Source of the DNA: Flavobacteriales bacterium
GTDB lineage: Bacteria > Bacteroidota > Bacteroidia > Flavobacteriales > Flavobacteriaceae
Length of the DNA: 64,000 nt
Direction: 5' to 3'
NCBI GenBank assembly: GCA_038202695.1
Contig: JBBRET010000011.1
Coordinates: forward strand, 6,544 to 70,543
Within the stretch, counting starts at the first letter, position 1; each line of letters opens with the position of its first letter. Both the position numbers and the translations under genes were made by a program. The notes below the pieces were generated by a model, which worked only from the letters and a program-made list of their open reading frames with translations, did no database searches and was not told the origin of the DNA. Shown here in pieces: positions 1 to 64,000 of the stretch.

Positions 1-350
1 ATGATTATTTAGATGCTTTCGGAAATCCAGAAACCTTCGGAAAGCAAGTAGGTGGCGATATTATCGAAAACAAAAAAACCTATTTATACTTAAAAGCAAT
101 GCAGTTTTCTAATGCTGCCGGAAAAGAACAGTTACTCCATTTATTTTCAATTCAGCCTAGCGATAATACTGATAAAATCAATTCAGTTAAAGAAATTTTC
201 AATCAATCAGGAGCCAGTGAAGCCACTCAAAAATCGATAGAAGAGTACACTTTCAAAGCTTTTGAGACTTTAGATAAAATTAATATTAGTGATGATAAAA
301 AAGCAATTTTAAAAGCTTTTGGTCAAAACCTAATGAGCAGAAGCGTATAG
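1..350 (+). CDS. Polyprenyl synthetase (isoprenyl diphosphate synthase), 3' part; 5' end lies outside the window
   Basis: The frame is open from base 3 and reads DYLDAFGNPETFGKQVGGDIIENKKTYL before the tracked ORF at 99. This is the second Asp-rich region and GxDxxxxKxT motif of trans-prenyltransferases. Confidence 0.85.
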   Translation, partial: DYLDAFGNPETFGKQVGGDIIENKKTYLYLKAMQFSNAAGKEQLLHLFSIQPSDNTDKINSVKEIFNQSGASEATQKSIEEYTFKAFETLDKINISDDKKAILKAFGQNLMSRSV

Positions 351-375
351 AAATTAGCTGTTTTTATAACATTAA

Positions 376-1089
376 ATGAGCATAACTTATTTTTTCAACA
401 ACCAAAATCACCAACCGAAAGTCCAAGTAATATTGGCTTTTTTCTTCACCATTTTTACAATAGTAGCTTTGGGAATTGATTCTGTGCTTTTCACAAATCA
501 CTATTTTGATGCAAGAGGAATTACCAATGTTTTAGCGCTACTTTATTTTGGATTATTATTTTTCACTGCCAATGCTACCTTAAGAAAACTCATGCTGGTC
601 ATGGTGCCGCTTTCTTATATCGGTGAGATTATTTTTTGTAAAATTTTAGGATTGTATCAGTATAGAACTGATTTTATTCCATTGTATGTTCCTTTTGGAC
701 ATGCTATTGTATATGCTTCAGGATTTATTTTTGCTTCGACAAAATGGGCCATTAAAAATGAAAAAAGCATTCGGATTTTCTTTATAACATTCTTTATACT
801 GTTGTTTTGTGCTGTTGGATTCGGACTCAATGATCAGTTCTCTTTACTTTTTGGAGCCTTTTTCTTTTTTCTTTTAAAAAGGAAACGATGGCAAAATTTG
901 TATTGTTTTATTGCGCTTTGCGTTATCTTTATAGAAATGGTAGGAACCTATTTTCAATGTTGGACCTGGTATTCTAAAACCTTTGGTATTATTTCTACGG
1001 TAAATCCGCCAATGGGCGCAGTGTTTTTTTATGCTGGTGGCGATGTGTTATTGGTTAAAATAATTGCGTATTGGGATAAAAAAAAGTAA
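376..1089 (+). CDS. Hypothetical multi-pass membrane protein
   Basis: 237-aa ORF with about 7 hydrophobic segments; no family recognised with confidence. Confidence 0.6.
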   Translation: MSITYFFNNQNHQPKVQVILAFFFTIFTIVALGIDSVLFTNHYFDARGITNVLALLYFGLLFFTANATLRKLMLVMVPLSYIGEIIFCKILGLYQYRTDFIPLYVPFGHAIVYASGFIFASTKWAIKNEKSIRIFFITFFILLFCAVGFGLNDQFSLLFGAFFFFLLKRKRWQNLYCFIALCVIFIEMVGTYFQCWTWYSKTFGIISTVNPPMGAVFFYAGGDVLLVKIIAYWDKKK

Positions 1090-1103
1090 AGTATACACAC
1101 AAA

Positions 1104-1457
1104 ATGAATTTTATTACACCCATATCATCAGATCATTTACTTTCGGAAGCCGAAAAAGAAAACTTGTATTTCAAATTAATTGAACAACTTAATAAAGATT
1201 TCAATTTAGCCAATGAAGCAATAGATATTCCGCAAAGCACAAGTCCGGTAGCATTAAAAATTCAGCTTCACGAAAAAATCTACAGACTAATTCAATACAA
1301 ATACACCGAATTACTCAACTTACTCTACATCATCGACGTTCCCGAAGAAAATCTGAAACAATTAGACGGCGCTGATACCGCAGTGCTTTCTGAACAAGTT
1401 TCTTTCTTGATTTTAAAACGAGAATGGATGAAAGTATGGTTTCGGAATAAGTATTAA
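1104..1457 (+). CDS. Conserved hypothetical protein
   Basis: 117-aa ORF, co-oriented and closely spaced with its neighbours; soluble, helical composition. Confidence 0.6.
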   Translation: MNFITPISSDHLLSEAEKENLYFKLIEQLNKDFNLANEAIDIPQSTSPVALKIQLHEKIYRLIQYKYTELLNLLYIIDVPEENLKQLDGADTAVLSEQVSFLILKREWMKVWFRNKY

Positions 1458-1535
1458 AGTTATTTACCGTAAAAATTTAACAACTGTTTATTTATAGGGT
1501 ATTATTTTTTTAATAATTTTATAAAAACATTTCCT

Positions 1536-3581
1536 ATGAAAAAATCCCTACTCTTAATTTTACAGTTATGCTTTGTGTGTCAAGTTGCTGTAGCACAAGA
1601 ATTTATTACTACATGGAGTAAGCCATTAAATATAACAACTATTTCTTTTACAGCAACCACCACTGGACCTGTTGCTTACACTTGGCAAACACTTTCCCCT
1701 GCGCCACCAGCTTCAGGTTCGGGTACTTTTATTGGTCCTGATGTTACCATATCAGGATTGCCTGCTGCAACGGGCATTCGATTACTTATTCAGCCGCAAA
1801 ATTTTAAAAGATTTAGAGTAGTTCCTTTTTCTTCTTTTCAATCATTAGAAGATGTTAATCAGTGGGGAAGTGTAGTGTGGAGTAGTATGGAAGATGCTTT
1901 TATAGGAGAAAGCACCCTGCAAGTTACGGCGACTGATATTCCAAATTTAACGCAAGTTACAAGTTTAGCGAACATGTTTTATTTTTGTCAAGGTCTTAAT
2001 TCCCCCTTCAATCTTAATGCGTGGAATATTTCAAATGTTACGAACTTGTCCGGAATGTTCAAGGATTGTTATGAATTTAATCAGTCGTTAAGTTTATGGA
2101 ATACTTCAAATGTAACCAACATGTCGAGCATGTTTATGGGCGCTTCAGTATATAATCAAAATATGAGTAATTGGAATACGGCAAATGTAACTAACATGGA
2201 AAACATGTTTAAAGGAGCATACGCATTTAATAGAAACATAGGAAATTGGAATACAGCAAATGTAAATAACATGGCAGGAATGTTTGGAGCTTTTGGATTG
2301 GGAGGTATATTTATGACATTCAATCAAAATATTAGTAATTGGAATACTGGTTCTGTAACTACTATGTCTGGAATGTTCAAAGGAGCCATAAACTTCAATC
2401 AGAATATTGGGAATTGGAATACTGCAAATGTGACTGATATGTCAGAAATGTTTCAAAAGGCAAATGCTTTCAATCAAAATATTGGAAATTGGAATACAAC
2501 AAATGTTACCAATATGGCACGAATGTTTGCCAATGATTTAGTGACTTTTCAAGTTGAAGATCCTTATGCTTTTACCAACGGTGGCAGTAATAGTATTCAA
2601 AACTGGAACACCGCCAATGTTACTAACCTGTCGGGGATGTTTTTAAGGTCAAATTCATTTAATTATAGTCTTGGGAATTGGGATTTAAATGCAAATGTCA
2701 ATTTAACCCAAATGTTTGATAGATCGGGATTGGATTGCAAAAATTATTCGCAAACATTAATTGATTGGAGTAACAATCCCAATACACCAACTAATAAAAT
2801 TTTAGGTGCCACTTTTATGAATTACGGTCCAGAAGCCCAGAGTGCTGTTACTAATTTAACATTGAACAAAGCATGGGGTTTTTCAGGTCACGATTTCAAT
2901 AGTATTACGCCCTCTTTCGATTTTCCGAATGTGTTTTGTCAAGGAGCCACAATTCCGGCCTTACCCGTTATATCAGAAAACGGGATACAAGGTATTTGGG
3001 AACCGCCTTTAAATTCTGAAACCACAGCTACTTATACTTTCATTCCCATCCTCGGACAATGCGCTGAGACAACAAGTATAAATATTACTATAAATCCAAT
3101 TGCTTCGCCTGTTGGAAATTCAAATCAAACTTTGGGAAATAGTAGTACACTTGCAAACATTGTAATTAGTCCATCAAACGTAATTTGGTTTGCTACTGTA
3201 GAAGATGCTTTGGCAAACGTTAATGCATTATCATCAAATTTAGCTTTAGTTGATGGAACAACTTATTATGCTGTAAATGATAACGGTCAATGCAGAAGTC
3301 AACCGTTCCCCGTTACTGTGTCGGTTACTTTAAGTGCGGACACTATCGAGAGGAAGTCTTTGAAATTTTATCCAAATCCAGTAACTTCTGTGCTGCAAAT
3401 TTCATATAATAATCTAATCAGTTCTATAGAAATTTATAACATTTTAGGGCAACTTTTAATTCGTGAAACACTCAATTCAACTAATGTTAGTATTGAAATG
3501 ACCGATTTAGCAAGTTCCATATATCTTGTAAAAATAAAATCTGAAAATCAAACAGGAGAATTTAAAGTTGTGAAGCAGTAA
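1536..3581 (+). CDS. BspA-like / DUF285 (WNTxNVTxMxxMF) repeat surface protein with T9SS type A C-terminal sorting domain
   Basis: Signal peptide (VAVA-Q); about nine ~25-aa repeats WNxxNVTxMxxMFxxAxxFNQxIxx; C-terminal FYPNPV...IEIYNILGQ...YLVKI...KVVKQ T9SS CTD. Confidence 0.85.
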   Translation: MKKSLLLILQLCFVCQVAVAQEFITTWSKPLNITTISFTATTTGPVAYTWQTLSPAPPASGSGTFIGPDVTISGLPAATGIRLLIQPQNFKRFRVVPFSSFQSLEDVNQWGSVVWSSMEDAFIGESTLQVTATDIPNLTQVTSLANMFYFCQGLNSPFNLNAWNISNVTNLSGMFKDCYEFNQSLSLWNTSNVTNMSSMFMGASVYNQNMSNWNTANVTNMENMFKGAYAFNRNIGNWNTANVNNMAGMFGAFGLGGIFMTFNQNISNWNTGSVTTMSGMFKGAINFNQNIGNWNTANVTDMSEMFQKANAFNQNIGNWNTTNVTNMARMFANDLVTFQVEDPYAFTNGGSNSIQNWNTANVTNLSGMFLRSNSFNYSLGNWDLNANVNLTQMFDRSGLDCKNYSQTLIDWSNNPNTPTNKILGATFMNYGPEAQSAVTNLTLNKAWGFSGHDFNSITPSFDFPNVFCQGATIPALPVISENGIQGIWEPPLNSETTATYTFIPILGQCAETTSINITINPIASPVGNSNQTLGNSSTLANIVISPSNVIWFATVEDALANVNALSSNLALVDGTTYYAVNDNGQCRSQPFPVTVSVTLSADTIERKSLKFYPNPVTSVLQISYNNLISSIEIYNILGQLLIRETLNSTNVSIEMTDLASSIYLVKIKSENQTGEFKVVKQ

Positions 3582-3697
3582 TTAATTGTTTTTTAGGTAG
3601 TCAAAATATTTGGTGCTAACTACCTTTTTGATGCAAACTATTCCCTTTTTTATGAATCGATTTTTAAAAGATACTGCTTATTGGAATTGATTAAATA

Positions 3698-4246
3698 TTA
3701 GAAAAACACTCTAACAAACGGCATAAACGCACTGCCATAAATGTCTTTTTCTTTGTCAAAAAGCACGTTGATTCTTCCGCCGACAATAATATTATCTTGA
3801 CGGTAACCTCCGCCAAGGTACAAACCCGTATTCCAAAAACTGCGATTCAAATTGCCGCCTAAATCAAAATAGCGGTTGTTAACATTTGTTTCCTCAACTT
3901 CTAAAGACAGCTGAACTTCTTCAATAGGATTGAATAAGCCAATTAAACTAGCACCAAAAACATTTGAAGAATAATAGTTTTTCTGTTTCAGATAACTGTA
4001 TTGGATACCCGTTCCTAAAGCGATATACTCATTAAAATTATAAATGGCACTTGGAGCAACAGTAATGTTGGTATAGCCATTTCCAATTCCCAGACCAAGA
4101 CCACCGCCAAATTGTACATTCTCCCAAAAAGCACCTGTTTTAGCTTTTGGTAGTGGTTTTTCTTGCGCAGAAGCAACTGTAGTTTGAAGAAATAGTACAA
4201 TCAACAACATTACTCTCGTTAGTGTTTTGATAGTATTCTTTTTCAT
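3698..4246 (-). CDS. Putative outer-membrane beta-barrel protein
   Basis: Signal peptide (ASA-Q), alternating amphipathic strands (VQFGGGLGLG, LYLGGGYR), C-terminal Phe. Confidence 0.6.
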   Translation of the reverse strand: MKKNTIKTLTRVMLLIVLFLQTTVASAQEKPLPKAKTGAFWENVQFGGGLGLGIGNGYTNITVAPSAIYNFNEYIALGTGIQYSYLKQKNYYSSNVFGASLIGLFNPIEEVQLSLEVEETNVNNRYFDLGGNLNRSFWNTGLYLGGGYRQDNIIVGGRINVLFDKEKDIYGSAFMPFVRVFF

Positions 4247-4311
4247 GGTAGTATATATTTAATTAGCGATATAAATGTATTAAAAACATTGAAAGATTAT
4301 TACAAATATCA

Positions 4312-4319
4312 TACTTTTG
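4312..4319 (+). promoter_or_regulatory. Bacteroidetes housekeeping-sigma -7 element upstream of sucA
   Basis: TACTTTTG matches TAnnTTTG, 40 nt before the ATG. Confidence 0.6.
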
Positions 4320-4359
4320 CAATTGATTTTCTAACACAAAGATTATTTACTCGTAAGAT

Positions 4360-7131
4360 ATGGATAGGTTTTCCTTTTTAAACGCAGCACATACCGAATT
4401 TTTCGCCCAATTATACGACCAATACCTTCAAAATCCAGATAGCGTGGAGCCAAGTTGGAGATCCTTTTTTCAGGGTTTTGACTTTGGGATGTCAACGTAT
4501 AACGAAGAAAATGCTGTATCAGAATTGGCACATTATGCTGCTGCTGTTCCGGCAAACGGACAGGTTTCAGCCAAACTTCAAAAAGAGTTTGATGTATTGA
4601 AATTGATTGACGGCTACCGAACACGTGGGCATCTGTTTACCGAAACAAACCCGGTACGTGAGAGAAGACTGTATGTTCCCAATTTAGATTTAGAAAATTT
4701 CGGATTATCAGTAGCTGATTTAGATACCGTTTTTGACGCAGCTAAAGTATTGGGTCATCAACCCAAATCACTAAAGGAAATCATTGCCCATCTTAAAAAT
4801 GTATATTGCCAACACATTGGTATTGAATACATGTACATGAGAAAGCCGGATGTAATTCAGTGGATTCAAAACCGAATCAACATCAATGATAACCTTCCGA
4901 ATTTTGATGAAAACCAAAAAAAGCACATCCTGGGCAAACTGAATGAAGCCGTGTCATTTGAGAACTTTTTGCATACCAAATACGTAGGTCAAAAACGATT
5001 TTCTCTCGAAGGTGGCGAAAGCTTGATTCCGGCACTAGATGCTTTGATTGAATCGGCAGCCGAAAAAGGCGTGGCTCATTTTGTAATGGGAATGGCACAC
5101 AGAGGACGTTTGAACGTGTTAGCCAATATCTTCGGAAAACCAACTCAGGATATTTTCTCTGAATTTGACGGAAAAGATTACGATCAAGAATATTTCGATG
5201 GAGATGTAAAATACCATTTGGGTTTAACATCAGAACGAAATACCAAATCAGGTAAAAAAATCAATATTAATTTAGCTCCCAATCCATCACACCTAGAAAC
5301 TGTTGGTGCCGTGATTGAAGGAATTACTCGAGCTAAACAAGATAAATATTTTCCAGACGATTTCTCTAAAGTGCTGCCCATTGCCGTTCATGGTGATGCT
5401 GCAGTTGCCGGACAAGGAATTGTATATGAAATTGTGCAAATGGCGCAATTAGACGGATACAAAACAGGGGGTACAATTCACATCGTGATTAACAATCAAG
5501 TTGGATTTACAACCAATTATCAAGACGCACGTTCTTCGGTTTATTGTACAGATGTGGCCAAAGTTACTTTGTCACCGGTGCTTCATGTTAATGCAGACGA
5601 TGTAGAGGCTGTGGTACATGCCATGCTTTTTGCGTTAGATTTTAGAATGGCGTTTGGACGTGATGTGTTTATCGATTTATTAGGATATAGAAAATACGGA
5701 CATAATGAAGGTGATGAGCCACGATTTACCCAGCCCGTTTTATATAAATTGATTGCAAAGCATCAAAATCCAAGAGATATTTATGCCGAGAAATTAATTG
5801 CTGCCAACATTGTAGACGCGTCTTATTTGACTAAAATTGAAAATGATTACAAAGAAAAGTTAGACGAAAATCTGACGGCTTCCCGTAAAAAAGACTTAAC
5901 CATTATCAAACCATTTATGCAAGATGAATGGCAAGGTTATGTACAGGTTTCAGATGAAGAAATGCTAAAAAAAGTAGACACTACTTTTGATCATAAAAAA
6001 TTAGATGAAATCATCGTTTCAGTTTCAACATTGCCTTCAGATAAAAAATTCATCAACAAAATATCTAAAATTGTAGTCGATAGGAAAACGATGTATGATA
6101 ATGATGTTATCGATTGGGGAACAGCTGAAACCTTGGCATACGGAACCTTGTTGACCGAAGGATATGACGTTCGTGTCTCCGGACAAGATGTTGAAAGAGG
6201 AACTTTTTCGCACCGTCATGCCGTTGTAAAAGTAGAAGATAGCGAAGAAGAAGTTGTTTTATTAGAGGCAATTAAAGGTAAAAAAGGGAAATTCAATATT
6301 TTCAATTCGTTACTTTCAGAATATGGTGTTTTAGGATTTGATTACGGATATGCTTTAGCCAATCCAAATGCATTGACGATTTGGGAAGCACAATTTGGGG
6401 ATTTCTCTAATGGTGCCCAAATTATGATTGACCAATACATTTCCTGCGGGGAAGATAAATGGAACAACCAAAACGGAATCGTATTGTTATTGCCTCACGG
6501 TTACGAAGGACAAGGTGCAGAACACTCTTCTGCAAGAATGGAGCGTTACTTGCAACTTTGTGCTCGTCACAATATGTTTGTCGCCGATTGTACTACACCA
6601 GCCAATTTCTTTCACCTGCTTCGCCGCCAAATGAAAACGAAATTCCGAAAACCATTAGTAGTATTCACGCCAAAAAGTTTATTGCGTCACCCATTGTGCG
6701 TTTCTACTCGTGAAGATTTATTCAATGGAAGTTTCCAAGAAACAATTGATGATGCATCAGTTGATAAGAAAAAAGTAAAAACGGTGGTTTTTTGTACCGG
6801 AAAATTTTATTACGATATTTTAGCCGAAAGAGAAAAATTAAGCAGAAACGACGTAGCTTTTGTTCGCCTCGAGCAGTTGTTTCCGTTACCAGTTGATCAA
6901 TTAAAGTCGATTATTGCGAGTTATCCAAATGCGGACGATTTCGTTTGGGCACAAGAAGAACCGAAGAATATGGGAGCTTACAGTTATATGTTGATGAATT
7001 TCGATTTGGTAAAATGGAGATTAGCATCACGTAAAGCTTATGCTGCACCAGCCGCAGGAAGTCATACCAGAGACAAAAGACGTCACGCCGATGCCATCAG
7101 AATGGTTTTTGATAAAAATTTGTTTCAATAA
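4360..7131 (+). CDS. sucA: 2-oxoglutarate dehydrogenase E1 component
   Basis: Motifs GQKRFSLEG, GMAHRGRLNVL, HGDAAVAGQG, LLPHGYEGQGAEHSSARMER; 923 aa. Confidence 0.98.
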   Translation: MDRFSFLNAAHTEFFAQLYDQYLQNPDSVEPSWRSFFQGFDFGMSTYNEENAVSELAHYAAAVPANGQVSAKLQKEFDVLKLIDGYRTRGHLFTETNPVRERRLYVPNLDLENFGLSVADLDTVFDAAKVLGHQPKSLKEIIAHLKNVYCQHIGIEYMYMRKPDVIQWIQNRININDNLPNFDENQKKHILGKLNEAVSFENFLHTKYVGQKRFSLEGGESLIPALDALIESAAEKGVAHFVMGMAHRGRLNVLANIFGKPTQDIFSEFDGKDYDQEYFDGDVKYHLGLTSERNTKSGKKININLAPNPSHLETVGAVIEGITRAKQDKYFPDDFSKVLPIAVHGDAAVAGQGIVYEIVQMAQLDGYKTGGTIHIVINNQVGFTTNYQDARSSVYCTDVAKVTLSPVLHVNADDVEAVVHAMLFALDFRMAFGRDVFIDLLGYRKYGHNEGDEPRFTQPVLYKLIAKHQNPRDIYAEKLIAANIVDASYLTKIENDYKEKLDENLTASRKKDLTIIKPFMQDEWQGYVQVSDEEMLKKVDTTFDHKKLDEIIVSVSTLPSDKKFINKISKIVVDRKTMYDNDVIDWGTAETLAYGTLLTEGYDVRVSGQDVERGTFSHRHAVVKVEDSEEEVVLLEAIKGKKGKFNIFNSLLSEYGVLGFDYGYALANPNALTIWEAQFGDFSNGAQIMIDQYISCGEDKWNNQNGIVLLLPHGYEGQGAEHSSARMERYLQLCARHNMFVADCTTPANFFHLLRRQMKTKFRKPLVVFTPKSLLRHPLCVSTREDLFNGSFQETIDDASVDKKKVKTVVFCTGKFYYDILAEREKLSRNDVAFVRLEQLFPLPVDQLKSIIASYPNADDFVWAQEEPKNMGAYSYMLMNFDLVKWRLASRKAYAAPAAGSHTRDKRRHADAIRMVFDKNLFQ

Positions 7132-7157
7132 TTAGGATGTATCCTGAATTTAATTTC

Positions 7158-7176
7158 TCTGAATTTATTTCAGAGT
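7158..7176 (+). repeat. REP-like palindrome (CTGAAnTTnTTTCAG family), copy 1
   Basis: CTCTGAA-TTTAT-TTCAGAG inverted repeat; related copies at 8707, 33829, 36388 and 54414. Confidence 0.55.
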
Positions 7177-7268
7177 TTTAGGAGCTATTCCTGCCGGCAG
7201 CCAGGTCCCGCTTTCCATTGCAATTCCCGATGAAAAATCGGGAGATTTTCACTGCAATCGGGGCTAAA
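7177..7268 (+). ncRNA. Structured intergenic repeat, Flavo-1-like, copy 1
   Basis: TTTAGGAGC...CCCGCTTTCCATTGCAAT-[TCCCGA TGAAAAA TCGGGA hairpin]-GATTTTCACTGCAATCGGGGCTAA; shares core blocks with three other copies. The Flavo-1 identity is recalled from the literature, not searched. Confidence 0.55.
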
Positions 7269-7311
7269 AATATAACAACATTTAAAATTCATAATTTAAA
7301 ATATAATTAGG

Positions 7312-8535
7312 ATGATTTTAGAAATGAAAGTCCCTTCACCGGGCGAATCGATAAAAGAAGTTGAAATCGCAACATGGTTGGTAAAAGATGGCGATTATGT
7401 AGAAAAAGACCAAGCCATTGCTGAGGTTGATTCTGATAAAGCAACCTTAGAATTGCCAGCTGAAGCTAGCGGTATCATTACCCTAAAAGCTGAAGAAGGT
7501 GATGCTGTGGCTGTGGGTGCCATTGTATGCTTAATTGATACTAGTGCAGCCAAACCAAGTGGTCCTGTTGCAGCCAAAGAAGAGGTTAAAGCGGCGCCAA
7601 CTGTTGAGGCTCCAAAAAAGCAAGAGGTCAAAGCGGTGCCAGTAGCTGAGGCATCTTATGCTGCTCAAACGCCATCGCCGGCAGCTAAGAAAATATTAGA
7701 CGAAAAAAATATCCAACCCGCAGATGTTGTTGCTACTGGAAAAGGAGGTAGAATTACCAAAGATGACGCAGTAAATGCTGTGCCGTCTATGGGAACTCCA
7801 ACTGGTGGAAACCGTGGTTCTGAAAGAAGTAAATTATCTATGTTGCGTCGTAAAGTAGCGGAAAGATTGGTATCTGCTAAAAATGAAACCGCCATGTTAA
7901 CCACGTTTAATGAAGTGGATATGACAGCCATTTACGCGTTACGGGAACAATATAAAGAAGAATTCAAAGCCAAACACGGATTAGGATTAGGGTTCATGTC
8001 GTTCTTCACCAAAGCAGTTACTAGAGCATTACAACTCTATCCAGATGTTAACTCAATGATTGACGGGCAAGAGAAAATTTCCTATAATTTCTGTGATATT
8101 TCTGTTGCAGTTTCTGGTCCAAAAGGATTAATGGTTCCAGTTATGCGAAGCGCAGAAACATTATCATTCCGCGGAGTAGAAGCTGAAATCAAAAGATTGG
8201 CAATACGGGCACGTGACGGACAAATCACTGTAGATGAAATGACGGGCGGAACATTCACCATTTCAAACGGAGGTGTTTTCGGAAGCATGTTGAGCACGCC
8301 AATTATTAATCCGCCACAATCGGGTATTTTAGGAATGCACAATGTGGTAGAACGAGCGATTGTTAAAAACGGTCAAATCGTAATTGCACCAGTTATGTTT
8401 GTAGCCTTATCGTATGATCATCGAATTATTGACGGACGTGAGTCTGTTGGTTTCTTGGTTGCTGTGAAAGAAGCCTTAGAAAAACCAGAAGAATTATTGA
8501 TGGACAACAACGTTAAGAAGGCTTTAGAGCTGTAA
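7312..8535 (+). CDS. sucB: 2-oxoglutarate dehydrogenase E2, dihydrolipoyl succinyltransferase
   Basis: Lipoyl motif EVDSDKAT, E3-binding TGKGGRITKDD, catalytic LSYDHRIIDGRE. Confidence 0.98.
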   Translation: MILEMKVPSPGESIKEVEIATWLVKDGDYVEKDQAIAEVDSDKATLELPAEASGIITLKAEEGDAVAVGAIVCLIDTSAAKPSGPVAAKEEVKAAPTVEAPKKQEVKAVPVAEASYAAQTPSPAAKKILDEKNIQPADVVATGKGGRITKDDAVNAVPSMGTPTGGNRGSERSKLSMLRRKVAERLVSAKNETAMLTTFNEVDMTAIYALREQYKEEFKAKHGLGLGFMSFFTKAVTRALQLYPDVNSMIDGQEKISYNFCDISVAVSGPKGLMVPVMRSAETLSFRGVEAEIKRLAIRARDGQITVDEMTGGTFTISNGGVFGSMLSTPIINPPQSGILGMHNVVERAIVKNGQIVIAPVMFVALSYDHRIIDGRESVGFLVAVKEALEKPEELLMDNNVKKALEL

Positions 8536-8571
8536 CGTTTTTTCCGCCTCGACCGAGGCGCCTATATATTT

Positions 8572-8602
8572 AAATCCCGTTTCATTTTGAAGCGGGATTT
8601 TT
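8572..8602 (+). terminator. Rho-independent terminator after sucAB
   Basis: AAATCCCGTTTC-ATTTT-GAAGCGGGATTT hairpin followed by T residues. Confidence 0.75.
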
Positions 8603-8618
8603 CGTTTATTTGCATTCC

Positions 8619-8697
8619 GCGTTAGGGATTGCAGTGTAAATCCTTTTGTTTTTTGCAAAAGATTGGAACGAAAAGCCCGACCCTTGTGGTAACGCCC
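8619..8697 (-). ncRNA. Structured intergenic repeat, Flavo-1-like, copy 2
   Basis: Minus strand reads GGGCGTT...CGGGCTTTTCGTTCCAATC-TTTTG CAAAAAA CAAAAG-GATTTACACTGCAATCCCTAACGC; same core and nested stems as copy 1. Confidence 0.55.
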
Positions 8698-8706
8698 AGA
8701 AATTGA

Positions 8707-8728
8707 GCTACGGAAATAAATTCAGCAT
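8707..8728 (-). repeat. REP-like palindrome, decayed copy 2
   Basis: Minus strand reads ATGCTGAATTTATTTCCGTAGC; one arm is degenerate compared with ATGCTGCATTTATTTCAGCAT at 36388. Confidence 0.45.
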
Positions 8729-8730
8729 AA

Positions 8731-9978
8731 ATGAAAAAAGACCAAAAACAAGCTGCGATAGGATTTATTTTTATCACGATGCTTATTGATATTACGGGTT
8801 GGGGAATCATCATTCCGGTGATACCCAAATTGATTGCGGAACTTATTCATGGCGACATCAGCGAAGCATCAAAATATGGAGGTTGGTTGACTTTTGCTTA
8901 TGCCATAACGCAATTCGTTTTTGCTCCATTAATTGGAAATTTAAGCGACAAATACGGTCGACGGCCCATAATCTTGATTTCGCTTTTTGCCTTTGCTTTA
9001 GACTATCTTTTATTGGCTTTTTCACCAACGATTATTTGGCTTTTTGTGGGAAGAATTATTGCAGGTTTAACAGGCGCAAGCATTACGACAGCATCTGCTT
9101 ATATTGCGGATGTTAGCACGCCCGAAAACAGAGCGAAAAACTTCGGAATGATTGGAGCTGCTTTTGGACTCGGATTTATTATTGGTCCAGTAATCGGTGG
9201 ATTATTGGGTCAGTTTGGCTCTAGAGTTCCTTTTTATGCTGCAGCAATTTTGTGTTTTTTAAACTTTTTATATGGTTATTTTATTTTACCAGAATCGCTG
9301 TCAAAAGAAAACAGAAGAACATTTGAATGGAAACGAGCCAATCCAATTACGGCAATTTCTAGATTGAAAAAGCATCCAACGTTACTAGGTTTAATTAGTG
9401 CCATATTTCTTCTCTATGTTGGTTCGCATGCTGTTCATAGCAATTGGAGTTTTTATACCATGTATCGTTTCAATTGGGACGAAAAAATGGTCGGAATCTC
9501 TCTAGGAGCAGTTGGGCTTTTGGTCGGAATTGTGCAAGGTGGATTAATCCGATGGACAAGTCCGAGATTAGGAAATGAAAAAAGCATTTACATTGGTTTA
9601 GCGCTTTACACTATCGGAATGTTACTTTTTGCTTTTGCGACCCAAAGTTGGATGATGTTTGTATTTTTAATTCCGTATTGTTTAGGAGGAATCGCTGGTC
9701 CGGCATTGCAAGCTACCGTTTCGTCAAAAGTTCCAGCAAATGAACAAGGAGAAATTCAAGGGACAATGGCGAGTTTAATGAGTGCTTCAGCGATTATTGG
9801 ACCTCCCTTAATGACCAATAGTTTTTACTATTTCACTCATGATGAAGCGCCATTCAAACTACCAGGAGCGCCATTTATTTTGGGAAGCATTTTGATGTTA
9901 GTGAGTACAGTTATTGCTTATTATTCACTCAAAAAACATTTTACTTCAAATACAAACAATGATTATAATAATCAATAA
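8731..9978 (+). CDS. MFS transporter, TetA/DHA1 (TCR/Tet) family
   Basis: Motif A ([13 protein letters not shown]) and motif C ([16 protein letters not shown]); about 12 TM segments. Confidence 0.9.
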
Positions 9979-10378
9979 TTGCTTTTCCTTCTAATAAAAT
10001 ATCGGCACCAATTATACCATGAACTGCCTTGGCTTTGTGTTGCTGCAATGCTTCATTTACATGTGTCATATCAAAAATAATCAACTGTAAATCAGTAGTC
10101 TTCCAGCGGCCAATTTGAAGCGAATTGTTCTTTGCTAATTGTGTAAACATTCCTGTAGCTCCAGCTCCAGCAGCTTTGGTTTTTGATTTTCCGGCCTTGA
10201 GATTAAAAAATTCAATGCCTTCAAAACCCACACAACTATTGGAAGCACCAGTATCTAAGATAAAATTCCCCAAAACGCCGTTAATAATAGCTTTAATCAA
10301 TAAATGCTGGGTTTTTGAAACTTTAAAACTAATTTTTTTATACTTTTCTTTTTTGAGAATGTCTTGAAGTTGTTTCAT
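9941..10378 (-). CDS. Retropepsin-like aspartic protease
   Basis: FILDTGAS catalytic motif and GIIGADIL; start placed at ATG 10378 (MKQLQ). Confidence 0.85.
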
Positions 10379-12950
10379 AAAATTTTCTGTAAAACAAAAA
10401 TAAAGCAATTAGGCAGATACCAATTAAAATATAGAGAAAATAATTGGGGGAAGCTTTCTTTTCTAGTGTACCATAATAGACAAACGAACTCCAATAATAA
10501 GGTGATTTTTTTGCGTTTGGAATTTTATCATCAGCTAAAAAATTAAGTTTAGCTTGATGATTTGCTTCAAAATAGGAATTCCCTTTTTTAATATTTTTAT
10601 AGAAATTCTCCATCACAACAGAAGTAGTATAATCGTTTACTTTCCACAATGAAAAAAGTAAATTTTGAGCTCCAGCAAACTGAAATCCACGGGCAATACT
10701 CATTGAACCCTCAGCTTTGTAAAGTTTTCCAATTCCGGTTTCGCAAGCACTTAAAACAACTAAATCAGGATTTATGTCAAGATTATACAACTCAGAATAC
10801 AAAATTTCTTGATCATAAAACTTGATGCTTGCTGGCTCAATTATGTCTCCCGAAGATGCATGAGTAGAAAGATGTAAAATGGAATAGTTGCCAGCATCTT
10901 TTTTAAAATTTGCAAATGTTGCTTTTTCTGAACTCAAATACTTTCCATCAAAATTGCTTTTTATTGCATCTCTTTCTTTTTTAGAGTAGGTCAATTCTAA
11001 ACTTGATTTTGCAAAAACAGGAAAAATTCCCAATACCGATTCGGTAGTTTTATGAAATGGTTTTTGTTCCAAATAAAACGAAGCAGCATTTGCATAACCA
11101 ATAGCATAATCATTAATCAAATAATGCATTTTGCCGAAATTAGTAGTAGAACTTCTCTCTGTGATCAAAGCCTCAAATGGCAGCATTGTCATCAAGCCAT
11201 CCGGAACGATAATGAGGTTTTTGTGATTGTTTTTTTTTGGTAATTTCAACACTTGATATGCAACATTTGAAAAAGTATTAAACGCAATTGGATTGTTAGA
11301 AATAGTAGTGGCATTATTAAAAAAATCAATAAACTGTACAATTTTTAGGGTCGCTGTATCGGTGTTGTTTACGGACTCTATTTTTATAGTTGAGTTTTCA
11401 ATAGTGAAAACGAAAAATTGTTCTTTACCGAAAAAATACTCTACAAACACAGCATTGTCTTTTTCTAATTTAGTATACAATTTACTTATTTCTACTTTCT
11501 TTTCAAATATTTTTGCCTCTTTAGATTTCAATAACAACATCAACTCATTTTGTTTTCTAATCGCTTCATTAATAATTGAAATATCCGCATTACCGAGGTT
11601 TTTTTGTTCTTTAATAATAGCAGTATTCCACTTTTGAAGTTGCACAATTATCAGTTTCTCATCTTTAGTTTGTGTTTTTGAATTGATTACACTTTGCTTC
11701 AAAATACCCGATTTTGTGGCTTCAGCGAGTTCGAATGCATTTTCAATATAAATTACATTCTTCTCTTTTTTATACAGGCTATAGTTAATAGAGATACATG
11801 CTTCTGTCCGATTTCGATTTCGAATTTGGTTAATTAATTTTGAATTTTCATACACCAATAGTGATTGAAATAAGTTTTCAATATGAAATGCAAGTTGATA
11901 ACTTTCTAAGGATTTTAGTGGTTGATTTTGGACTAAAAACAATTTAGCCTGCAAGTCTAAGGCATCCAATAAAACAGTCTCTGCATACAATTGATTTTTG
12001 TTGGGAAGAATTGTTTTTGCTTTTGAATAATTTGGAATTAAGATTTTAAAAACAGACTGTATAGTGATTTGAGTTTCTTCAAAATTTCTTTGTTGATAAT
12101 TCAGCTGAGCAATATCAATGTACAACTGCGCTTGTTTTCTGGGCTCAATAGTAGGTTGGCTGATGAAAATTTTCGAAGCTTTCTCCATATTAGAATTTGC
12201 CAAATCAAAATTTTGTTGTTGACTGTAAATTTTAGCTAAATTCCGATAAGCATTTGACAAAGTTTCCGATTGTTTTTTGTCGTTTTTTAATAAAGAAATT
12301 GAAGATAAAAAACATTTTTCTGCTAATTGAAAAGGATTGTCTTTTCTTGGCAAACCATTTCCTAACAACATATAATTTGCCCCTAAATTATTAAGTAAAA
12401 TTCCTTTTTGAATAGAAGTTAGTTTATCCCTTTTAACCGTTTTTTCTAGTAAAGTAATTGCTTCATTAACTCGTCCTGTGTTTTGATATACATTTGATAA
12501 ATTCAATACTGCAGCATATTTTTGTTGCTCGTTGTCTTCGATATTTGCGATGTAAAAATATTGCTTTATGGTATTTTCGGCACTGTCATAATCACCTATA
12601 ATCGTGTATAAATTTCCCAATGGTTGTAAACACGATTCAACGATAGTATAATTTTCTAACTCATTCTTTTGAAATAATTGCCACGCTTTTTCGTAACTTT
12701 TAATTGCTTTTTGAACATTTCCGAATTGATTTTGATAGTACGCTTTATTACAATTTAAAATTACAAGCGCCAGAAATTCTGATTTTGATTTAGGGGAAAT
12801 GTTTTTCTCAAATGTTTCTAATCGTTGTAAACTTTCCTCATTTGGGTGCGCAACAAAAGCATCAATAGAAGTATAAATTTTATCTTCCAAAGAATTACTT
12901 TGAGAAAAAGAAACAGTTGTAAAAAGGAAAAGGAGTAGAAGTTTATACAT
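10338..12950 (-). CDS. Exported TPR-CHAT (caspase-like) protease with C-terminal membrane anchor
   Basis: Signal peptide from ATG 12950 (MYKLLLLFLFTTVSFS-Q); TPR-like helices; CHAT motifs LIIVPDG, LHLSTHA (His), VLSACETG (Cys), FSLWKVND, SPYYWSSF; C-terminal TM segment NYFLYILIGICLIALFLFY. Confidence 0.9.
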   Translation of the reverse strand: MYKLLLLFLFTTVSFSQSNSLEDKIYTSIDAFVAHPNEESLQRLETFEKNISPKSKSEFLALVILNCNKAYYQNQFGNVQKAIKSYEKAWQLFQKNELENYTIVESCLQPLGNLYTIIGDYDSAENTIKQYFYIANIEDNEQQKYAAVLNLSNVYQNTGRVNEAITLLEKTVKRDKLTSIQKGILLNNLGANYMLLGNGLPRKDNPFQLAEKCFLSSISLLKNDKKQSETLSNAYRNLAKIYSQQQNFDLANSNMEKASKIFISQPTIEPRKQAQLYIDIAQLNYQQRNFEETQITIQSVFKILIPNYSKAKTILPNKNQLYAETVLLDALDLQAKLFLVQNQPLKSLESYQLAFHIENLFQSLLVYENSKLINQIRNRNRTEACISINYSLYKKEKNVIYIENAFELAEATKSGILKQSVINSKTQTKDEKLIIVQLQKWNTAIIKEQKNLGNADISIINEAIRKQNELMLLLKSKEAKIFEKKVEISKLYTKLEKDNAVFVEYFFGKEQFFVFTIENSTIKIESVNNTDTATLKIVQFIDFFNNATTISNNPIAFNTFSNVAYQVLKLPKKNNHKNLIIVPDGLMTMLPFEALITERSSTTNFGKMHYLINDYAIGYANAASFYLEQKPFHKTTESVLGIFPVFAKSSLELTYSKKERDAIKSNFDGKYLSSEKATFANFKKDAGNYSILHLSTHASSGDIIEPASIKFYDQEILYSELYNLDINPDLVVLSACETGIGKLYKAEGSMSIARGFQFAGAQNLLFSLWKVNDYTTSVVMENFYKNIKKGNSYFEANHQAKLNFLADDKIPNAKKSPYYWSSFVYYGTLEKKASPNYFLYILIGICLIALFLFYRKFYETTSRHSQKRKV

Positions 12951-12972
12951 CTTATTTACTTTTACTATGAAA

Positions 12973-14994
12973 TCAAAACTTCCAAATGGCATAAAATTGC
13001 CAATAATTAAAATCTTTTTCAAAGTTTAAATAATAACGGATCCCGAGACTTGGACCAATTCTTGCAAAACCTAAAGTGACGTCTGCAAAAACACTCGACT
13101 GCATTTTTTCGAAAGCATTCGTTTTTGATTTTTCAGAAGTGTCTTCTCGCAATGATGTAATTTCGTTTCCAGGTCTTGGTGGTGTTGTTGCGTCAAAAAT
13201 GGGTTCATAATATCTCTTGCTATTAGCGTTTTCAACGGTTTGACTTAATAACACTGAAAATTGTGGACCAACGCCAACGCCAACAAAATTATTAATGTTG
13301 TATCTAAGCGAAATAGGAACTATTTCAGCGATATTTTTTGTGGTTTTTGAACTCGAAGAAGTTTTGGAAAAGCCTGTGTCAAAAACAGTTCCGTTGTTTA
13401 AAATAATTGGCGGATTAAATTGCGTTTGTTGAAATGCAGTCTCACTTGAAAAACCACTTTCAAAATAGCTGTAATAAAGCTCGGATTGCCAATAGAAACG
13501 ATAGGATTTATAAGGTGAAATAGTTGCTCCTAAAAAATAGCTTTTTGAATTTTCTTGCTCTGAAAAAAGATTATAACCTGCACGAACACCAATAGAAATC
13601 CCTGGTTGGAATTTGGTAACGGCATAATTTGTAATTATAGGCTCATTTTTATCAAAAATAATGGCAGTGCGACTTATGGTTTTTTCTTTGTGAAAGTCTT
13701 TTGCAAATTTCATGGTATACTTTACAAAACCTTTTGTTGAATCACGTTCGGTAACATTTTTTTGATTGCTTCCTGGGACATATATATTTTTAAAGGTGAA
13801 ATGAATTTGTTTGGCTTTGATAATAGTATCGATGCAACTGTAGGTTACCTCTTCGCCTTTTGGGCAAATGGGGCATTTGGGATAACTATCGACAATTTTT
13901 AATGTTTTTTTATCAAACATATTCGGAATATCAGTCTCTAATCGTATCGTTTTTGCTGGACCTTCACCATCATTTTGAAACCTAGTTTTGAAGTTGATGG
14001 TTTTAAATCGTACTAATCGATAATTCATAAATGCCGCATTGCTCGACATTTTATTAGGATCATGTGAGGTTACAATTTCCATTTCAAGTGTTTTTTTTAC
14101 GTGTTTTTTTGAAGATCTATCTGGAATAAAAACGCCACGGATTCTGACTGTTGCCGAAGTGTCTTTTATCATTTGTGGTGTGGTTTTGAATGTAAAAAAA
14201 ACATTTCTAGACTCTTTAGAATTCATGCCGTCAAATTCAAAAACCTTAGAATTGCGAAATTGCAATTTACTTTCAGCCAATGTTAAATCTAAATTTTGGT
14301 CTTCTATATTATTTCGTTTTCTGGTGATAAAATAAGGTTCTAGTGAAGCTATATTTTCGTAAATTTCATTTTTGTAATCGACAGTAGCAATTAATTTATC
14401 TTGAATTTCTTTTTCGCCAAAATGAGTTCGAGTTTCTACTAATTTGAAGTTGTCGTTTTTGAATTCTATATCATTAAAAAACAAATACAATTTTCCGTTA
14501 GTTGTATATTCTAATGGGTTTTGGTATCGCAGAACTACTATCATTTCTTCATCGGGCAACGGTTCTCGATTGGCAAGTAGTTGTAAAGAAATAGAGTCGT
14601 TCAAGGTTGCAATATCATCAAGGTTTGTGTCTACAATTTCGTTTATTGCTACTGTTTTTGGTCGAGTGGCAGGAGGTTTTCCGTTGTCATAATTATTGGT
14701 AACACTCAAATTTACTTTAAAATCACCTGGTTTTTTATATTTTTTTTGAGGCGTTACTTTTTTACTAAACGTTCCATCTCCAAATTCCCAAAAAAATGAA
14801 TAATTGGCTTTTGGTGCACCAGCGACTTGATTTAAAGGTGGTGTTTGAGCTAGGAAATTAACGGTGTTCCCTTTTTTATCAAAGTTAATAGTGGCTTTTC
14901 TAGTAATCGTGTCTTTTACTTTGGTTTGACCAATTGTAGTTTCTGTAAATCCGAAAAATAAAACAGTAAATGAGATTAGTACTAAACTCTTCAT
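12973..14994 (-). CDS. PKD domain protein with Ig-like middle domains and a C-terminal beta-barrel-like region
   Basis: Signal peptide; PKD motif FFWEFGDG; SHDPN...RFQNDGEGPA Ig-like motif; C-terminal amphipathic strands ending YAIWKF. Confidence 0.7.
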   Translation of the reverse strand: MKSLVLISFTVLFFGFTETTIGQTKVKDTITRKATINFDKKGNTVNFLAQTPPLNQVAGAPKANYSFFWEFGDGTFSKKVTPQKKYKKPGDFKVNLSVTNNYDNGKPPATRPKTVAINEIVDTNLDDIATLNDSISLQLLANREPLPDEEMIVVLRYQNPLEYTTNGKLYLFFNDIEFKNDNFKLVETRTHFGEKEIQDKLIATVDYKNEIYENIASLEPYFITRKRNNIEDQNLDLTLAESKLQFRNSKVFEFDGMNSKESRNVFFTFKTTPQMIKDTSATVRIRGVFIPDRSSKKHVKKTLEMEIVTSHDPNKMSSNAAFMNYRLVRFKTINFKTRFQNDGEGPAKTIRLETDIPNMFDKKTLKIVDSYPKCPICPKGEEVTYSCIDTIIKAKQIHFTFKNIYVPGSNQKNVTERDSTKGFVKYTMKFAKDFHKEKTISRTAIIFDKNEPIITNYAVTKFQPGISIGVRAGYNLFSEQENSKSYFLGATISPYKSYRFYWQSELYYSYFESGFSSETAFQQTQFNPPIILNNGTVFDTGFSKTSSSSKTTKNIAEIVPISLRYNINNFVGVGVGPQFSVLLSQTVENANSKRYYEPIFDATTPPRPGNEITSLREDTSEKSKTNAFEKMQSSVFADVTLGFARIGPSLGIRYYLNFEKDFNYWQFYAIWKF

Positions 14995-15030
14995 AATCAG
15001 AAATTTTGGTTAGCCTTTATAAAATTAGCA

Positions 15031-15057
15031 AAAAGTGGTGAACAAGTCACCACTTTT
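15031..15057 (-). terminator. Hairpin terminator between the lipoprotein genes and the PKD-CHAT genes
   Basis: AAAAGTGGTGA-ACAAG-TCACCACTTTT perfect 11-bp inverted repeat; T-run on the minus strand. Confidence 0.7.
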
Positions 15058-15083
15058 ATAAAAAACAAACTTAGGTAGGTTAT

Positions 15084-16058
15084 TTACGGTAGGGCATTTA
15101 TAGCTGCTTTCATTTGTGTTTCAGAACCTAAAGTAGTTTCAGCGGTGGTAAAAGTGTAAACTCCATTGGCTGCTATTGTTGCTGATTTAATAGCATATCG
15201 GTATTGACCATTTTCTTCGGTTACAAATATGATGTGACAAGCTAGACCAATTGGAATTTGACCATAATGCTCACTAAAATAGGTTCCGTTAAAAGTGTCT
15301 AGCTTAGCTAATGAACTTCCTTCTCCGTCATAGTGTAAATAAATTGCACTGTTTTGAAAAGTATATCCCGTTGGTGCACCAGCTAAAATTGTAGTTTTTG
15401 GTCTTGGGTCACTATAAAATTTATCTACATTGGTCCATCCAAAATCATTTAGCGTTGCATAATAAGCTGCACCAGCACCTTGTCCTTCGCCAAATACTCC
15501 GCCTTGAGCTCCTGGATTGTCTTGTCTTGTCCAATCTAAGTTTCCGTCTACGTCAATTGCGCCATCCCAAAGAGACATTCCAGTTTGTAATCCGCCAGTA
15601 AGTGAAGCTGGAATGATTAATTGCATCGGGCAAGTAATATCAAGTTGAATGCCACCTTGTTTAGCATTAATGTAAAATTCGCCTCCTGATTTAATCAAAG
15701 TCATATCGCCATTTGGTAATTTTCCCATGGTTGTTTTATCAGTAACAAGCATTGTTCCTGCATCAAATACTTCGGCGTACTCAATATTTACTGTTCCCGT
15801 AACAGGATTTCCGTTTTTTGTCAAACAATTTCCATTGATGGTAAATTGAACGCCATTCGTTGTTGTAAAGGTTGTTTGACCATTTTCAGCAATTAAAGTA
15901 AAGTTTTGAGTGATGTTGTTTAATGCTTCATTTCTTAGTTGATACCATTGTCCAGTACTTGGTCTGTAATCTGGAGTTGAAGAATCGTCTGTACTACAAC
16001 TTGTTAAAGCTAATGAAGCTAAAATGATTAATCCGATGTTTTTTAAATTTGTTTTCAT
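15084..16058 (-). CDS. Hypothetical lipoprotein
   Basis: Lipobox LALTSC; beta-rich body. Confidence 0.75.
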   Translation of the reverse strand: MKTNLKNIGLIILASLALTSCSTDDSSTPDYRPSTGQWYQLRNEALNNITQNFTLIAENGQTTFTTTNGVQFTINGNCLTKNGNPVTGTVNIEYAEVFDAGTMLVTDKTTMGKLPNGDMTLIKSGGEFYINAKQGGIQLDITCPMQLIIPASLTGGLQTGMSLWDGAIDVDGNLDWTRQDNPGAQGGVFGEGQGAGAAYYATLNDFGWTNVDKFYSDPRPKTTILAGAPTGYTFQNSAIYLHYDGEGSSLAKLDTFNGTYFSEHYGQIPIGLACHIIFVTEENGQYRYAIKSATIAANGVYTFTTAETTLGSETQMKAAINALP

Positions 16059-16133
16059 GTGTTCTAATGTTTTAATTGTTTTTATTTTTTTATTTAATTC
16101 GGTACTAGTTAGGTAGACTTGGGGTTTTTATTT

Positions 16134-16574
16134 TTAGAAGTAAAATACGCTAGGATTGCTAGTTACGCCAGTTGTCCCATTTGCATTTACTATTTCAACA
16201 GACCAGATAAAATTACACATATAAGGAGGTTTACAAGGTCCAGTAGGCTCACCTGCGATTGTGGTTTCAGTTAAATTGTCTACATCTTTTGTTATTATTG
16301 GTGCGTTTAATCTCATTGCTTGAGTGCCATTTTGTCCTTGCATTAGTTGCCATACTTTCAATCTGTAGGTTACATTAGTTCTTGGTTGTGGTACAACAGG
16401 TGTCCATCTAAAATTGATAGGTTGTGCAGCTTCATCTGCAGAAAATGATTTGCCGTTTGTTGGTGACACATTTTCAATTTTAGCAGTTGTTGTAGTTACT
16501 TCATCTTTAGTACAGCTTGTTAAAGCAATTGCTGTTAAAAATAATAATCCGATTTTTTTAATTGTAGTTTTCAT
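16134..16574 (-). CDS. Hypothetical small lipoprotein (single Ig/FN3-like domain)
   Basis: Lipobox IALTSC; FRWTPV...YRLKVWQ...IWSVE strand pattern; Cys pair CKPPYMC. Confidence 0.7.
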   Translation of the reverse strand: MKTTIKKIGLLFLTAIALTSCTKDEVTTTTAKIENVSPTNGKSFSADEAAQPINFRWTPVVPQPRTNVTYRLKVWQLMQGQNGTQAMRLNAPIITKDVDNLTETTIAGEPTGPCKPPYMCNFIWSVEIVNANGTTGVTSNPSVFYF

Positions 16575-16621
16575 GATTTCTAAGTTTTTATAGTTGTTAA
16601 ATTTTTTGTTTTATATAGTTA
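16567..16621 (-). repeat. Duplicated 5' leader, copy 1
   Basis: 55 bp identical to 16984-17037 except for one extra T in a homopolymer. Confidence 0.95.
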
Positions 16622-16649
16622 TATTAAGTTAGGGTTGATTTTGTTACCT
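16622..16649 (-). promoter_or_regulatory. Putative ECF-sigma promoter GGTAAC-N16-TAATAT
   Basis: Same motif and spacing at 17037-17064 and 17133-17160. Confidence 0.6.
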
Positions 16650-16661
16650 ATGTTTTTGAAT

Positions 16662-16991
16662 TTATACTTTTTTATTTGCTTTTATATCATACTTTGCTCT
16701 AAAAGGTTTACCACTTTTTACAAGATTTTTAGGTGGAAAAGGATTTCCATCATCTTGACCATTTGGTCTTGTAGTTCTTTCATTAGTTTGGTTGCTTTTG
16801 GTTCTAGTTTTTAATCCATCCTGTTCTACAGGTTCTGATTTAACCACGGTTTCAACTTGAGTTGTTTGAGTTTGCGCAACTCCTACCGTTTGGTTTTCTT
16901 CTTGAGCAAAACCAACTGTTGTTGCTAATACTAAAAGAAGGTAAAATTTACTAATTGTGTTTTTTTCTGTGTTTTGTTTTACTGTTTTCAT
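16662..16991 (-). CDS. Small exported low-complexity protein / putative peptide precursor
   Basis: Signal peptide ending GFA-Q; 109 aa, polar, apparently unstructured mature part. Confidence 0.65.
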   Translation of the reverse strand: MKTVKQNTEKNTISKFYLLLVLATTVGFAQEENQTVGVAQTQTTQVETVVKSEPVEQDGLKTRTKSNQTNERTTRPNGQDDGNPFPPKNLVKSGKPFRAKYDIKANKKV

Positions 16992-17037
16992 GATTTCTAA
17001 GTTTTTATAGTTGTTAAATTTTTGTTTTATATAGTTA
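16984..17037 (-). repeat. Duplicated 5' leader, copy 2
   Basis: 54-bp direct repeat of 16567-16621, including the ATGAAAAC start. Confidence 0.95.
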
Positions 17038-17064
17038 TATCAATTCGTGTTGTAATTTGTTACC
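17037..17064 (-). promoter_or_regulatory. Putative ECF-sigma promoter GGTAAC-N16-TGATAT
   Basis: Minus strand reads GGGTAACAAATTACAACACGAATTGATATAAC. Confidence 0.6.
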
Positions 17065-17132
17065 CTTAAATTTGATTTTATTTCAAATTCTTTTTTTTCA
17101 ATTTCAACCTTTACTGAAGAACTTACATTGAT

Positions 17133-17160
17133 ATATAAATTGTGTTACCCATTTGTTACC
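17133..17160 (-). promoter_or_regulatory. Putative ECF-sigma promoter GGTAAC-N16-TTATAT, with a second GGGTAAC 11 bp away
   Basis: Minus strand reads GGGGTAACAAATGGGTAACACAATTTATATATC. Confidence 0.5.
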
Positions 17161-17205
17161 CCATTTCTATATTTATTTTTAAATTAGCCCATAAATAAGG
17201 TAGTT

Positions 17206-17787
17206 ATGGCAGAAAAAAGCGCACATCCAGATCAAATCTATATTGATGGATTAGTTCAAAACAATTCCGGTATCATACAATCTATATATAAGAAGTTCGC
17301 GCCTAAAGTGAAGAATTACATCCGCACAAACAGTGGAGATGACGATCAGGCACAAGATGTTATTCAGGAAGTATTAATTACAATATATGATCAAGCTAAA
17401 ACTAAAGGGTTGCAATTAACATGTCCATTTGACGCTTACTTTTTTCTATTGTGTAAAAGGCGTTGGTTAAACGAAATCAAAAAATCTTCCAATAAAGAGG
17501 TAACATTACAGGATGAAAATGTATCTATAGATGAATCTGTTCAAGAAATGGCATTCCAAACCGAAGCTTTTGACGAAAAACAATCCTTATTTGATGAGAT
17601 GTTTCAAAAATTAGGCGATAAGTGTCAAGAAGTACTCAAACTTAGTTTTGTCACCAAAACGATGGAAGAGGTTGCTGCCAAATTGAACGTAACTTATGCT
17701 TATGTGAGAAAGAAAAAATCACTTTGCACAGGTCAGTTGACAGAATTAATTCAACAATCTAATCGATACAACCTATTAAAACAGTAA
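17206..17787 (+). CDS. ECF-type RNA polymerase sigma-70 factor
   Basis: 193 aa with only region 2 (AQDVIQEV...RRWLNEIK) and region 4 (LGDKCQEVL...TMEEVAAKLNV). Confidence 0.9.
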   Translation: MAEKSAHPDQIYIDGLVQNNSGIIQSIYKKFAPKVKNYIRTNSGDDDQAQDVIQEVLITIYDQAKTKGLQLTCPFDAYFFLLCKRRWLNEIKKSSNKEVTLQDENVSIDESVQEMAFQTEAFDEKQSLFDEMFQKLGDKCQEVLKLSFVTKTMEEVAAKLNVTYAYVRKKKSLCTGQLTELIQQSNRYNLLKQ

Positions 17788-17791
17788 AGTC

Positions 17792-28509: not shown

Positions 28510-28661
28510 TCTAGTTTAAAAACGGTTGCAAAGGTAGTTAAAACGATGTATATACTTGAAAATAGAATAGAAAGATTTTTGTTAATTTAATAAAAACATT
28601 CTGACTTGTTTATGCAAGTTATTTGAAAATAAAATTATATTTGATAACAAATTAAGTGGCT

Positions 28662-29843
28662 ATGTCTGGATCAATAATTATTGTCATTTGCGGATTATTA
28701 CTTTTGGCATACATCTTTGATATTACTTCGTCAAAGACCCGAATACCTTCGGTAATTTTACTTTTAATTTTGGGGTGGACAGTAAAACAATTAGCCGTTT
28801 TTTTTAAGATTTCATTTCCCGGTTTTGAAGAGCAATTACCTGCCATAGGCACCATCGGATTAATATTAATAGTGCTAGATGGCGCATTGGAACTAGAAGT
28901 GCATCAGTCAAATTTGGCGATGATTGGCAAGTCGGCTATAGTAGCCTTGGTTCCTATGATTTTGATCAGTTTTGGTTTGGCCCAAGCAATTTATTATTTT
29001 GATCCTGATATCAGTTTTAAAGACAGTTTAATCAATGCCATTCCATTTTCAATAATCAGTAGTGCTGTTGCGATTTCGGGTTCTAAAAATTTGATTTCAT
29101 CCCAAAAGGAGTTCATTGTTTACGAAAGCAGTTTGTCAGATGTATTTGGCGTTGTTTTTTTTAATTTTGTGGCGCTGCATGAGGAAATTAATACGTCTTC
29201 GTTTGTAGATTTCTTCCGAGATATTTTCTTAATTCTAATCATTTCGTTTTTGGCAACAATTGCACTGGCTTTTTTATTGAGTAAAATAAAACACAAGGTA
29301 AAGTTTGCCCCTATTATTATTCTGATCATACTCATTTACCACATCTCTAAAATCTACCATTTGCCCGCTTTGGTTTTCATCTTGTTGTTTGGTATTTTTA
29401 TGGGAAATCTGGATCAAATAAAAAAAATAAAATATTTAGACAAAATCCAGTCTGAAACGTTAAATCGCGAAGTAGATAAATTTAAAGAACTTACCGTAGA
29501 GTTTACGTTTTTGATAAGAACCTTGTTTTTTATATTGTTTGGATTCATGATAAAAACAAGTGAGTTATTAAACGTGAAATCACTTATTTGGTCTGTAGGG
29601 ATTGCCCTTTCAATTTTTAGTATTCGATTTTTTACTTTAAAATTAATGAAAGTAAAACTCCATCCGCTTTTGTTTATATCTCCACGAGGTCTGATTACGG
29701 TTTTGCTGTTTTTATCTGTTCCAATGGGACATGCATCAAAAATCATTAATAATTCTTTACTGATTCAAGTGATTATATTAACCGCCTTGATTATGATGTT
29801 TGGTTTGATGTTTACTAGTACCAAAGAAAAATTAAAAAATTAA
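28662..29843 (+). CDS. Cation:proton antiporter family protein
   Basis: About 12 TM segments; ESSLSDVFG and PRGLIT motifs; TATATTTG at 28636. Confidence 0.8.
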   Translation: MSGSIIIVICGLLLLAYIFDITSSKTRIPSVILLLILGWTVKQLAVFFKISFPGFEEQLPAIGTIGLILIVLDGALELEVHQSNLAMIGKSAIVALVPMILISFGLAQAIYYFDPDISFKDSLINAIPFSIISSAVAISGSKNLISSQKEFIVYESSLSDVFGVVFFNFVALHEEINTSSFVDFFRDIFLILIISFLATIALAFLLSKIKHKVKFAPIIILIILIYHISKIYHLPALVFILLFGIFMGNLDQIKKIKYLDKIQSETLNREVDKFKELTVEFTFLIRTLFFILFGFMIKTSELLNVKSLIWSVGIALSIFSIRFFTLKLMKVKLHPLLFISPRGLITVLLFLSVPMGHASKIINNSLLIQVIILTALIMMFGLMFTSTKEKLKN

Positions 29844-32326
29844 AACCCAAAATCTAATACAAAACTTAGTTTTACCGCCAAGTTGTCTTCAAATCTGGGC
29901 AGTTGGTTGGGTCCATATCGGTAAAAACCGGTCAAGCCAAAACCTTTGAAAATCTGATTCAATTCGATTCCTGATTCAAAGAAGCCTTCGTTTAATGTTT
30001 TATAGTCAATTCCGATATGACGTTCAGCATGTTCTAGATTTCCCCAAGCCATTCTTGTCACTAAAACCAAAGAAGGTTTTACTTTTTTGAATAATTCAAT
30101 TCTTTTAAAACCATGTTTCAACTGTAGCATTACAAATTCACTCGAAAAGAATTCGTTAAAATACATGGTTTCAAAACTGTTTTTTCCGGCAATTGTTATT
30201 CTTTGTAAAAGTTTGTCCTTGGTCAAATTATTGGGCGAGGTATTATACAAATGCGTTATTGGTAAAGCGCCAAATGCATAACCAGCTTGCAGTAAAACTG
30301 CCGATTTTTGTCCGTTTAAATATTTTTTCTCATATTCAATTCGCGTGTCGATTTTCCCAAAATCAAAATCGTTTGCTAAGATATTCGGTAGCGACTTGGT
30401 AAACTGAAACGAAAATTTTGGGAATCGTTTTTCAAATTCAATTTTACCATTAGGAGTTTGCATATAATCACTAAAAGGATTCCATTGCATCGCAACCATT
30501 GCAGTTGACATGGTAAATGCACGATACAAATGATTATCATAAGCAAAAGTATAGTTGAATAAAGGGGTTATTTCGCTGTATGAAAGTTGCCAAATGGTTT
30601 CTGTTTTTGGAATAATTTTGGTTTCAACATAACCCTTCCATGTTTGGTGATTGTAAAAGGTGCTGATGTTAATTGGTCGTGGATCATATATTTTAAAAAC
30701 CCGTTTGTCAGTAGCAAAAGCCGTACTGGCAATCTCGCGAACATCATCTGTATAGGACGCGCCAATCCAAGAGCTTGAAAAATTTCCAACACGAACAGCC
30801 GTGCCGATATTGTATTTAAAAGTTTCATCTTTGAGACCGTAAGCGTTGTAACCCTCTAAACGGACTATTTTAGAAAAGCTATCATTAGTAATTCCGCCAA
30901 TTCCAAAACGGAAACCTTCAAAATTATTATAACTTAAAAGATAGCGCAAATCGAAATCAAATGGGCCAAAAGGGACATAGCCGTTGAATACTTTTCGGCC
31001 AAATTTAATTTTGCTTTCAATATTTTGTTTGGCAATAATACTGTCCAAAACCACATAAGTTCGAACACTTCGAGCGTCTAAACTATCGATTCTGTTTTGT
31101 TTCCAAAACACTTCCTCTCTTTTATTAGCGTTTTCTTTTATTTCAATCACAACGGATGATTTCTTGATTTTTTGATTCGTATTTGTGGTCAAATCAAAAA
31201 TCGTCATTTCAGAAGCGAGATAGGTAAAATCAGAAGCCGTTTTTTTAGTGGTGGTTTCCTCGTCATTTTCTGCATTAAATTCAATTCGGCCACCCAAAAT
31301 TTTAGTTGGTTCTTTACTTTTTCCCTTGACAATTTTAAAATTTTTTCGAATCGGAAACCAAACTTTATCTTCAGTAAGGTACTTAAATTCTTGAATTCCA
31401 GTTATGTCCAAAACACCCCGTATTCGCATTACAGCTTTGGCAACAGCATAATTTTCGGTGTCAATATAAAGCAATCCTTCCAAGCCCTTTTTATTTTTAT
31501 TTTTAAAATACAACACAATGACTTCGCGCTCGTCAATAGCTGTTGTGTCTAGTATCTTAAAACGATATTCTTTAAGCGCTTCGTCAGAAACGGGACTTTT
31601 ATATTTGGTTTCAAACAACTCATATTTGTCGTCATAGATGGAAAAGGATTGTAAGCTGAAACCCAAAAGCTCATAAATAGGTTCTTTAAATCCAGCCATT
31701 TTTGTACCTAAAATAGTTTCTTTCAAAACCGGTTTTTGAAATTGAAATTGCGATACTTTCTCGGTCAGAAACAAATGCTGCTGGTCAATAATTTTCTTGA
31801 ATTTATAACTTGTCGAATCGATTTTGGAGATTTTATCTTTAGTAATTGCATTAACAAAAAGAGTATCTATTGTTCCGTTAATCGAATCGGGATTTGCAGT
31901 TACGAGTAGTTTGCTGTAGGATTTGAATTGAAAACTATTCAATTTTTTTTGCGGATTGTTGCCCTCTTTTGACTTGATTGCCTTTAAAATGATGGCGTTG
32001 GCCGGATTTGTATTAGAGACAGCTACTTCTTTTAAAATATCAATTTTTGGCGCTAGCAAAATAGCGATAAAGGTTTTTACTTCAAAAAGGGACACGGTTT
32101 TAGATTCGTAACCAACATAAGAAACCGTGATGGTTTCAGGCTGCAAATTTAATAGGAAATCAAATTTACCATCAACATCAGAAATGGTTGACAGCCCTTT
32201 TTCAGTTCGTATCGTTGCAAATGGAAGTGGTTTTTTTGTCTCAGTATCTTTGATAATTCCATTAACATGGAATTGTGCCTGGAGCGACAGGGAGAAAAAT
32301 AAAAATACTAGAAATAGTCGCTTCAT
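29840..32326 (-). CDS. Carboxypeptidase-regulatory-like + DUF5686 outer-membrane protein
   Basis: N-terminal GIIKDTETKKPLPFATI...SDVDGKF...SYVGY domain; beta-barrel C-terminus ending in F; start placed at ATG 32326. Confidence 0.8.
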   Translation of the reverse strand: MKRLFLVFLFFSLSLQAQFHVNGIIKDTETKKPLPFATIRTEKGLSTISDVDGKFDFLLNLQPETITVSYVGYESKTVSLFEVKTFIAILLAPKIDILKEVAVSNTNPANAIILKAIKSKEGNNPQKKLNSFQFKSYSKLLVTANPDSINGTIDTLFVNAITKDKISKIDSTSYKFKKIIDQQHLFLTEKVSQFQFQKPVLKETILGTKMAGFKEPIYELLGFSLQSFSIYDDKYELFETKYKSPVSDEALKEYRFKILDTTAIDEREVIVLYFKNKNKKGLEGLLYIDTENYAVAKAVMRIRGVLDITGIQEFKYLTEDKVWFPIRKNFKIVKGKSKEPTKILGGRIEFNAENDEETTTKKTASDFTYLASEMTIFDLTTNTNQKIKKSSVVIEIKENANKREEVFWKQNRIDSLDARSVRTYVVLDSIIAKQNIESKIKFGRKVFNGYVPFGPFDFDLRYLLSYNNFEGFRFGIGGITNDSFSKIVRLEGYNAYGLKDETFKYNIGTAVRVGNFSSSWIGASYTDDVREIASTAFATDKRVFKIYDPRPINISTFYNHQTWKGYVETKIIPKTETIWQLSYSEITPLFNYTFAYDNHLYRAFTMSTAMVAMQWNPFSDYMQTPNGKIEFEKRFPKFSFQFTKSLPNILANDFDFGKIDTRIEYEKKYLNGQKSAVLLQAGYAFGALPITHLYNTSPNNLTKDKLLQRITIAGKNSFETMYFNEFFSSEFVMLQLKHGFKRIELFKKVKPSLVLVTRMAWGNLEHAERHIGIDYKTLNEGFFESGIELNQIFKGFGLTGFYRYGPNQLPRFEDNLAVKLSFVLDFGF

Positions 32327-32422
32327 TAGAAAGAAATTAACCCCAAAGAGAGATTGCAAAAATAGCAATAAAAAAATCCGTCTCGATACCTCAAAACGGA
32401 TTTTAATATTGAATTAACAAAG

Positions 32423-32983
32423 TTATACTTTCATGATTTCGGCTTCTTTGATTGCCAAATGTTCTTCTACTTTTCGAATGAAACTGTCGGTTAGTTTTTG
32501 AATGTCGTCTTCGGCCGTTTTACAAAGGTCTTCTGAAGTTCCGTCTTTTTCCAATTTTTTAATATCGGTATTAGCCTCTTTACGCGCATTTCGGATTCCG
32601 ATTTTAGCATCTTCAGATTCGGATTTTGCTTGTTTTACCAAATCGCGTCTTCTTTCTTCTGTTAAAGCCGGAACATTGATGATGATGACATCGCCGTTAT
32701 TCATTGGATTGAAACCAATATTAGCAATCATAATTGCTTTTTCAATTGGCTGTAACATGCTTTTTTCGTAGGGTTGAATTGTAATGGTTCGAGCGTCTGG
32801 TACACTAACATTTGATACTTGTGTCAATGGTGTTTGCGAGCCATAATAATCAACAAAAACACTGCCTAACATTTGAGGAGAGGCTTTGCCGGCACGAATG
32901 TTTAAAAATTCTTTTTCTAAATGCGCAATTGAACCTGCCATAGATTCTTTTGTACTGTCTAAAATAAATTCTATTTCTTCCAT
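32423..32983 (-). CDS. frr: Ribosome recycling factor
   Basis: IRAGKASP, PALTEERR, IRNAR motifs. Confidence 0.98.
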   Translation of the reverse strand: MEEIEFILDSTKESMAGSIAHLEKEFLNIRAGKASPQMLGSVFVDYYGSQTPLTQVSNVSVPDARTITIQPYEKSMLQPIEKAIMIANIGFNPMNNGDVIIINVPALTEERRRDLVKQAKSESEDAKIGIRNARKEANTDIKKLEKDGTSEDLCKTAEDDIQKLTDSFIRKVEEHLAIKEAEIMKV

Positions 32984-33066
32984 TTTTATTAGATTTCTAA
33001 ATTAGTTAGATTTTTAGGTCATCAGACAATCTATGCAGTCTAAGACGCTAAGTCAGTCTAAAATGT

Positions 33067-33774
33067 CTATATTTTGACAACGGTTCCGATAGCTTCCCCG
33101 TTACATATTTTTAATAAATTTCCTTTTTTATTCATGTCAAAAACAACTATCGGTAGTTCGTTTTCTTGACTTAAAGTAAAAGCAGTAGAATCCATTACGT
33201 TTAACCCTTTTTTAATAACTTCTTCAAAAGTAATACTCGTAAACTTTACAGCATCGGCATTTTTCTCGGGATCAGAATCGTAAATTCCGTCAACACGTGT
33301 TCCTTTCAAAATGACATCGGCATGTACTTCAACTCCCCGTAAAACTGCAGCTGTATCGGTTGTAAAATAGGGATTTCCGGTTCCGGCTCCAAATATAACA
33401 ATTCTTCCTTTTTCTAAATGACGTACCGCTCTTCTTTTGATATAAGGTTCGGCAATGGCTTCAATTTTTAAAGCGGTTTGCAAACGAGTCAACATTCCTT
33501 TGTCTTCAAGCGCACCTTGTAAAGCCATACCGTTAATAATCGTAGCCAACATTCCCATATAATCGCCTTGAACTCGGTCCATTCCATTACTTGCGCCCGC
33601 TATACCTCTAAAAATATTTCCGCCACCGATTACAATCGCAATTTCTACGCCTTTGTCGTGAATTTCTTTGATTTCATTAGCATACTCGGCTAAACGTTTT
33701 GGGTCAATTCCGTATTGTCTGTCGCCCATTAAAGCTTCACCGCTCAATTTTAATAGAATTCTTTTGTATTTCAT
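33067..33774 (-). CDS. pyrH: UMP kinase
   Basis: [27 protein letters not shown]. Confidence 0.98.
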
Positions 33775-33828
33775 TCTAGATCATGTTTATTAGTTTGGAG
33801 TCATGCTATTGGAAGTTAAAGTCATTTA

Positions 33829-33847
33829 TTCTGAATTAACCTCAGAA
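33829..33847 (+). repeat. REP-like palindrome, decayed copy 3
   Basis: TTCTGA-ATTAACC-TCAGAA inverted repeat. Confidence 0.45.
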
Positions 33848-33990
33848 GTACATCCTCAAGATTCCGATTTTGTGTTGCAAATATAAACATATTCTGTTTT
33901 TTATGGTGTCCGATAAAAAGAATGTTAGCCAACATTTGTCATGTTTTTTGATTTAATCGTTTTGTACCTTCGTGGTGTTAAAATTACTAT

Positions 33991-34599
33991 ATGAAATCGA
34001 TTATCGAAAAAAGCCTTTTAAATAGTTATAGCTATACTGAGTACAGAAAATTTATTTCAGAAAAATTAAAAGAAGGGAAAGCCACAGGAAATCTTCAGTC
34101 AGAAGCACTAGTACATTATAGTGAACTGAACGAAACGCGAATGAATCGTTTAGAACGCACCGTAACTATCGCTATAGAAATTGATCAAAAACTTAAAAAT
34201 TTAGAACGAGAGTATATTTGGTTGCTGATTAGTGAAGGTTGGTGTGGTGATGCAGCCCAAATTATTCCTGTAATTTATAAAATGGCTCAAATTTCAGAAA
34301 AAATTGACTTGAGAATAGTTTTCCGTGATGCCAACGAAGATTTGATGAATCATTTTTTAACTAATGGGACGAAGTCAATTCCAAAGTTGATTATTTTGGA
34401 TAAAAGTACGCTAACTGTTTTAGGCGATTTTGGACCAAGACCGCAAGGGGCAAAACAAATGATGCTAGATTACAAAGCGAGACACGGCACTATTGATGAT
34501 AAGGCTAAAGCTGATTTACAACTGTGGTACTTGCACGATAAAAGCTGGTCAACACAAAAAGAAATTATGAATTTGCAAACTAGTTTTGAGTTTGATTGA
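33991..34599 (+). CDS. Thioredoxin-family protein (WCGDA)
   Basis: SEGWCGDA and SIPKLI cis-Pro motif. Confidence 0.85.
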   Translation: MKSIIEKSLLNSYSYTEYRKFISEKLKEGKATGNLQSEALVHYSELNETRMNRLERTVTIAIEIDQKLKNLEREYIWLLISEGWCGDAAQIIPVIYKMAQISEKIDLRIVFRDANEDLMNHFLTNGTKSIPKLIILDKSTLTVLGDFGPRPQGAKQMMLDYKARHGTIDDKAKADLQLWYLHDKSWSTQKEIMNLQTSFEFD

Positions 34600-35281
34600 T
34601 TTTTTTTTCAAAATCTTCTGGAGTAACTCCGTTTTCAACTGAATAATTTCCAATTTTTGTTCGACGCAAAACCGATAAATATGCACCAGAATTCAGCGCT
34701 TTTCCAAAGTCAAAAGCCAAAGACCGAATATAAGTTCCTTTGCTACAAACTACTCTAAAGTCAATTTCAGGTAATGCTACACGCGTTATTTCAAACTCGT
34801 GAATGGTGGTTTTTCTAAAAGCAATTTCAACTTCTTCTCCAGCTCGCGCATGTTCGTACAAACGTTTTCCGTCTTTTTTAATAGCTGAAAAAACAGGTGG
34901 TTTTTGATCAATTTCACCGAGAAATTGTGGAATAGTTTCTTGAATGTAATCGGCTGTTATGTGTTGAGTTGGAAAAGTAGCATCTACTTCGGTTTCTAAA
35001 TCATACGAGGGCGTTGTGGCTCCAACGGTAATAGTTCCAGTATATTCTTTGGCTTGACCTTGAATTTCAGTAATGCGTTTGGTAAATTTTCCGGTACAAA
35101 CAATTAATAAGCCTGTTGCCAAAGGATCTAAGGTTCCGGCATGACCAATTTTGAATTTCTTTGGAAGATTGTATTGCCGTTTTAAAATGTATTTTAATTT
35201 ATTTACTGCCTGAAATGAAGACCATTGCAAAGGTTTGTCAATCAGAAGTATTTGTCCCTCTAAATAATCTTCGGCCGTCAT
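34580..35281 (-). CDS. truB: tRNA pseudouridine-55 synthase
   Basis: GHAGTLDPLATG, CSKGTYIRS. Confidence 0.97.
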   Translation of the reverse strand: MTAEDYLEGQILLIDKPLQWSSFQAVNKLKYILKRQYNLPKKFKIGHAGTLDPLATGLLIVCTGKFTKRITEIQGQAKEYTGTITVGATTPSYDLETEVDATFPTQHITADYIQETIPQFLGEIDQKPPVFSAIKKDGKRLYEHARAGEEVEIAFRKTTIHEFEITRVALPEIDFRVVCSKGTYIRSLAFDFGKALNSGAYLSVLRRTKIGNYSVENGVTPEDFEKKINQTQN

Positions 35282-36078
35282 TAGATTGTTGTTAATTTTA
35301 AAACAAAGAAATGAATAATCAAAATCACTGTTCCTGCAATAATTCGGTAATACCCAAACATTTTAAATCCATGTTTTGATAAATACCCAATAAAAGATTT
35401 GATGGCTAGCATCGCAACAATGAAAGCAAGAATATTGCCAATAATCAGTAAATTGATTTGCTCGTGCGTTAACACATAACCGTCTTTATAAAAATCATAG
35501 CATTTCTTAATTGTTGCGCCAAACATTGTTGGAACTGCTAAGAAAAAAGAAAATTCTGCTGCGGTTTTTCGAGATAATTTTTGAGACATCCCGCCAATAA
35601 TACTAGCGCCGCTTCTAGAAACTCCTGGAATCATGGCCAAACATTGAAACAAACCGATTTTTAATGCAGTGAGGTAACTGATGTTTTCTGTTTCTTGTGT
35701 TTCTTCTTTATTGGTAAACCAATCGTCAACTTTTAGTAAAATGAATCCACCCAAAACTAACGAAACCGCAACCGTAACTGGATTTTCTAACAAAGCATCT
35801 ATCTTTTTGCTGAATAGCAATCCAAAAACTACTGCCGGAATAAAAGCAACGACTAATTTGAAGTAAAAATCAAGCGTTTGAAAAAACCGCTTGAAATACA
35901 AAACTACCACTGAAAGTATCGCGCCAAGCTGAATGACAATCGTAAATAATTTAGTAAAATCATCATGAGCTATGCCAAAAAACGACGAAGCAATAATCAT
36001 GTGGCCTGTTGAAGAAATCGGGAGAAATTCGGTTATTCCTTCAATAATAGCAAGGACAACCGCTTGTAAATAATCCAT
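35281..36078 (-). CDS. uppP: Undecaprenyl-diphosphate phosphatase
   Basis: [22 protein letters not shown]. Confidence 0.97.
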
Positions 36079-36084
36079 ATTGTA

Positions 36085-36150
36085 AGTGATTAGTGATTAG
36101 TAATTGGTGATTAGTAATTTTTTAAGCTAATTACTATACACTATATTACT
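36085..36150. repeat. 7-mer tandem repeat with partial inverted copies (DUF3098-uppP spacer)
   Basis: Five AGT(G/A)ATT units at 36085-36119, then complementary ATTACTA-like units. Confidence 0.7.
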
Positions 36151-36385
36151 ATTTACTTTTCTTAAAAATAGAAAAAATGGTAATCCCAAAACCAATCAAA
36201 ACTACTGTTGGTGCCAATCGGATTCTTCTAAAGTTAAATACATCTTCATTAAAAACCTTTGGGTCATCACTACCGCCGCCACTCATCAATATAAATCCTA
36301 GGGCGATAACAGCAATCCCAACAAATAGGATTTTGTAGTTTGCTTTTTCAAAAAGAAACTCAGGTTTTTGCTCGTTATTTTTCAT
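36149..36385 (-). CDS. DUF3098 small membrane protein
   Basis: GFILMSGGGS...RIRLAP motif; lies between ftsX and uppP. Confidence 0.85.
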   Translation of the reverse strand: MKNNEQKPEFLFEKANYKILFVGIAVIALGFILMSGGGSDDPKVFNEDVFNFRRIRLAPTVVLIGFGITIFSIFKKSK

Positions 36386-36387
36386 TT

Positions 36388-36408
36388 ATGCTGCATTTAT
36401 TTCAGCAT
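36388..36408 (+). repeat. REP-like palindrome, copy 4
   Basis: ATGCTG-CATTTATTT-CAGCAT inverted repeat. Confidence 0.55.
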
Positions 36409-36449
36409 TTCTGCTGGTTATTTTATGTCTTTTTACTTAATTCTCGATG

Positions 36450-37325
36450 CTAATATAAATCGTCTGTTCTCAAATTCAAAAAGCGCTGTGTCGCAATATA
36501 GGTGCTAATCCAAGAAATTACAACTCCAAGTACTAAAACGCCCAAAAGCACGACACCAATGGCAATTTTGTTTTCTAAAATACCCAAATTAGGGAACGTA
36601 GTTTGAATATAAATTAAAACACCCACCAAGGCTAAAATTGCTAATACTGAACCAATTAATCCTAAATACACACTTTTTTGAATGAAAGGTTTTCTGATAA
36701 ATGATTTCGTTGCGCCCACCATTTGCATCGTTTTGATGATAAAACGGTTAGCGAAAATAGACAAACGCAGTGAACTGTTGATTAGCAACACCGAAACGAA
36801 TGCGAAAACACCACTAATAATGAGAATCCACATACTGATATTTTTAATGTTATCGTTAACCATTGTTACTAATTGCTTGTCATAAACAATATCGGCTATC
36901 ATGTCATTTTTTCGCAAGCGATTTTCAATTTTTGCAATGCCTTCATTAGTAACATAATCAGCTTTTAAGTGAATGTCAAATGAATTCTGCAGCGGGTTTA
37001 CCCCTAAAAACTGCATAAAATCTTCACCAATAATCTTCATGTGCTTTTCTGCTGCCTTTTCTTTAGATACATATTCAAAAGATTTAGCAAATTTAGCCGT
37101 TTTCAACTCGCTGTTAAAAGCCGTAATTGTCGAATCGGAAACTTCGGTCTTAAAGAAAACTGTCATTGCAATTTCTTCTTTGAAATTGTCTGATAATCGC
37201 TTGGAATTGATTACGAATAGTCCTAAAAGCCCCAATAAAAACAGTACTAAAAAGATACTCAACACTACCGAAAAATAGGAGGTTATCACTCTGCGTTTCT
37301 GAAACTTTTCAAATGATGAAGACAT
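36450..37325 (-). CDS. ftsX: Cell division permease FtsX
   Basis: TMQMVGATKSFIRKPF, NPL...I motif, 4 TM segments; start placed at ATG 37325 (MSSSFEK). Confidence 0.93.
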   Translation of the reverse strand: MSSSFEKFQKRRVITSYFSVVLSIFLVLFLLGLLGLFVINSKRLSDNFKEEIAMTVFFKTEVSDSTITAFNSELKTAKFAKSFEYVSKEKAAEKHMKIIGEDFMQFLGVNPLQNSFDIHLKADYVTNEGIAKIENRLRKNDMIADIVYDKQLVTMVNDNIKNISMWILIISGVFAFVSVLLINSSLRLSIFANRFIIKTMQMVGATKSFIRKPFIQKSVYLGLIGSVLAILALVGVLIYIQTTFPNLGILENKIAIGVVLLGVLVLGVVISWISTYIATQRFLNLRTDDLY

Positions 37326-37444
37326 AAAATGTATTTTAATGTGGTAAAAATAATAAAGAAAATTGTTTTTCTTCTTTATAACGTACAAAGTTTTAACTTT
37401 ATTATAATAAACGTAAATTTGCCGCTTAAATTATATATCCACTG

Positions 37445-37481
37445 GCAACTTTGCAACTTTGCAACTTTGCGACTTTGCAAC
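37445..37481 (+). repeat. GCAACTTT tandem repeat (about 4.6 units) in the leuS leader
   Basis: GCAACTTT x3, GCGACTTT, GCAAC, between TAAATTTG (37414) and the ATG (37488). Confidence 0.85.
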
Positions 37482-37487
37482 AAGATA

Positions 37488-40367
37488 ATGAAGTACTTCC
37501 ACGAAAAAATCGAAGCCAAATGGCAAAAGTATTGGGCTAAAAACCAAACGTTTGCTGCCACTAATACTTTTAATTCTGAGCCTTCCGAGACACAAAAACC
37601 AAAGTATTATGTGCTAGACATGTTTCCGTATCCTTCTGGAGCCGGTTTGCACGTTGGTCATCCGTTAGGTTACATTGCTTCCGATATTGTGGCGCGTTTC
37701 AAACGACATAAAGGGTTTAATGTTTTGCATCCGCAAGGTTATGACTCCTTCGGATTACCCGCAGAGCAATATGCCATTCAAACCGGACAGCATCCCGAAA
37801 AAACAACTAAGGAAAATATTGCACGCTATCGGGAACAATTAGATAAAATTGGTTTTTCGTTTGATTGGAGCCGGGAAGTACGCACTTCAAACGCCGATTA
37901 TTATAAATACACACAATGGATTTTCATCCAATTATTCAATTCGTGGTACAATAAAGAAACCGATAAAGCAGAAGACATTTCGACACTGATTTCAAATTTT
38001 GAAATGGGAGGCAATACTAATGTCAATGCTGTTTGTGATGATAATGTTGCGGTGTTTTTTCCGTCAGAATGGCATGGGTTTTCAGAAGAAGAAAAACAAA
38101 AAATCCTATTGCAATACCGATTAACTTATTTGGCAGAAACCGAAGTAAATTGGTGTCCGGCTTTAGGAACGGTTTTGGCCAACGACGAAATTGTAAACGG
38201 AGTTTCTGAACGTGGCGGTCATGCTGTTATTCGTAAAAAAATGACACAATGGTCAATGCGAATTTCTGCTTACGCCGAAAGATTATTACAAGGTTTAGAA
38301 TCCATCGACTGGAGCGAATCCATAAAAGAGTCACAACGCAATTGGATCGGAAAATCAGTCGGAGCTACCGTAGATTTTAATGTTGAGCATTTAAGAGAGC
38401 GCATTTCAGTATTCACTACGCGTCCTGATACCATCTTCGGGGTAACGTTTATGACCTTAGCTCCTGAACACGAATTGGTTGGTAAAATTACAACTCCTGA
38501 ACAAAAAGCAGCAGTTGAGGCTTATGTTGAAGCTACAGCCAAACGGTCCGAACGGGAAAGAATGGCAGATGTAAAAACCATTTCTGGAGTATTTACGGGT
38601 GCTTATGCGGAACATCCATTTACAAAGGAATCAATTCCGGTTTGGATTGGTGATTATGTTTTAGGGGGTTACGGATCTGGTGCTGTTATGGCTGTTCCTT
38701 GTGGCGATGAAAGAGATTATGCCTTTGCCAATCATTTCAAAGGACAAAACGGAATGCCAGCAATCAAAAATATTTTCAATCAAGATGTTTCAAAAGAAGC
38801 ATTTGGAAGTAAAGATGGATTTGAATTAGTAAACTCCGATTTTTTAAATGGTTTGGGTTATAAAGCTGGAACTAAAAAAAGTATAGAAGAATTAGAAGCC
38901 ATCCGCCAAGGAAAAGGCAAAACCAATTACCGTTTGCGTGATGCCGTTTTTTCCCGTCAGCGCTATTGGGGCGAACCATTTCCGGTGTATTATGTGAATG
39001 GAATGCCACAGATGATAGAAGCTAAACATTTACCAATTGTATTGCCAGAAGTAGCCAACTATTTACCAACCGAAGACGGACAACCGCCTTTAGGAAATGC
39101 CACACATTGGTCTTGGGATACTATTAACAACAAAATTGTCTCAAACGAACTGTGTCATGCCGATCCTTCCGAAGCAGCTCTTAACGGCGTATATCCTCTA
39201 GAACTAAACACTATGCCAGGTTGGGCAGGCAGCTCGTGGTATTGGATGCGGTATATGGATGCGCACAACGAAACTGAAATTGCTAGCAAAGAAGCATTGA
39301 AATATTGGGAGAGTGTAGATTTATACATTGGCGGAAGCGAACATGCAACCGGACATTTATTATACTCACGTTTTTGGAACAAGTTTTTAAAAGACAAAGG
39401 CTACGCACCAACAGAAGAACCTTTCAAAAAACTGATTAATCAAGGAATGATTTTGGGAATGAGTGCGTTTGTTTACAGAAGTGAAGATTCCAAAAAACTA
39501 TATTCAAAAGGATTAATTGCTAGAGAAAAAGTTCATCCAATCCACGTTGACTTAGCTGTAATCAATGATATTACCAACGAATTAGATATTGAAGCGTTCA
39601 AAAAGCATCCCTTATATTCTGATTACAAAGACGCCGAGTTCATTTTAGAAAATGGCAAATACATCGTTGGTCGCGAAGTCGAAAAAATGTCTAAATCAAA
39701 ATACAATGTGGTCAATCCGGATGACATTTGTAATGATTATGGTGCTGATACGTTACGATTGTATGAAATGTTCCTTGGTCCGTTAGAACAAGCAAAACCA
39801 TGGAATACTGCTGGAATAACTGGAGTTTCAGGCTTCCTAAAAAAACTATGGCGTTTGTATTTTGATGACAATTCAGGTTTGAACATTACCGAAGAAGAAC
39901 CAACCGCTGAAATGTACAAAGCGCTGCACAAAACCATCAAAAAAGTAACCGAAGACATCGAGAACTTTTCATTCAACACATCCGTTTCACAGTTTATGAT
40001 TTGCGTCAACGAATTGGCAACCTTGAAATGCCATCACCGAAAAATATTAGAACCATTAACCATCACCATTTCGCCTTATGCACCACATATCGCTGAAGAA
40101 TTATGGAGTCAATTGGGTCACGAAGGCTCAATTTCAACAGTTGCTTTTCCAATTTGTGAAGTAAAATACTTAGTAGAATCTGAAAAAGAATATCCAGTTT
40201 CTTTCAACGGAAAAATGCGTTTTACGATTAAGTTACCTTTAGATTTAACCGTTGCGCAAATTCAGGAAATTGTTTTGGCAGACGAAAGAACCATCAAACA
40301 ATTGGATGGGAAAACTCCGAATAAAGTCATCATCGTTCCTGGAAAAGTGATAAATCTGGTTGGATAG
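37488..40367 (+). CDS. leuS: Leucine--tRNA ligase
   Basis: FPYPSGAGLHVGH (HIGH), FTTRPDT, KMSKS; start placed at ATG 37488. Confidence 0.98.
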   Translation: MKYFHEKIEAKWQKYWAKNQTFAATNTFNSEPSETQKPKYYVLDMFPYPSGAGLHVGHPLGYIASDIVARFKRHKGFNVLHPQGYDSFGLPAEQYAIQTGQHPEKTTKENIARYREQLDKIGFSFDWSREVRTSNADYYKYTQWIFIQLFNSWYNKETDKAEDISTLISNFEMGGNTNVNAVCDDNVAVFFPSEWHGFSEEEKQKILLQYRLTYLAETEVNWCPALGTVLANDEIVNGVSERGGHAVIRKKMTQWSMRISAYAERLLQGLESIDWSESIKESQRNWIGKSVGATVDFNVEHLRERISVFTTRPDTIFGVTFMTLAPEHELVGKITTPEQKAAVEAYVEATAKRSERERMADVKTISGVFTGAYAEHPFTKESIPVWIGDYVLGGYGSGAVMAVPCGDERDYAFANHFKGQNGMPAIKNIFNQDVSKEAFGSKDGFELVNSDFLNGLGYKAGTKKSIEELEAIRQGKGKTNYRLRDAVFSRQRYWGEPFPVYYVNGMPQMIEAKHLPIVLPEVANYLPTEDGQPPLGNATHWSWDTINNKIVSNELCHADPSEAALNGVYPLELNTMPGWAGSSWYWMRYMDAHNETEIASKEALKYWESVDLYIGGSEHATGHLLYSRFWNKFLKDKGYAPTEEPFKKLINQGMILGMSAFVYRSEDSKKLYSKGLIAREKVHPIHVDLAVINDITNELDIEAFKKHPLYSDYKDAEFILENGKYIVGREVEKMSKSKYNVVNPDDICNDYGADTLRLYEMFLGPLEQAKPWNTAGITGVSGFLKKLWRLYFDDNSGLNITEEEPTAEMYKALHKTIKKVTEDIENFSFNTSVSQFMICVNELATLKCHHRKILEPLTITISPYAPHIAEELWSQLGHEGSISTVAFPICEVKYLVESEKEYPVSFNGKMRFTIKLPLDLTVAQIQEIVLADERTIKQLDGKTPNKVIIVPGKVINLVG

Positions 40368-40408
40368 TTTTTTTATTTTTAAAAATGTCAACTTGTCATT
40401 TGTAATAT

Positions 40409-40425
40409 TTGGCGCATAATTTGCT
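40409..40425 (+). promoter_or_regulatory. Sigma-54 (-24/-12) promoter
   Basis: TTGGCGCATAATTTGCT: GG-N10-GC, near the consensus TGGCAC-N5-TTGC. Confidence 0.7.
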
Positions 40426-40456
40426 ACTAAGGAAGTAAATTAAAAAAAAAAAAATT

Positions 40457-41152
40457 ATGTTTGGATACTATATTTTAATCGGTCTTATTGCATTAGTAAG
40501 TTGGGCAGTTAGCTCTAAGTTGAAAAGCAAATTTGAAGAATACTCACACATTCAATTGCGCAACGGCATGAGCGGAGCTGAAATTGCCAACAAAATGCTA
40601 AACGACAACGGCATTTATGACGTAAAGGTCATTTCAACTCCAGGGCAGTTGACCGATCACTACAATCCGGCTGACAAAACTGTGAATCTAAGTGAAAGCG
40701 TTTACAACCAACGAAATGCTGCAGCTGCAGCCGTTGCTGCGCACGAATGTGGTCATGCGGTGCAACATGCTACCGCCTATAAAATGTTACAATTGCGTTC
40801 CCAGTTGGTGCCCATTGTTAACGTATCTTCTACATTGTCACAATGGTTGATTTTTGGTGGATTGATTCTGGGTGCAGCGGCCGGATTGGGTTTCGGATTC
40901 TATATTGCAGTGGCTGGTTTAATACTTATGGCAATCGCAACAGCATTCAGTTTTATAACGCTTCCAGTCGAATATGACGCCAGTAACCGAGCTTTGGCTT
41001 GGCTAAAAAATAAAAACATGTTGAGTCAACAAGAATATGCTGGTGCCGAAGATGCTCTAAAATGGGCAGCCAGAACGTATGTAGTTGCTGCTATCGGAGC
41101 TTTGGCCTCCTTGCTCTATTGGGCGTTGCAAGTTTTTGGGGATAGACGATAA
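40457..41152 (+). CDS. Membrane zinc metallopeptidase (YugP-like)
   Basis: LTDHYNP, AAHECGHA (HExxH), TLPVEYDAS. Confidence 0.9.
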   Translation: MFGYYILIGLIALVSWAVSSKLKSKFEEYSHIQLRNGMSGAEIANKMLNDNGIYDVKVISTPGQLTDHYNPADKTVNLSESVYNQRNAAAAAVAAHECGHAVQHATAYKMLQLRSQLVPIVNVSSTLSQWLIFGGLILGAAAGLGFGFYIAVAGLILMAIATAFSFITLPVEYDASNRALAWLKNKNMLSQQEYAGAEDALKWAARTYVVAAIGALASLLYWALQVFGDRR

Positions 41153-41158
41153 CAAAAT

Positions 41159-41185
41159 ATCCGTTGCGAAAGTAGCGGATTTTTT
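41159..41185 (+). terminator. Rho-independent terminator
   Basis: ATCCGTTGC-GAAA-GTAGCGGAT plus a T-run. Confidence 0.8.
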
Positions 41186-41187
41186 AT

Positions 41188-41269
41188 TAAGGAGCGAATC
41201 GTTCGGGCGGTTTCAGTAATCGCAATTCCCGCCATCCGTTTTACTACGTGCCACTGCTGTCGGGGCTAA
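41188..41269 (+). ncRNA. Structured intergenic repeat, Flavo-1-like, copy 3
   Basis: TAAGGAGCGAAT...TTCCCGCCATCCGTTTTACTACGTGCCACTGCTGTCGGGGCTAA. Confidence 0.5.
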
Positions 41270-41323
41270 TGAGTTAGCCATATCATCCAAGAAAACCAAA
41301 AATTAAATGCTGACAACCCAACA

Positions 41324-41800
41324 CTATAATTGAATCTGTCTTTCAATTTGCTGCTCCAAAGAAATAAAGGTTTCCGTTCTTGAAACCCCATCAATTGGCT
41401 GTATTTTCTTGTTCAGCAGCTGCATCAAATGTTCGTTATCGCGGCAAATCATTTTGATTAGAATACTCCAATTTCCGGTAGTATAATGACATTCTAGCAC
41501 CTCCGGAATTTTTTTAAGCTCCTTCACTGCCTCTGCATTGCTCGAAGCTTTGTCGAGATAAATCCCAATAAACGCCATCGTTTTGTATCCTAAAACTTTA
41601 TTGTCTACAATCAGTTTGGAGCTGGCGATTACACCAGCATCTTCTAGTTTACGCAAGCGCTGGTGAATTGCAGCACCAGAAATTCCGATTTTGTTGGCGA
41701 TTTGAAGTATGGGTCTACGCGCATCTTCCATTAAGTGGCGCAGGATTTCTTTATCGATACCGTCAATTTCTATTTGTAATTGGTTTATTTTCATTTTCAA
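41324..41800 (-). CDS. Lrp/AsnC family transcriptional regulator
   Basis: HTH IDKEILRHLMEDARRPILQIANKIGISGAAIHQRL; RAM domain ECHYTTG. Confidence 0.93.
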   Translation of the reverse strand: MKMKINQLQIEIDGIDKEILRHLMEDARRPILQIANKIGISGAAIHQRLRKLEDAGVIASSKLIVDNKVLGYKTMAFIGIYLDKASSNAEAVKELKKIPEVLECHYTTGNWSILIKMICRDNEHLMQLLNKKIQPIDGVSRTETFISLEQQIERQIQL

Positions 41801-41887
41801 GTGATTTGAAAGTAAAAATAACGATTTAGTATAATATCGGAATAAAAAAATTAAAATTGCTTTTAATTCATAATTTAATTTTTATTT

Positions 41888-42052
41888 CTATTCTCTGTAA
41901 TGCTTTATTACAGCGTATATAAAGATGGCTACTCCGATAATAAGAAATGAGTAGTCAATTATAGGATAATTTATAAATAAGTTGCCTACATTCATTGTCA
42001 ACACGGCAATTAAGTACAGGTATATTGGTTTTAAATTTTTTAAATATTTCAT
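41888..42052 (-). CDS. Small two-TM membrane protein (54 aa), not in the ORF track
   Basis: MKYLKNLKPIYLYLIAVLTMNVGNLFINYPIIDYSFLIIGVAIFIYAVIKHYRE*; starts 21 nt after the upstream gene end, same strand. Confidence 0.6.
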   Translation of the reverse strand: MKYLKNLKPIYLYLIAVLTMNVGNLFINYPIIDYSFLIIGVAIFIYAVIKHYRE

Positions 42053-42072
42053 AGTAATATATATGCAAAATT

Positions 42073-43446
42073 TTAATTTCCCATCAACCTATCTGGATTG
42101 TACCCAATATAAGGCATTTCAGTTTCTTTGAAAATCACACCAAATTCTTCAAGCTCCTTAAGGATAGGTTCATAGACTTCTCGGTGAATTGGCAATTGAA
42201 CTCCAGGGGTTTTGATTTTGCCGTTCAGTATTTGAATGGCTGCTATCGCAACAGGCAATCCCACAGTTTTTGCCATTGCAGTATAAGTTTGGTCGTCCCC
42301 AATGCAAACCATTTTCGAATCTATTTGCTTGCGTTCCCCATTAATTTCGTACCCAAATTTATGATACATCACAATCATGTCTTTATCCTCCGCTTGCAAT
42401 GTCCAACTATCAGTTAATATGTGCTCTAAGATTTGAGCTGGAGTTGCATTCTTCAATCCAACTTTCTTATTTGGGTTGAATAAATCCAATTCCAACAATT
42501 TGTCCCACATGATATCATCTTGTTCAATTCCGAGTTGCAAACGGGTCTTAATTTCTACCGAATCTGTTGGAGAATAGGGTAAAAATAAATTAATAAAATC
42601 GCGGTAGCTTAAATTTTCAGAATCATCTAAAACATAAGTATCATCGGTCATGCCGAGTTGAATAAACATATTCCACGCTTTCGAAAATCCGACCCGACGA
42701 ATAGTTCCGCGGTAGACCGTCAACGCATTATCTAAGCCATATACACTACGGTATTTCAACGAATCGCGGTTTGCGTATCCTTCAAACTTTCCGTATCCTT
42801 CCACATATAAAAACTCTGTTCTTCTAAATAATTTAGGGTACGGAATGTATTTGTATTTGCCTTCTTGAATGAACTTAGCAGCACCGCCTTGTCCGGCCAA
42901 AACAACATTTCTTGGAGCCCAGGTGAATTTGTAATTCCAAAGATTGTTATCTGATTCTGGTGCTACTAATCCGCCGCAGAAGGATTCAAACAAAATCATT
43001 TTTCCGCCTTTTTCCTCAATTTCATGAATTACTTTCATCGCACTCATGTGGTCAATGCCAGGGTCAAGTCCAATTTCATTCATAAAAACCAAGTTGTTTG
43101 CTTTTACTTCAGCATCCAAACGTTGCATCGCATCTGAAACATAAGAAGCGGTAACCATATTTTTCTTGAAAGTCAAACAATCTTTAGCCACTTCAATGTG
43201 CATGTGTGCTGGTAACATCGAAATCACGATGTCTGCTTTTTGAATTTCCGCTTGACGCTGGGCAACATTATTGATGTCAAAAGCAATCGGAGTAGCATTG
43301 GGATGATTATTGGTTTTGCGTTGGGCTAATTCTAATGACAAATCACCAATGGTTAAGTGCAAATTTTCAGCAGTAGATTTGTTTATTAAGTAGTGAATCA
43401 GAGATGACGCCGAACGACCGGCACCAATAATTAAAATGTTTCTCAT
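42073..43446 (-). CDS. Saccharopine dehydrogenase family protein
   Basis: IIGAGRS, NEIGLDPGIDH, YKFTWAPR, MAKTVGLP. Confidence 0.9.
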   Translation of the reverse strand: MRNILIIGAGRSASSLIHYLINKSTAENLHLTIGDLSLELAQRKTNNHPNATPIAFDINNVAQRQAEIQKADIVISMLPAHMHIEVAKDCLTFKKNMVTASYVSDAMQRLDAEVKANNLVFMNEIGLDPGIDHMSAMKVIHEIEEKGGKMILFESFCGGLVAPESDNNLWNYKFTWAPRNVVLAGQGGAAKFIQEGKYKYIPYPKLFRRTEFLYVEGYGKFEGYANRDSLKYRSVYGLDNALTVYRGTIRRVGFSKAWNMFIQLGMTDDTYVLDDSENLSYRDFINLFLPYSPTDSVEIKTRLQLGIEQDDIMWDKLLELDLFNPNKKVGLKNATPAQILEHILTDSWTLQAEDKDMIVMYHKFGYEINGERKQIDSKMVCIGDDQTYTAMAKTVGLPVAIAAIQILNGKIKTPGVQLPIHREVYEPILKELEEFGVIFKETEMPYIGYNPDRLMGN

Positions 43447-43458
43447 TTGGGTAGTTTT

Positions 43459-43794
43459 TTATTCCAAATCCTTTTCTAAATTTTCAAGTTCTTGTTTGGC
43501 TTCTTGTTTGGTTTCGATTTTTTGTTTTTCAAATTGGGTATCCTGAACAACTTCGTCTTTTATTAAAAGGGTCTTACCCAATACGAATACAGAAGAAAGG
43601 ACTCCCAGAAACAATAAGGCATTTGGAAGCTTTTTTTTATTTTCATCAGATATTTTAAGCAATATCAATCCAAAAACTAATGCAATGCCTATGGGTAAAA
43701 AAGCGATAGTATTCATTGGTAAAACCGCAAAAATAATTGCCAATAGGGTGAAAATAATTGTTAAAACTAGAAATAACTTTCTCATGGTTTGCAT
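43459..43794 (-). CDS. Hypothetical membrane protein
   Basis: Three hydrophobic segments and a charged tail; the start may be 43785. Confidence 0.6.
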   Translation of the reverse strand: MQTMRKLFLVLTIIFTLLAIIFAVLPMNTIAFLPIGIALVFGLILLKISDENKKKLPNALLFLGVLSSVFVLGKTLLIKDEVVQDTQFEKQKIETKQEAKQELENLEKDLE

Positions 43795-43797
43795 AAA

Positions 43798-44559
43798 TTA
43801 GAGTCCACTTGCTGAGGTTAAAGCCAATTGTCCGGTTCCGACAGGAATACTAAATTTAAGCAAAACGGGAACTTTTTTAGCGTCAGCGGTAAGCCAAATT
43901 AGGTTTTTGTCTTTTCCTTTTAGTGCGTCTGTCTTGGCTCCAATGGATAGTTTATAACATTCTTTTTTACCCAAATTTCCGGCTGAAACAGTTTCTTTTC
44001 CCATATATTTTAACGTAACCGGAATTTGTTTTTCATCAAAAACAATCATCAAAGATTGGGTTTGTCCCTCTGTCATTTTGGTTAAATCCATGGTTCTAAC
44101 TTTATACAAAAGCGAAATCACATCTTGTGTTGAATTGCCAATGGTAAATGTTTTTTTAGTTTCCGGGTCGTTTTTTCGCTTTGAAGTACTGCTGACTGTA
44201 GTGCCTTTGAAAACATATTTTTCTTTCTTAGTCCATCCTCCTTCATCTATGCTTCTTTTATATAGACTTGGTTTTAAGTTAGTCGGATTGACATACGATT
44301 CATAAAGGTCTCTAATTTTGAAAAAGGAATCCCATTTGCTATAAGTTGACAATTCACAACTCAGGTGTAAATAGGTGTTTTTTGCTGTATTTACGTTTTC
44401 AGTAGACATGGTTACTTGTGCCAGTTGTGTCATTAGACCACTCATGTTATATGAACCCACATAAACTAATTTTTCGTTCGATTTTATAGTTTGTCCGTTT
44501 ACTGTAAAAAGGGGACAAAGTGTAAAAAAGGAACAAAGGATAAAAAGTATTTTCTTCAT
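43798..44559 (-). CDS. DUF3108 family exported protein
   Basis: Signal peptide; FFKIRDLYESY and IWLTADAKKVPV pattern. Confidence 0.75.
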   Translation of the reverse strand: MKKILFILCSFFTLCPLFTVNGQTIKSNEKLVYVGSYNMSGLMTQLAQVTMSTENVNTAKNTYLHLSCELSTYSKWDSFFKIRDLYESYVNPTNLKPSLYKRSIDEGGWTKKEKYVFKGTTVSSTSKRKNDPETKKTFTIGNSTQDVISLLYKVRTMDLTKMTEGQTQSLMIVFDEKQIPVTLKYMGKETVSAGNLGKKECYKLSIGAKTDALKGKDKNLIWLTADAKKVPVLLKFSIPVGTGQLALTSASGL

Positions 44560-44694
44560 GATTGTGAATTAATGCTGCAAATATAAATTTTTTAAAATGG
44601 TTCTTTAAGAAGTTTAAGCACAAAAGAATCTCGAATTTTCTTTAATTGTAATTAGATAACGAATAAATTTGCGTTTTAGTATAGACTTATAATT

Positions 44695-45081
44695 ATGGAA
44701 AAAAAAATAACAAGTGTTGCTGCTTTGATGGGAATCACAGCAATTATTTTAGGTGCTTTTGGGGCGCACGCTTTAAAAAAACACTTATCGGTAGAACAGT
44801 TAGGTTCGTTTGAAATCGGAGTTAAATATCAAATGTATCATGCGCTGTTTTTATTGTTCTTAGGTTTGCAATCTTCATTGCCAATAAAAGTTAAAAAAAC
44901 AATACTACAACTCGTTGTTTTTGGGGTTATTTTATTCTCAGGCTCTATTTATTTGCTGACCCTGAAACCGCTCACTGGAATTGATTTTAAATCTATCGGA
45001 ATCGTAACGCCAATTGGTGGTGCCTTATTGATATTGGCTTGGTTTGTTTTACTTTGGAAGAATTGGAAAACACAAAGATAA
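44695..45081 (+). CDS. DUF423 membrane protein
   Basis: GAFGAH, YQMYHA, FSGSIY, TPIGG. Confidence 0.9.
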   Translation: MEKKITSVAALMGITAIILGAFGAHALKKHLSVEQLGSFEIGVKYQMYHALFLLFLGLQSSLPIKVKKTILQLVVFGVILFSGSIYLLTLKPLTGIDFKSIGIVTPIGGALLILAWFVLLWKNWKTQR

Positions 45082-45162
45082 TATTTTGATAAAAAAAAGC
45101 GTTTCTAAAATTTAATTTTTACCTTTGACGTCAAATTTATAATGCAATACAAACTAATTTCT

Positions 45163-46788
45163 ATGGAGAATTATGCTCAAACTACGAAATCGATTTCGTT
45201 AGAAAAATATGGGATTCAAAATGTTCAAGAAATAATTCACAACCCATCCTACAATCAGCTTTATAATGATGAATTAAATCCGAGTTTAACAGGATATGAA
45301 AAAGGACAGTTGACTGAACTTGGAGCTGTAAATGTTATGACGGGAGTTTTTACTGGACGCTCGCCTAAAGATAAATATATTGTTAAAGATAACGTAACAG
45401 AAAATACTATCTGGTGGAATTCAGATAAAGCGGCAAATGACAACAAGCCAATTACACAAAACACATGGAATGCCTTAAAAGAGACTACTGTAAATCAATT
45501 GTCTGGAAAGAAATTATATATAGTGGATGCTTTTTGTGGGGCAAACGAAAACACCCGATTAAAGGTTCGATTTATAATGGAGGTAGCTTGGCAAGCTCAC
45601 TTTGTGACCAATATGTTCATTCGTCCATCGGATGCTGAATTAGAAAATTTTGGCGAACCCGATTTTATTGTAATGAACGGTTCTAAAACTTCTTTCAAAG
45701 ATTTTGCGGCTCACGGATTGAATTCTGAAGTATATGTTGCTTTCAACTTGACTGAGAAAATTCAGATTATTGGCGGTACATGGTATGGTGGCGAAATGAA
45801 AAAAGGAATGTTTTCGATGATGAATTATTATTTGCCGTTACAAGGTATTGCCTCAATGCATTGTTCTGCAAATAAAGGGGAAGATGGTGACGTGGCTGTT
45901 TTCTTTGGATTGTCCGGAACTGGTAAAACTACCTTATCTACTGATCCTAAACGAGAGTTGATTGGTGATGATGAACACGGTTGGGATTCTGAAGGCGTTT
46001 TCAATTTTGAAGGCGGATGTTATGCCAAAACCATTGATTTAAATAAAGAGAACGAACCAGATATTTATGGAGCAATAAAAAGAGATGCTTTGTTAGAGAA
46101 TGTCACCGTTGATGCTAATGGAACTATCGATTTTAAAGACGGTTCTGTGACTCAAAACACCCGAGTTTCCTATCCGATTTATCATATCCATAATATTGTA
46201 AAGCCAATTTCAAAAGCGGGACATGCAACTAAAGTTATTTTCTTAACAGCGGATGCTTTTGGTGTAATGCCGCCAGTTTCAAAATTAACTCCAGAGCAAA
46301 CAAAATATTATTTCCTATCCGGTTTTACTGCAAAATTAGCTGGAACTGAATTGGGAGTTACAAAGCCTGAACCCACTTTTTCTGCATGTTTTGGAAAAGC
46401 TTTTTTATCCTTGCATCCAACTAAATACGGAGAAGAATTGGTTAAGAAAATGGAGCAAAACCAAGCGAAAGCTTATATGGTAAATACCGGTTGGAACGGA
46501 ACAGGAAAACGTATTTCTATAAAAGATACACGCGCCATTATTGATGCTATATTAGATGGTTCTATCGAAAATGCTGAAATTAAAAAAGTTCCAGTTTTCA
46601 ATTTAGAAGTTCCAACATCTTTACATGATGTTAATACAGCAATTTTAGACCCAAGAGATACTTATGAACAAGTGTCGGATTGGAATGAAAAAGCAACTGA
46701 TTTAGCATCCCGATTCATTAAAAATTTCGCACAATATACCGATAATAGTGAAGGTCAAAGTTTGGTCAAAGCCGGACCTGAATTATAA
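45163..46788 (+). CDS. pckA: Phosphoenolpyruvate carboxykinase (ATP)
   Basis: [34 protein letters not shown]; start placed at ATG 45163; TACCTTTG at 45120. Confidence 0.98.
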
Positions 46789-46813
46789 AGAACTAAACTA
46801 AAAAACCAAACCA

Positions 46814-46856
46814 ATTTAAAAAAGCCATTCACTTTATGCGAATGGCTTTTTTAAAT
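46814..46856. terminator. Bidirectional terminator between convergent pckA and hemD
   Basis: ATTTAAAAAAGCCATTC-loop-GAATGGCTTTTTTAAAT, 17-bp arms. Confidence 0.85.
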
Positions 46857-46870
46857 ATTGAATTTTACAG

Positions 46871-47629
46871 TTATTTTCCTTTGTTTGCATCGGCTATATA
46901 TCGCTCTAATGCCATGGTCATTGATGGCGTTTCAGGCGTTGGCGCCAAAATATCAATCCGCAATCCGCAATCTAAAGCCTCTTTTTGAGTAGTACTACCA
47001 AAAACTGCAATGCGAGTATCGTTTTGTTGAAAATCTGGAAAGTTTTGAAAAAGTGATTTAATACCAGTCGGACTAAAGAAAGCCAAAATATCATAATACA
47101 CATCGGCCAAATCAGACAAATCGCTCACTACAGTTTTGTAAAAAGTAGCTTGCGTCCAATCGACTTTAAGACTGTTCAATGTTTGAGGAATATCAAAATT
47201 TAATTGATCAGAAGCGGGTAAAAGAAATTTTTCTTCTTTGTATTTTTTTATTAAAGGTGACAAATCAACAAAGTCTTTTTGACCCACATAAATTTTACGT
47301 TTTCTGTAAACTACATATTTCTGTAAGTAAAAAGCAATCGCTTCTGACTGACAAAAATATTTTAAATCTTCTGGAACTTTATAACGCATTTCTTCCGCCA
47401 CTCTGAAAAAGTGATCTACAGAATTTTTGCTTGTTAAAATAATAGCTGAATAATTATTGAGGTCGATTTTTTGAGCTCTGACATCTTTTGCATTTACTCC
47501 TTCTACATGAATAAAAGGGCGAAAATCAATTTTTACCTTATGTTTTTGCTGTAATTCAAAATAAGGTGAATTCTCTACTTTTGGTTCTGGTTGTGACACC
47601 AAAATTGTTTTCACTTTTAGATTTGACAT
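46871..47629 (-). CDS. hemD: Uroporphyrinogen-III synthase family protein
   Basis: ILVSQP, IILTSKNSV, FFSPTGIKS, AVFGSTT. Confidence 0.8.
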   Translation of the reverse strand: MSNLKVKTILVSQPEPKVENSPYFELQQKHKVKIDFRPFIHVEGVNAKDVRAQKIDLNNYSAIILTSKNSVDHFFRVAEEMRYKVPEDLKYFCQSEAIAFYLQKYVVYRKRKIYVGQKDFVDLSPLIKKYKEEKFLLPASDQLNFDIPQTLNSLKVDWTQATFYKTVVSDLSDLADVYYDILAFFSPTGIKSLFQNFPDFQQNDTRIAVFGSTTQKEALDCGLRIDILAPTPETPSMTMALERYIADANKGK

Positions 47630-47630
47630 G

Positions 47631-48305
47631 CTAATGAGCTAAATTTTTTGTAATCAAATAATATATGAAATAGTAGGGCGCTATTTCAAGTGCGCAAAGA
47701 TACAAAATAAAATAAAACAACTTGCCGACAAGTAAGTTTTGATAAATCTTTAAAGAAATAAGATAAGAAAACAAGTTTATTGCTAAAATCACACCAATAA
47801 CACAATAAATCAAAACATTTGATAGAGAATTGTTATAAAACAGGTAAATGTTAACGGGCAATAATAATATCCCGATAAAAGTTCGGTAACTGACTTTTTG
47901 TAAATTGAATTGTTCTGTAAATTCTTCGATGTTAAAAACAGCAGCAACAATCTTTTCAATCAGGAATTTTGAAAGTACAAAAACACCAAAAAAAGTAAAA
48001 ATGCGAAGAAAAACAATCCAATCTGTTTTGGATGCATACCCAAAATAATGAAGCAACAATTGTATAAAAAAGGAAAACGAAATGATCTGAACAATGAACA
48101 GCAAAATGGTAAAGCCACTCATTAAATGAGAGGTGTCTTTGTATACTTTGATGTATTTATCTGAAACTAAAATCCGAAGAAAATCACTAAAACGTCCTTC
48201 AAAAGCAGTCTTTGTGATGGCAATTAGAACAAAAGAGAATACAAATAGATAAGTAGCCCAATCCCTAGGTTCTAAAATTCGTGGCTGTAAAATAATTTCT
48301 ATCAT
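47631..48305 (-). CDS. DUF4271 membrane protein
   Basis: C-terminal YFILYLCALEIAP motif. Confidence 0.85.
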   Translation of the reverse strand: MIEIILQPRILEPRDWATYLFVFSFVLIAITKTAFEGRFSDFLRILVSDKYIKVYKDTSHLMSGFTILLFIVQIISFSFFIQLLLHYFGYASKTDWIVFLRIFTFFGVFVLSKFLIEKIVAAVFNIEEFTEQFNLQKVSYRTFIGILLLPVNIYLFYNNSLSNVLIYCVIGVILAINLFSYLISLKIYQNLLVGKLFYFILYLCALEIAPYYFIYYLITKNLAH

Positions 48306-48411
48306 AATCGAGGCAAAAGTACTATTTTTAATTGTTAAAATATTAGAGAATTATTAAGATACTGCTCTGATAAAAAAGTTTATTTTTGCAACAAAGTTTG
48401 ACGACGCTTAT

Positions 48412-49137
48412 ATGAATGACGGCATTGTAATTATTCCAACCTATAACGAAATTGAAAACATTGAAAGTATCATTCGTGCGGTATTCTCTTTACATAAATC
48501 TTTCCATGTTCTTGTAGTTGATGATAATTCTCCTGACAAAACAGCTGAAAAGGTACTAGAGTTGCAAAAGGAATTTTCAGATAAATTGTTTTTATCTGTC
48601 CGAAAAAAGAAATCGGGATTAGGAACTGCCTATGTGCACGGATTCAAATGGGCATTGGAGCATAATTATCAGTACATTTTTGAAATGGATGCCGATTTCT
48701 CCCACAATCCAACCGATTTGGAAAAATTATACGAAGCCTGTCATTTCAATGGCGCTGATATGGCCATTGGTTCGCGATATGTTACTGGTGTAAATGTGGT
48801 GAATTGGCCTTTGAGTCGGGTGTTGTTATCCTATTTTGCCTCTGTTTATGTTCGAACAATTACCGGAATGAAAATCATGGATGCCACTGCAGGATTCATT
48901 TGTTATCGTAGAGATGTTTTAGAAAAAATAAATTTAGACCAAATAAAATTTATAGGCTATGCCTTTCAGATTGAAATGAAGTATAGGGCTTTTGCCAAAA
49001 AATTTATTATCCAAGAAGTGCCTGTCATCTTCACCGACCGAACTAAAGGACAGTCTAAAATGAGTGGCTCTATCATTAAAGAAGCTATTTTTGGAGTGAT
49101 TACCTTGAGATTTAGGAAGTTTTTTAACCAATTATAA
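48412..49137 (+). CDS. Polyprenol monophosphomannose synthase (GT2)
   Basis: IIPTYNE, DDNSPD, GLGTAY, EMDADFSH. Confidence 0.9.
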   Translation: MNDGIVIIPTYNEIENIESIIRAVFSLHKSFHVLVVDDNSPDKTAEKVLELQKEFSDKLFLSVRKKKSGLGTAYVHGFKWALEHNYQYIFEMDADFSHNPTDLEKLYEACHFNGADMAIGSRYVTGVNVVNWPLSRVLLSYFASVYVRTITGMKIMDATAGFICYRRDVLEKINLDQIKFIGYAFQIEMKYRAFAKKFIIQEVPVIFTDRTKGQSKMSGSIIKEAIFGVITLRFRKFFNQL

Positions 49138-49145
49138 TTGTAAAA

Positions 49146-50486
49146 ATGAATACCTTTTTAATTAAAAATGCCAAGATTGTAAACGAAGGAACTATTTTTG
49201 AAGGCGACGTTTTGATTGAGAATGAATTTATTACTGAAATCGCTGAAAGCATCAGTCCGAAATCATCTAGCACTAAAATTATTGATGCTGAAGGAAATTA
49301 TCTTATTCCGGGTGCTATCGATGATCAAGTACATTTTCGTGAACCTGGATTGACACACAAAGGCGATATCGCTTCAGAGAGCGCTGCAGCTGTTGCAGGC
49401 GGAATTACTTCGTTTATAGAACAACCCAATACGGTTCCAAATGCTATAACTCAGGAGATTTTAGAAGAAAAATATCAAATTGCGGCCCATACATCGCATG
49501 CGAATTATTCCTTTATGATGGGCGGCACAAATGATAATTTAGAAGAAATATTAAAAACAAATCCAAAAAATGTAGCTGGATTAAAGCTGTTTTTAGGGTC
49601 GTCAACGGGTGATATGTTGGTTGACAGTTCAGATTCTTTAGAGAAAATATTTTCTAATACAAAACTTTTAATTGCAGTTCATAGCGAAGATGAGAACACA
49701 GTTAAATCGAATCTTGAAAAATATAAATTGGCCTATGGTGAGGATATTCCAGTTGAGTTTCACCCGCTAATACGAAGTGTTGAGGCTTGTTATAAATCAA
49801 CCGAGAGAATAGTTAAACTAGCCATTAGAACAGGTGCAAGATTGCATGTTTTCCATCTTTCTACGGCAAAAGAGCTTGAATTTTTTACAAATAAAATTCC
49901 GCTTGAAGAAAAGCAAATCACTGCTGAAGTTTGTATTCACCATCTTTGGTTTTCAGATGAGGATTATAAGACCAAAGGCAACTTAATAAAATGGAACCCA
50001 GCGGTAAAAACGGCAGAGGATAGAAAAGCGTTGTGGGAAGCATTGCTTGATGATAGAATTGATGTAATTGCAACCGATCATGCTCCACATACTTTAGAAG
50101 AAAAAAACCAAACCTACTTAAAAGCACCTTCAGGCGGACCATTAGTGCAACACGCAGTTATTGCTATGTTTGAATCACACCATCAGGGTAAAATTTCGGT
50201 TGAGAAAATAGTGGAAAAGATGTGCCACAATCCCGCTAAAATTTTTAAGATCGAAAAGCGAGGTTTTATCAAGGTAGGATTTTATGCCGACTTAGCTATT
50301 GTAAACCCTAGTTTGCCTTGGAGTGTTAAGAAAGAGAATATTTTGGCAAAATGTGGCTGGTCGCCATTTGAAGGCTTTACTTTTAAATCAAGAATTACGC
50401 ATACCTTTGTTAATGGATCATTAGTGTATCAAAATTTTAAAGTTAAAGACTTACGTGTTGGAATGCGTTTGCTTTTTGACCGATAG
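49146..50486 (+). CDS. pyrC: Dihydroorotase
   Basis: DDQVHFREPG, KWNPAVK, ATDHAPH. Confidence 0.9.
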   Translation: MNTFLIKNAKIVNEGTIFEGDVLIENEFITEIAESISPKSSSTKIIDAEGNYLIPGAIDDQVHFREPGLTHKGDIASESAAAVAGGITSFIEQPNTVPNAITQEILEEKYQIAAHTSHANYSFMMGGTNDNLEEILKTNPKNVAGLKLFLGSSTGDMLVDSSDSLEKIFSNTKLLIAVHSEDENTVKSNLEKYKLAYGEDIPVEFHPLIRSVEACYKSTERIVKLAIRTGARLHVFHLSTAKELEFFTNKIPLEEKQITAEVCIHHLWFSDEDYKTKGNLIKWNPAVKTAEDRKALWEALLDDRIDVIATDHAPHTLEEKNQTYLKAPSGGPLVQHAVIAMFESHHQGKISVEKIVEKMCHNPAKIFKIEKRGFIKVGFYADLAIVNPSLPWSVKKENILAKCGWSPFEGFTFKSRITHTFVNGSLVYQNFKVKDLRVGMRLLFDR

Positions 50487-50529
50487 AAAATTGGAGATTT
50501 ACAATTTCCTATTTAAATAACTGAAACGT

Positions 50530-50940
50530 ATGAGTAAAAAAATTATAGTGCTTATTTGTTGTATTTTTTCGGCAATAGGTTGCAATAACCGCCCGGTTGA
50601 AAAACCGAAAAACTTGATTCCGCAAAATAAAATGGTCGATATTTTATATGATATCTCATTAATAGAGGCCATCAAGACCCAAAATATACAAGGTGGATTT
50701 AATAGCAAAACCGCTAACGATTACATTTATAAAAAATATAAAATTGATAGCCTTCAACTAGTAAAAAGCAACAAATTTTATATTTCCGATGTAGAGTTGT
50801 ACAAAAAAATGTTTGAAGAAGTTAAAGAACGATTGGCAAAAGAAACTAAAAAATTAGATGCAGCAATGAAGAAAAAAGGGCAACAAGTTCAGCCAAAAAC
50901 AACCTCGCCCACAAATCCTGATACACCACAAGTGCAGTAA
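50530..50940 (+). CDS. DUF4296 lipoprotein
   Basis: Lipobox AIGC; KMVDILYD...KYKIDS...YxxMF pattern. Confidence 0.8.
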   Translation: MSKKIIVLICCIFSAIGCNNRPVEKPKNLIPQNKMVDILYDISLIEAIKTQNIQGGFNSKTANDYIYKKYKIDSLQLVKSNKFYISDVELYKKMFEEVKERLAKETKKLDAAMKKKGQQVQPKTTSPTNPDTPQVQ

Positions 50941-51936
50941 TTAGTACAGTGAAAGGGTTAGTTCTTTAGTCACACTATCCATGCTTTGAAACTCAAAATT
51001 CAGAGCATTTTTTATTTTACTATTATTGTAATTATCTTTTGAATGTAGGGATGTTGCAGCCTGTTTAGACAGTGTTCGTTTAGTTCCAATAAAAGTATTC
51101 AAAAACCAATCTATCTTCCACAAAATAGCAGTAGCCCATGGTTTTACATAAATATGTGGGACCGCTTTTTTTAAACTTTTAGCAATTAGTGAAAGTATAC
51201 TTAAATAGCTTCTGTTTTCAGAAACTAGGCAAAAACGTTCGCCAAAAACCTCACTTTCCATTAGTCGAATCATACTGGTTACCACATCGGTTACACCAAC
51301 ATAGCCCGTGGTGCCGAGTGTGTAAAATTTCAATCCGTTTTTGACTTTAGTAAAAATAGCACCGCTTCCTCCTGTCCAAATAGTCGAACCTAGAATCACA
51401 CCTGGATTTACGATAACTACATTTAAGCCTTCTTGCTGTCCGCGCCAAACCTCTATTTCGGCTCCGTATTTTGAAATTGCATAATCACTATGGTATACTT
51501 CAGGATTCCATTCCGCTGACTCGTCAATTGGAGTTTCGGTTGATAGCACATCGCCTAATGCGGCAGTTGAACTTACATGACAAAGTTTTTTTATTTTGTA
51601 ATTCAGACAAAAATTAACAATATTGGCAGTGCCTTCAATGTTCATTTTTCGGAGTTTTTCTTCATCATTTGGGTCAAATGAGATAAGTCCGGCACAATGA
51701 TACACAGTGTCCACATTTTGAAAAGCAATTTCTAAAGTTGGAATATCAATAATGTCGGCTTTAACCCATTCGATATGGGAAAACAGCGCTTCTTTCTGAT
51801 GAAGTTTAAAAAGGGATTTGGTTTTTTCTACGGAATGTGAATTCCGATAAATAGCGCGAACGGCAGTTTTATTTTCTGCCAAATGCAGTAACAAATGCGC
51901 TCCAACCAAACCTGTTCCGCCGGTGACTAGTATCAT
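50941..51936 (-). CDS. NAD-dependent epimerase/dehydratase
   Basis: VTGGTGLVG, YAISK (YxxxK), VNPGVILG. Confidence 0.9.
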   Translation of the reverse strand: MILVTGGTGLVGAHLLLHLAENKTAVRAIYRNSHSVEKTKSLFKLHQKEALFSHIEWVKADIIDIPTLEIAFQNVDTVYHCAGLISFDPNDEEKLRKMNIEGTANIVNFCLNYKIKKLCHVSSTAALGDVLSTETPIDESAEWNPEVYHSDYAISKYGAEIEVWRGQQEGLNVVIVNPGVILGSTIWTGGSGAIFTKVKNGLKFYTLGTTGYVGVTDVVTSMIRLMESEVFGERFCLVSENRSYLSILSLIAKSLKKAVPHIYVKPWATAILWKIDWFLNTFIGTKRTLSKQAATSLHSKDNYNNSKIKNALNFEFQSMDSVTKELTLSLY

Positions 51937-52008
51937 GTGGCAAATTTACGAAATACCAACTAGGATTTATAACTTTTTTAAGTTTAGAAATTAGCCAAAA
52001 GTTTTTTA

Positions 52009-52089
52009 ACTAGCCCTGATGGCAGCGGCACGATAGTAAAGCGGACAGCAGGAAAACGGATTCCTGATAAATCACTAGCCATTCGCTTC
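52009..52089 (-). ncRNA. Structured intergenic repeat, Flavo-1-like, copy 4
   Basis: Minus strand reads GAAGCGAAT...TTCCTGCTGTCCGCTTTACTATCGTGCCGCTGCCATCAGGGCTAG; closest to copy 3. Confidence 0.5.
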
Positions 52090-52134
52090 AAAAAACTCTT
52101 CTGAATTGTTATATTTGCGCCAAATTGATTAAAC

Positions 52135-53433
52135 ATGAAAAATCTTGTAGCAGAATTAAAATGGCGTGGATTGTACCATGACAGCATGCCTGGAACCGAA
52201 GAGCAATTGTTGAAGGAAGCCACGACGGCCTATATTGGTTTTGATCCTACGGCAGATTCGTTGCATATAGGGAGTATGGTACAGATTATTTTACTACTTC
52301 ATTTAAAAAACTTTGGACATAAGCCCATTGCCTTGGTAGGTGGTGCTACTGGTATGATTGGTGATCCTTCTGGAAAATCAGACGAGCGTAATTTGTTGAA
52401 TGAGGAACAGTTGGCTAAGAATGTAGCTGGAATCAAAAGTGTTCTGTCTCGTTTTTTAGATTTTAATTCGACTGAAGCCAATGCGCCACTAATGGTCAAC
52501 AATTACGATTGGATGAAGTCATTTTCGTTTATTGATTTTGCACGTGAAGTTGGAAAAAGAATTACCGTAAACTATATGATGGCAAAAGATTCTGTCAAGA
52601 AACGATTGTCAGGTGAGGCTGGTGATGGAATGTCGTTTACTGAATTTACATACCAATTGATACAAGGTTACGATTTTTATCACTTGCACAAACACTACAA
52701 TTGTGTGTTGCAAATGGGCGGTTCAGACCAATGGGGAAATATTACGACGGGAACAGAATTGGTGCGCCGAATGAATCCAAATACTGAAGCGAAAGCATTT
52801 GCTTTAACAACACCTTTGATTACAAAAGCAGACGGTTCTAAATTCGGAAAATCTGAAGGTGGTAATATTTGGCTTGACGCCGATAAAACTTCGGTATATA
52901 AATTTTACCAGTTTTGGTTAGGGACAAAAGATGTTGATGCTGAAAAGTATATTAAGATTTTTACTTTTTTAAATAAAGAAGTAATTGATAATTTGATAGC
53001 GGAACATAATGAAGCGCCACATTTATGGATGTTGCAAAAACGTTTGGCAGAAGAAGTGACGACAATGGTTCATGGGAAAGAAGCTTTAGAGAAAGCTATT
53101 TTTGCATCGAGTGCGAAATTTAGCCCAACAATGGATGAAATGAAACAGCTTGATGATGAAACTTTTTTCGATATTTTTGATGATAAAGACAGAGCTGAAG
53201 TTTCAAGAAGCGACATAGAAATCGGAATTAATATTGTTGATGTGCTGAACGAAAAAACAGGATTTCTAAAATCAAATGGTGAAGCAAGACGTGCTTTGAC
53301 AGCCAATTCGATTTCGGTAAATAAAGAAAAAGTCACTGAAGAATTTCTATTGACTACAAAAGATTTAATAAACAAACAGTTTGTTTTATTGCAAAGCGGA
53401 AAGAAGAATTATTTTGTAATCAGGGTTAAATAA
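52135..53433 (+). CDS. tyrS: Tyrosine--tRNA ligase
   Basis: YIGFDPTADSLHIGS, GGSDQWGN, KFGKS, S4-like C-terminus; TATATTTG at 52110. Confidence 0.98.
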   Translation: MKNLVAELKWRGLYHDSMPGTEEQLLKEATTAYIGFDPTADSLHIGSMVQIILLLHLKNFGHKPIALVGGATGMIGDPSGKSDERNLLNEEQLAKNVAGIKSVLSRFLDFNSTEANAPLMVNNYDWMKSFSFIDFAREVGKRITVNYMMAKDSVKKRLSGEAGDGMSFTEFTYQLIQGYDFYHLHKHYNCVLQMGGSDQWGNITTGTELVRRMNPNTEAKAFALTTPLITKADGSKFGKSEGGNIWLDADKTSVYKFYQFWLGTKDVDAEKYIKIFTFLNKEVIDNLIAEHNEAPHLWMLQKRLAEEVTTMVHGKEALEKAIFASSAKFSPTMDEMKQLDDETFFDIFDDKDRAEVSRSDIEIGINIVDVLNEKTGFLKSNGEARRALTANSISVNKEKVTEEFLLTTKDLINKQFVLLQSGKKNYFVIRVK

Positions 53434-54406
53434 CCATTAAATTGCAACCACGAATATCCGAATTATCAAAACGACCCAATACTTCGAAAGAATTGTTGGG
53501 TTGTTTTTTGCCCAAATCTTGTGTAGCAATAAACGAGCACGAATTGATATTGGCCAAATCAATCACATTAATTCCACCTGTTTTTCCATAATCGACGTAA
53601 GTAAGCGCATCTTCAGTGTCTCGTGTTAGGATTTGCATCCAGACCGGACATTCAAAAATTCCGTTGCCCAGAGAATAGGCTTGCGATAACAATTCAGTCA
53701 TTCCGTACTCAGAATGTATGCTTTGTACGCCAAAACCAGTACACAAACGAGCATGTAATTCTTCCCGTATCATTTCCTTTCGTTTGCCTTTCATCCCACC
53801 AGTTTCCATGATGATGGTGTTTTTGAGTTGAAAATTTTGTTTTTCCACCAAATCCAATAAAGCGTAGGTAACACCAATAAGGATTATGTTTTGTCCGGCG
53901 TTATCAAGTTCAACTAGCTTACTAATTAACTCATCGTAATTGTGTAAATAAAAACCGCTGTCAACGTTATTGGAAAGTTCTATTAAATCTTTAACCATAT
54001 AAATCAATGAAGAGCCTGAACGTTCTAAATATGACGGAAGCAACGCCAGGACAGCATAATCTTCAATGTTTCCATAAAACTCAGAAAAAGCATTTCGGTA
54101 ACTTTGTTCATATAATGAAACATCGGTAACCAAGTGTTTACTGGTAATCATTCCGGTTGTTCCGCTGCTGGTGAAAGTTTCCTGAATAGTATCCGAGTTG
54201 GAAACCACATTGTGGCTTTTAAAAAATTGAATGGGTAGAAACGGAATTTGCTCCAAAGACTTTACAGTCTGTTTATCCACTTTTAAAAAATCGCAAAATT
54301 CTCTATAAACTAAATTGTTTTCGTGTTGAAAACGGAAAACTTTAAGCGCCATTTTTTCAAATTGCTTTTGAGAGGCGATAGTAAATATGTCTTGTGGTTT
54401 TATCAA
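53426..54406 (-). CDS. LuxE-family acyl-protein synthetase / acyltransferase
   Basis: FTSSGTTG, HSEYGMTEL, TQDLG, C-terminal RGCN. Confidence 0.85.
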   Translation of the reverse strand: MIKPQDIFTIASQKQFEKMALKVFRFQHENNLVYREFCDFLKVDKQTVKSLEQIPFLPIQFFKSHNVVSNSDTIQETFTSSGTTGMITSKHLVTDVSLYEQSYRNAFSEFYGNIEDYAVLALLPSYLERSGSSLIYMVKDLIELSNNVDSGFYLHNYDELISKLVELDNAGQNIILIGVTYALLDLVEKQNFQLKNTIIMETGGMKGKRKEMIREELHARLCTGFGVQSIHSEYGMTELLSQAYSLGNGIFECPVWMQILTRDTEDALTYVDYGKTGGINVIDLANINSCSFIATQDLGKKQPNNSFEVLGRFDNSDIRGCNLMVI

Positions 54407-54413
54407 TTTGTAT

Positions 54414-54439
54414 GAGTTTTGAAACGAGTTCAGAATGAC
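54414..54439 (-). repeat. REP-like palindrome, copy 5
   Basis: Minus strand reads GTCATTCTGAACTCGTTTCAAAACTC. Confidence 0.55.
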
Positions 54440-54457
54440 GCAAAAGTAATGAAAATA

Positions 54458-54487
54458 AAAAAGCTCTAACTTTCGTCAGAGCTTTTT
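54458..54487 (-). terminator. Rho-independent terminator
   Basis: AAAAAGCTCTGAC-GAAA-GTTAGAGCTTTTT on the minus strand. Confidence 0.8.
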
Positions 54488-54506
54488 GAGATTATTTAAA
54501 AATTAA

Positions 54507-56243
54507 TTATCTAATAACCAATTTTCTCGAAGCAGTTTTTCCATCTTCTGTAATGTTTACAATGTAAACACCAGCGTGTAAACCAGCAACATTGACTGCA
54601 TTGTCAGCAGTAGTTGTGTTTAAAACTTTTTTGCCTAAAACGTCATAAACAGTAATTGTTTTTTCAGCATTGGCTGCAGTTTCGATAAATAACGTTCCGT
54701 TAGAAACTGGATTTGGATACATTTTTAGACCAGTGATTGCATTGTTTTGGCTCACTCCTAATAAACCAGCGATTGTAGTTGTGATTTTTAATTCATCAAC
54801 AGTAATTGTTGGAGTAGTTGTTGCAGTATCTTGTCTTAACAAAAATCCTCCTAATGTAGTAATAGCAGTTGTTGGAGCATCTGTTAAATCAGCAGGTGTC
54901 GCAAATGTAAATGAAGCAAGAGTTGGGTTAAACCAAGCGCTTAATGTATTTCCAGTAAAGTCATACCCTAAAACAACACAAACTACATCACCAACATTGA
55001 ATAATGTTGCAGCATAATTAGTTGTAGTAGTTCCTGAAGTTAATCCAAGTTGGTATTGAGTTCCTACTTTTTGGATGAATAATCTAGCTTTGAAGTTATT
55101 AAAAACACCATCAGTTAAAACTGCAAAATAAGTTTGCGTTCCATCAACAGTCACGTTTGCATAATCAGTTACATTAATCAAGAATCTTGCATATAATCCA
55201 CCTTCTGCACTTGTAGTTGCAGTAAAAGGGGTGTGACATTCAATACCAGTTCCAGAAAAAGAAACTGAATTTCCTGACGAAGAAATTCCCGTATAGTTTA
55301 AGCTTCCTGCGACAGTAAGAATATTATCTCCTGTATTACCATTAGACCAAGTTTGTAAACTTCCTAATGAAGTTCCATTTGCATAAGGGAAACTTTCATT
55401 GTAAGGTAATGCATTAACGGGTTTACAATCTACAGCGTTTACAGCATTAGCAGTGTAAGAACAAGCGCCTTTTGTTATGCTCAAAGTAAAACCTGTACCT
55501 TCCGTAACTCCACTAACAACAATGTTACCTGCAGCAGTAGTAGCAGGGTTATCGCCGCCAACAGTTCCTGATGAAGGAGAAAATGTATAAGCACCAGCAG
55601 TACCGCCAGTGTAAGGAATAGTAACCGAGTAAGTGTCTAAACCAAAAGTAACAGCGTCGCAAGCGGTTGTTGGATTTCCCAAGACTAAATTACATGATGG
55701 GTCAAAATTGAATACTCTAACGTCGTCAATTCTCAATTGAGCTGCAGTAGCTGGTTGTGTAAAACGTAGTGATAAAGAGGTTGTAGAAGGAATTGCAGCA
55801 CTTGCAGTTGTAATTAACTGCCATCCTGCAACACTAGTATAGGTAATAGGAGTCCAGTTTGTAGCATCTGTACTAAATTCTACTATAGGTTGAACAGTTG
55901 CTGTCGCATTTAATCCAAAAGACAATCTTAAGTTAGTTGCAGCAAAAGCAGAGGTATTTATACCATCTATTTGAAAAAACCTTCCAGCAGTATTCGTAAT
56001 AAATACATTTCCACCACCTGAAGCTCCAGAATAACCGCTAGATGCTCCAGTAGTTCTTACGTCAGCAGTTCCTGAATAAGCAATTGGAGAGGAGTTTTGG
56101 AATGTTGCTGGAGCAGTACCAGTAATATACGCTGGGATTAGAGTTGTTCCTGTTGGAACACCCATGTTTTCAGAGTAGATAGTTTGTGCAAAAGACGAAT
56201 AACTAACTACTAATAGAAATAATAAAGAGTAAATTTTTTTCAT
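54507..56243 (-). CDS. T9SS type A-sorted secreted protein with beta-sandwich domains
   Basis: Signal peptide from ATG 56243 (SFA-Q); Thr/Gly-rich beta domains; CTD MYPNPVSNG...VYDVLGK...GVYIV...KLVIR. Confidence 0.88.
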   Translation of the reverse strand: MKKIYSLLFLLVVSYSSFAQTIYSENMGVPTGTTLIPAYITGTAPATFQNSSPIAYSGTADVRTTGASSGYSGASGGGNVFITNTAGRFFQIDGINTSAFAATNLRLSFGLNATATVQPIVEFSTDATNWTPITYTSVAGWQLITTASAAIPSTTSLSLRFTQPATAAQLRIDDVRVFNFDPSCNLVLGNPTTACDAVTFGLDTYSVTIPYTGGTAGAYTFSPSSGTVGGDNPATTAAGNIVVSGVTEGTGFTLSITKGACSYTANAVNAVDCKPVNALPYNESFPYANGTSLGSLQTWSNGNTGDNILTVAGSLNYTGISSSGNSVSFSGTGIECHTPFTATTSAEGGLYARFLINVTDYANVTVDGTQTYFAVLTDGVFNNFKARLFIQKVGTQYQLGLTSGTTTTNYAATLFNVGDVVCVVLGYDFTGNTLSAWFNPTLASFTFATPADLTDAPTTAITTLGGFLLRQDTATTTPTITVDELKITTTIAGLLGVSQNNAITGLKMYPNPVSNGTLFIETAANAEKTITVYDVLGKKVLNTTTADNAVNVAGLHAGVYIVNITEDGKTASRKLVIR

Positions 56244-56347
56244 TTTTTTAAATTTATTTAGCCTACAAATATAAGTACAAATTTCATTTGTGGAAAATAA
56301 AGACTGTAAAAAAATGATTAATTTAAAGTTAAAAAACAAAAAATCAA

Positions 56348-56659
56348 CTATCTGACAATTAGTTTTCTAGTGGCTGTAGTATCGCCTTCGGTAATTTTAA
56401 TAATATAAACTCCTGGTGGAATGGAGGCAATATTTAATTCTCTTGAAGAAATGGTTGTTTGCAATACTTTTTTCCCCAAAACATCAAAAATTAAAACTTC
56501 TTTGTCTAAGCTGGTTTTTGAAGTGATGTAAATTTTACCATTACTGACTGGGTTAGGATAGAATCCTAAAGACTCGCCTTGTGGTCTTCCTTCTTGGGCT
56601 AGGCCTAAGAAAGAAAAAGCAAGAAAAAATAGAATAATATGAAAGTAGTTTTTACGCAT
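56348..56659 (-). CDS. Small T9SS cargo consisting almost only of a CTD
   Basis: Signal peptide from ATG 56659 (GLA-Q), about 10 residues, then FYPNPVSNG...FDVLGK...GVYII...KLIVR. Confidence 0.8.
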   Translation of the reverse strand: MRKNYFHIILFFLAFSFLGLAQEGRPQGESLGFYPNPVSNGKIYITSKTSLDKEVLIFDVLGKKVLQTTISSRELNIASIPPGVYIIKITEGDTTATRKLIVR

Positions 56660-56718
56660 CTTAACAATTTGGTTGTTACAAATATACACAAATTTATATT
56701 TCAAATACTGTACCAAAA

Positions 56719-56753
56719 AAAATATCCCAAAAAAATTAATTTTGGGATATTTT
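56719..56753 (-). terminator. Terminator after the lipoprotein gene
   Basis: AAAATATCCCAAAA...TTTTGGGATATTTT inverted repeat. Confidence 0.7.
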
Positions 56754-56777
56754 ATATTTTTATACTAATCCAATTAT

Positions 56778-57971
56778 TTACAATCCAATAGCCCAGTTAG
56801 CAGCCCAGGTTGGCGCAGTAGCTCCACTTCCAGCACCAGTTGCTGTTGTTGTTTCAGCCGCAACTGCTGTTACATCGGCGCTAATACCAGAAGTTGCTGG
56901 TGGTATAGCTGTAGCTTTACCCTTAGTTTTGTTCGTTACATCATTAAAAGTAACATTTGTTCCTTTTAGTGCAGTTCCAACTCCAGCTATTGTTTCATCA
57001 TGCTCAACATCAAAACCTGTTGCAAAACCAGTTAAGTATACGTTTGTAAAAATCCCTCTAGTGCCTCGTCTTAACTTTAACCCTTGATTTTCTGCATATA
57101 TCGCAGAACTTGCAGTACTTCCAGGTCCTACTAAAGTTAAGTTAGTGATTGTAGGATTAGCTATTGGGGTATTAGCAAATCCAAATTCGTAGTTGTCTGC
57201 CTCAATACCTCTATTTCCTTTTCCGAAAGAAATTTTACCATACCAATTAGTGTTTGTTCCATTCCAACCTTCTGTCCAGTCAAATTGGTCGTCTTCGTTC
57301 CCAAAAGAAACTAAGTTCGAAGTGTTTACAGTTCCACCGAAGAATTCGAAACCATCATCTGATCCATGGTAACATTGTACATATTCAAATGTTGTTCCAG
57401 AACCTACTCCAAATAAAGACACTCCATTAAATTCTTTCACTGAACTAAAGTTAGCACCAGTATATTCTAATCTTAAATATCTAATAGAACCTGAATTATC
57501 ATTAGATATAGTTCCACCATATGTTAAATCAGCCACTTCTGATTGAGCAGTAGAAGTTCCACCTGAAACTGTATTTATCGGTGCTTTACCACAAATTACC
57601 AATCCGCCCCAATCTCCTGGGGTTTGAACAGCATTTCCGCTTGTAAATATAACTGGGTTTGAAGCTGTTCCGTTAACAAATATTTTTCCGCCTTGAGCAA
57701 CAGCTATGTAAGCTCCAGTTCCACCAGTTGCTTCTATCACAGTTCCAGCCGGTATAGTTAAACTTGCACCATCACCTATGATAAGTGCTCCAGTCAAGTT
57801 GTAAACAATGTTGTCATTTAAAATAATTTCACCGTCAGCAATAGTTCCTTTAAAGTCTGCTGGATTAACAACGAATGAAGAGGATGGTGTATCATCAGAT
57901 GTTGAACACCCAATAAATAAGCTAGCAGTTATAGCTAAAAGTCCAAATAATTTTACGATTGAATTTTTCAT
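56778..57971 (-). CDS. Beta-helix-like lipoprotein partner of the TonB-dependent receptor (not SusD)
   Basis: Lipobox LFIGC; GASLTIPAGTVI, GDWGGLVICGKAPIN, DDGFEFFGG, DDQFDWTEG, GIEADN repeats. Confidence 0.8.
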   Translation of the reverse strand: MKNSIVKLFGLLAITASLFIGCSTSDDTPSSSFVVNPADFKGTIADGEIILNDNIVYNLTGALIIGDGASLTIPAGTVIEATGGTGAYIAVAQGGKIFVNGTASNPVIFTSGNAVQTPGDWGGLVICGKAPINTVSGGTSTAQSEVADLTYGGTISNDNSGSIRYLRLEYTGANFSSVKEFNGVSLFGVGSGTTFEYVQCYHGSDDGFEFFGGTVNTSNLVSFGNEDDQFDWTEGWNGTNTNWYGKISFGKGNRGIEADNYEFGFANTPIANPTITNLTLVGPGSTASSAIYAENQGLKLRRGTRGIFTNVYLTGFATGFDVEHDETIAGVGTALKGTNVTFNDVTNKTKGKATAIPPATSGISADVTAVAAETTTATGAGSGATAPTWAANWAIGL

Positions 57972-58006
57972 TTTTTTTAATGTAATTAGTAGTTATTTTG
58001 TTGGTA

Positions 58007-58101
58007 CAAATTTGGATTTTTTAGATTTGTTAGGCGTTAAGTAATTGTGATTGTTTGATTAACAAAATCCTATCTAACTATTAATTTAATGTTTCGTATG
58101 T
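58007..58101 (-). promoter_or_regulatory. Degenerate -7 element plus 11-bp-periodic pho-box-like array
   Basis: CAAATTTG at 58007; units at 58036 GTTAA, 58047 GTGAT, 58058 ATTAA, 58080 ATTAA, 58091 GTTTC. Confidence 0.45.
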
Positions 58102-58115
58102 TAATAAAAAGGGGT

Positions 58116-58156
58116 TTAATAATAAAGAGCAGTCACCGACTGCTCTTTATTATTAA
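58116..58156 (-). terminator. Strong hairpin between the TonB receptor and lipoprotein genes
   Basis: TTAATAATAAAGAGCAGTC-ACC-GACTGCTCTTTATTATTAA, perfect 19-bp arms. Confidence 0.85.
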
Positions 58157-58170
58157 AATTGTACAAAATA

Positions 58171-60921
58171 TTAAAACTGATAGTTTACACCTAAGCTTAG
58201 TGTAGCGCCTCTTTTGTATGAAAGAACATTTACATCAGCACTACTGTTTTCCTGAACTCTGTTAATTGTTGGGTTTAAAAGATTTTTGGCAACTAATCCT
58301 AATCCAAGATTCTTGTTTAGTTTTACTTTTGTAATAAAATCTAATGACCCAAATGCTTTGTCTACCTGATTTCCTCTGTTGTTTGTTCCAATTGAATAAA
58401 CTCTGTCTGAAAATTGGCTGAAGGCGATTGTGGTGGTCAAGTTGCTTTCTTTGTTATTCCATTCAGAAAGGAATGAAATATCAGCATTTAATAATAAATC
58501 AGATGCACCAGTTAATTTACTTTCCTTGTTGGTAAAAGCAACATTATAATCAGTTTCTTTAATTACTTTAGATGAATTTAATTCTTGATTACTGTAGAGA
58601 TAAGATGCGTTTATACCAGCAGAAAGTTTTTTAGCATTTCCTTCACTAAAGTTAAATAGCACTTTTCTGTACTCAACTTCGGCTCCTGCTACATAACCAT
58701 AATCTCCGGTGTTCACATAAGAAATGTCATTGGTTGACGAAACAATAGTTACTTCGTTTATTGGATTTAAAATATATTTTCCGAATGCTGTTATCGAAAC
58801 TAGTTCCTCGCTTTTTGGAAACATTTCCCATTTGATGTCTACATTATAATCGTCAGACTCATATAAATTTGGATTACCAATTTTAGACTCATTTACTTCT
58901 TCATAAATAAACAAAGCTCTTTCTTTAAACTGCGGTAAGGTATAGGTTTTACTAAATCCGAAACGTAAATTTTGTTTTTCGTTCAATTCATATTTTAAAA
59001 TCAAACTCGGCAAAAAAGCTATTTTATCCAATTCATCTTGACCACCATTAGGATCTAATGAAGTGTTCCATTGCACTTTTTGCAATAAATATTCTCCTCT
59101 TAAACCCAATACAGCTGTTACTTTATTGAACTTGTATTCAGTATTTAAATAACCGCCATTTACAAATAAATCACCTTCATAAAATTGCGGATTAGTTGCT
59201 CCCGGAGCATTCGAATTACCTCTGAAAGTAGAAATTTGAAAGAAACCATTATTGTAATTTTGTTGATTAAAAAACAAATCTAAATTATCAATGTCTACGA
59301 TATCTCCAGAATTAGCATTGCTTGGTTTGAAATTAAATTGTGTTGCTTCAAAATTTCTTTTCTTGATTTTTGCAGAGTAACCTGCAGTGAATTTACCTTT
59401 AAAATCACCATCTGCATTTTTGTTGAATTTGTAATCAAAAGATAAATTGGTTGCCACTTCTGTTTCATCTAGTTTTTGGAAATACCGGTGATTGTTTGCT
59501 GCAGATTGCCCCAAAAGTATATAGCCACCGGTAGGTTGTAGGTTTAAAGTGTTTTGGGTTCTGTCTGGCTGATCTCCTGTAATGGTGTTATAGGAAACGC
59601 CCCAATTGAATTTTGAACGTTCTGAAAATTTATGATCACCCAATAATTGATTTATCCACAGAGTGTTTTTGTCGTATTTGTTTCTGCGGATGAAACCATT
59701 ACCATCATCGCCACCATCCACAAAATATCCTGTATATTCTTCTTTAGAAAGTGCTGCTGTATTGATGAATATGGAATTAAAATTGATTTTATTATTGCTG
59801 TTTATTTTGTAACCAATATTAGCCATTCCCGTAAAATTGGTTGAATAACTCATTGCGGTATAATCATTAAAATCTTTATTGGCAACTCCACTTCCGTTGA
59901 TGCTTTTTACGCTACCATCGGTAATAGAATTGTATTCATTGCTATAATTGGCAGTAGCAAAAAGATTTAATTTTCCTTCCGATCCAATATCGAAATTTTT
60001 TCCTCCTGATAGTCCGATTGTACCAGCAAACGGATTTTTGCTTTCTAGTTGTAAGGTGTTAAATCCATAAGAAGTTAATGGGTTATTTGGAATAGAAGTG
60101 GTGCTAAATCCAAAGCTATTATATCCTTTTTGTAGTTTGAAGTTATCTTCTGCAATAGAATTGGTGTTGATTTTAGAACCAATCTCCAACTTCAAAAATC
60201 CTTTGCCTTTATAATCTTTAGAAATAATGTCAACGTTTCCTCCAGCAAAATCTCCAAATAACCTACTTGTGTAAACTTTATCTATCGAAACCGATTCTAC
60301 GATATCTGTTGAGAAAATTTCCAAATTTAAATTCTTCTTTTCTGGATCTTGCGACGGAATTGGCAATCCGTTCATTGTAGTAGAGTTGTATCGGTCGCCC
60401 AATCCTCTTACAAATATATTTCCAGTACCTTCTTGTTTGGTTATCCCAGTCGTTTTAGTCACAGCTGTTGCAACATCACTAACTCCTTTTCTTGACATTT
60501 CTTGAGCGCCAATACTTTGTTTAATCTCAACTGCTTTTTTTTGTTCTAACAATAAAGCGGTTTCTTTTTCACGACTCACAGTGTTCTGAATCACTACATC
60601 CTTCAACTGATAGCTTCCTGAACCCAACGCTTTATTTAAGGTAATAGTTTCTCCAGCCTTTACTTCTACTTTTTCTTCTACTGTTTCATAGCCTAAAAAG
60701 CTAAATTGTACAATGTAACTACCAGCATCAACTGTAATAGAATATTTCCCGGTTTCATCAGTTGTTACTCCGATAGTGGTTCCTTTAATAATCACGTTAG
60801 CAAAAGGCAGTGATTCATTGTTTACATCTTTGTCCGTCAAAACCCCAATAATCGTTCCTTTGTTTTGTGCAAAACCAAGAACAGTGACCAATAAAAAAGT
60901 GAAAATTAGTTTAAATTTCAT
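58171..60921 (-). CDS. TonB-dependent receptor
   Basis: Signal peptide from ATG 60921; N-terminal carboxypeptidase-regulatory-like domain; plug VRGLGDRYN...KVYTSRLFGDFAGGNVDI; barrel ending NYQF. Confidence 0.92.
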   Translation of the reverse strand: MKFKLIFTFLLVTVLGFAQNKGTIIGVLTDKDVNNESLPFANVIIKGTTIGVTTDETGKYSITVDAGSYIVQFSFLGYETVEEKVEVKAGETITLNKALGSGSYQLKDVVIQNTVSREKETALLLEQKKAVEIKQSIGAQEMSRKGVSDVATAVTKTTGITKQEGTGNIFVRGLGDRYNSTTMNGLPIPSQDPEKKNLNLEIFSTDIVESVSIDKVYTSRLFGDFAGGNVDIISKDYKGKGFLKLEIGSKINTNSIAEDNFKLQKGYNSFGFSTTSIPNNPLTSYGFNTLQLESKNPFAGTIGLSGGKNFDIGSEGKLNLFATANYSNEYNSITDGSVKSINGSGVANKDFNDYTAMSYSTNFTGMANIGYKINSNNKINFNSIFINTAALSKEEYTGYFVDGGDDGNGFIRRNKYDKNTLWINQLLGDHKFSERSKFNWGVSYNTITGDQPDRTQNTLNLQPTGGYILLGQSAANNHRYFQKLDETEVATNLSFDYKFNKNADGDFKGKFTAGYSAKIKKRNFEATQFNFKPSNANSGDIVDIDNLDLFFNQQNYNNGFFQISTFRGNSNAPGATNPQFYEGDLFVNGGYLNTEYKFNKVTAVLGLRGEYLLQKVQWNTSLDPNGGQDELDKIAFLPSLILKYELNEKQNLRFGFSKTYTLPQFKERALFIYEEVNESKIGNPNLYESDDYNVDIKWEMFPKSEELVSITAFGKYILNPINEVTIVSSTNDISYVNTGDYGYVAGAEVEYRKVLFNFSEGNAKKLSAGINASYLYSNQELNSSKVIKETDYNVAFTNKESKLTGASDLLLNADISFLSEWNNKESNLTTTIAFSQFSDRVYSIGTNNRGNQVDKAFGSLDFITKVKLNKNLGLGLVAKNLLNPTINRVQENSSADVNVLSYKRGATLSLGVNYQF

Positions 60922-60939
60922 TTTATTTAAATTTTGGTG

Positions 60940-61023
60940 CAAAGAAACCACTGTTATGTAAAGGTCACGTTACTCCATTATTACCATTTTGTTCTTTAAC
61001 CATTACCAAATTGTTAACAGATT
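60940..61023 (-). promoter_or_regulatory. Degenerate -7 element plus five 11-bp direct repeats (pho-box-like)
   Basis: CAAAGAAA at 60940; units at 60969 GTTAC, 60980 ATTAC, 60991 GTTCT, 61002 ATTAC, 61013 GTTAA. Confidence 0.6.
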
Positions 61024-61107
61024 AAATTACGGTTAACTCCAATCTGGTTTATCAAATCATTTTGTATTATCTTTACATTTACATCCACAAAAACAATTGT
61101 GTCCATT

Positions 61108-61791
61108 ATGAAAAAGAAAGACATTAAGATTTTACTAGTAGATGATGAGCAAGATATCCTAGAGATTGTAGGATATAATCTTTCTCAAGAAGGGTACCAA
61201 ATAGTAACTGCTACTAATGGGAAAGAAGCAATAGCTAAAGCCAAAAAAGAATTGCCTCAACTGATCATTATGGATGTAATGATGCCTGAAATGGATGGAA
61301 TGGAAGCTTGTGAAAACATTAGGAAACTTCCCGAATTGAGTAACGTAATCATTACCTTTTTGACCGCAAGAAGTGAAGATTATTCTCAAGTAGCCGGATT
61401 TGATGCTGGTGCCGATGATTATATCACAAAACCAATCAAACCTAAATTATTAGTCAGTAAGGTGAAAGCACTGCTACGCCGTTTAAAAAGTGACGAACAC
61501 GATTCTGAAACTTTAAATGTTGGTGGAATCGAAATCAACCGAGAAGAATATAAAATCATCAAAGACAACAAAGAAATTATTTTACCTCGAAAAGAATTTG
61601 AACTGTTTTATCTTTTAGCCTCTAAACCCGGTAAAGTTTTTAAACGCGAAGAGATTTTAGATAAAGTTTGGGGTAACGAAGTAATTGTGGGCGGAAGAAC
61701 CATTGATGTACATATTAGAAAACTCCGCGAAAAAATTGGTGATGAACTATTTAAAACCATCAAAGGAGTCGGCTATAAATTAGAAGTGTAA
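61108..61791 (+). CDS. OmpR/PhoB-family response regulator
   Basis: LLVDDE, IMDVMMP, ADDYITKP, winged helix RTIDVHIRKLREK...TIKGVGY; start placed at ATG 61108. Confidence 0.95.
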   Translation: MKKKDIKILLVDDEQDILEIVGYNLSQEGYQIVTATNGKEAIAKAKKELPQLIIMDVMMPEMDGMEACENIRKLPELSNVIITFLTARSEDYSQVAGFDAGADDYITKPIKPKLLVSKVKALLRRLKSDEHDSETLNVGGIEINREEYKIIKDNKEIILPRKEFELFYLLASKPGKVFKREEILDKVWGNEVIVGGRTIDVHIRKLREKIGDELFKTIKGVGYKLEV

Positions 61792-62835
61792 ATGAAATTA
61801 AAATTCAAGAAAACTTACAGATTTGCTTTAGTTTCTACCGCATACATTACCGTTTTTGCCACAGGTTTTCTTGCTGTTTTGTTGTGGTTTTTTCATGAAT
61901 TTTCAATGCCAATTCTTATAGTCTTTGCCATTTGTATGGCAACGTTTTCCTTTTTTGTTATTCAATATCGCGTGGAACGATTTATTTATAGGAGGGTAAA
62001 AAAAATCTACGATGATGTATCGCTTTTAGAATCAACTTCTTTCCGAAATCAACCGATTACTACCGACATGGAAACTTTAACCAAACAGGTCAAAAAGTTT
62101 GCAACCGATAAAAAACTCGAAATCGAAACCTTAAAAGTGCGTGAGGAGTACCGAAGAGAATTCTTAGGCAATGTTTCCCACGAACTCAAAACGCCATTAT
62201 TCACAGTGCAAGGCTATCTTTCTACTTTGATAGATGGTGCAATAAATGATAAAAGTGTCCGTAAAAAGTATCTTGATAGAGCCGAAAAAGGTGTGGAGCG
62301 ACTCATTTATATTGTGGAAGATTTAGACATGATTTCTAAACTTGAAATGGGCGATGTGAATTTAGAGTTGTCCAAATTTAACATAGTCGAATTGGTACAA
62401 AGTGTTTTCGATTTACTCGAAATGACGGCCGACAAAAAGAACATTATTTTGATGTTTGATCGCAAATATAGCCGACCTGTAACTGTTTTTGCCGATCAGG
62501 ATAAAATCCAACAAGTACTTTCTAATCTGATTATGAATTCCATAAAATACGGAAAAGAAAATGGTACAACAGAGGTAACCATAGAAGATCTAATCGACGA
62601 CAAAATAATTGTAAGAATTCGAGATAATGGAGAAGGAATTGAGAAGCAAAATATCTCACGTTTGTTTGAACGTTTTTTCAGAGTTGATAAAAGTGGCGCG
62701 CGAAGTGAAGGTGGTTCTGGTCTGGGACTTTCCATTGTGAAGCATATCATAGAAGCGCACGGCGAAAAAATCTACATCGAAAGCGAATTTGGTAAAGGCT
62801 CAGAGTTTTCATTCACCCTCGAAAAGGATCAATAA
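61792..62835 (+). CDS. PhoR-like sensor histidine kinase
   Basis: Two N-terminal TM segments with no periplasmic domain; NVSHELKTP, NLIMNSIKY, DNGEGI, RFFRVD, GSGLGL. Confidence 0.93.
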   Translation: MKLKFKKTYRFALVSTAYITVFATGFLAVLLWFFHEFSMPILIVFAICMATFSFFVIQYRVERFIYRRVKKIYDDVSLLESTSFRNQPITTDMETLTKQVKKFATDKKLEIETLKVREEYRREFLGNVSHELKTPLFTVQGYLSTLIDGAINDKSVRKKYLDRAEKGVERLIYIVEDLDMISKLEMGDVNLELSKFNIVELVQSVFDLLEMTADKKNIILMFDRKYSRPVTVFADQDKIQQVLSNLIMNSIKYGKENGTTEVTIEDLIDDKIIVRIRDNGEGIEKQNISRLFERFFRVDKSGARSEGGSGLGLSIVKHIIEAHGEKIYIESEFGKGSEFSFTLEKDQ

Positions 62836-63873
62836 CTGCTTCCAATGCACGTCTTTTTTGATTTGCGGTATACCTTGATATAATTTAACATCTTTCAAAT
62901 CAGTAATGTTGAAATCCTCTTGTTTTGCATACGGCGCAAAGCCATTTCTCTTTAATCTTTTAGCCAAATATTCCTGCTCAAACTGCCCTGGTGTTGGAAT
63001 GAAAAATGCTTTCTTTTTGAGTTTTGCCAAATCCATTATCGTGGTATATCCGGAACGACAAAGAACCATTTCACTTTCGTTAAAAGCCTTTTCTAGTGCT
63101 CCAGAGGTCATGAAATTGTAATAGGTAACATGTTCAGCGATTTCTATTTTTTGTTCAGGCTCTATAACGCCCTTTATAAAAATGACATTTCCGTCAAACA
63201 AGCGAATTTCATTTTTTAGTTTTTGCTCCAAATAAGTACGCTGAGGTTCTGGTCCTGAAAGAACAACCATTAAATCGTATTTCATTGGTAACGTCTCTTT
63301 TTCTAGTCGACTTAACGGACCTAGATATCTCAGATTCAACTTGCTTTTTTTTAAATGTCCTAGTTTCCCCGTTAAATTAGGTTGTCCTTCGGCATCTGGA
63401 ATCCAGCATTCTGTAAATTTTTTGATAAAATGCTGGTGCAGTTTGCTTGAAATCCAAGTTGTTTTTCCAGACAATACAGTAAGTTGATGTGTGATAAAAA
63501 CACTCGGAATCTTTTTACTGTAAACACCTAAGCGATTATCTGAAATGATTCCGTAAAGATTGAACTCTGTAATCCATTTTTTGACGATTTTCTTTTCTGT
63601 AAAGATGGCATCAATCATATTTGGACTATTTTTAATTAGTTTCCATTTAAAATCACCGCCATTTTTGGCATATTCAATGTTGTATGTAGGTAGTGTTAAG
63701 GCTTGTAAATGCGGAAATTCCTTTTGAAGAATTTGCAATGCTGCACCATCAGAAGCAATTATAGGGGTAAACCCATTTTTTTCCAATTCATGAATAATCG
63801 GAATACAGCGCGTGGCGTGACCTAAACCCCAATTTAAAGGGGCAACCAAAATGTTTCTTACTAAATTTTTCAA
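62809..63873 (-). CDS. Glycosyltransferase (GT-B, GT28 C-terminal-like)
   Basis: LNWGLGHATR, CRSGYTT, PTPGQFEQ. Confidence 0.85.
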   Translation of the reverse strand: MKNLVRNILVAPLNWGLGHATRCIPIIHELEKNGFTPIIASDGAALQILQKEFPHLQALTLPTYNIEYAKNGGDFKWKLIKNSPNMIDAIFTEKKIVKKWITEFNLYGIISDNRLGVYSKKIPSVFITHQLTVLSGKTTWISSKLHQHFIKKFTECWIPDAEGQPNLTGKLGHLKKSKLNLRYLGPLSRLEKETLPMKYDLMVVLSGPEPQRTYLEQKLKNEIRLFDGNVIFIKGVIEPEQKIEIAEHVTYYNFMTSGALEKAFNESEMVLCRSGYTTIMDLAKLKKKAFFIPTPGQFEQEYLAKRLKRNGFAPYAKQEDFNITDLKDVKLYQGIPQIKKDVHWKQLLILFEGE

Positions 63874-63959
63874 GTGGTGAATTTACGATTTTAAAAATGC
63901 AAAGTAAAAAAGATTTCCCGTAGTTTATATTTCCTTAATTTTACCAAAAAATTAAGTTT

Positions 63960-64000
63960 GTGGGTAGTAAGAATAAATTAAAGCGGTTTAAAGAAAACGA
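63960..64000 (+). CDS. trmB: Start of tRNA (guanine-N7)-methyltransferase; runs off the window
   Basis: GTG start gives MGSKNKLKRFKEN, which I recognise as the N-terminus of Flavobacteriaceae TrmB; only 13 codons are visible. Confidence 0.7.
   Translation, partial: MGSKNKLKRFKEN

Follow-up and report, generated by a model that had tools for sequence, protein, structure and literature searches.

In Bacillus subtilis, the promoters of sigma-W, sigma-X and sigma-M take the form TGAAAC/TGTAAC-N16-17-CGTA/CGAC, and the sigma-E promoter of Escherichia coli reads GGAACTT-N16-TCTRA. An AAC in the -35 element and a CGT in the -10 element are the hallmarks of ECF promoters (PMC8103513). In the E. coli rpoE-rseABC operon, a second, conserved sigma-E promoter lies upstream of rseA and sets up a negative feedback (PMC1312014). 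The closest characterised ECF system with a TPR-CHAT link is DdvS/DdvA of Myxococcus xanthus, in which an ECF sigma factor is paired with a transmembrane TPR-CHAT anti-sigma and the DdvS-dependent promoters P1 to P4 are spread over one locus (PMC11506125). In flavobacteria, a start-site map of Flavobacterium psychrophilum distinguished the promoter classes SM1 to SM6, with TAnnTTTG as the -7 box of the Bacteroidetes/flavobacterial housekeeping promoter and with SM6, which carries a CGT -10, as the sole ECF-type class (PMC9723704).

Here we describe a motif, GGTAAC-N16-TNATAT, that occurs in several copies beside an ECF-type sigma factor gene of a member of the Flavobacteriaceae. The whole stretch of DNA that was analysed, hereafter the window, spans 64,000 nucleotides. 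Like the classical ECF promoters, the motif is bipartite, with AAC in its -35 element and a 16-nt spacer that is fixed in length but not in sequence, and like them it lies beside a sigma/anti-sigma pair with local targets. Unlike them, it has a -10 element of TGATATA (core AT[A/C]TA) without the CGT hallmark (PMC8103513), a -35 element extended to gGGTAACAA, and no copy upstream of the sigma gene, an unusual arrangement that removes the argument from autoregulation. As in DdvS/DdvA, an ECF sigma factor is associated with TPR-CHAT, and several cognate promoters (candidates in our case) lie in one locus (PMC11506125). In contrast to that system, the TPR-CHAT protein is here a separate, exported protein whose gene lies past a terminator and lacks the motif, the region that precedes the sigma gene appears to provide no autoregulation, and the likely targets are lipoproteins and small secreted proteins instead of CBASS/CRISPR defence genes.

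The GGTAACAA/TGATAT class is not among the published promoter classes of F. psychrophilum (PMC9723704), and our literature search found neither a description of this motif nor a published start-site map covering an orthologous locus. The ECF reclassification paper makes no mention of CHAT or TPR contexts. The comparisons reported below support the view that the motif serves an as yet uncharacterised group of ECF sigma factors as cognate promoter, and that it belongs to the known kind of ECF promoter.

Motif copies in the window and in orthologous loci

On the minus strand, the copy closest to the sigma gene occupies 17133-17160 (GGTAAC-aaatgggtaacacaat-TTATAT, 27.4 bits), with its GGTAAC at 17160-17155 and, after a 16-nt spacer, its TTATAT at 17138-17133. 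It is orthologous to a "first site" that is found family-wide about 45 to 60 nt from the sigma start codon, and since no ORF separates it from the next copy, it would act as a tandem upstream promoter. Its -35 word is tandemly duplicated; the second GGTAAC (17149-17144) was rejected as a separate promoter, because TGTAAG stands at N16 and there is no hexamer. The best copy (GGTAAC-aaattacaacacgaat-TGATAT, minus strand, 17037-17064, 38.2 bits) lies 45 nt upstream of the ATG (16991) of a gene for a 109-aa secreted protein. The remaining one (GGTAAC-aaaatcaaccctaact-TAATAT, minus strand, 16621-16648, 26.6 bits) lies 46 nt upstream of the ATG (16574) of a gene for a 146-aa lipoprotein and has a CCC inside its spacer, as do the orthologous "second-class" sites. 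All three minus-strand copies had been listed in the original prediction, which located the first two correctly and this last one off by 1 nt, at 16622-16649. The matrix behind these scores comes from 33 sites, namely all GGTAAC words in the divergent intergenic regions of 11 congeneric loci, picked on these six bases only.

The pattern GGTAAC-N16-TNATAT has three matches in the window, compared with a mean of 0.04 in dinucleotide-preserving shuffles (n = 100), none of which reached three. Over the whole assembly (2.86 Mb, 34.7% GC, 76 contigs), the exact pattern has four matches, three of which are at the locus; this genome scan, which had been proposed together with the prediction, thus recovered the locus itself but added no regulon site. 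The stricter GGTAACAAA-N13-TNATAT has three matches in the assembly, all at the locus, and in a matrix scan of the genome the position that scores best after the window copies reaches 13.3 bits.

The copies at 16621-16648 and 17037-17064 share a near-identical leader of about 55 nt, which runs from the -10 hexamer to past the ATG, and only their spacers have diverged. The two copies are therefore paralogous and not independent within this genome; independence comes from the comparison between species. On the minus strand, neither of the two intergenic regions that bear the motif (16575-16661 and 16992-17205) contains a TAnnTTTG box, in keeping with the claim that the copies do not resemble the housekeeping promoter, and a scan of these regions with the classical sigma-70 consensus gave nothing meaningful.

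We read the orthologous loci of 10 congeners and 29 other genera, and every one of them bears the same bipartite motif, with the consensus gGGTAACAA-N14-TGATATA. In the logo of the 33 congeneric sites, two phased A-tracts (-18 to -13 and -8 to -4) precede a G at position 0, the GGTAAC, and an invariant AA at +7/+8. Eleven weakly conserved spacer positions follow, with low information at 9-19, and then A-n-TTGATATA at +20 to +29, in which A25, T26 and T28 are present in 33/33 sites. The distance between GGTAAC and hexamer is exactly 16 nt in all 33, so that the earlier observation of a spacer constant in length and variable in sequence extends to the orthologous loci. The AAC that had been taken as typical of an ECF -35 element is likewise part of GGTAACAA, which shows no variation in 33/33 congeneric sites or across the 29 other genera. 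Finally, the logo shows a further conserved tAtAA 6 to 10 nt past the -10 hexamer, where the start site of an ECF promoter is expected. Transcription would probably start there, and for the 17037-17064 copy a start site near A17030/A17028 is predicted.

The -10 element was predicted as TNATAT. The consensus TGATAT(A) fits this description, and the TTATAT and TAATAT of the window are weaker variants of it, but hexamers outside the pattern also occur directly upstream of genes (GTATAT, GTATCT, TGATCT and ACATCT), TTATCT is a further variant, and the common core is AT[A/C]TA. No CGT was found in the -10 element of any site checked, be it in the 33 congeneric sites or in the 29 other genera. In the T[A/C]TA core, and in how far it stands from the AAC, we see a likeness to the TCTRA -10 element of E. 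coli sigma-E, which we regard as a lead.

Without exception, the copies face away from the sigma gene, toward genes for secreted proteins or lipoproteins, and are co-oriented with the gene downstream, usually 30 to 90 nt from its ATG. In the 29 other genera, one copy about 45 nt from the sigma start precedes the gene for a secreted protein of about 145 aa, and a second one precedes a lipoprotein gene of about 325 aa. Overall, the motif is conserved over 40 genera while its spacer sequence turns over. Outside this genus, the copy that precedes the approximately 325-aa lipoprotein gene sits within a strong palindrome, ACAGGGTAAC-N6-GTTGCCCTGT, whose arms covary; no such palindrome was found at the first-class sites. 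The resulting hairpin, which has the -35 element of the lipoprotein promoter as its 5' arm, could serve the gene upstream as a terminator that overlaps the promoter.

The sigma/anti-sigma operon and a copy within the sigma gene

The sigma gene (17206-17787, plus strand) encodes a 193-aa ECF-type sigma factor, with matches to Sigma70_r2 (27.9 bits, cut-off 24) and to TIGR02937, sigma70-ECF (54.7 bits, cut-off 42.9). Starting 4 nt past its stop codon, a second plus-strand gene (17792-18508) encodes a putative transmembrane anti-sigma of 238 aa with a TPR_19 match. This protein has one transmembrane segment and a periplasmic TPR domain, with no CHAT in the polypeptide, and its matches to anti-sigma families are weak (E about 0.002) and below cut-off. 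The adjacency of the sigma and TM-TPR genes is kept in all loci examined, and a strong intrinsic terminator (18533-18563, plus strand) closes the operon.

Upstream of the sigma gene, a TAAATTAG box on the plus strand (17180-17187) lies 19 to 26 nt from the ATG and has one mismatch to TAnnTTTG (PMC9723704). A TAnnTT[A/C]G box is found at -23 to -35 from the sigma ATG in 36/39 loci. The box is likely to be a constitutive, housekeeping-type promoter of the sigma operon, an assignment that we keep tentative because inspection found no -33 element, that is a TTG at the usual spacing of 17 to 23 nt. The motif itself is missing here: in the 350 nt that precede the sigma gene, even the highest sense-strand score is negative in 39/39 loci (median -16.8), and the median best matrix score on the divergent strand over this region is 30.7 in the same 39 loci. 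Since no copy precedes the sigma gene and the TAnnTTAG box looks like a housekeeping element, positive autoregulation of the sigma gene seems unlikely. The box is only about 20 nt from the -35 element of the first divergent promoter, so that interference between polymerases at these back-to-back promoters is possible, which is speculation on our part.

A fourth copy was found on the coding strand of the sigma gene itself, at 17499-17526 (GGTAAC-attacaggatgaaaat-GTATCT, plus strand), within codons 98 to 107, which encode the linker between sigma2 and sigma4. It is the best match to the matrix inside the gene in 39/39 orthologues and occupies the same nucleotide position in all of them (293; 290 in two loci). 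It scores 8.6 bits here, with a median of 10.7 over the orthologues, and lies about 260 nt upstream of the anti-sigma start. In other genera, the intragenic hexamer is mostly TTATCT or TTATAT. The simplest reading is that this copy is a weak cognate promoter, whose transcripts would probably cover the 3' end of the sigma gene plus the anti-sigma gene and run to the terminator at 18533-18563.

A site within a coding sequence, with a low score and a -10 element off the consensus, might instead reflect codon preference, a feature of the mRNA or a constraint on the protein, all the more so as the V-T and S encoded here are conserved residues. We consider this explanation unlikely, in view of the codon alignment of the 39 orthologues. 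The third positions of motif codons 98, 99, 100, 106 and 107 are invariant, and these five account for nearly half of the only 11/193 columns in which third-position entropy is below 0.2. Codon 98 keeps its G ending whether it encodes E, G or Q, and this in an AT-rich clade, while codon 106 keeps its A ending over six different amino acids. The amino acids at the site thus shift (E/G/Q; L/V/I/A/P; S/Y), but the bases of the motif persist. Codon 107 reads TCT for serine and TAT in orthologues that have tyrosine instead, and this replacement turns the hexamer into TTATAT, which is nearer to the consensus. Furthermore, the intragenic spacing is exactly that of the intergenic sites, and the off-consensus hexamers GTATCT and ACATCT are also used by intergenic copies directly upstream of genes. 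Taken together, the alignment indicates that the constraint on the intragenic copy acts at the DNA level, and we retain the reading as a weak internal promoter.

As in rpoE-rseA, a candidate sigma-dependent promoter would thus reach the anti-sigma gene without the full sigma gene (PMC1312014). Unlike in rpoE-rseA, the internal candidate is the only one here, with a TAnnTTAG box in place of the upstream autoregulatory promoter, and it lies in the middle of the gene, among the codons of the sigma2-sigma4 linker. Feedback through a promoter inside the gene, with no positive autoregulation, would be an uncommon circuit detail. It would also illustrate cleanly how a regulatory site can sit within the coding sequence of its own regulator and constrain the codons there.

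Association of the motif with the sigma gene

Full-length orthologues of the sigma factor were found in 10/36 congeneric genomes sampled (65 to 89% identity), and the gene is also present in 45/300 other genera of the Flavobacteriaceae, sampled at one genome per genus; none was found in 24 genomes from other families of the order. For co-occurrence, we used the pattern GGTAACAA-N14-TNATAT. In the genus sample, it is present in 11/11 sigma-positive genomes versus 1/25 sigma-negative ones. In the family sample, again one genome per genus, 41/46 sigma-positive genomes have at least one copy versus 43/255 sigma-negative genomes (Fisher P = 1.3e-21, an optimistic value since the genomes are related and the test overstates their independence), and at least two copies are found in 33/46 versus 7/255. 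In the sigma-negative genomes of the family, most matches are solitary, and their frequency equals that of the reversed-pattern control, which is the chance level. Conversely, three of the five sigma-positive genomes without an exact match bear variant copies, such as GGTAACAAAA-N12-GTATCT. A sigma gene with such a patchy distribution, always followed by the motif, would be hard to explain otherwise.

Because the motif is conserved with an exact spacer, is co-oriented with the genes downstream and tracks the sigma gene, we consider it very probable that RNA polymerase loaded with the adjacent ECF sigma factor (17206-17787) uses the three sites as promoters. The proposal that they are the cognate promoters of this sigma factor is in this way supported by conservation, orientation and co-occurrence, from which we infer their sigma dependence.

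Two other readings appear highly improbable. In the first, a DNA-binding repressor or activator distinct from the sigma factor would use the motif as its operator, and the motif would accompany the locus because this regulator controls the same genes. The palindrome with covarying arms that surrounds the lipoprotein copy in other genera would suit a dimeric protein of this kind, but it is lacking at the first-class sites, and the motif as such is asymmetric and bipartite, with a promoter-like geometry and a strict co-orientation with the genes downstream. Moreover, the sigma factor is the sole DNA-binding protein that the conserved locus encodes.

In the second, to which we give equally little weight, the sites are promoters, but for another alternative sigma factor whose gene lies at some other place in this genome. 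Since flavobacteria carry several ECF sigma factors whose regulons may overlap (PMC9723704), and the tie between protein and DNA comes here from sequence comparison, such an assignment is conceivable. It would have to account for a motif that is at chance frequency in the 255 family genomes and 25 congeners without the sigma gene, that clusters beside this gene wherever the gene is present, and that has a copy within the gene itself in 39/39 orthologues. A fortuitous resemblance, or a local duplication without function in AT-rich DNA between genes, might be suggested by the duplicated 55-nt leader that two copies share and by the ease with which TNATAT is met in DNA of 35% GC. This reading is effectively refuted by the comparative data, given the window and genome statistics and the conservation over 40 genera with spacer turnover.

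As for the regulon, no site outside the locus was turned up in this genome by the exact pattern or by the matrix scan, and the regulon would thus be local here. Among the congeners, 5/6 off-locus matches lie upstream of genes for secreted proteins and are co-oriented with them; these include two orthologous gene pairs. The regulon can therefore be expected to extend beyond the locus in some congeners but not in this genome. The motif had been offered as a search string for the regulon, and as such it yields nothing outside the locus here and a few additional secreted-protein genes in some congeners.

What the comparison provides is a precise promoter definition, gGGTAACAA-N14-TGATATA, for an uncharacterised ECF sigma factor present in about 1 in 7 genera of the Flavobacteriaceae. 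This group would escape pipelines whose ECF promoter predictions start from the region in front of the sigma gene. The compact trio of promoter, sigma and anti-sigma could serve as an orthogonal expression switch in Bacteroidota.

Proposed circuit and candidate target genes

We propose the following circuit. The sigma/anti-sigma operon would be made constitutively from the housekeeping-type TAnnTTAG promoter, and the transmembrane TPR anti-sigma would hold the sigma factor inactive. Upon an envelope signal, the sigma factor would be released and the array of divergent promoters would fire, driving the genes for the 109-aa, 146-aa and 324-aa secreted proteins and lipoproteins up to a conserved terminator. 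The weaker fourth copy would at the same time transcribe the anti-sigma gene, from which we infer a negative feedback without positive autoregulation.

We are evenly divided on whether the full arrangement holds throughout the family, that is, an ECF circuit devoid of any positive autoregulation, in which a housekeeping-type sigma promoter stands back-to-back with the first cognate promoter at about 20 nt, the sole cognate promoter on the sigma strand lies in the linker codons and drives the anti-sigma gene, and the -35 element of the lipoprotein promoter forms, in many genera, the 5' arm of a covarying hairpin. If true, the circuit would be a pure negative-feedback, pulse-generating design. 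The linker promoter may then have constrained the choice of codons, and even of amino acids (S to Y, E to G), over at least 40 genera.

The first candidate target, the gene for the 109-aa secreted protein (16662-16991, minus strand), encodes a low-complexity product and is poorly conserved between species. The second is the gene for the 146-aa lipoprotein (16134-16574, minus strand). The gene for the 324-aa lipoprotein (15084-16058, minus strand) is the one target kept in every locus examined; it has no motif copy of its own in this genome and is presumably co-transcribed from 16621-16648. Downstream of it, an intrinsic terminator on the minus strand (15031-15057) consists of AAAAGTGGTGAcTTGtTCACCACTTTT and a T run. 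The hairpin is kept in all 11 congeners, with arm changes that preserve pairing, and we take it as the point at which the sigma-driven transcription units would end.

Past this terminator lie conserved neighbours on the minus strand (9941-14994): the genes for a PKD/DUF7619/DUF7849 protein, a TPR-CHAT protease and a small aspartic protease. The TPR-CHAT protein (894 aa, 10338-13022) carries its CHAT domain on a polypeptide separate from the anti-sigma. No copy of the motif was found at the PKD, TPR-CHAT and protease genes in any genome examined, and a TAnnTTTA box precedes them. Given the terminator and the lack of the motif in the genes beyond it, the outputs of the sigma factor are likely to be the small secreted proteins and the lipoprotein. 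The CHAT module seems to be expressed on its own, perhaps constitutively, as would suit a sensor or a processing machinery better than a target. The motif would in this manner split the likely outputs (small secreted proteins and a conserved beta-sandwich lipoprotein) from the likely constitutive parts (PKD-barrel protein, CHAT protease and aspartic protease), and this split narrows the genes to be assayed for signal and function.

The sigma gene adjoins a periplasmic, caspase-like TPR-CHAT protease module. With regard to a possible defence role of the locus, PADLOC returned only a generic TPR match and weak matches of the aspartic protease to candidate families. The sequence of the 324-aa lipoprotein has no match in Pfam, NCBIfam, PADLOC or the PDB. 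Structural matches to its AlphaFold model are only generic (beta-sandwich/CBM20-like, TM about 0.22), and the model, of moderate confidence (pLDDT 69.8), consists of beta-sandwich domains only.

Probable and candidate promoters upstream of and within the sigma gene

About 20 nt upstream of the sigma ATG, we found a TAAATTAG box on the plus strand (17180-17187), whose position relative to the sigma gene is kept in 36 of the 39 loci. This element, for which no -33 TTG was found at good spacing, is probably a -7 box of the housekeeping type that stands back-to-back with the first ECF promoter. A fourth copy of the ECF motif, GGTAAC-N16-GTATCT, lies on the coding (plus) strand within the sigma gene itself (17499-17526). 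Its synonymous positions are kept in all 39 sigma orthologues (39/39), and it represents a candidate sigma-dependent promoter for the putative anti-sigma gene.

In one congener (locus L016, genome G027), the sigma orthologue is interrupted in frame by a TAG stop following ...ETEVQD, which could reflect a pseudogene or a sequencing error. Despite this stop, the locus retains motif copies.

Repeated segments and likely end of the ECF-driven unit

A leader of about 55 nt including the start codon is near-identical at 16567-16620 and 16984-17036. It is common to the 146-aa and 109-aa genes, which are themselves unrelated, indicating that promoter and leader were duplicated locally or copied by gene conversion. 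Furthermore, the -35 word is doubled in tandem (AAATGGGGTAAC AAATGGGTAAC; 17144-17160, minus strand) in this genome only, the second word being without a matching -10.

At the other end, a conserved intrinsic terminator (15031-15057, minus strand) follows the 324-aa lipoprotein gene, and after it a TAnnTTTA box lies in the intergenic region 14995-15030. Because this terminator and box precede them, the PKD/TPR-CHAT/aspartic-protease genes (9941-14994) look like a separate unit that the ECF motif would not drive.

Motif copies in other genomes

In other genera (loci L030-L052, e.g., L030:2668-2705), and also at L014 (G023), the motif copy directly upstream of the ~325-aa lipoprotein gene sits within a strong palindrome, ACAGGGTAAC-N6-GTTGCCCTGT (dG of -14 to -22 kcal/mol), whose 5' arm is the -35 box. 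Its arms covary, reading CAGGG/CCCTG in some genomes versus CTGGG/CCCAG in others. The palindrome could be a promoter-overlapping terminator of the upstream gene or an operator. A remnant of it is seen in the window at 16621-16648.

Among congeners, off-locus motif copies precede orthologous genes for secreted proteins of ~520, ~474, and 265 aa (loci L024 and L027 in G012 and G008, L028 and L029 in G030 and G027, and L025 in G006). These genes, absent from the motif set of the window's genome, are possible extra regulon members. The ~474-aa protein has a repeat-like N terminus, GTxCW...WGWGxNGxLG.

Follow-up and report, generated by a model that had tools for sequence, protein, structure and literature searches.

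The window is a 64,000-nucleotide stretch of contig JBBRET010000011.1 (assembly GCA_038202695.1, positions 6,544 to 70,543 of the forward strand) from a Flavobacteriales bacterium. Its features are collected in Table 1, together with two nuclease genes of the same genome. The leuS gene was called mechanically as an open reading frame (ORF) at 37329-40367, whose start is upstream of the likely true one. It is a single-copy gene with one full-length match in its own genome (G000). Against the PDB, its product matches the leucyl-tRNA synthetase (LeuRS) of T. thermophilus (1h3n, E = 4.9e-167) and that of E. coli (E = 6.5e-161). The Pfam domains PF00133, PF09334, PF13603, and PF08264 are present, and the HVGH and KMSKS class I motifs are readable in the translation. 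With full-length similarity, signature motifs, and specific domains all in place, the product is a class Ia, bacterial-type LeuRS.

Table 1. Features of the leuS locus and of related repeats and nuclease genes (positions are those of the window unless a contig handle is given).
Feature	Position	Strand	Remark
leuS, leucyl-tRNA synthetase, 959 aa	37488..40367	+	likely true start MKYFHEKIEAKW
Site 1, probable repeat-derived in-frame segment FNSEPSETQ	37569..37595	+	+7 aa vs orthologues
Site 2, probable repeat-derived in-frame segment CHADPSEAAL	39153..39182	+	net +7 aa, +21 nt vs uninserted alleles
Site 2 repeat core GTCATGCCGATCCTTCCGAAGCA, decayed class A' TGTC-tagged hairpin repeat	39154-39176	+	
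Class A2 (related CTGAAC-type) copy GTCATTCTGAACTCGTTTCAAAACT, slightly decayed, intergenic	54415..54439	-	
Small GIY-YIG gene, own genome	C15:58737-59018		class A' copies at 58686 (+) and 59060 (-), more nearby
Second GIY-YIG gene, own genome	C34:23034-23261		flanked by NTS-like class F repeats

Site 2 begins with the 24-mer TGTCATGCCGATCCTTCCGAAGCA at 39153-39176 of the forward strand, which in frame 1 of the mechanically called ORF reads C-H-A-D-P-S-E-A and is followed by ALNGVYPLELNTMPGWAGSSWY. The original prediction had proposed a palindrome-derived peptide here, and its placement in the leuS frame was confirmed. Despite the insert, the reading frame is a single, uninterrupted ORF. The loop that holds site 2 is directly upstream of the conserved MPGWAGSSWY motif, and its alignment to the T. 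thermophilus segment ETTCPKCGGPAKRD contains gaps. Relative to the common uninserted Flavobacterium form, the loop varies across Flavobacteriales from ~15 fewer to 12 more residues. Both features indirectly favour a possible surface loop, a position that the AlphaFold2 model of the 959-residue protein, built from a 39-sequence alignment, was of insufficient quality to show (mean pLDDT 50.5, pTM 0.30).

Alignment, the check originally suggested, puts a 7-residue gap opposite site 2 in most Flavobacterium LeuRS and in other Flavobacteriales families, so no gapless alignment with these is obtained. Of 382 Flavobacterium species sampled, at least 27 have extra length at this point, and ~93% have no insert. 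As the gene is intact and the segment is absent from most orthologues at that point, site 2 probably holds an in-frame repeat of the kind described as Rickettsia palindromic elements (RPEs). Repeat homologues were also sought and found, including less decayed copies at the same leuS codon: congeners carry CHAEPVEASH there, with the DNA GTCAYGCTGAGCCTGTCGAAGCR, and TGTCACGCTGAGCCTGTCGAAGCG encodes CHAEPVEA in the leuS of relatives.

A second insert in leuS had been proposed as well and is indeed present at site 1, where FNSEPSETQ is homologous to CQSEPVEDQ (TGTCAGTCTGAGCCTGTTGAAGAC) of relatives. In another species, site 1 holds a different repeat class, SSPTLEGLGEV. In the closest full-length relative (P0002, 87%), both sites hold class A'. 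Beyond leuS, RmlD of the window's genome has an 8-residue repeat-coded insert, and there are other in-frame copies too. Together with site 1, these cases back the suggestion that repeats act as a source of protein loops in this lineage.

The family concerned, class A', is a dispersed TGTC/CGTC-tagged hairpin repeat that is multi-copy and mostly intergenic, with a covarying stem and an end tag. Its form is TGTCA-NNN-TGAGC[C/T]TGTCGAAG-N'N'N', the intact repeat reads GTCACACTGAGCCTGTCGAAGTG, and intergenic copies follow the pattern GTCA...TGAGCCTGTCGAAG. The stem triplets, one directly after GTCA and the other formed by the last three bases, covary (CAC/GTG, TGC/GCA, TCC/GGA, CCC/GGG, GGC/GCC). 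Within 3 mismatches, there are 36 copies in G286, 24 in G250, 18 in G011, 15 in G160, and 8 in the genome of the window, compared to 0 for controls. The class A' core itself has ~25 copies in the latter genome, nearly all with TGTCA before them and mostly intergenic, as most have no long ORF spanning them. The REP form that had been named for comparison, GTCATGCTGAGC[C/T]TGTCGAAGCA, occurs verbatim in congeneric genomes. Likewise, the intergenic copy at 54439 to which the insert had been likened exists: GTCATTCTGAAC at 54428-54439 of the reverse strand extends to a 25-mer (54415-54439) sharing 21 of 25 bases with the repeat form GTCATTCTGAACTTGTTTCAGAATC.

Compared to the class A' family form, the core of the leuS copy (39154-39176) matches at 19 of 23 bases and differs at 4. 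It carries TGTCAT at the tag end, and 4 of the 10 consensus residues of the insert peptide are lost. Where the family form has CCTGTC, the window's copy has CCTTCC, which may come from a source repeat variant rather than from decay, as an intergenic copy in the same genome also has TGAGCCTTCCGAAG. The expectation that mismatches would weaken the hairpin while the frame was kept is borne out, in that the remaining helix has 3 bp (-2.2 kcal/mol) and is no better than those of shuffled sequences. The exact 24-mer is unique in its own genome, and a search allowing up to 5 mismatches returns only itself. As the copy neither folds nor recurs, its own sequence does not by itself establish the repeat origin, which rests on homology to the orthologous inserts. 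The family link of the 24-mer emerged only through those inserts.

With reversed-pattern controls, 0 matches were found in 2.86 Mb, even when 6 mismatches were allowed, so the resemblance of the leuS copy to the repeat is not due to chance. It is accordingly extremely improbable that site 2 is an ordinary lineage-specific variable loop with a coincidental likeness to a repeat. The uniqueness and lack of folding of the window's copy would fit such a loop, as would the variation in loop length that Flavobacteriales display even without repeats. However, coincidence does not account for a 19/23 match set against those genome-wide controls, for intact family members at the same codon in orthologous alleles, or for the same pattern at site 1. 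CHADPSEA is a worn relic of a small dispersed hairpin repeat that lies in frame in an insertion-tolerant loop.

The tolerance of this loop is seen in other species, where at least five other repeat classes were found at the site 2 codon. Among these, class A and class B/D are genomic repeats, with 21 copies in G023 and 81 in G180, respectively; the dominant CCCC/GGGG variant of class B/D in G180 is also the one in the leuS of that genome. The peptides at the codon are unrelated (CHAEPVEA, VTLSAVEG, SPPSEGLGE, SSRAESRD) and derive from differing reading frames of the repeat, which indicates tolerance rather than function. Of the original description of a domesticated insert, the in-frame repeat insert stands, while the unrelated peptides at one codon argue for tolerance rather than domestication.

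Within each class, the peptides are very uniform over many 90%-identity clusters (CHAELDSASH, VTLSAVEGQSS). This uniformity counts against neutral spread, as selection could account for it instead of recent spread. It would also be expected of a repeat-derived insert that has since become functional, with selection keeping a peptide that alters the LeuRS surface, for example by evading an inhibitor or binding partner, or a hairpin that modulates leuS translation or recombination. The class A insert DNA, which is almost invariant while its flanks vary at synonymous sites, is consistent with such a role, as is the presence of some insert at site 2 in every close relative of the 84-89% identity group, although this sample is skewed to insert-bearing alleles by word matching. 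A function is nonetheless improbable given the unrelated peptides of unrelated repeats in differing frames at one codon, the large majority of sampled species that have no insert, and a copy in the window that has lost both its hairpin and several consensus residues.

The repeats are associated with small nuclease genes. Orthologues of the C15 GIY-YIG gene in G250, G011, and G095 have class A' copies alongside, as in the genome of the window. Paralogous genes have class B/D copies on their flanks in G126, G095, and G180, while one in G023 adjoins class A copies. Each of the TGTC-tagged classes checked (A, A', B/D, and F) lies beside its own small GIY-YIG gene, an arrangement like that of Ssn and SRM. 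The nuclease matches the Pfam GIY-YIG domain with E = 1.2e-18, its best PDB relatives are UPF0213 proteins, and a search of the GIY-YIG proteins against NCBIfam gave no match. The published SRM motif HGTCWYN(0-2)YYVSBRHN(0-5)WNVSBRGN(0-2)RNCYNB was matched by one of two class F copies tested and by the published NTS; classes A', A, B, C, D, and E and the leuS copy gave no match to it. The UPF0213 relationship and the failure of class A' to fit this motif weigh against the proposed nuclease link. A RAYT/Y1 transposase was ruled out as the mobiliser. The family PF01797 was not found in the genome of the window, which is 94% complete; it is present in 12 of 16 congeners, and four of these congener genes have no repeats within 1.5 kb.

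Insert-bearing alleles across the genus have a common short flanking haplotype. Among insert alleles with Ser at the position beside the insert, 25 of 26 use a TCN codon, compared to 1 of 16 uninserted ones with Ser. For the upstream flank, the distance among insert alleles is 0.21, versus 0.30 otherwise, a contrast that distant flanks do not display. The shared haplotype could instead reflect a need for that target sequence at insertion. A single old lineage would likewise produce one common haplotype, as if the segment were ancestral to Flavobacterium LeuRS and had been lost many times, with the intergenic repeats being unrelated to it or derived from it. This history is very unlikely, since outgroup families and most congeners have no such segment and the site holds at least six unrelated sequences, each matching a family with tens of intergenic copies. 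The separate nuclease genes of the checked TGTC-tagged classes also speak against it.

Pairs of sister alleles provide a view of how inserts change. L015 and L073 are 96–99% identical outside a ~70 nt patch that carries the insert, is anchored in conserved flanks, and matches another class A allele. As the patch differs together with the insert, short-patch homologous recombination either brought in or removed the insert in this pair. In L064, a class E repeat is nested within the class D repeat that its sister L063 has alone, an instance of a resident repeat overwritten in situ by another.

It is highly probable that CHADPSEA, extended by AL, is a class A' relic that entered leuS in frame and persists in a tolerant variable loop, with a GIY-YIG nuclease as the putative partner. 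A class A' hairpin repeat would have entered the gene such that the residues it encodes extend the loop upstream of MPGWAGSSWY. Because this loop is variable in length and seems to accept almost any short peptide, the insert would persist as neutral or nearly neutral residues. The GIY-YIG nuclease flanked by class A' copies would be the likely agent that recognises and spreads the repeats. A broader scheme, which is possible but doubtful, would make the LeuRS loop a cassette site. A hairpin recognised by the nuclease would create a hot spot, current repeats would overwrite residents, and ~70 nt patches would cross between species via conserved flanks. The codon would then record competing GIY-YIG-linked TGTC repeats and DUF559-cassette ends, with partners that represent Ssn-like specificities outside the SRM motif.

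Selfish hairpin repeats are not just intergenic; again and again, they have added new peptides to an essential enzyme of free-living Flavobacterium, in loops that tolerate them. Empty, intact, nested, swapped, and decayed states of one codon all occur in the genus, a natural series that can be used to study loop gain in proteins and short-patch recombination between species. New specificities also appear likely among small GIY-YIG (Ssn-like) predicted single-strand nucleases. For annotation, REP-coded peptides in housekeeping proteins such as CHAEPVEA, VTLSAVEG, and SPPSEGLGE are to be read as insertions and not as family signatures.

Dispersed hairpins that flank a single-copy gene for the presumed moving enzyme are known from REP/REPIN-RAYT systems (Nunvar 2010, PMC2817692; Bertels and Rainey 2011, PMC3116915). 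The arrangement here is similar, but the flanked gene encodes a GIY-YIG nuclease and no Y1 transposase (PF01797) is detectable. Closer in this respect are the Ssn GIY-YIG single-strand nucleases, which pair with SRM, NTS, and dRS3 repeats (Chenal et al. 2025, PMC11893778). Both systems have the order repeat, small single-domain GIY-YIG gene, repeat, with one nuclease paralogue per class and a 5' HGTCW tag, and the class F repeat of the window's genome (TGTCTTTCCCGCGAAGGCGGGAATCC) fits the published NTS and SRM patterns. In contrast, class A' of leuS and classes A, B, D, and E fall outside the published SRM search motif. In that paper, a search by words turned up nothing on intragenic or in-frame copies, nor on Bacteroidota.

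CGTC-tagged REPs, of which some copies lie wholly inside ORFs, have been reported from Bacteroidetes (Di Nocera, De Gregorio and Rocco 2013, PMC3733652). Like these, the present repeats are small hairpins with a (C/T)GTC end tag that are mostly intergenic, with some in ORFs of known proteins, although the tag here is mostly TGTC. That study describes no Flavobacterium, leuS, recurrent insertion at one codon, or nuclease partner, and in the literature on in-frame repeats no specific description for Flavobacterium or LeuRS was found. RPEs, as outlined in the same paper, are short palindromic repeats that lie in frame in genes that are still functional (Ogata et al. 2000, cited in PMC3733652). 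Going by that outline, the leuS insert resembles an RPE in being a palindromic dispersed repeat that lies in frame, lengthens the protein by a short peptide, is missing from orthologues, and decays over time. It differs from the RPEs outlined there in its host, a free-living Flavobacterium, in the shorter elements (~23–28 nt, +7 to +14 aa), and in the many repeat classes that pile up at one codon of an essential gene. By analogy, the leuS insert appears comparable to RPEs and to intragenic CGTC-tagged REPs, and would represent an already known type of event. This one LeuRS loop, however, has been struck by many different repeats across the genus.

The CHADPSEA segment (site 2) is the in-frame reading of a 24-mer within an ORF at 37329-40367, which encodes a bacterial leucyl-tRNA synthetase (LeuRS; E = 4.9e-167 against T. 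thermophilus LeuRS), and it lies directly before ALNGVYPLELNTMPGWAGSSWY, as the original prediction had it. The translated protein contains both HVGH and KMSKS, and leuS is single-copy in the 2.86-Mb draft genome of the window (G000), which the names attached to source proteins assign to Flavobacterium. The true start of the gene is likely the ATG at 37488 (MKYFHEKIEAKW), as the 53 preceding codons have no counterpart in relatives. This extension (37329-37487) is AT-rich, also lacks a counterpart in PDB LeuRS, and is probably a 5' leader.

Aligned with 30 relatives and then 40 more loci, the CHADPSEA segment is placed as an insert. The window's ...SNEL-CHADPSEAAL-NG-VYPLE is 7 residues longer than the ...SN-x-L-ID-NKT-[VI]FPLE found here in most Flavobacterium sequences and in other Flavobacteriales families, a gap rather than a gap-free alignment with distant LeuS. 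With the genus sampled evenly, extra length at site 2 occurs in at least 27 of the 382 genomes that hold the leuS fragment, the window's genome counted (matches of 489-507 nt vs. 474). Separately, residues ~665-682 (window ~39480-39535), in the leucine-specific domain region, hold extra sequence of variable length in many congeners, evident in genome searches as split matches 1-665 and 682-959.

In other species the same codon carries CHAEPVEA[SL]H, coded by TGTCACGCTGAGCCTGTCGAAGCG or close variants, and TGTCACGCTGAGCCTGTCGAAGCG is a member of a dispersed family (class A') of the form GTCA-NNN-TGAGC[C/T]TGTCGAAG-N'N'N'. At up to three mismatches there are 36, 24, 18, and 15 copies in the congeneric genomes G286, G250, G011, and G160, and 8 in G000, with no matches to reversed-pattern controls in the genomes counted. 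The variable triplet and its complement change together (CAC/GTG, TGC/GCA, TCC/GGA, CCC/GGG), as would be expected of a hairpin stem, and the REP form of the original prediction, GTCATGCTGAGC[C/T]TGTCGAAGCA, is found verbatim in congeneric genomes. The core TGAGC[C/T]TGTCGAAG occurs ~25 times in G000, nearly always directly after TGTCA, and most repeat copies in this genome are outside long ORFs. In a k-mer census of G000, AATTATG/AATTACG heptamers in tandem and purine-rich runs (AGAAGGA, AAGAGAAA) rank among the most frequent 14-mers. The site 2 copy matches GTCATGCTGAGCCTGTCGAAGCA at all but 4 of 23 positions and, true to the weakened hairpin foreseen for it, folds at -2.2 kcal/mol, no better than shuffled sequence; intact inserts of other classes fold at -9.8 and -16.4 kcal/mol. 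As TGAGCCTTCCGAAG is also present in one intergenic G000 copy, the CCTTCCGA common to sites 1 and 2 may reflect a source variant rather than parallel decay. With the class A' family multi-copy in congeners and in G000, the interpretation of site 2 as repeat-derived is supported.

A second insert was predicted in the same gene and is found at site 1, nearer the N-terminus, where the window's AATNTFNSEPSETQKPK is seven residues longer than the usual AASNNSEKPK. Relatives bear repeats here as well, CQSEPVEDQ (TGTCAGTCTGAGCCTGTTGAAGAC) in one and a class C repeat (SSPTLEGLGEV) in another. The closest full-length relative found (87% identity) has class A' at both sites, hence both inserts in the window's lineage look inherited, with the copies more decayed in the window than in this relative.

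Class A' shares the site 2 codon with further repeat classes in other species, as listed in the table. These classes too form genomic repeat families, with 21 copies of class A in G023 and 81 of class B/D in G180, whose dominant CCCC/GGGG variant is the one its own leuS carries. Class C is low-copy, and in several genomes all copies are within leuS. In the LeuRS of G009 (allele L018), an in-frame DUF559 (PF04480) cassette has at its 5' end a class C copy (CCCCCAACCTCCTCCGAAGGAGGGGGAG) that is inverted and slightly diverged, so that the site 2 class C repeat looks like a solo cassette end, and two unrelated repeat systems have used the site 2 loop. Such Vsr-like nuclease-domain cassettes, ~120-135 aa and in frame, are present within the editing-domain region of several congeners (L018, after residue 303, L053-L058, L060, L062, and L075). 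Further leuS repeat positions in relatives are near residues 28-36 (site 1), 299-303, 430-436, 723, and 803 in the numbering of the window's LeuRS.

Features and their coordinates (C, contig of G000)
Feature	Location	Strand	Sequence or reading	Setting
24-mer	39153-39176	+	TGTCATGCCGATCCTTCCGAAGCA	sequence match in window (site 2)
Class A			TGTCATGCTGAACTTGATTCAGCATCTCA, CHAELDSAS	site 2 codon, other species
Class B			GTCACCCTGAGCGCAGTCGAAGGGC, VTLSAVEG	site 2 codon, other species
Class D			several variants, e.g. VNPSAVEG	site 2 codon, other species
Class E			GTCATCTCGAGCGGAGTCGAGAGAC, SSRAESRD	site 2 codon, other species
Class C			CTCCCCTCCTTCGGAGGGGTTGGGGGAG, SPPSEGLGE	site 2 codon, other species; unrelated G/C-rich hairpin
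RmlD insert	C2:107565-107588		GTCACACTGAGCGCAGTCGAAGTG	outside window; in-frame class B-like repeat, dTDP-4-dehydrorhamnose reductase
In-frame repeat copy	C44:8128		VTSSAVEK	outside window; 293-aa ORF
In-frame repeat copy	C31:6489		LILKQVQSKQVQSK	outside window; near N-terminus of SusC/TonB-type receptor
In-frame repeat copy	C10:74190		ENLKQVQIE	outside window; 1276-aa membrane protein
GIY-YIG gene	C15:58737-59018			118-aa ORF; inverted class A' copies at 58686 (+) and 59060 (-), more within 1 kb
Second GIY-YIG gene	C34:23034-23261		class F: TGTCTTTCCCGCGAAGGCGGGAATCC	class F repeats both sides

On a LeuRS tree computed without the insert columns, the insert classes are scattered, with several insert/no-insert sister pairs at support of at least 98. 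Within such pairs the drop in DNA identity is confined to a short segment at the insert. L015 and L073 are 96-99% identical outside a ~70-nt patch, which in L015 nearly exactly matches another class A allele, L044. In the 63 nt upstream, the distance is 0.21 among insert-bearing alleles vs. 0.30 to others, with no comparable contrast in distant flanks, and 24 of 26 insert-bearing alleles have another insert-bearing allele as nearest neighbour. A common flank could also arise if the repeat needs that target sequence. Where the residue beside site 2 is Ser, 25 of 26 insert-bearing alleles encode it by TCN and 15 of 16 uninserted alleles by AGY. Taking this codon split together with the local drop in identity, the L015/L073 patch, and the common flank, we read this as short-patch homologous recombination, in which the repeat-bearing patch would be exchanged between conserved flanks; transfer in the L015/L073 pair could have run either way. 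Replacement of a resident repeat in situ also occurs: in L064 a class E repeat is nested within the class D repeat that is the sole insert of its sister L063.

We think the inserted peptide is tolerated rather than used, since unrelated peptides from different repeat frames occupy the same codon, most species lack the insert, and the window's copy is drifting. A gapped alignment places site 2 opposite T. thermophilus ETTCPKCGGPAKRD, immediately upstream of the conserved DTMDTFFDSSWYY. From the alignment, this Thermus segment, taken with the CEAC upstream of it, resembles a four-cysteine knuckle, the cysteines of which are missing from Flavobacterium LeuRS. Site 2 is a putative surface loop, as judged from its length variability.

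In-frame copies also occur elsewhere in G000; that in RmlD is read as CHTERSRS, eight residues exactly at the gap against PDB 1vl0. A search of G000 for GIY-YIG genes found two beside repeats. An array of four class F (NTS-like) repeats, spaced at a 112-nt period, adjoins the first (C15:57700-59500; L086, L090; outside the window), and the second is set within a class F array with a 62-nt period. Class A' copies likewise accompany the orthologues of the first in G250, G011, and G095. Class B/D copies flank paralogues in G126, G095, and G180, and one G023 paralogue adjoins class A copies. No Y1 transposase was found in a search of G000. The GIY-YIG protein, a putative Ssn-like nuclease, is the likely partner enzyme of the repeats.

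Genes of the Ssn single-strand nucleases lie between SRM/NTS repeats (PMC11893778), and the Flavobacterium loci have the same repeat-gene-repeat architecture. Class F fits both published patterns, NTS and SRM; class A' and the remaining leuS classes fall outside them. Rickettsia is known to carry palindromic repeats in frame (RPE), and several phyla have intragenic CGTC/GTAG REPs (PMC3733652); our literature search found no paper on such in-frame repeats in Flavobacterium or LeuRS. The phenomenon is of a known type, set apart here by the many repeat classes that have recurrently occupied a single codon and by the apparent GIY-YIG partners.

Follow-up and report, generated by a model that had tools for sequence, protein, structure and literature searches.

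Why should a short spacer between a TonB-dependent receptor gene and a divergently transcribed regulator gene carry a run of phased repeats, and which protein would read them, for the benefit of which gene? The spacer in question (60922-61107, 186 bp, 28% G+C) separates a receptor gene on the minus strand from a response-regulator gene on the plus strand, and lies within the window, that is, the whole 64,000-nucleotide stretch of DNA analysed. The original prediction took the repeats to be a probable binding array for the adjacent OmpR/PhoB regulator and a candidate Bacteroidetes pho box from which the regulon could be predicted. The features on which our answer rests are collected in Table 1.

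Table 1. Features of the phoB-receptor locus, of the second array and of the DUF47-pitA operon; positions are those of the window unless a contig is named
Feature	Position	Strand	Sequence or remark
FII-like surface lipoprotein gene, receptor partner	56778..57971	-	orthologues adjoin phoBR in relatives; PMC8115612
Second Pho-box promoter, of the lipoprotein gene	58007..58068	+	-7 box, 10-nt gap, four units
-7 box of second promoter	58007-14	+	CAAATTTG
Second array, unit	58025-35	+	weak
Second array, unit	58036-46	+	GTTAAGTAATT
Second array, unit	58047-57	+	
Second array, unit	58058-68	+	ATTAACAAAAT
Terminator-like hairpin, receptor/lipoprotein intergenic	58120..58152	-	from sequence
TonB-dependent receptor gene	58171..60921	-	CarboxypepD_reg, Plug, barrel (Pfam); counterpart of Pi-induced Fjoh_0545 (PMC8115612)
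Sigma-A -7 box of receptor promoter	60940..60947	-	TTTCTTTG; consensus TAnnTTTG
Gap from -7 box to first unit	60948..60957	-	10 nt
U0, promoter-proximal sixth unit, in phase	60958..60968	+	GTAAAGGTCAC
U1	60969-79	+	GTTACTCCATT
U2	60980-90	+	ATTACCATTTT
U3	60991-61001	+	GTTCTTTAACC; starts GTTC, breaks RTTA
U4	61002-12	+	ATTACCAAATT
U5	61013-23	+	GTTAACAGATT
Conserved block, two units in phoB direction	61021..61037	+	ATTAAATTACGGTTAAC; TTAAA at 61022, TTAAC at 61033, 11 bp apart
Candidate phoB -7 boxes	61057..61075	+	in conserved block TTTTGTATTATCTTTACA
First candidate box	61057-64	+	TCATTTTG
Second candidate box	61068-75	+	TATCTTTA
phoB-type response regulator gene	61108..61791	+	REC domain and winged-helix Trans_reg_C
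phoR-type histidine kinase gene	61792..62835	+	two N-terminal hydrophobic stretches, HisKA, HATPase_c
Glycosyltransferase gene (PF04101)	62809..63873	-	counterpart of Fjoh_0541
DUF47(PhoU_div)-PitA operon, same genome	C19:35548-37628		TACATTTG, 10 nt, GTTAAGTGAAT ATTAACTGGTC

The regulator, its kinase and their neighbours

The regulator matches PF00072 with 103.9 bits and PF00486 with 78.8 bits, PhoB models are its top NCBIfam matches, and among the genes of the genome it is the most PhoB-like. Its scores lie below the PhoB equivalog cut-offs (217.3 against 296.2 for TIGR02154, and 209.1 against 270 for NF053854, the Bacteroidetes PhoB model), and no gene in the genome reaches such a cut-off. 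One orthologue was found in each of 24 out of 24 genomes of the same genus, at 77-98% identity, and the gene is also present in most other families of the order. The kinase matches PF00512 and PF02518 and begins with two hydrophobic segments joined by a very short loop (residues 10-58, judged by eye), which we read as membrane helices, and this fits a membrane anchor lacking a periplasmic sensor, followed by HisKA and HATPase_c. No PAS domain was matched in the kinase with Pfam, and its scores are below the PhoR equivalog cut-offs (231 against 334 for TIGR02966, and 143.6 against 500 for NF053855).

The order of glycosyltransferase (PF04101), kinase, regulator, TonB-dependent receptor and lipoprotein matches, as a neighbour set, Fjoh_0541-0546 of F. 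johnsoniae, where the cluster named 'PhoBR operon / PUSIV' (Fjoh_0541-0549) has the same order and Pfam content, namely a glycosyltransferase (PF04101), PhoR, PhoB, a TonB-dependent transporter (PF07715, PF13715 and PF14905) and FII (PMC8115612). Upon Pi depletion of F. johnsoniae, the transporter Fjoh_0545 is up by log2 8.0, the FII lipoprotein Fjoh_0546 by log2 9.9 and PhoB, Fjoh_0544, by log2 3.1 or about 8-fold (PMC8115612). In three relatives (G004, G006 and G011), porin O/P, pstS and pstC lie directly downstream of phoBR. On the strength of a gene order shared with the PhoBR operon of F. johnsoniae and of the pst and porin neighbours in relatives, we treat the pair as the Flavobacterium PhoBR. 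The adjacent regulator was thus rightly described as being of the OmpR/PhoB kind, for it is a genus-wide, single-copy, PhoB-type protein whose neighbours match those of the Pi-induced 'phoBR operon' of F. johnsoniae.

The present cluster differs from that of F. johnsoniae in lacking the OprP porin and in having two T9SS-tailed proteins downstream. These proteins, of 122 and 610 aa (54507-56716), carry T9SS C-terminal sorting domains and are encoded on the same strand after the lipoprotein gene; T9SS-tailed, Pi-induced proteins are found in the FI cluster of F. johnsoniae, too. The lipoprotein itself has a lipoprotein signal, its gene adjoins that of the TonB receptor, and it gave no Pfam or NCBIfam family match. 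No array was found in the region upstream of the glycosyltransferase gene.

Architecture and conservation of the array

Between 60969 and 61023, five 11-mers stand in exact 11-bp phase, four of the five starting with RTTA, and a T-rich end is common among them. The units are degenerate and not copies of one another, with little in common beyond RTTA. Of the five exact 11-bp-phased repeats originally described, the positions and the phasing therefore stand, while the exactness does not, and the count rises to six with U0. Autocorrelation within the array is raised at lags of 11, 22 and 33 (0.45, 0.55 and 0.64). A repeat search of the array returned one 14-nt pair only, 22 bp apart. Tandem Repeats Finder reported no repeat at the array and an E. 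coli-type promoter scan found nothing, as might be expected of tools unsuited to degenerate units and to Bacteroidetes promoters, respectively.

The direction of the array also needed to be corrected, because the strand on which it had been read is the bottom strand for the receptor promoter. The core, given before as RTTAC-N4-TT, becomes RTTAA/C, which is TTAAY in the direction of transcription; read toward the receptor gene, a unit is wwwwwCTTAAY, and exactly 10 nt separate the end of the last core from the -7 box. The proximal unit had been placed at 60969-79, overlapping the -33 position, but the unit beside the -7 box is 60958-68, and -33 falls at the boundary of U0 and U1. As the flavobacterial sigma-A -7 box spans -12 to -5 (PMC9723704), the receptor transcript would start near 60935 with a leader of about 14 nt, which would place U0 at -33 to -23 and U1 at -44 to -34. 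No TTTG -33 element was seen at the expected place in the receptor promoter, and the last core, ending exactly 10 nt upstream of the -7 box, suggests that U0 and U1 stand in place of the missing element.

How far could such an array arise by chance? RTTA at no fewer than four of five positions spaced 11 bp apart occurs just once in the 2.86-Mb genome, both strands counted, at 60969-61023; the expectation from resampled intergenic regions with dinucleotide content kept is 0.2 such sites, and the same test returned no site at spacings of 8-10, 12 and 13 bp and three sites at 14 bp. By sequence alone the array is only modestly significant, and its weight comes from its position beside phoB and from its conservation in orthologous spacers. 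When a matrix from other promoters was used, it also scored highest among the five-unit arrays of the genome, at 28.5, the next site beyond the array itself reaching 15.2; in this comparison the RTTA columns are circular, since the units of that matrix had been picked using the first matrix.

About two thirds of the regulator loci contain a divergent receptor gene. All 20 receptor-bearing orthologous spacers have the -7 box (in reverse complement, CAAAGnAA), then exactly 10 nt and then U0, U1 and onward, and when gaps of 9, 10 and 11 nt were compared, 10 nt scored best in every one of the 20 promoters. Six phased units are kept in heavily diverged orthologous spacers, the place of U0 being taken by GTAAAG, GTTAA or ATTAA. 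Among 84 units from 14 diverged orthologous spacers, the base at position 2 is T in 84 of 84, the RTTA core holds nearly all the information, and positions 5-11 are near background. Conservation in orthologous spacers, proposed at the outset as a check, was borne out, with the cores kept, the intervening bases drifting and the layout retained throughout the receptor-bearing set. The name of a Bacteroidetes pho box is too broad, however, as the layout was followed through the genus Flavobacterium and a few other families of Flavobacteriales only.

We propose that the array is very probably a Pho box, in which six 11-bp-phased predicted sites would accommodate three head-to-tail dimers of the adjacent phosphorylated PhoB. 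Under Pi limitation, PhoB~P would bind cooperatively, head to tail, as three dimers, and the bound protein would substitute for recognition of a -33 element and bring RNA polymerase to the weak TTTCTTTG promoter. The TonB receptor would thereby be switched on, and the FII-like lipoprotein would be switched on from its own, similar promoter at 58007-58068. Both binding and activation are what we infer from sequence here.

The same layout at other phosphate promoters

It had been predicted that a matrix scan would lead to phosphate genes, and among the relatives this proved to be so: with a position matrix built from phoB-receptor spacers only, worth about 6 bits per unit, arrays were found upstream of porinO/P-pstS, pstS, pstC, DUF47-pitA and FII/FIII lipoprotein genes, and none at a non-phosphate control gene. 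In other Flavobacterium genomes, the array directly upstream of FIII-like orphan lipoprotein genes is the single best match per 3.7-4 kb locus (16.3-20.4), and in 78 distinct Flavobacterium FIII-like promoters conservation is strongest in the columns of the RTTA cores and of the -7 box, with the same 10-nt gap between them. FIII of F. johnsoniae is induced by log2 11.6 (PMC8115612). Arrays precede porinO/P-pstS with scores of 22.0 and 20.2, pstS with 17.5 and pstC with 21.1 (17.9 in G004), and most of these porin, pstS and pstC promoters have a gap of 10 nt to the -7 box (for example TATTTTTG, TACTTTTG or CACCTTTG), in some cases lengthened by one degenerate unit. A Pho box of its own can stand before each of the porin, pstS and pstC genes (L045 in G011; L017 and L046 in G006; L062, L044 and L029 in G004), which suggests that the pst cluster of these relatives is read from several PhoB-type promoters and not from one.

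Within the genus, the Pho box with the widest conservation is that of DUF47-pitA, a two-unit box of GTTAAG/GTTAAC. At this operon, 16 of 21 non-self orthologues score at least 12, a level found for 0.68% of genes, with a gap of 10 nt in 11 of 23 loci and of 20-21 nt in 8 of 23. The control gene, Metallophos_2 (PlcP-like; C7:39388-39888), has an array in the genome under study, but none of its 23 orthologues scores at least 12, and it was rejected as a conserved target. No arrays were found at PBP_like_2 lipoproteins of the second PstS class, and a search for PhoX (PF05787) in the relatives gave almost no matches.

This recurrence bears on the question of what recognises the units. It is possible in principle that they are sites of a different protein, whether a further OmpR-family regulator or some unknown factor linked to phosphate, and the genome does contain three or four other OmpR-family regulators beside one that falls short of the PhoB equivalog cut-offs. 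We regard this as very unlikely, since the array accompanies the regulator gene in receptor-less loci as well, the recurrent targets are all phosphate-acquisition genes, the regulator occurs throughout the genus in a single copy, just as the motif does at pitA-DUF47, and 11-bp tandem repeats 10 nt from a -10-type element are the signature of a PhoB-type activator. Alternatively, the periodicity might result from the curvature of AT-rich promoter DNA or from shared ancestry, without recognition by any specific protein, as could be argued from the low G+C content of the spacer, from the matches of low-information AT-rich matrices at other spacings and from the 0.2 chance occurrences expected genome-wide for the simple RTTA statistic. 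Such an origin seems scarcely credible, given that the bases between the invariant cores are near-random among species at 77-93% regulator identity and in other families, that non-homologous promoters (pitA-DUF47, pstS and FIII) share the units at the 10-nt offset, and that the control gene lacks them among its orthologues.

In the genome itself, a matrix-only scan is noisy, with spacings of 8 bp and 7 bp also matching in AT-rich spacers, and became sharp once orientation and position were added to the matrix. A three-unit array scoring at least 16, reading away from the gene and lying 15-135 nt from its start was found for 3 of 2363 genes (0.13%), two of which are the receptor and its lipoprotein partner. 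In a composite scan (box, 10-11 nt, units), the top five of 2364 genes were the receptor, the FII lipoprotein, one doubtful site, Metallophos_2 and DUF47-pitA. The second array, that of the lipoprotein gene, lies behind the terminator-like hairpin, and 7 of 15 other FII orthologues, about half, have arrays in the corresponding position, with scores of about 15-18.

The best two-unit matrix match of the genome, GTTACCCATTT GTTACCCCATT at 17144-17165, precedes an ECF-type sigma gene (17207...) and is a false positive of the Pho matrix; TTGTTACC recurs at two paralogous leaders (16642-16649 and 17057-17064). A gene at C10:79800-80663, of RpoD-type sigma-70 kind as judged by eye, has GTTCTGGAAAA GTTACAATTTA GTTACTTTTTT 48 nt upstream, with a score of 14.6 and no canonical box at 10 nt.

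The tblastn search of the genome (E of 1e-3 or better) returned no match to the PstS, PstC and porin O/P that flank phoBR in relatives, and as the genome is 94% complete, absence of the three is probable and not proven. PhoX was not detected in the genome, and its sole PBP_like_2 gene (C8:85736-86218), which runs into the contig end, is of a different class and has no Pho box. The predicted PhoB regulon of this genome appears to be minimal, and the expectation of phosphatases and pst genes in it failed, as it contains neither. In E. coli, the PAS domain of PhoR receives the Pst/PhoU signal. It is conceivable, if unlikely, that in Pst-less flavobacteria the Pi status reaches PhoR through PitA and the PhoU-like DUF47 in a feedback loop, the TonB receptor and FII then being the sole high-affinity, PhoB-driven phosphorus uptake. 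The idea was suggested by the lack of detectable pstS, pstC and porin O/P, by a PhoR without PAS, and by the DUF47-pitA Pho box being the most widely conserved; if true, the loop would be of a kind not yet described.

The phoB side of the spacer and comparison with known operators

While the receptor promoter follows a strict layout, the phoB side of the spacer is less regular. The six units are oriented opposite to phoB transcription, and ATTAAATTACGGTTAAC is kept in nearly all orthologues, including receptor-less loci and those of other families; in receptor-less loci, only U4, U5 and this block remain. A helical-phase rule for the phoB promoter was tried and rejected, the distance from the block to the -7 box being 19-36 nt among species with no clean phasing. 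With units in the 'wrong' direction and so variable a distance, canonical geometry does not explain phoB autoregulation. It is plausible that the phoB-proximal units, together with ATTAAATTACGGTTAAC, mediate autoregulation of phoBR, as phoB is induced 8-fold in F. johnsoniae.

One might go further and regard the array as a PhoB operator that mainly controls phoBR, through repression or feedback, and does not activate the receptor. U4-U5 and the ATTAAAT..GTTAAC block do persist upstream of phoB where there is no receptor, the units are inverted relative to phoB, and an inverted arrangement is repressive in the B. subtilis tagA-tagD spacer. On the other hand, U0-U3 occur only where the receptor is present and stand at a fixed, canonical distance from its -7 box at all 20 loci, and in F. 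johnsoniae the receptor orthologue is induced 250-fold and phoB is induced, not repressed (PMC8115612), which makes control of phoBR as the main role highly improbable.

Read as a Pho box that activates the receptor, the array resembles the E. coli Pho box (CTGTCATAWAWCTGTCAY) in being built of tandem direct repeats with an 11-bp period, in multiples of two units (PMC4415409). Both also adjoin phoBR, which is autoregulated in E. coli, recur at phosphate transport genes and replace an upstream promoter element. The last core of the E. coli Pho box reportedly ends 10 nt upstream of the -10 hexamer, according to Makino and Wanner. The array differs from the E. coli box in its core, which is TTAAY (RTTAA/C on the other strand, in units of RTTA[A/C/T]) and not CTGTCAT; the Pho box consensus differs between lineages (PMC4415409), so that this mismatch bars only an E. 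coli-type sequence and not the operator class. It differs further in being set in a Bacteroidetes sigma-A -33/-7 promoter, with six units spanning a divergent spacer, and in belonging to a genome without detectable pstSCAB and with a kinase without PAS. The PhoP box of B. subtilis consists of direct repeats of TT(A/T/C)ACA with spacers of about 5 nt, several repeats being needed. The Flavobacterium core with its next base, TTAAYA, is nearly that hexamer and the 11-bp period is alike, whereas phylum and promoter type differ. In Caulobacter crescentus, the elpS-TonB receptor operon likewise pairs a Pi-starvation-induced lipoprotein with a TonB-dependent receptor (PMC2996285), there under a proteobacterial Pho box and promoter, and the F lipoproteins are 31-36% identical to Caulobacter ElpS (Lidbury et al., PMC8115612).

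No defined operator of the Pho-box kind in Flavobacterium or Bacteroidetes came to light in a full-text literature search. Lidbury et al. 2021 report expression only, name no operator and do not use the term 'Pho box' (PMC8115612), the B. fragilis PhoB paper has the Pho box as a concept only, and the F. psychrophilum transcription-start atlas gives no PhoB motif. The Flavobacterium Pho-box rule is apparently undescribed, and the type of switch itself is a familiar, conventional one.

In soils, rhizospheres and waters, flavobacteria play a major part in recycling organic phosphorus, yet to our knowledge the regulon that they express under Pi starvation has been described from expression data only. 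The rule of a sigma-A -7 box, 10 nt and 11-bp-phased TTAAY units is usable in any Flavobacterium genome or MAG, where direct PhoB targets can be told apart from genes that respond indirectly, for instance through ECF sigma factors. Defined mutations for probing the abundant, uncharacterised receptor, FII and FIII proteins also follow from it, and it shows how a PhoB-type activator would fit onto the unusual -33/-7 promoters of Bacteroidetes.
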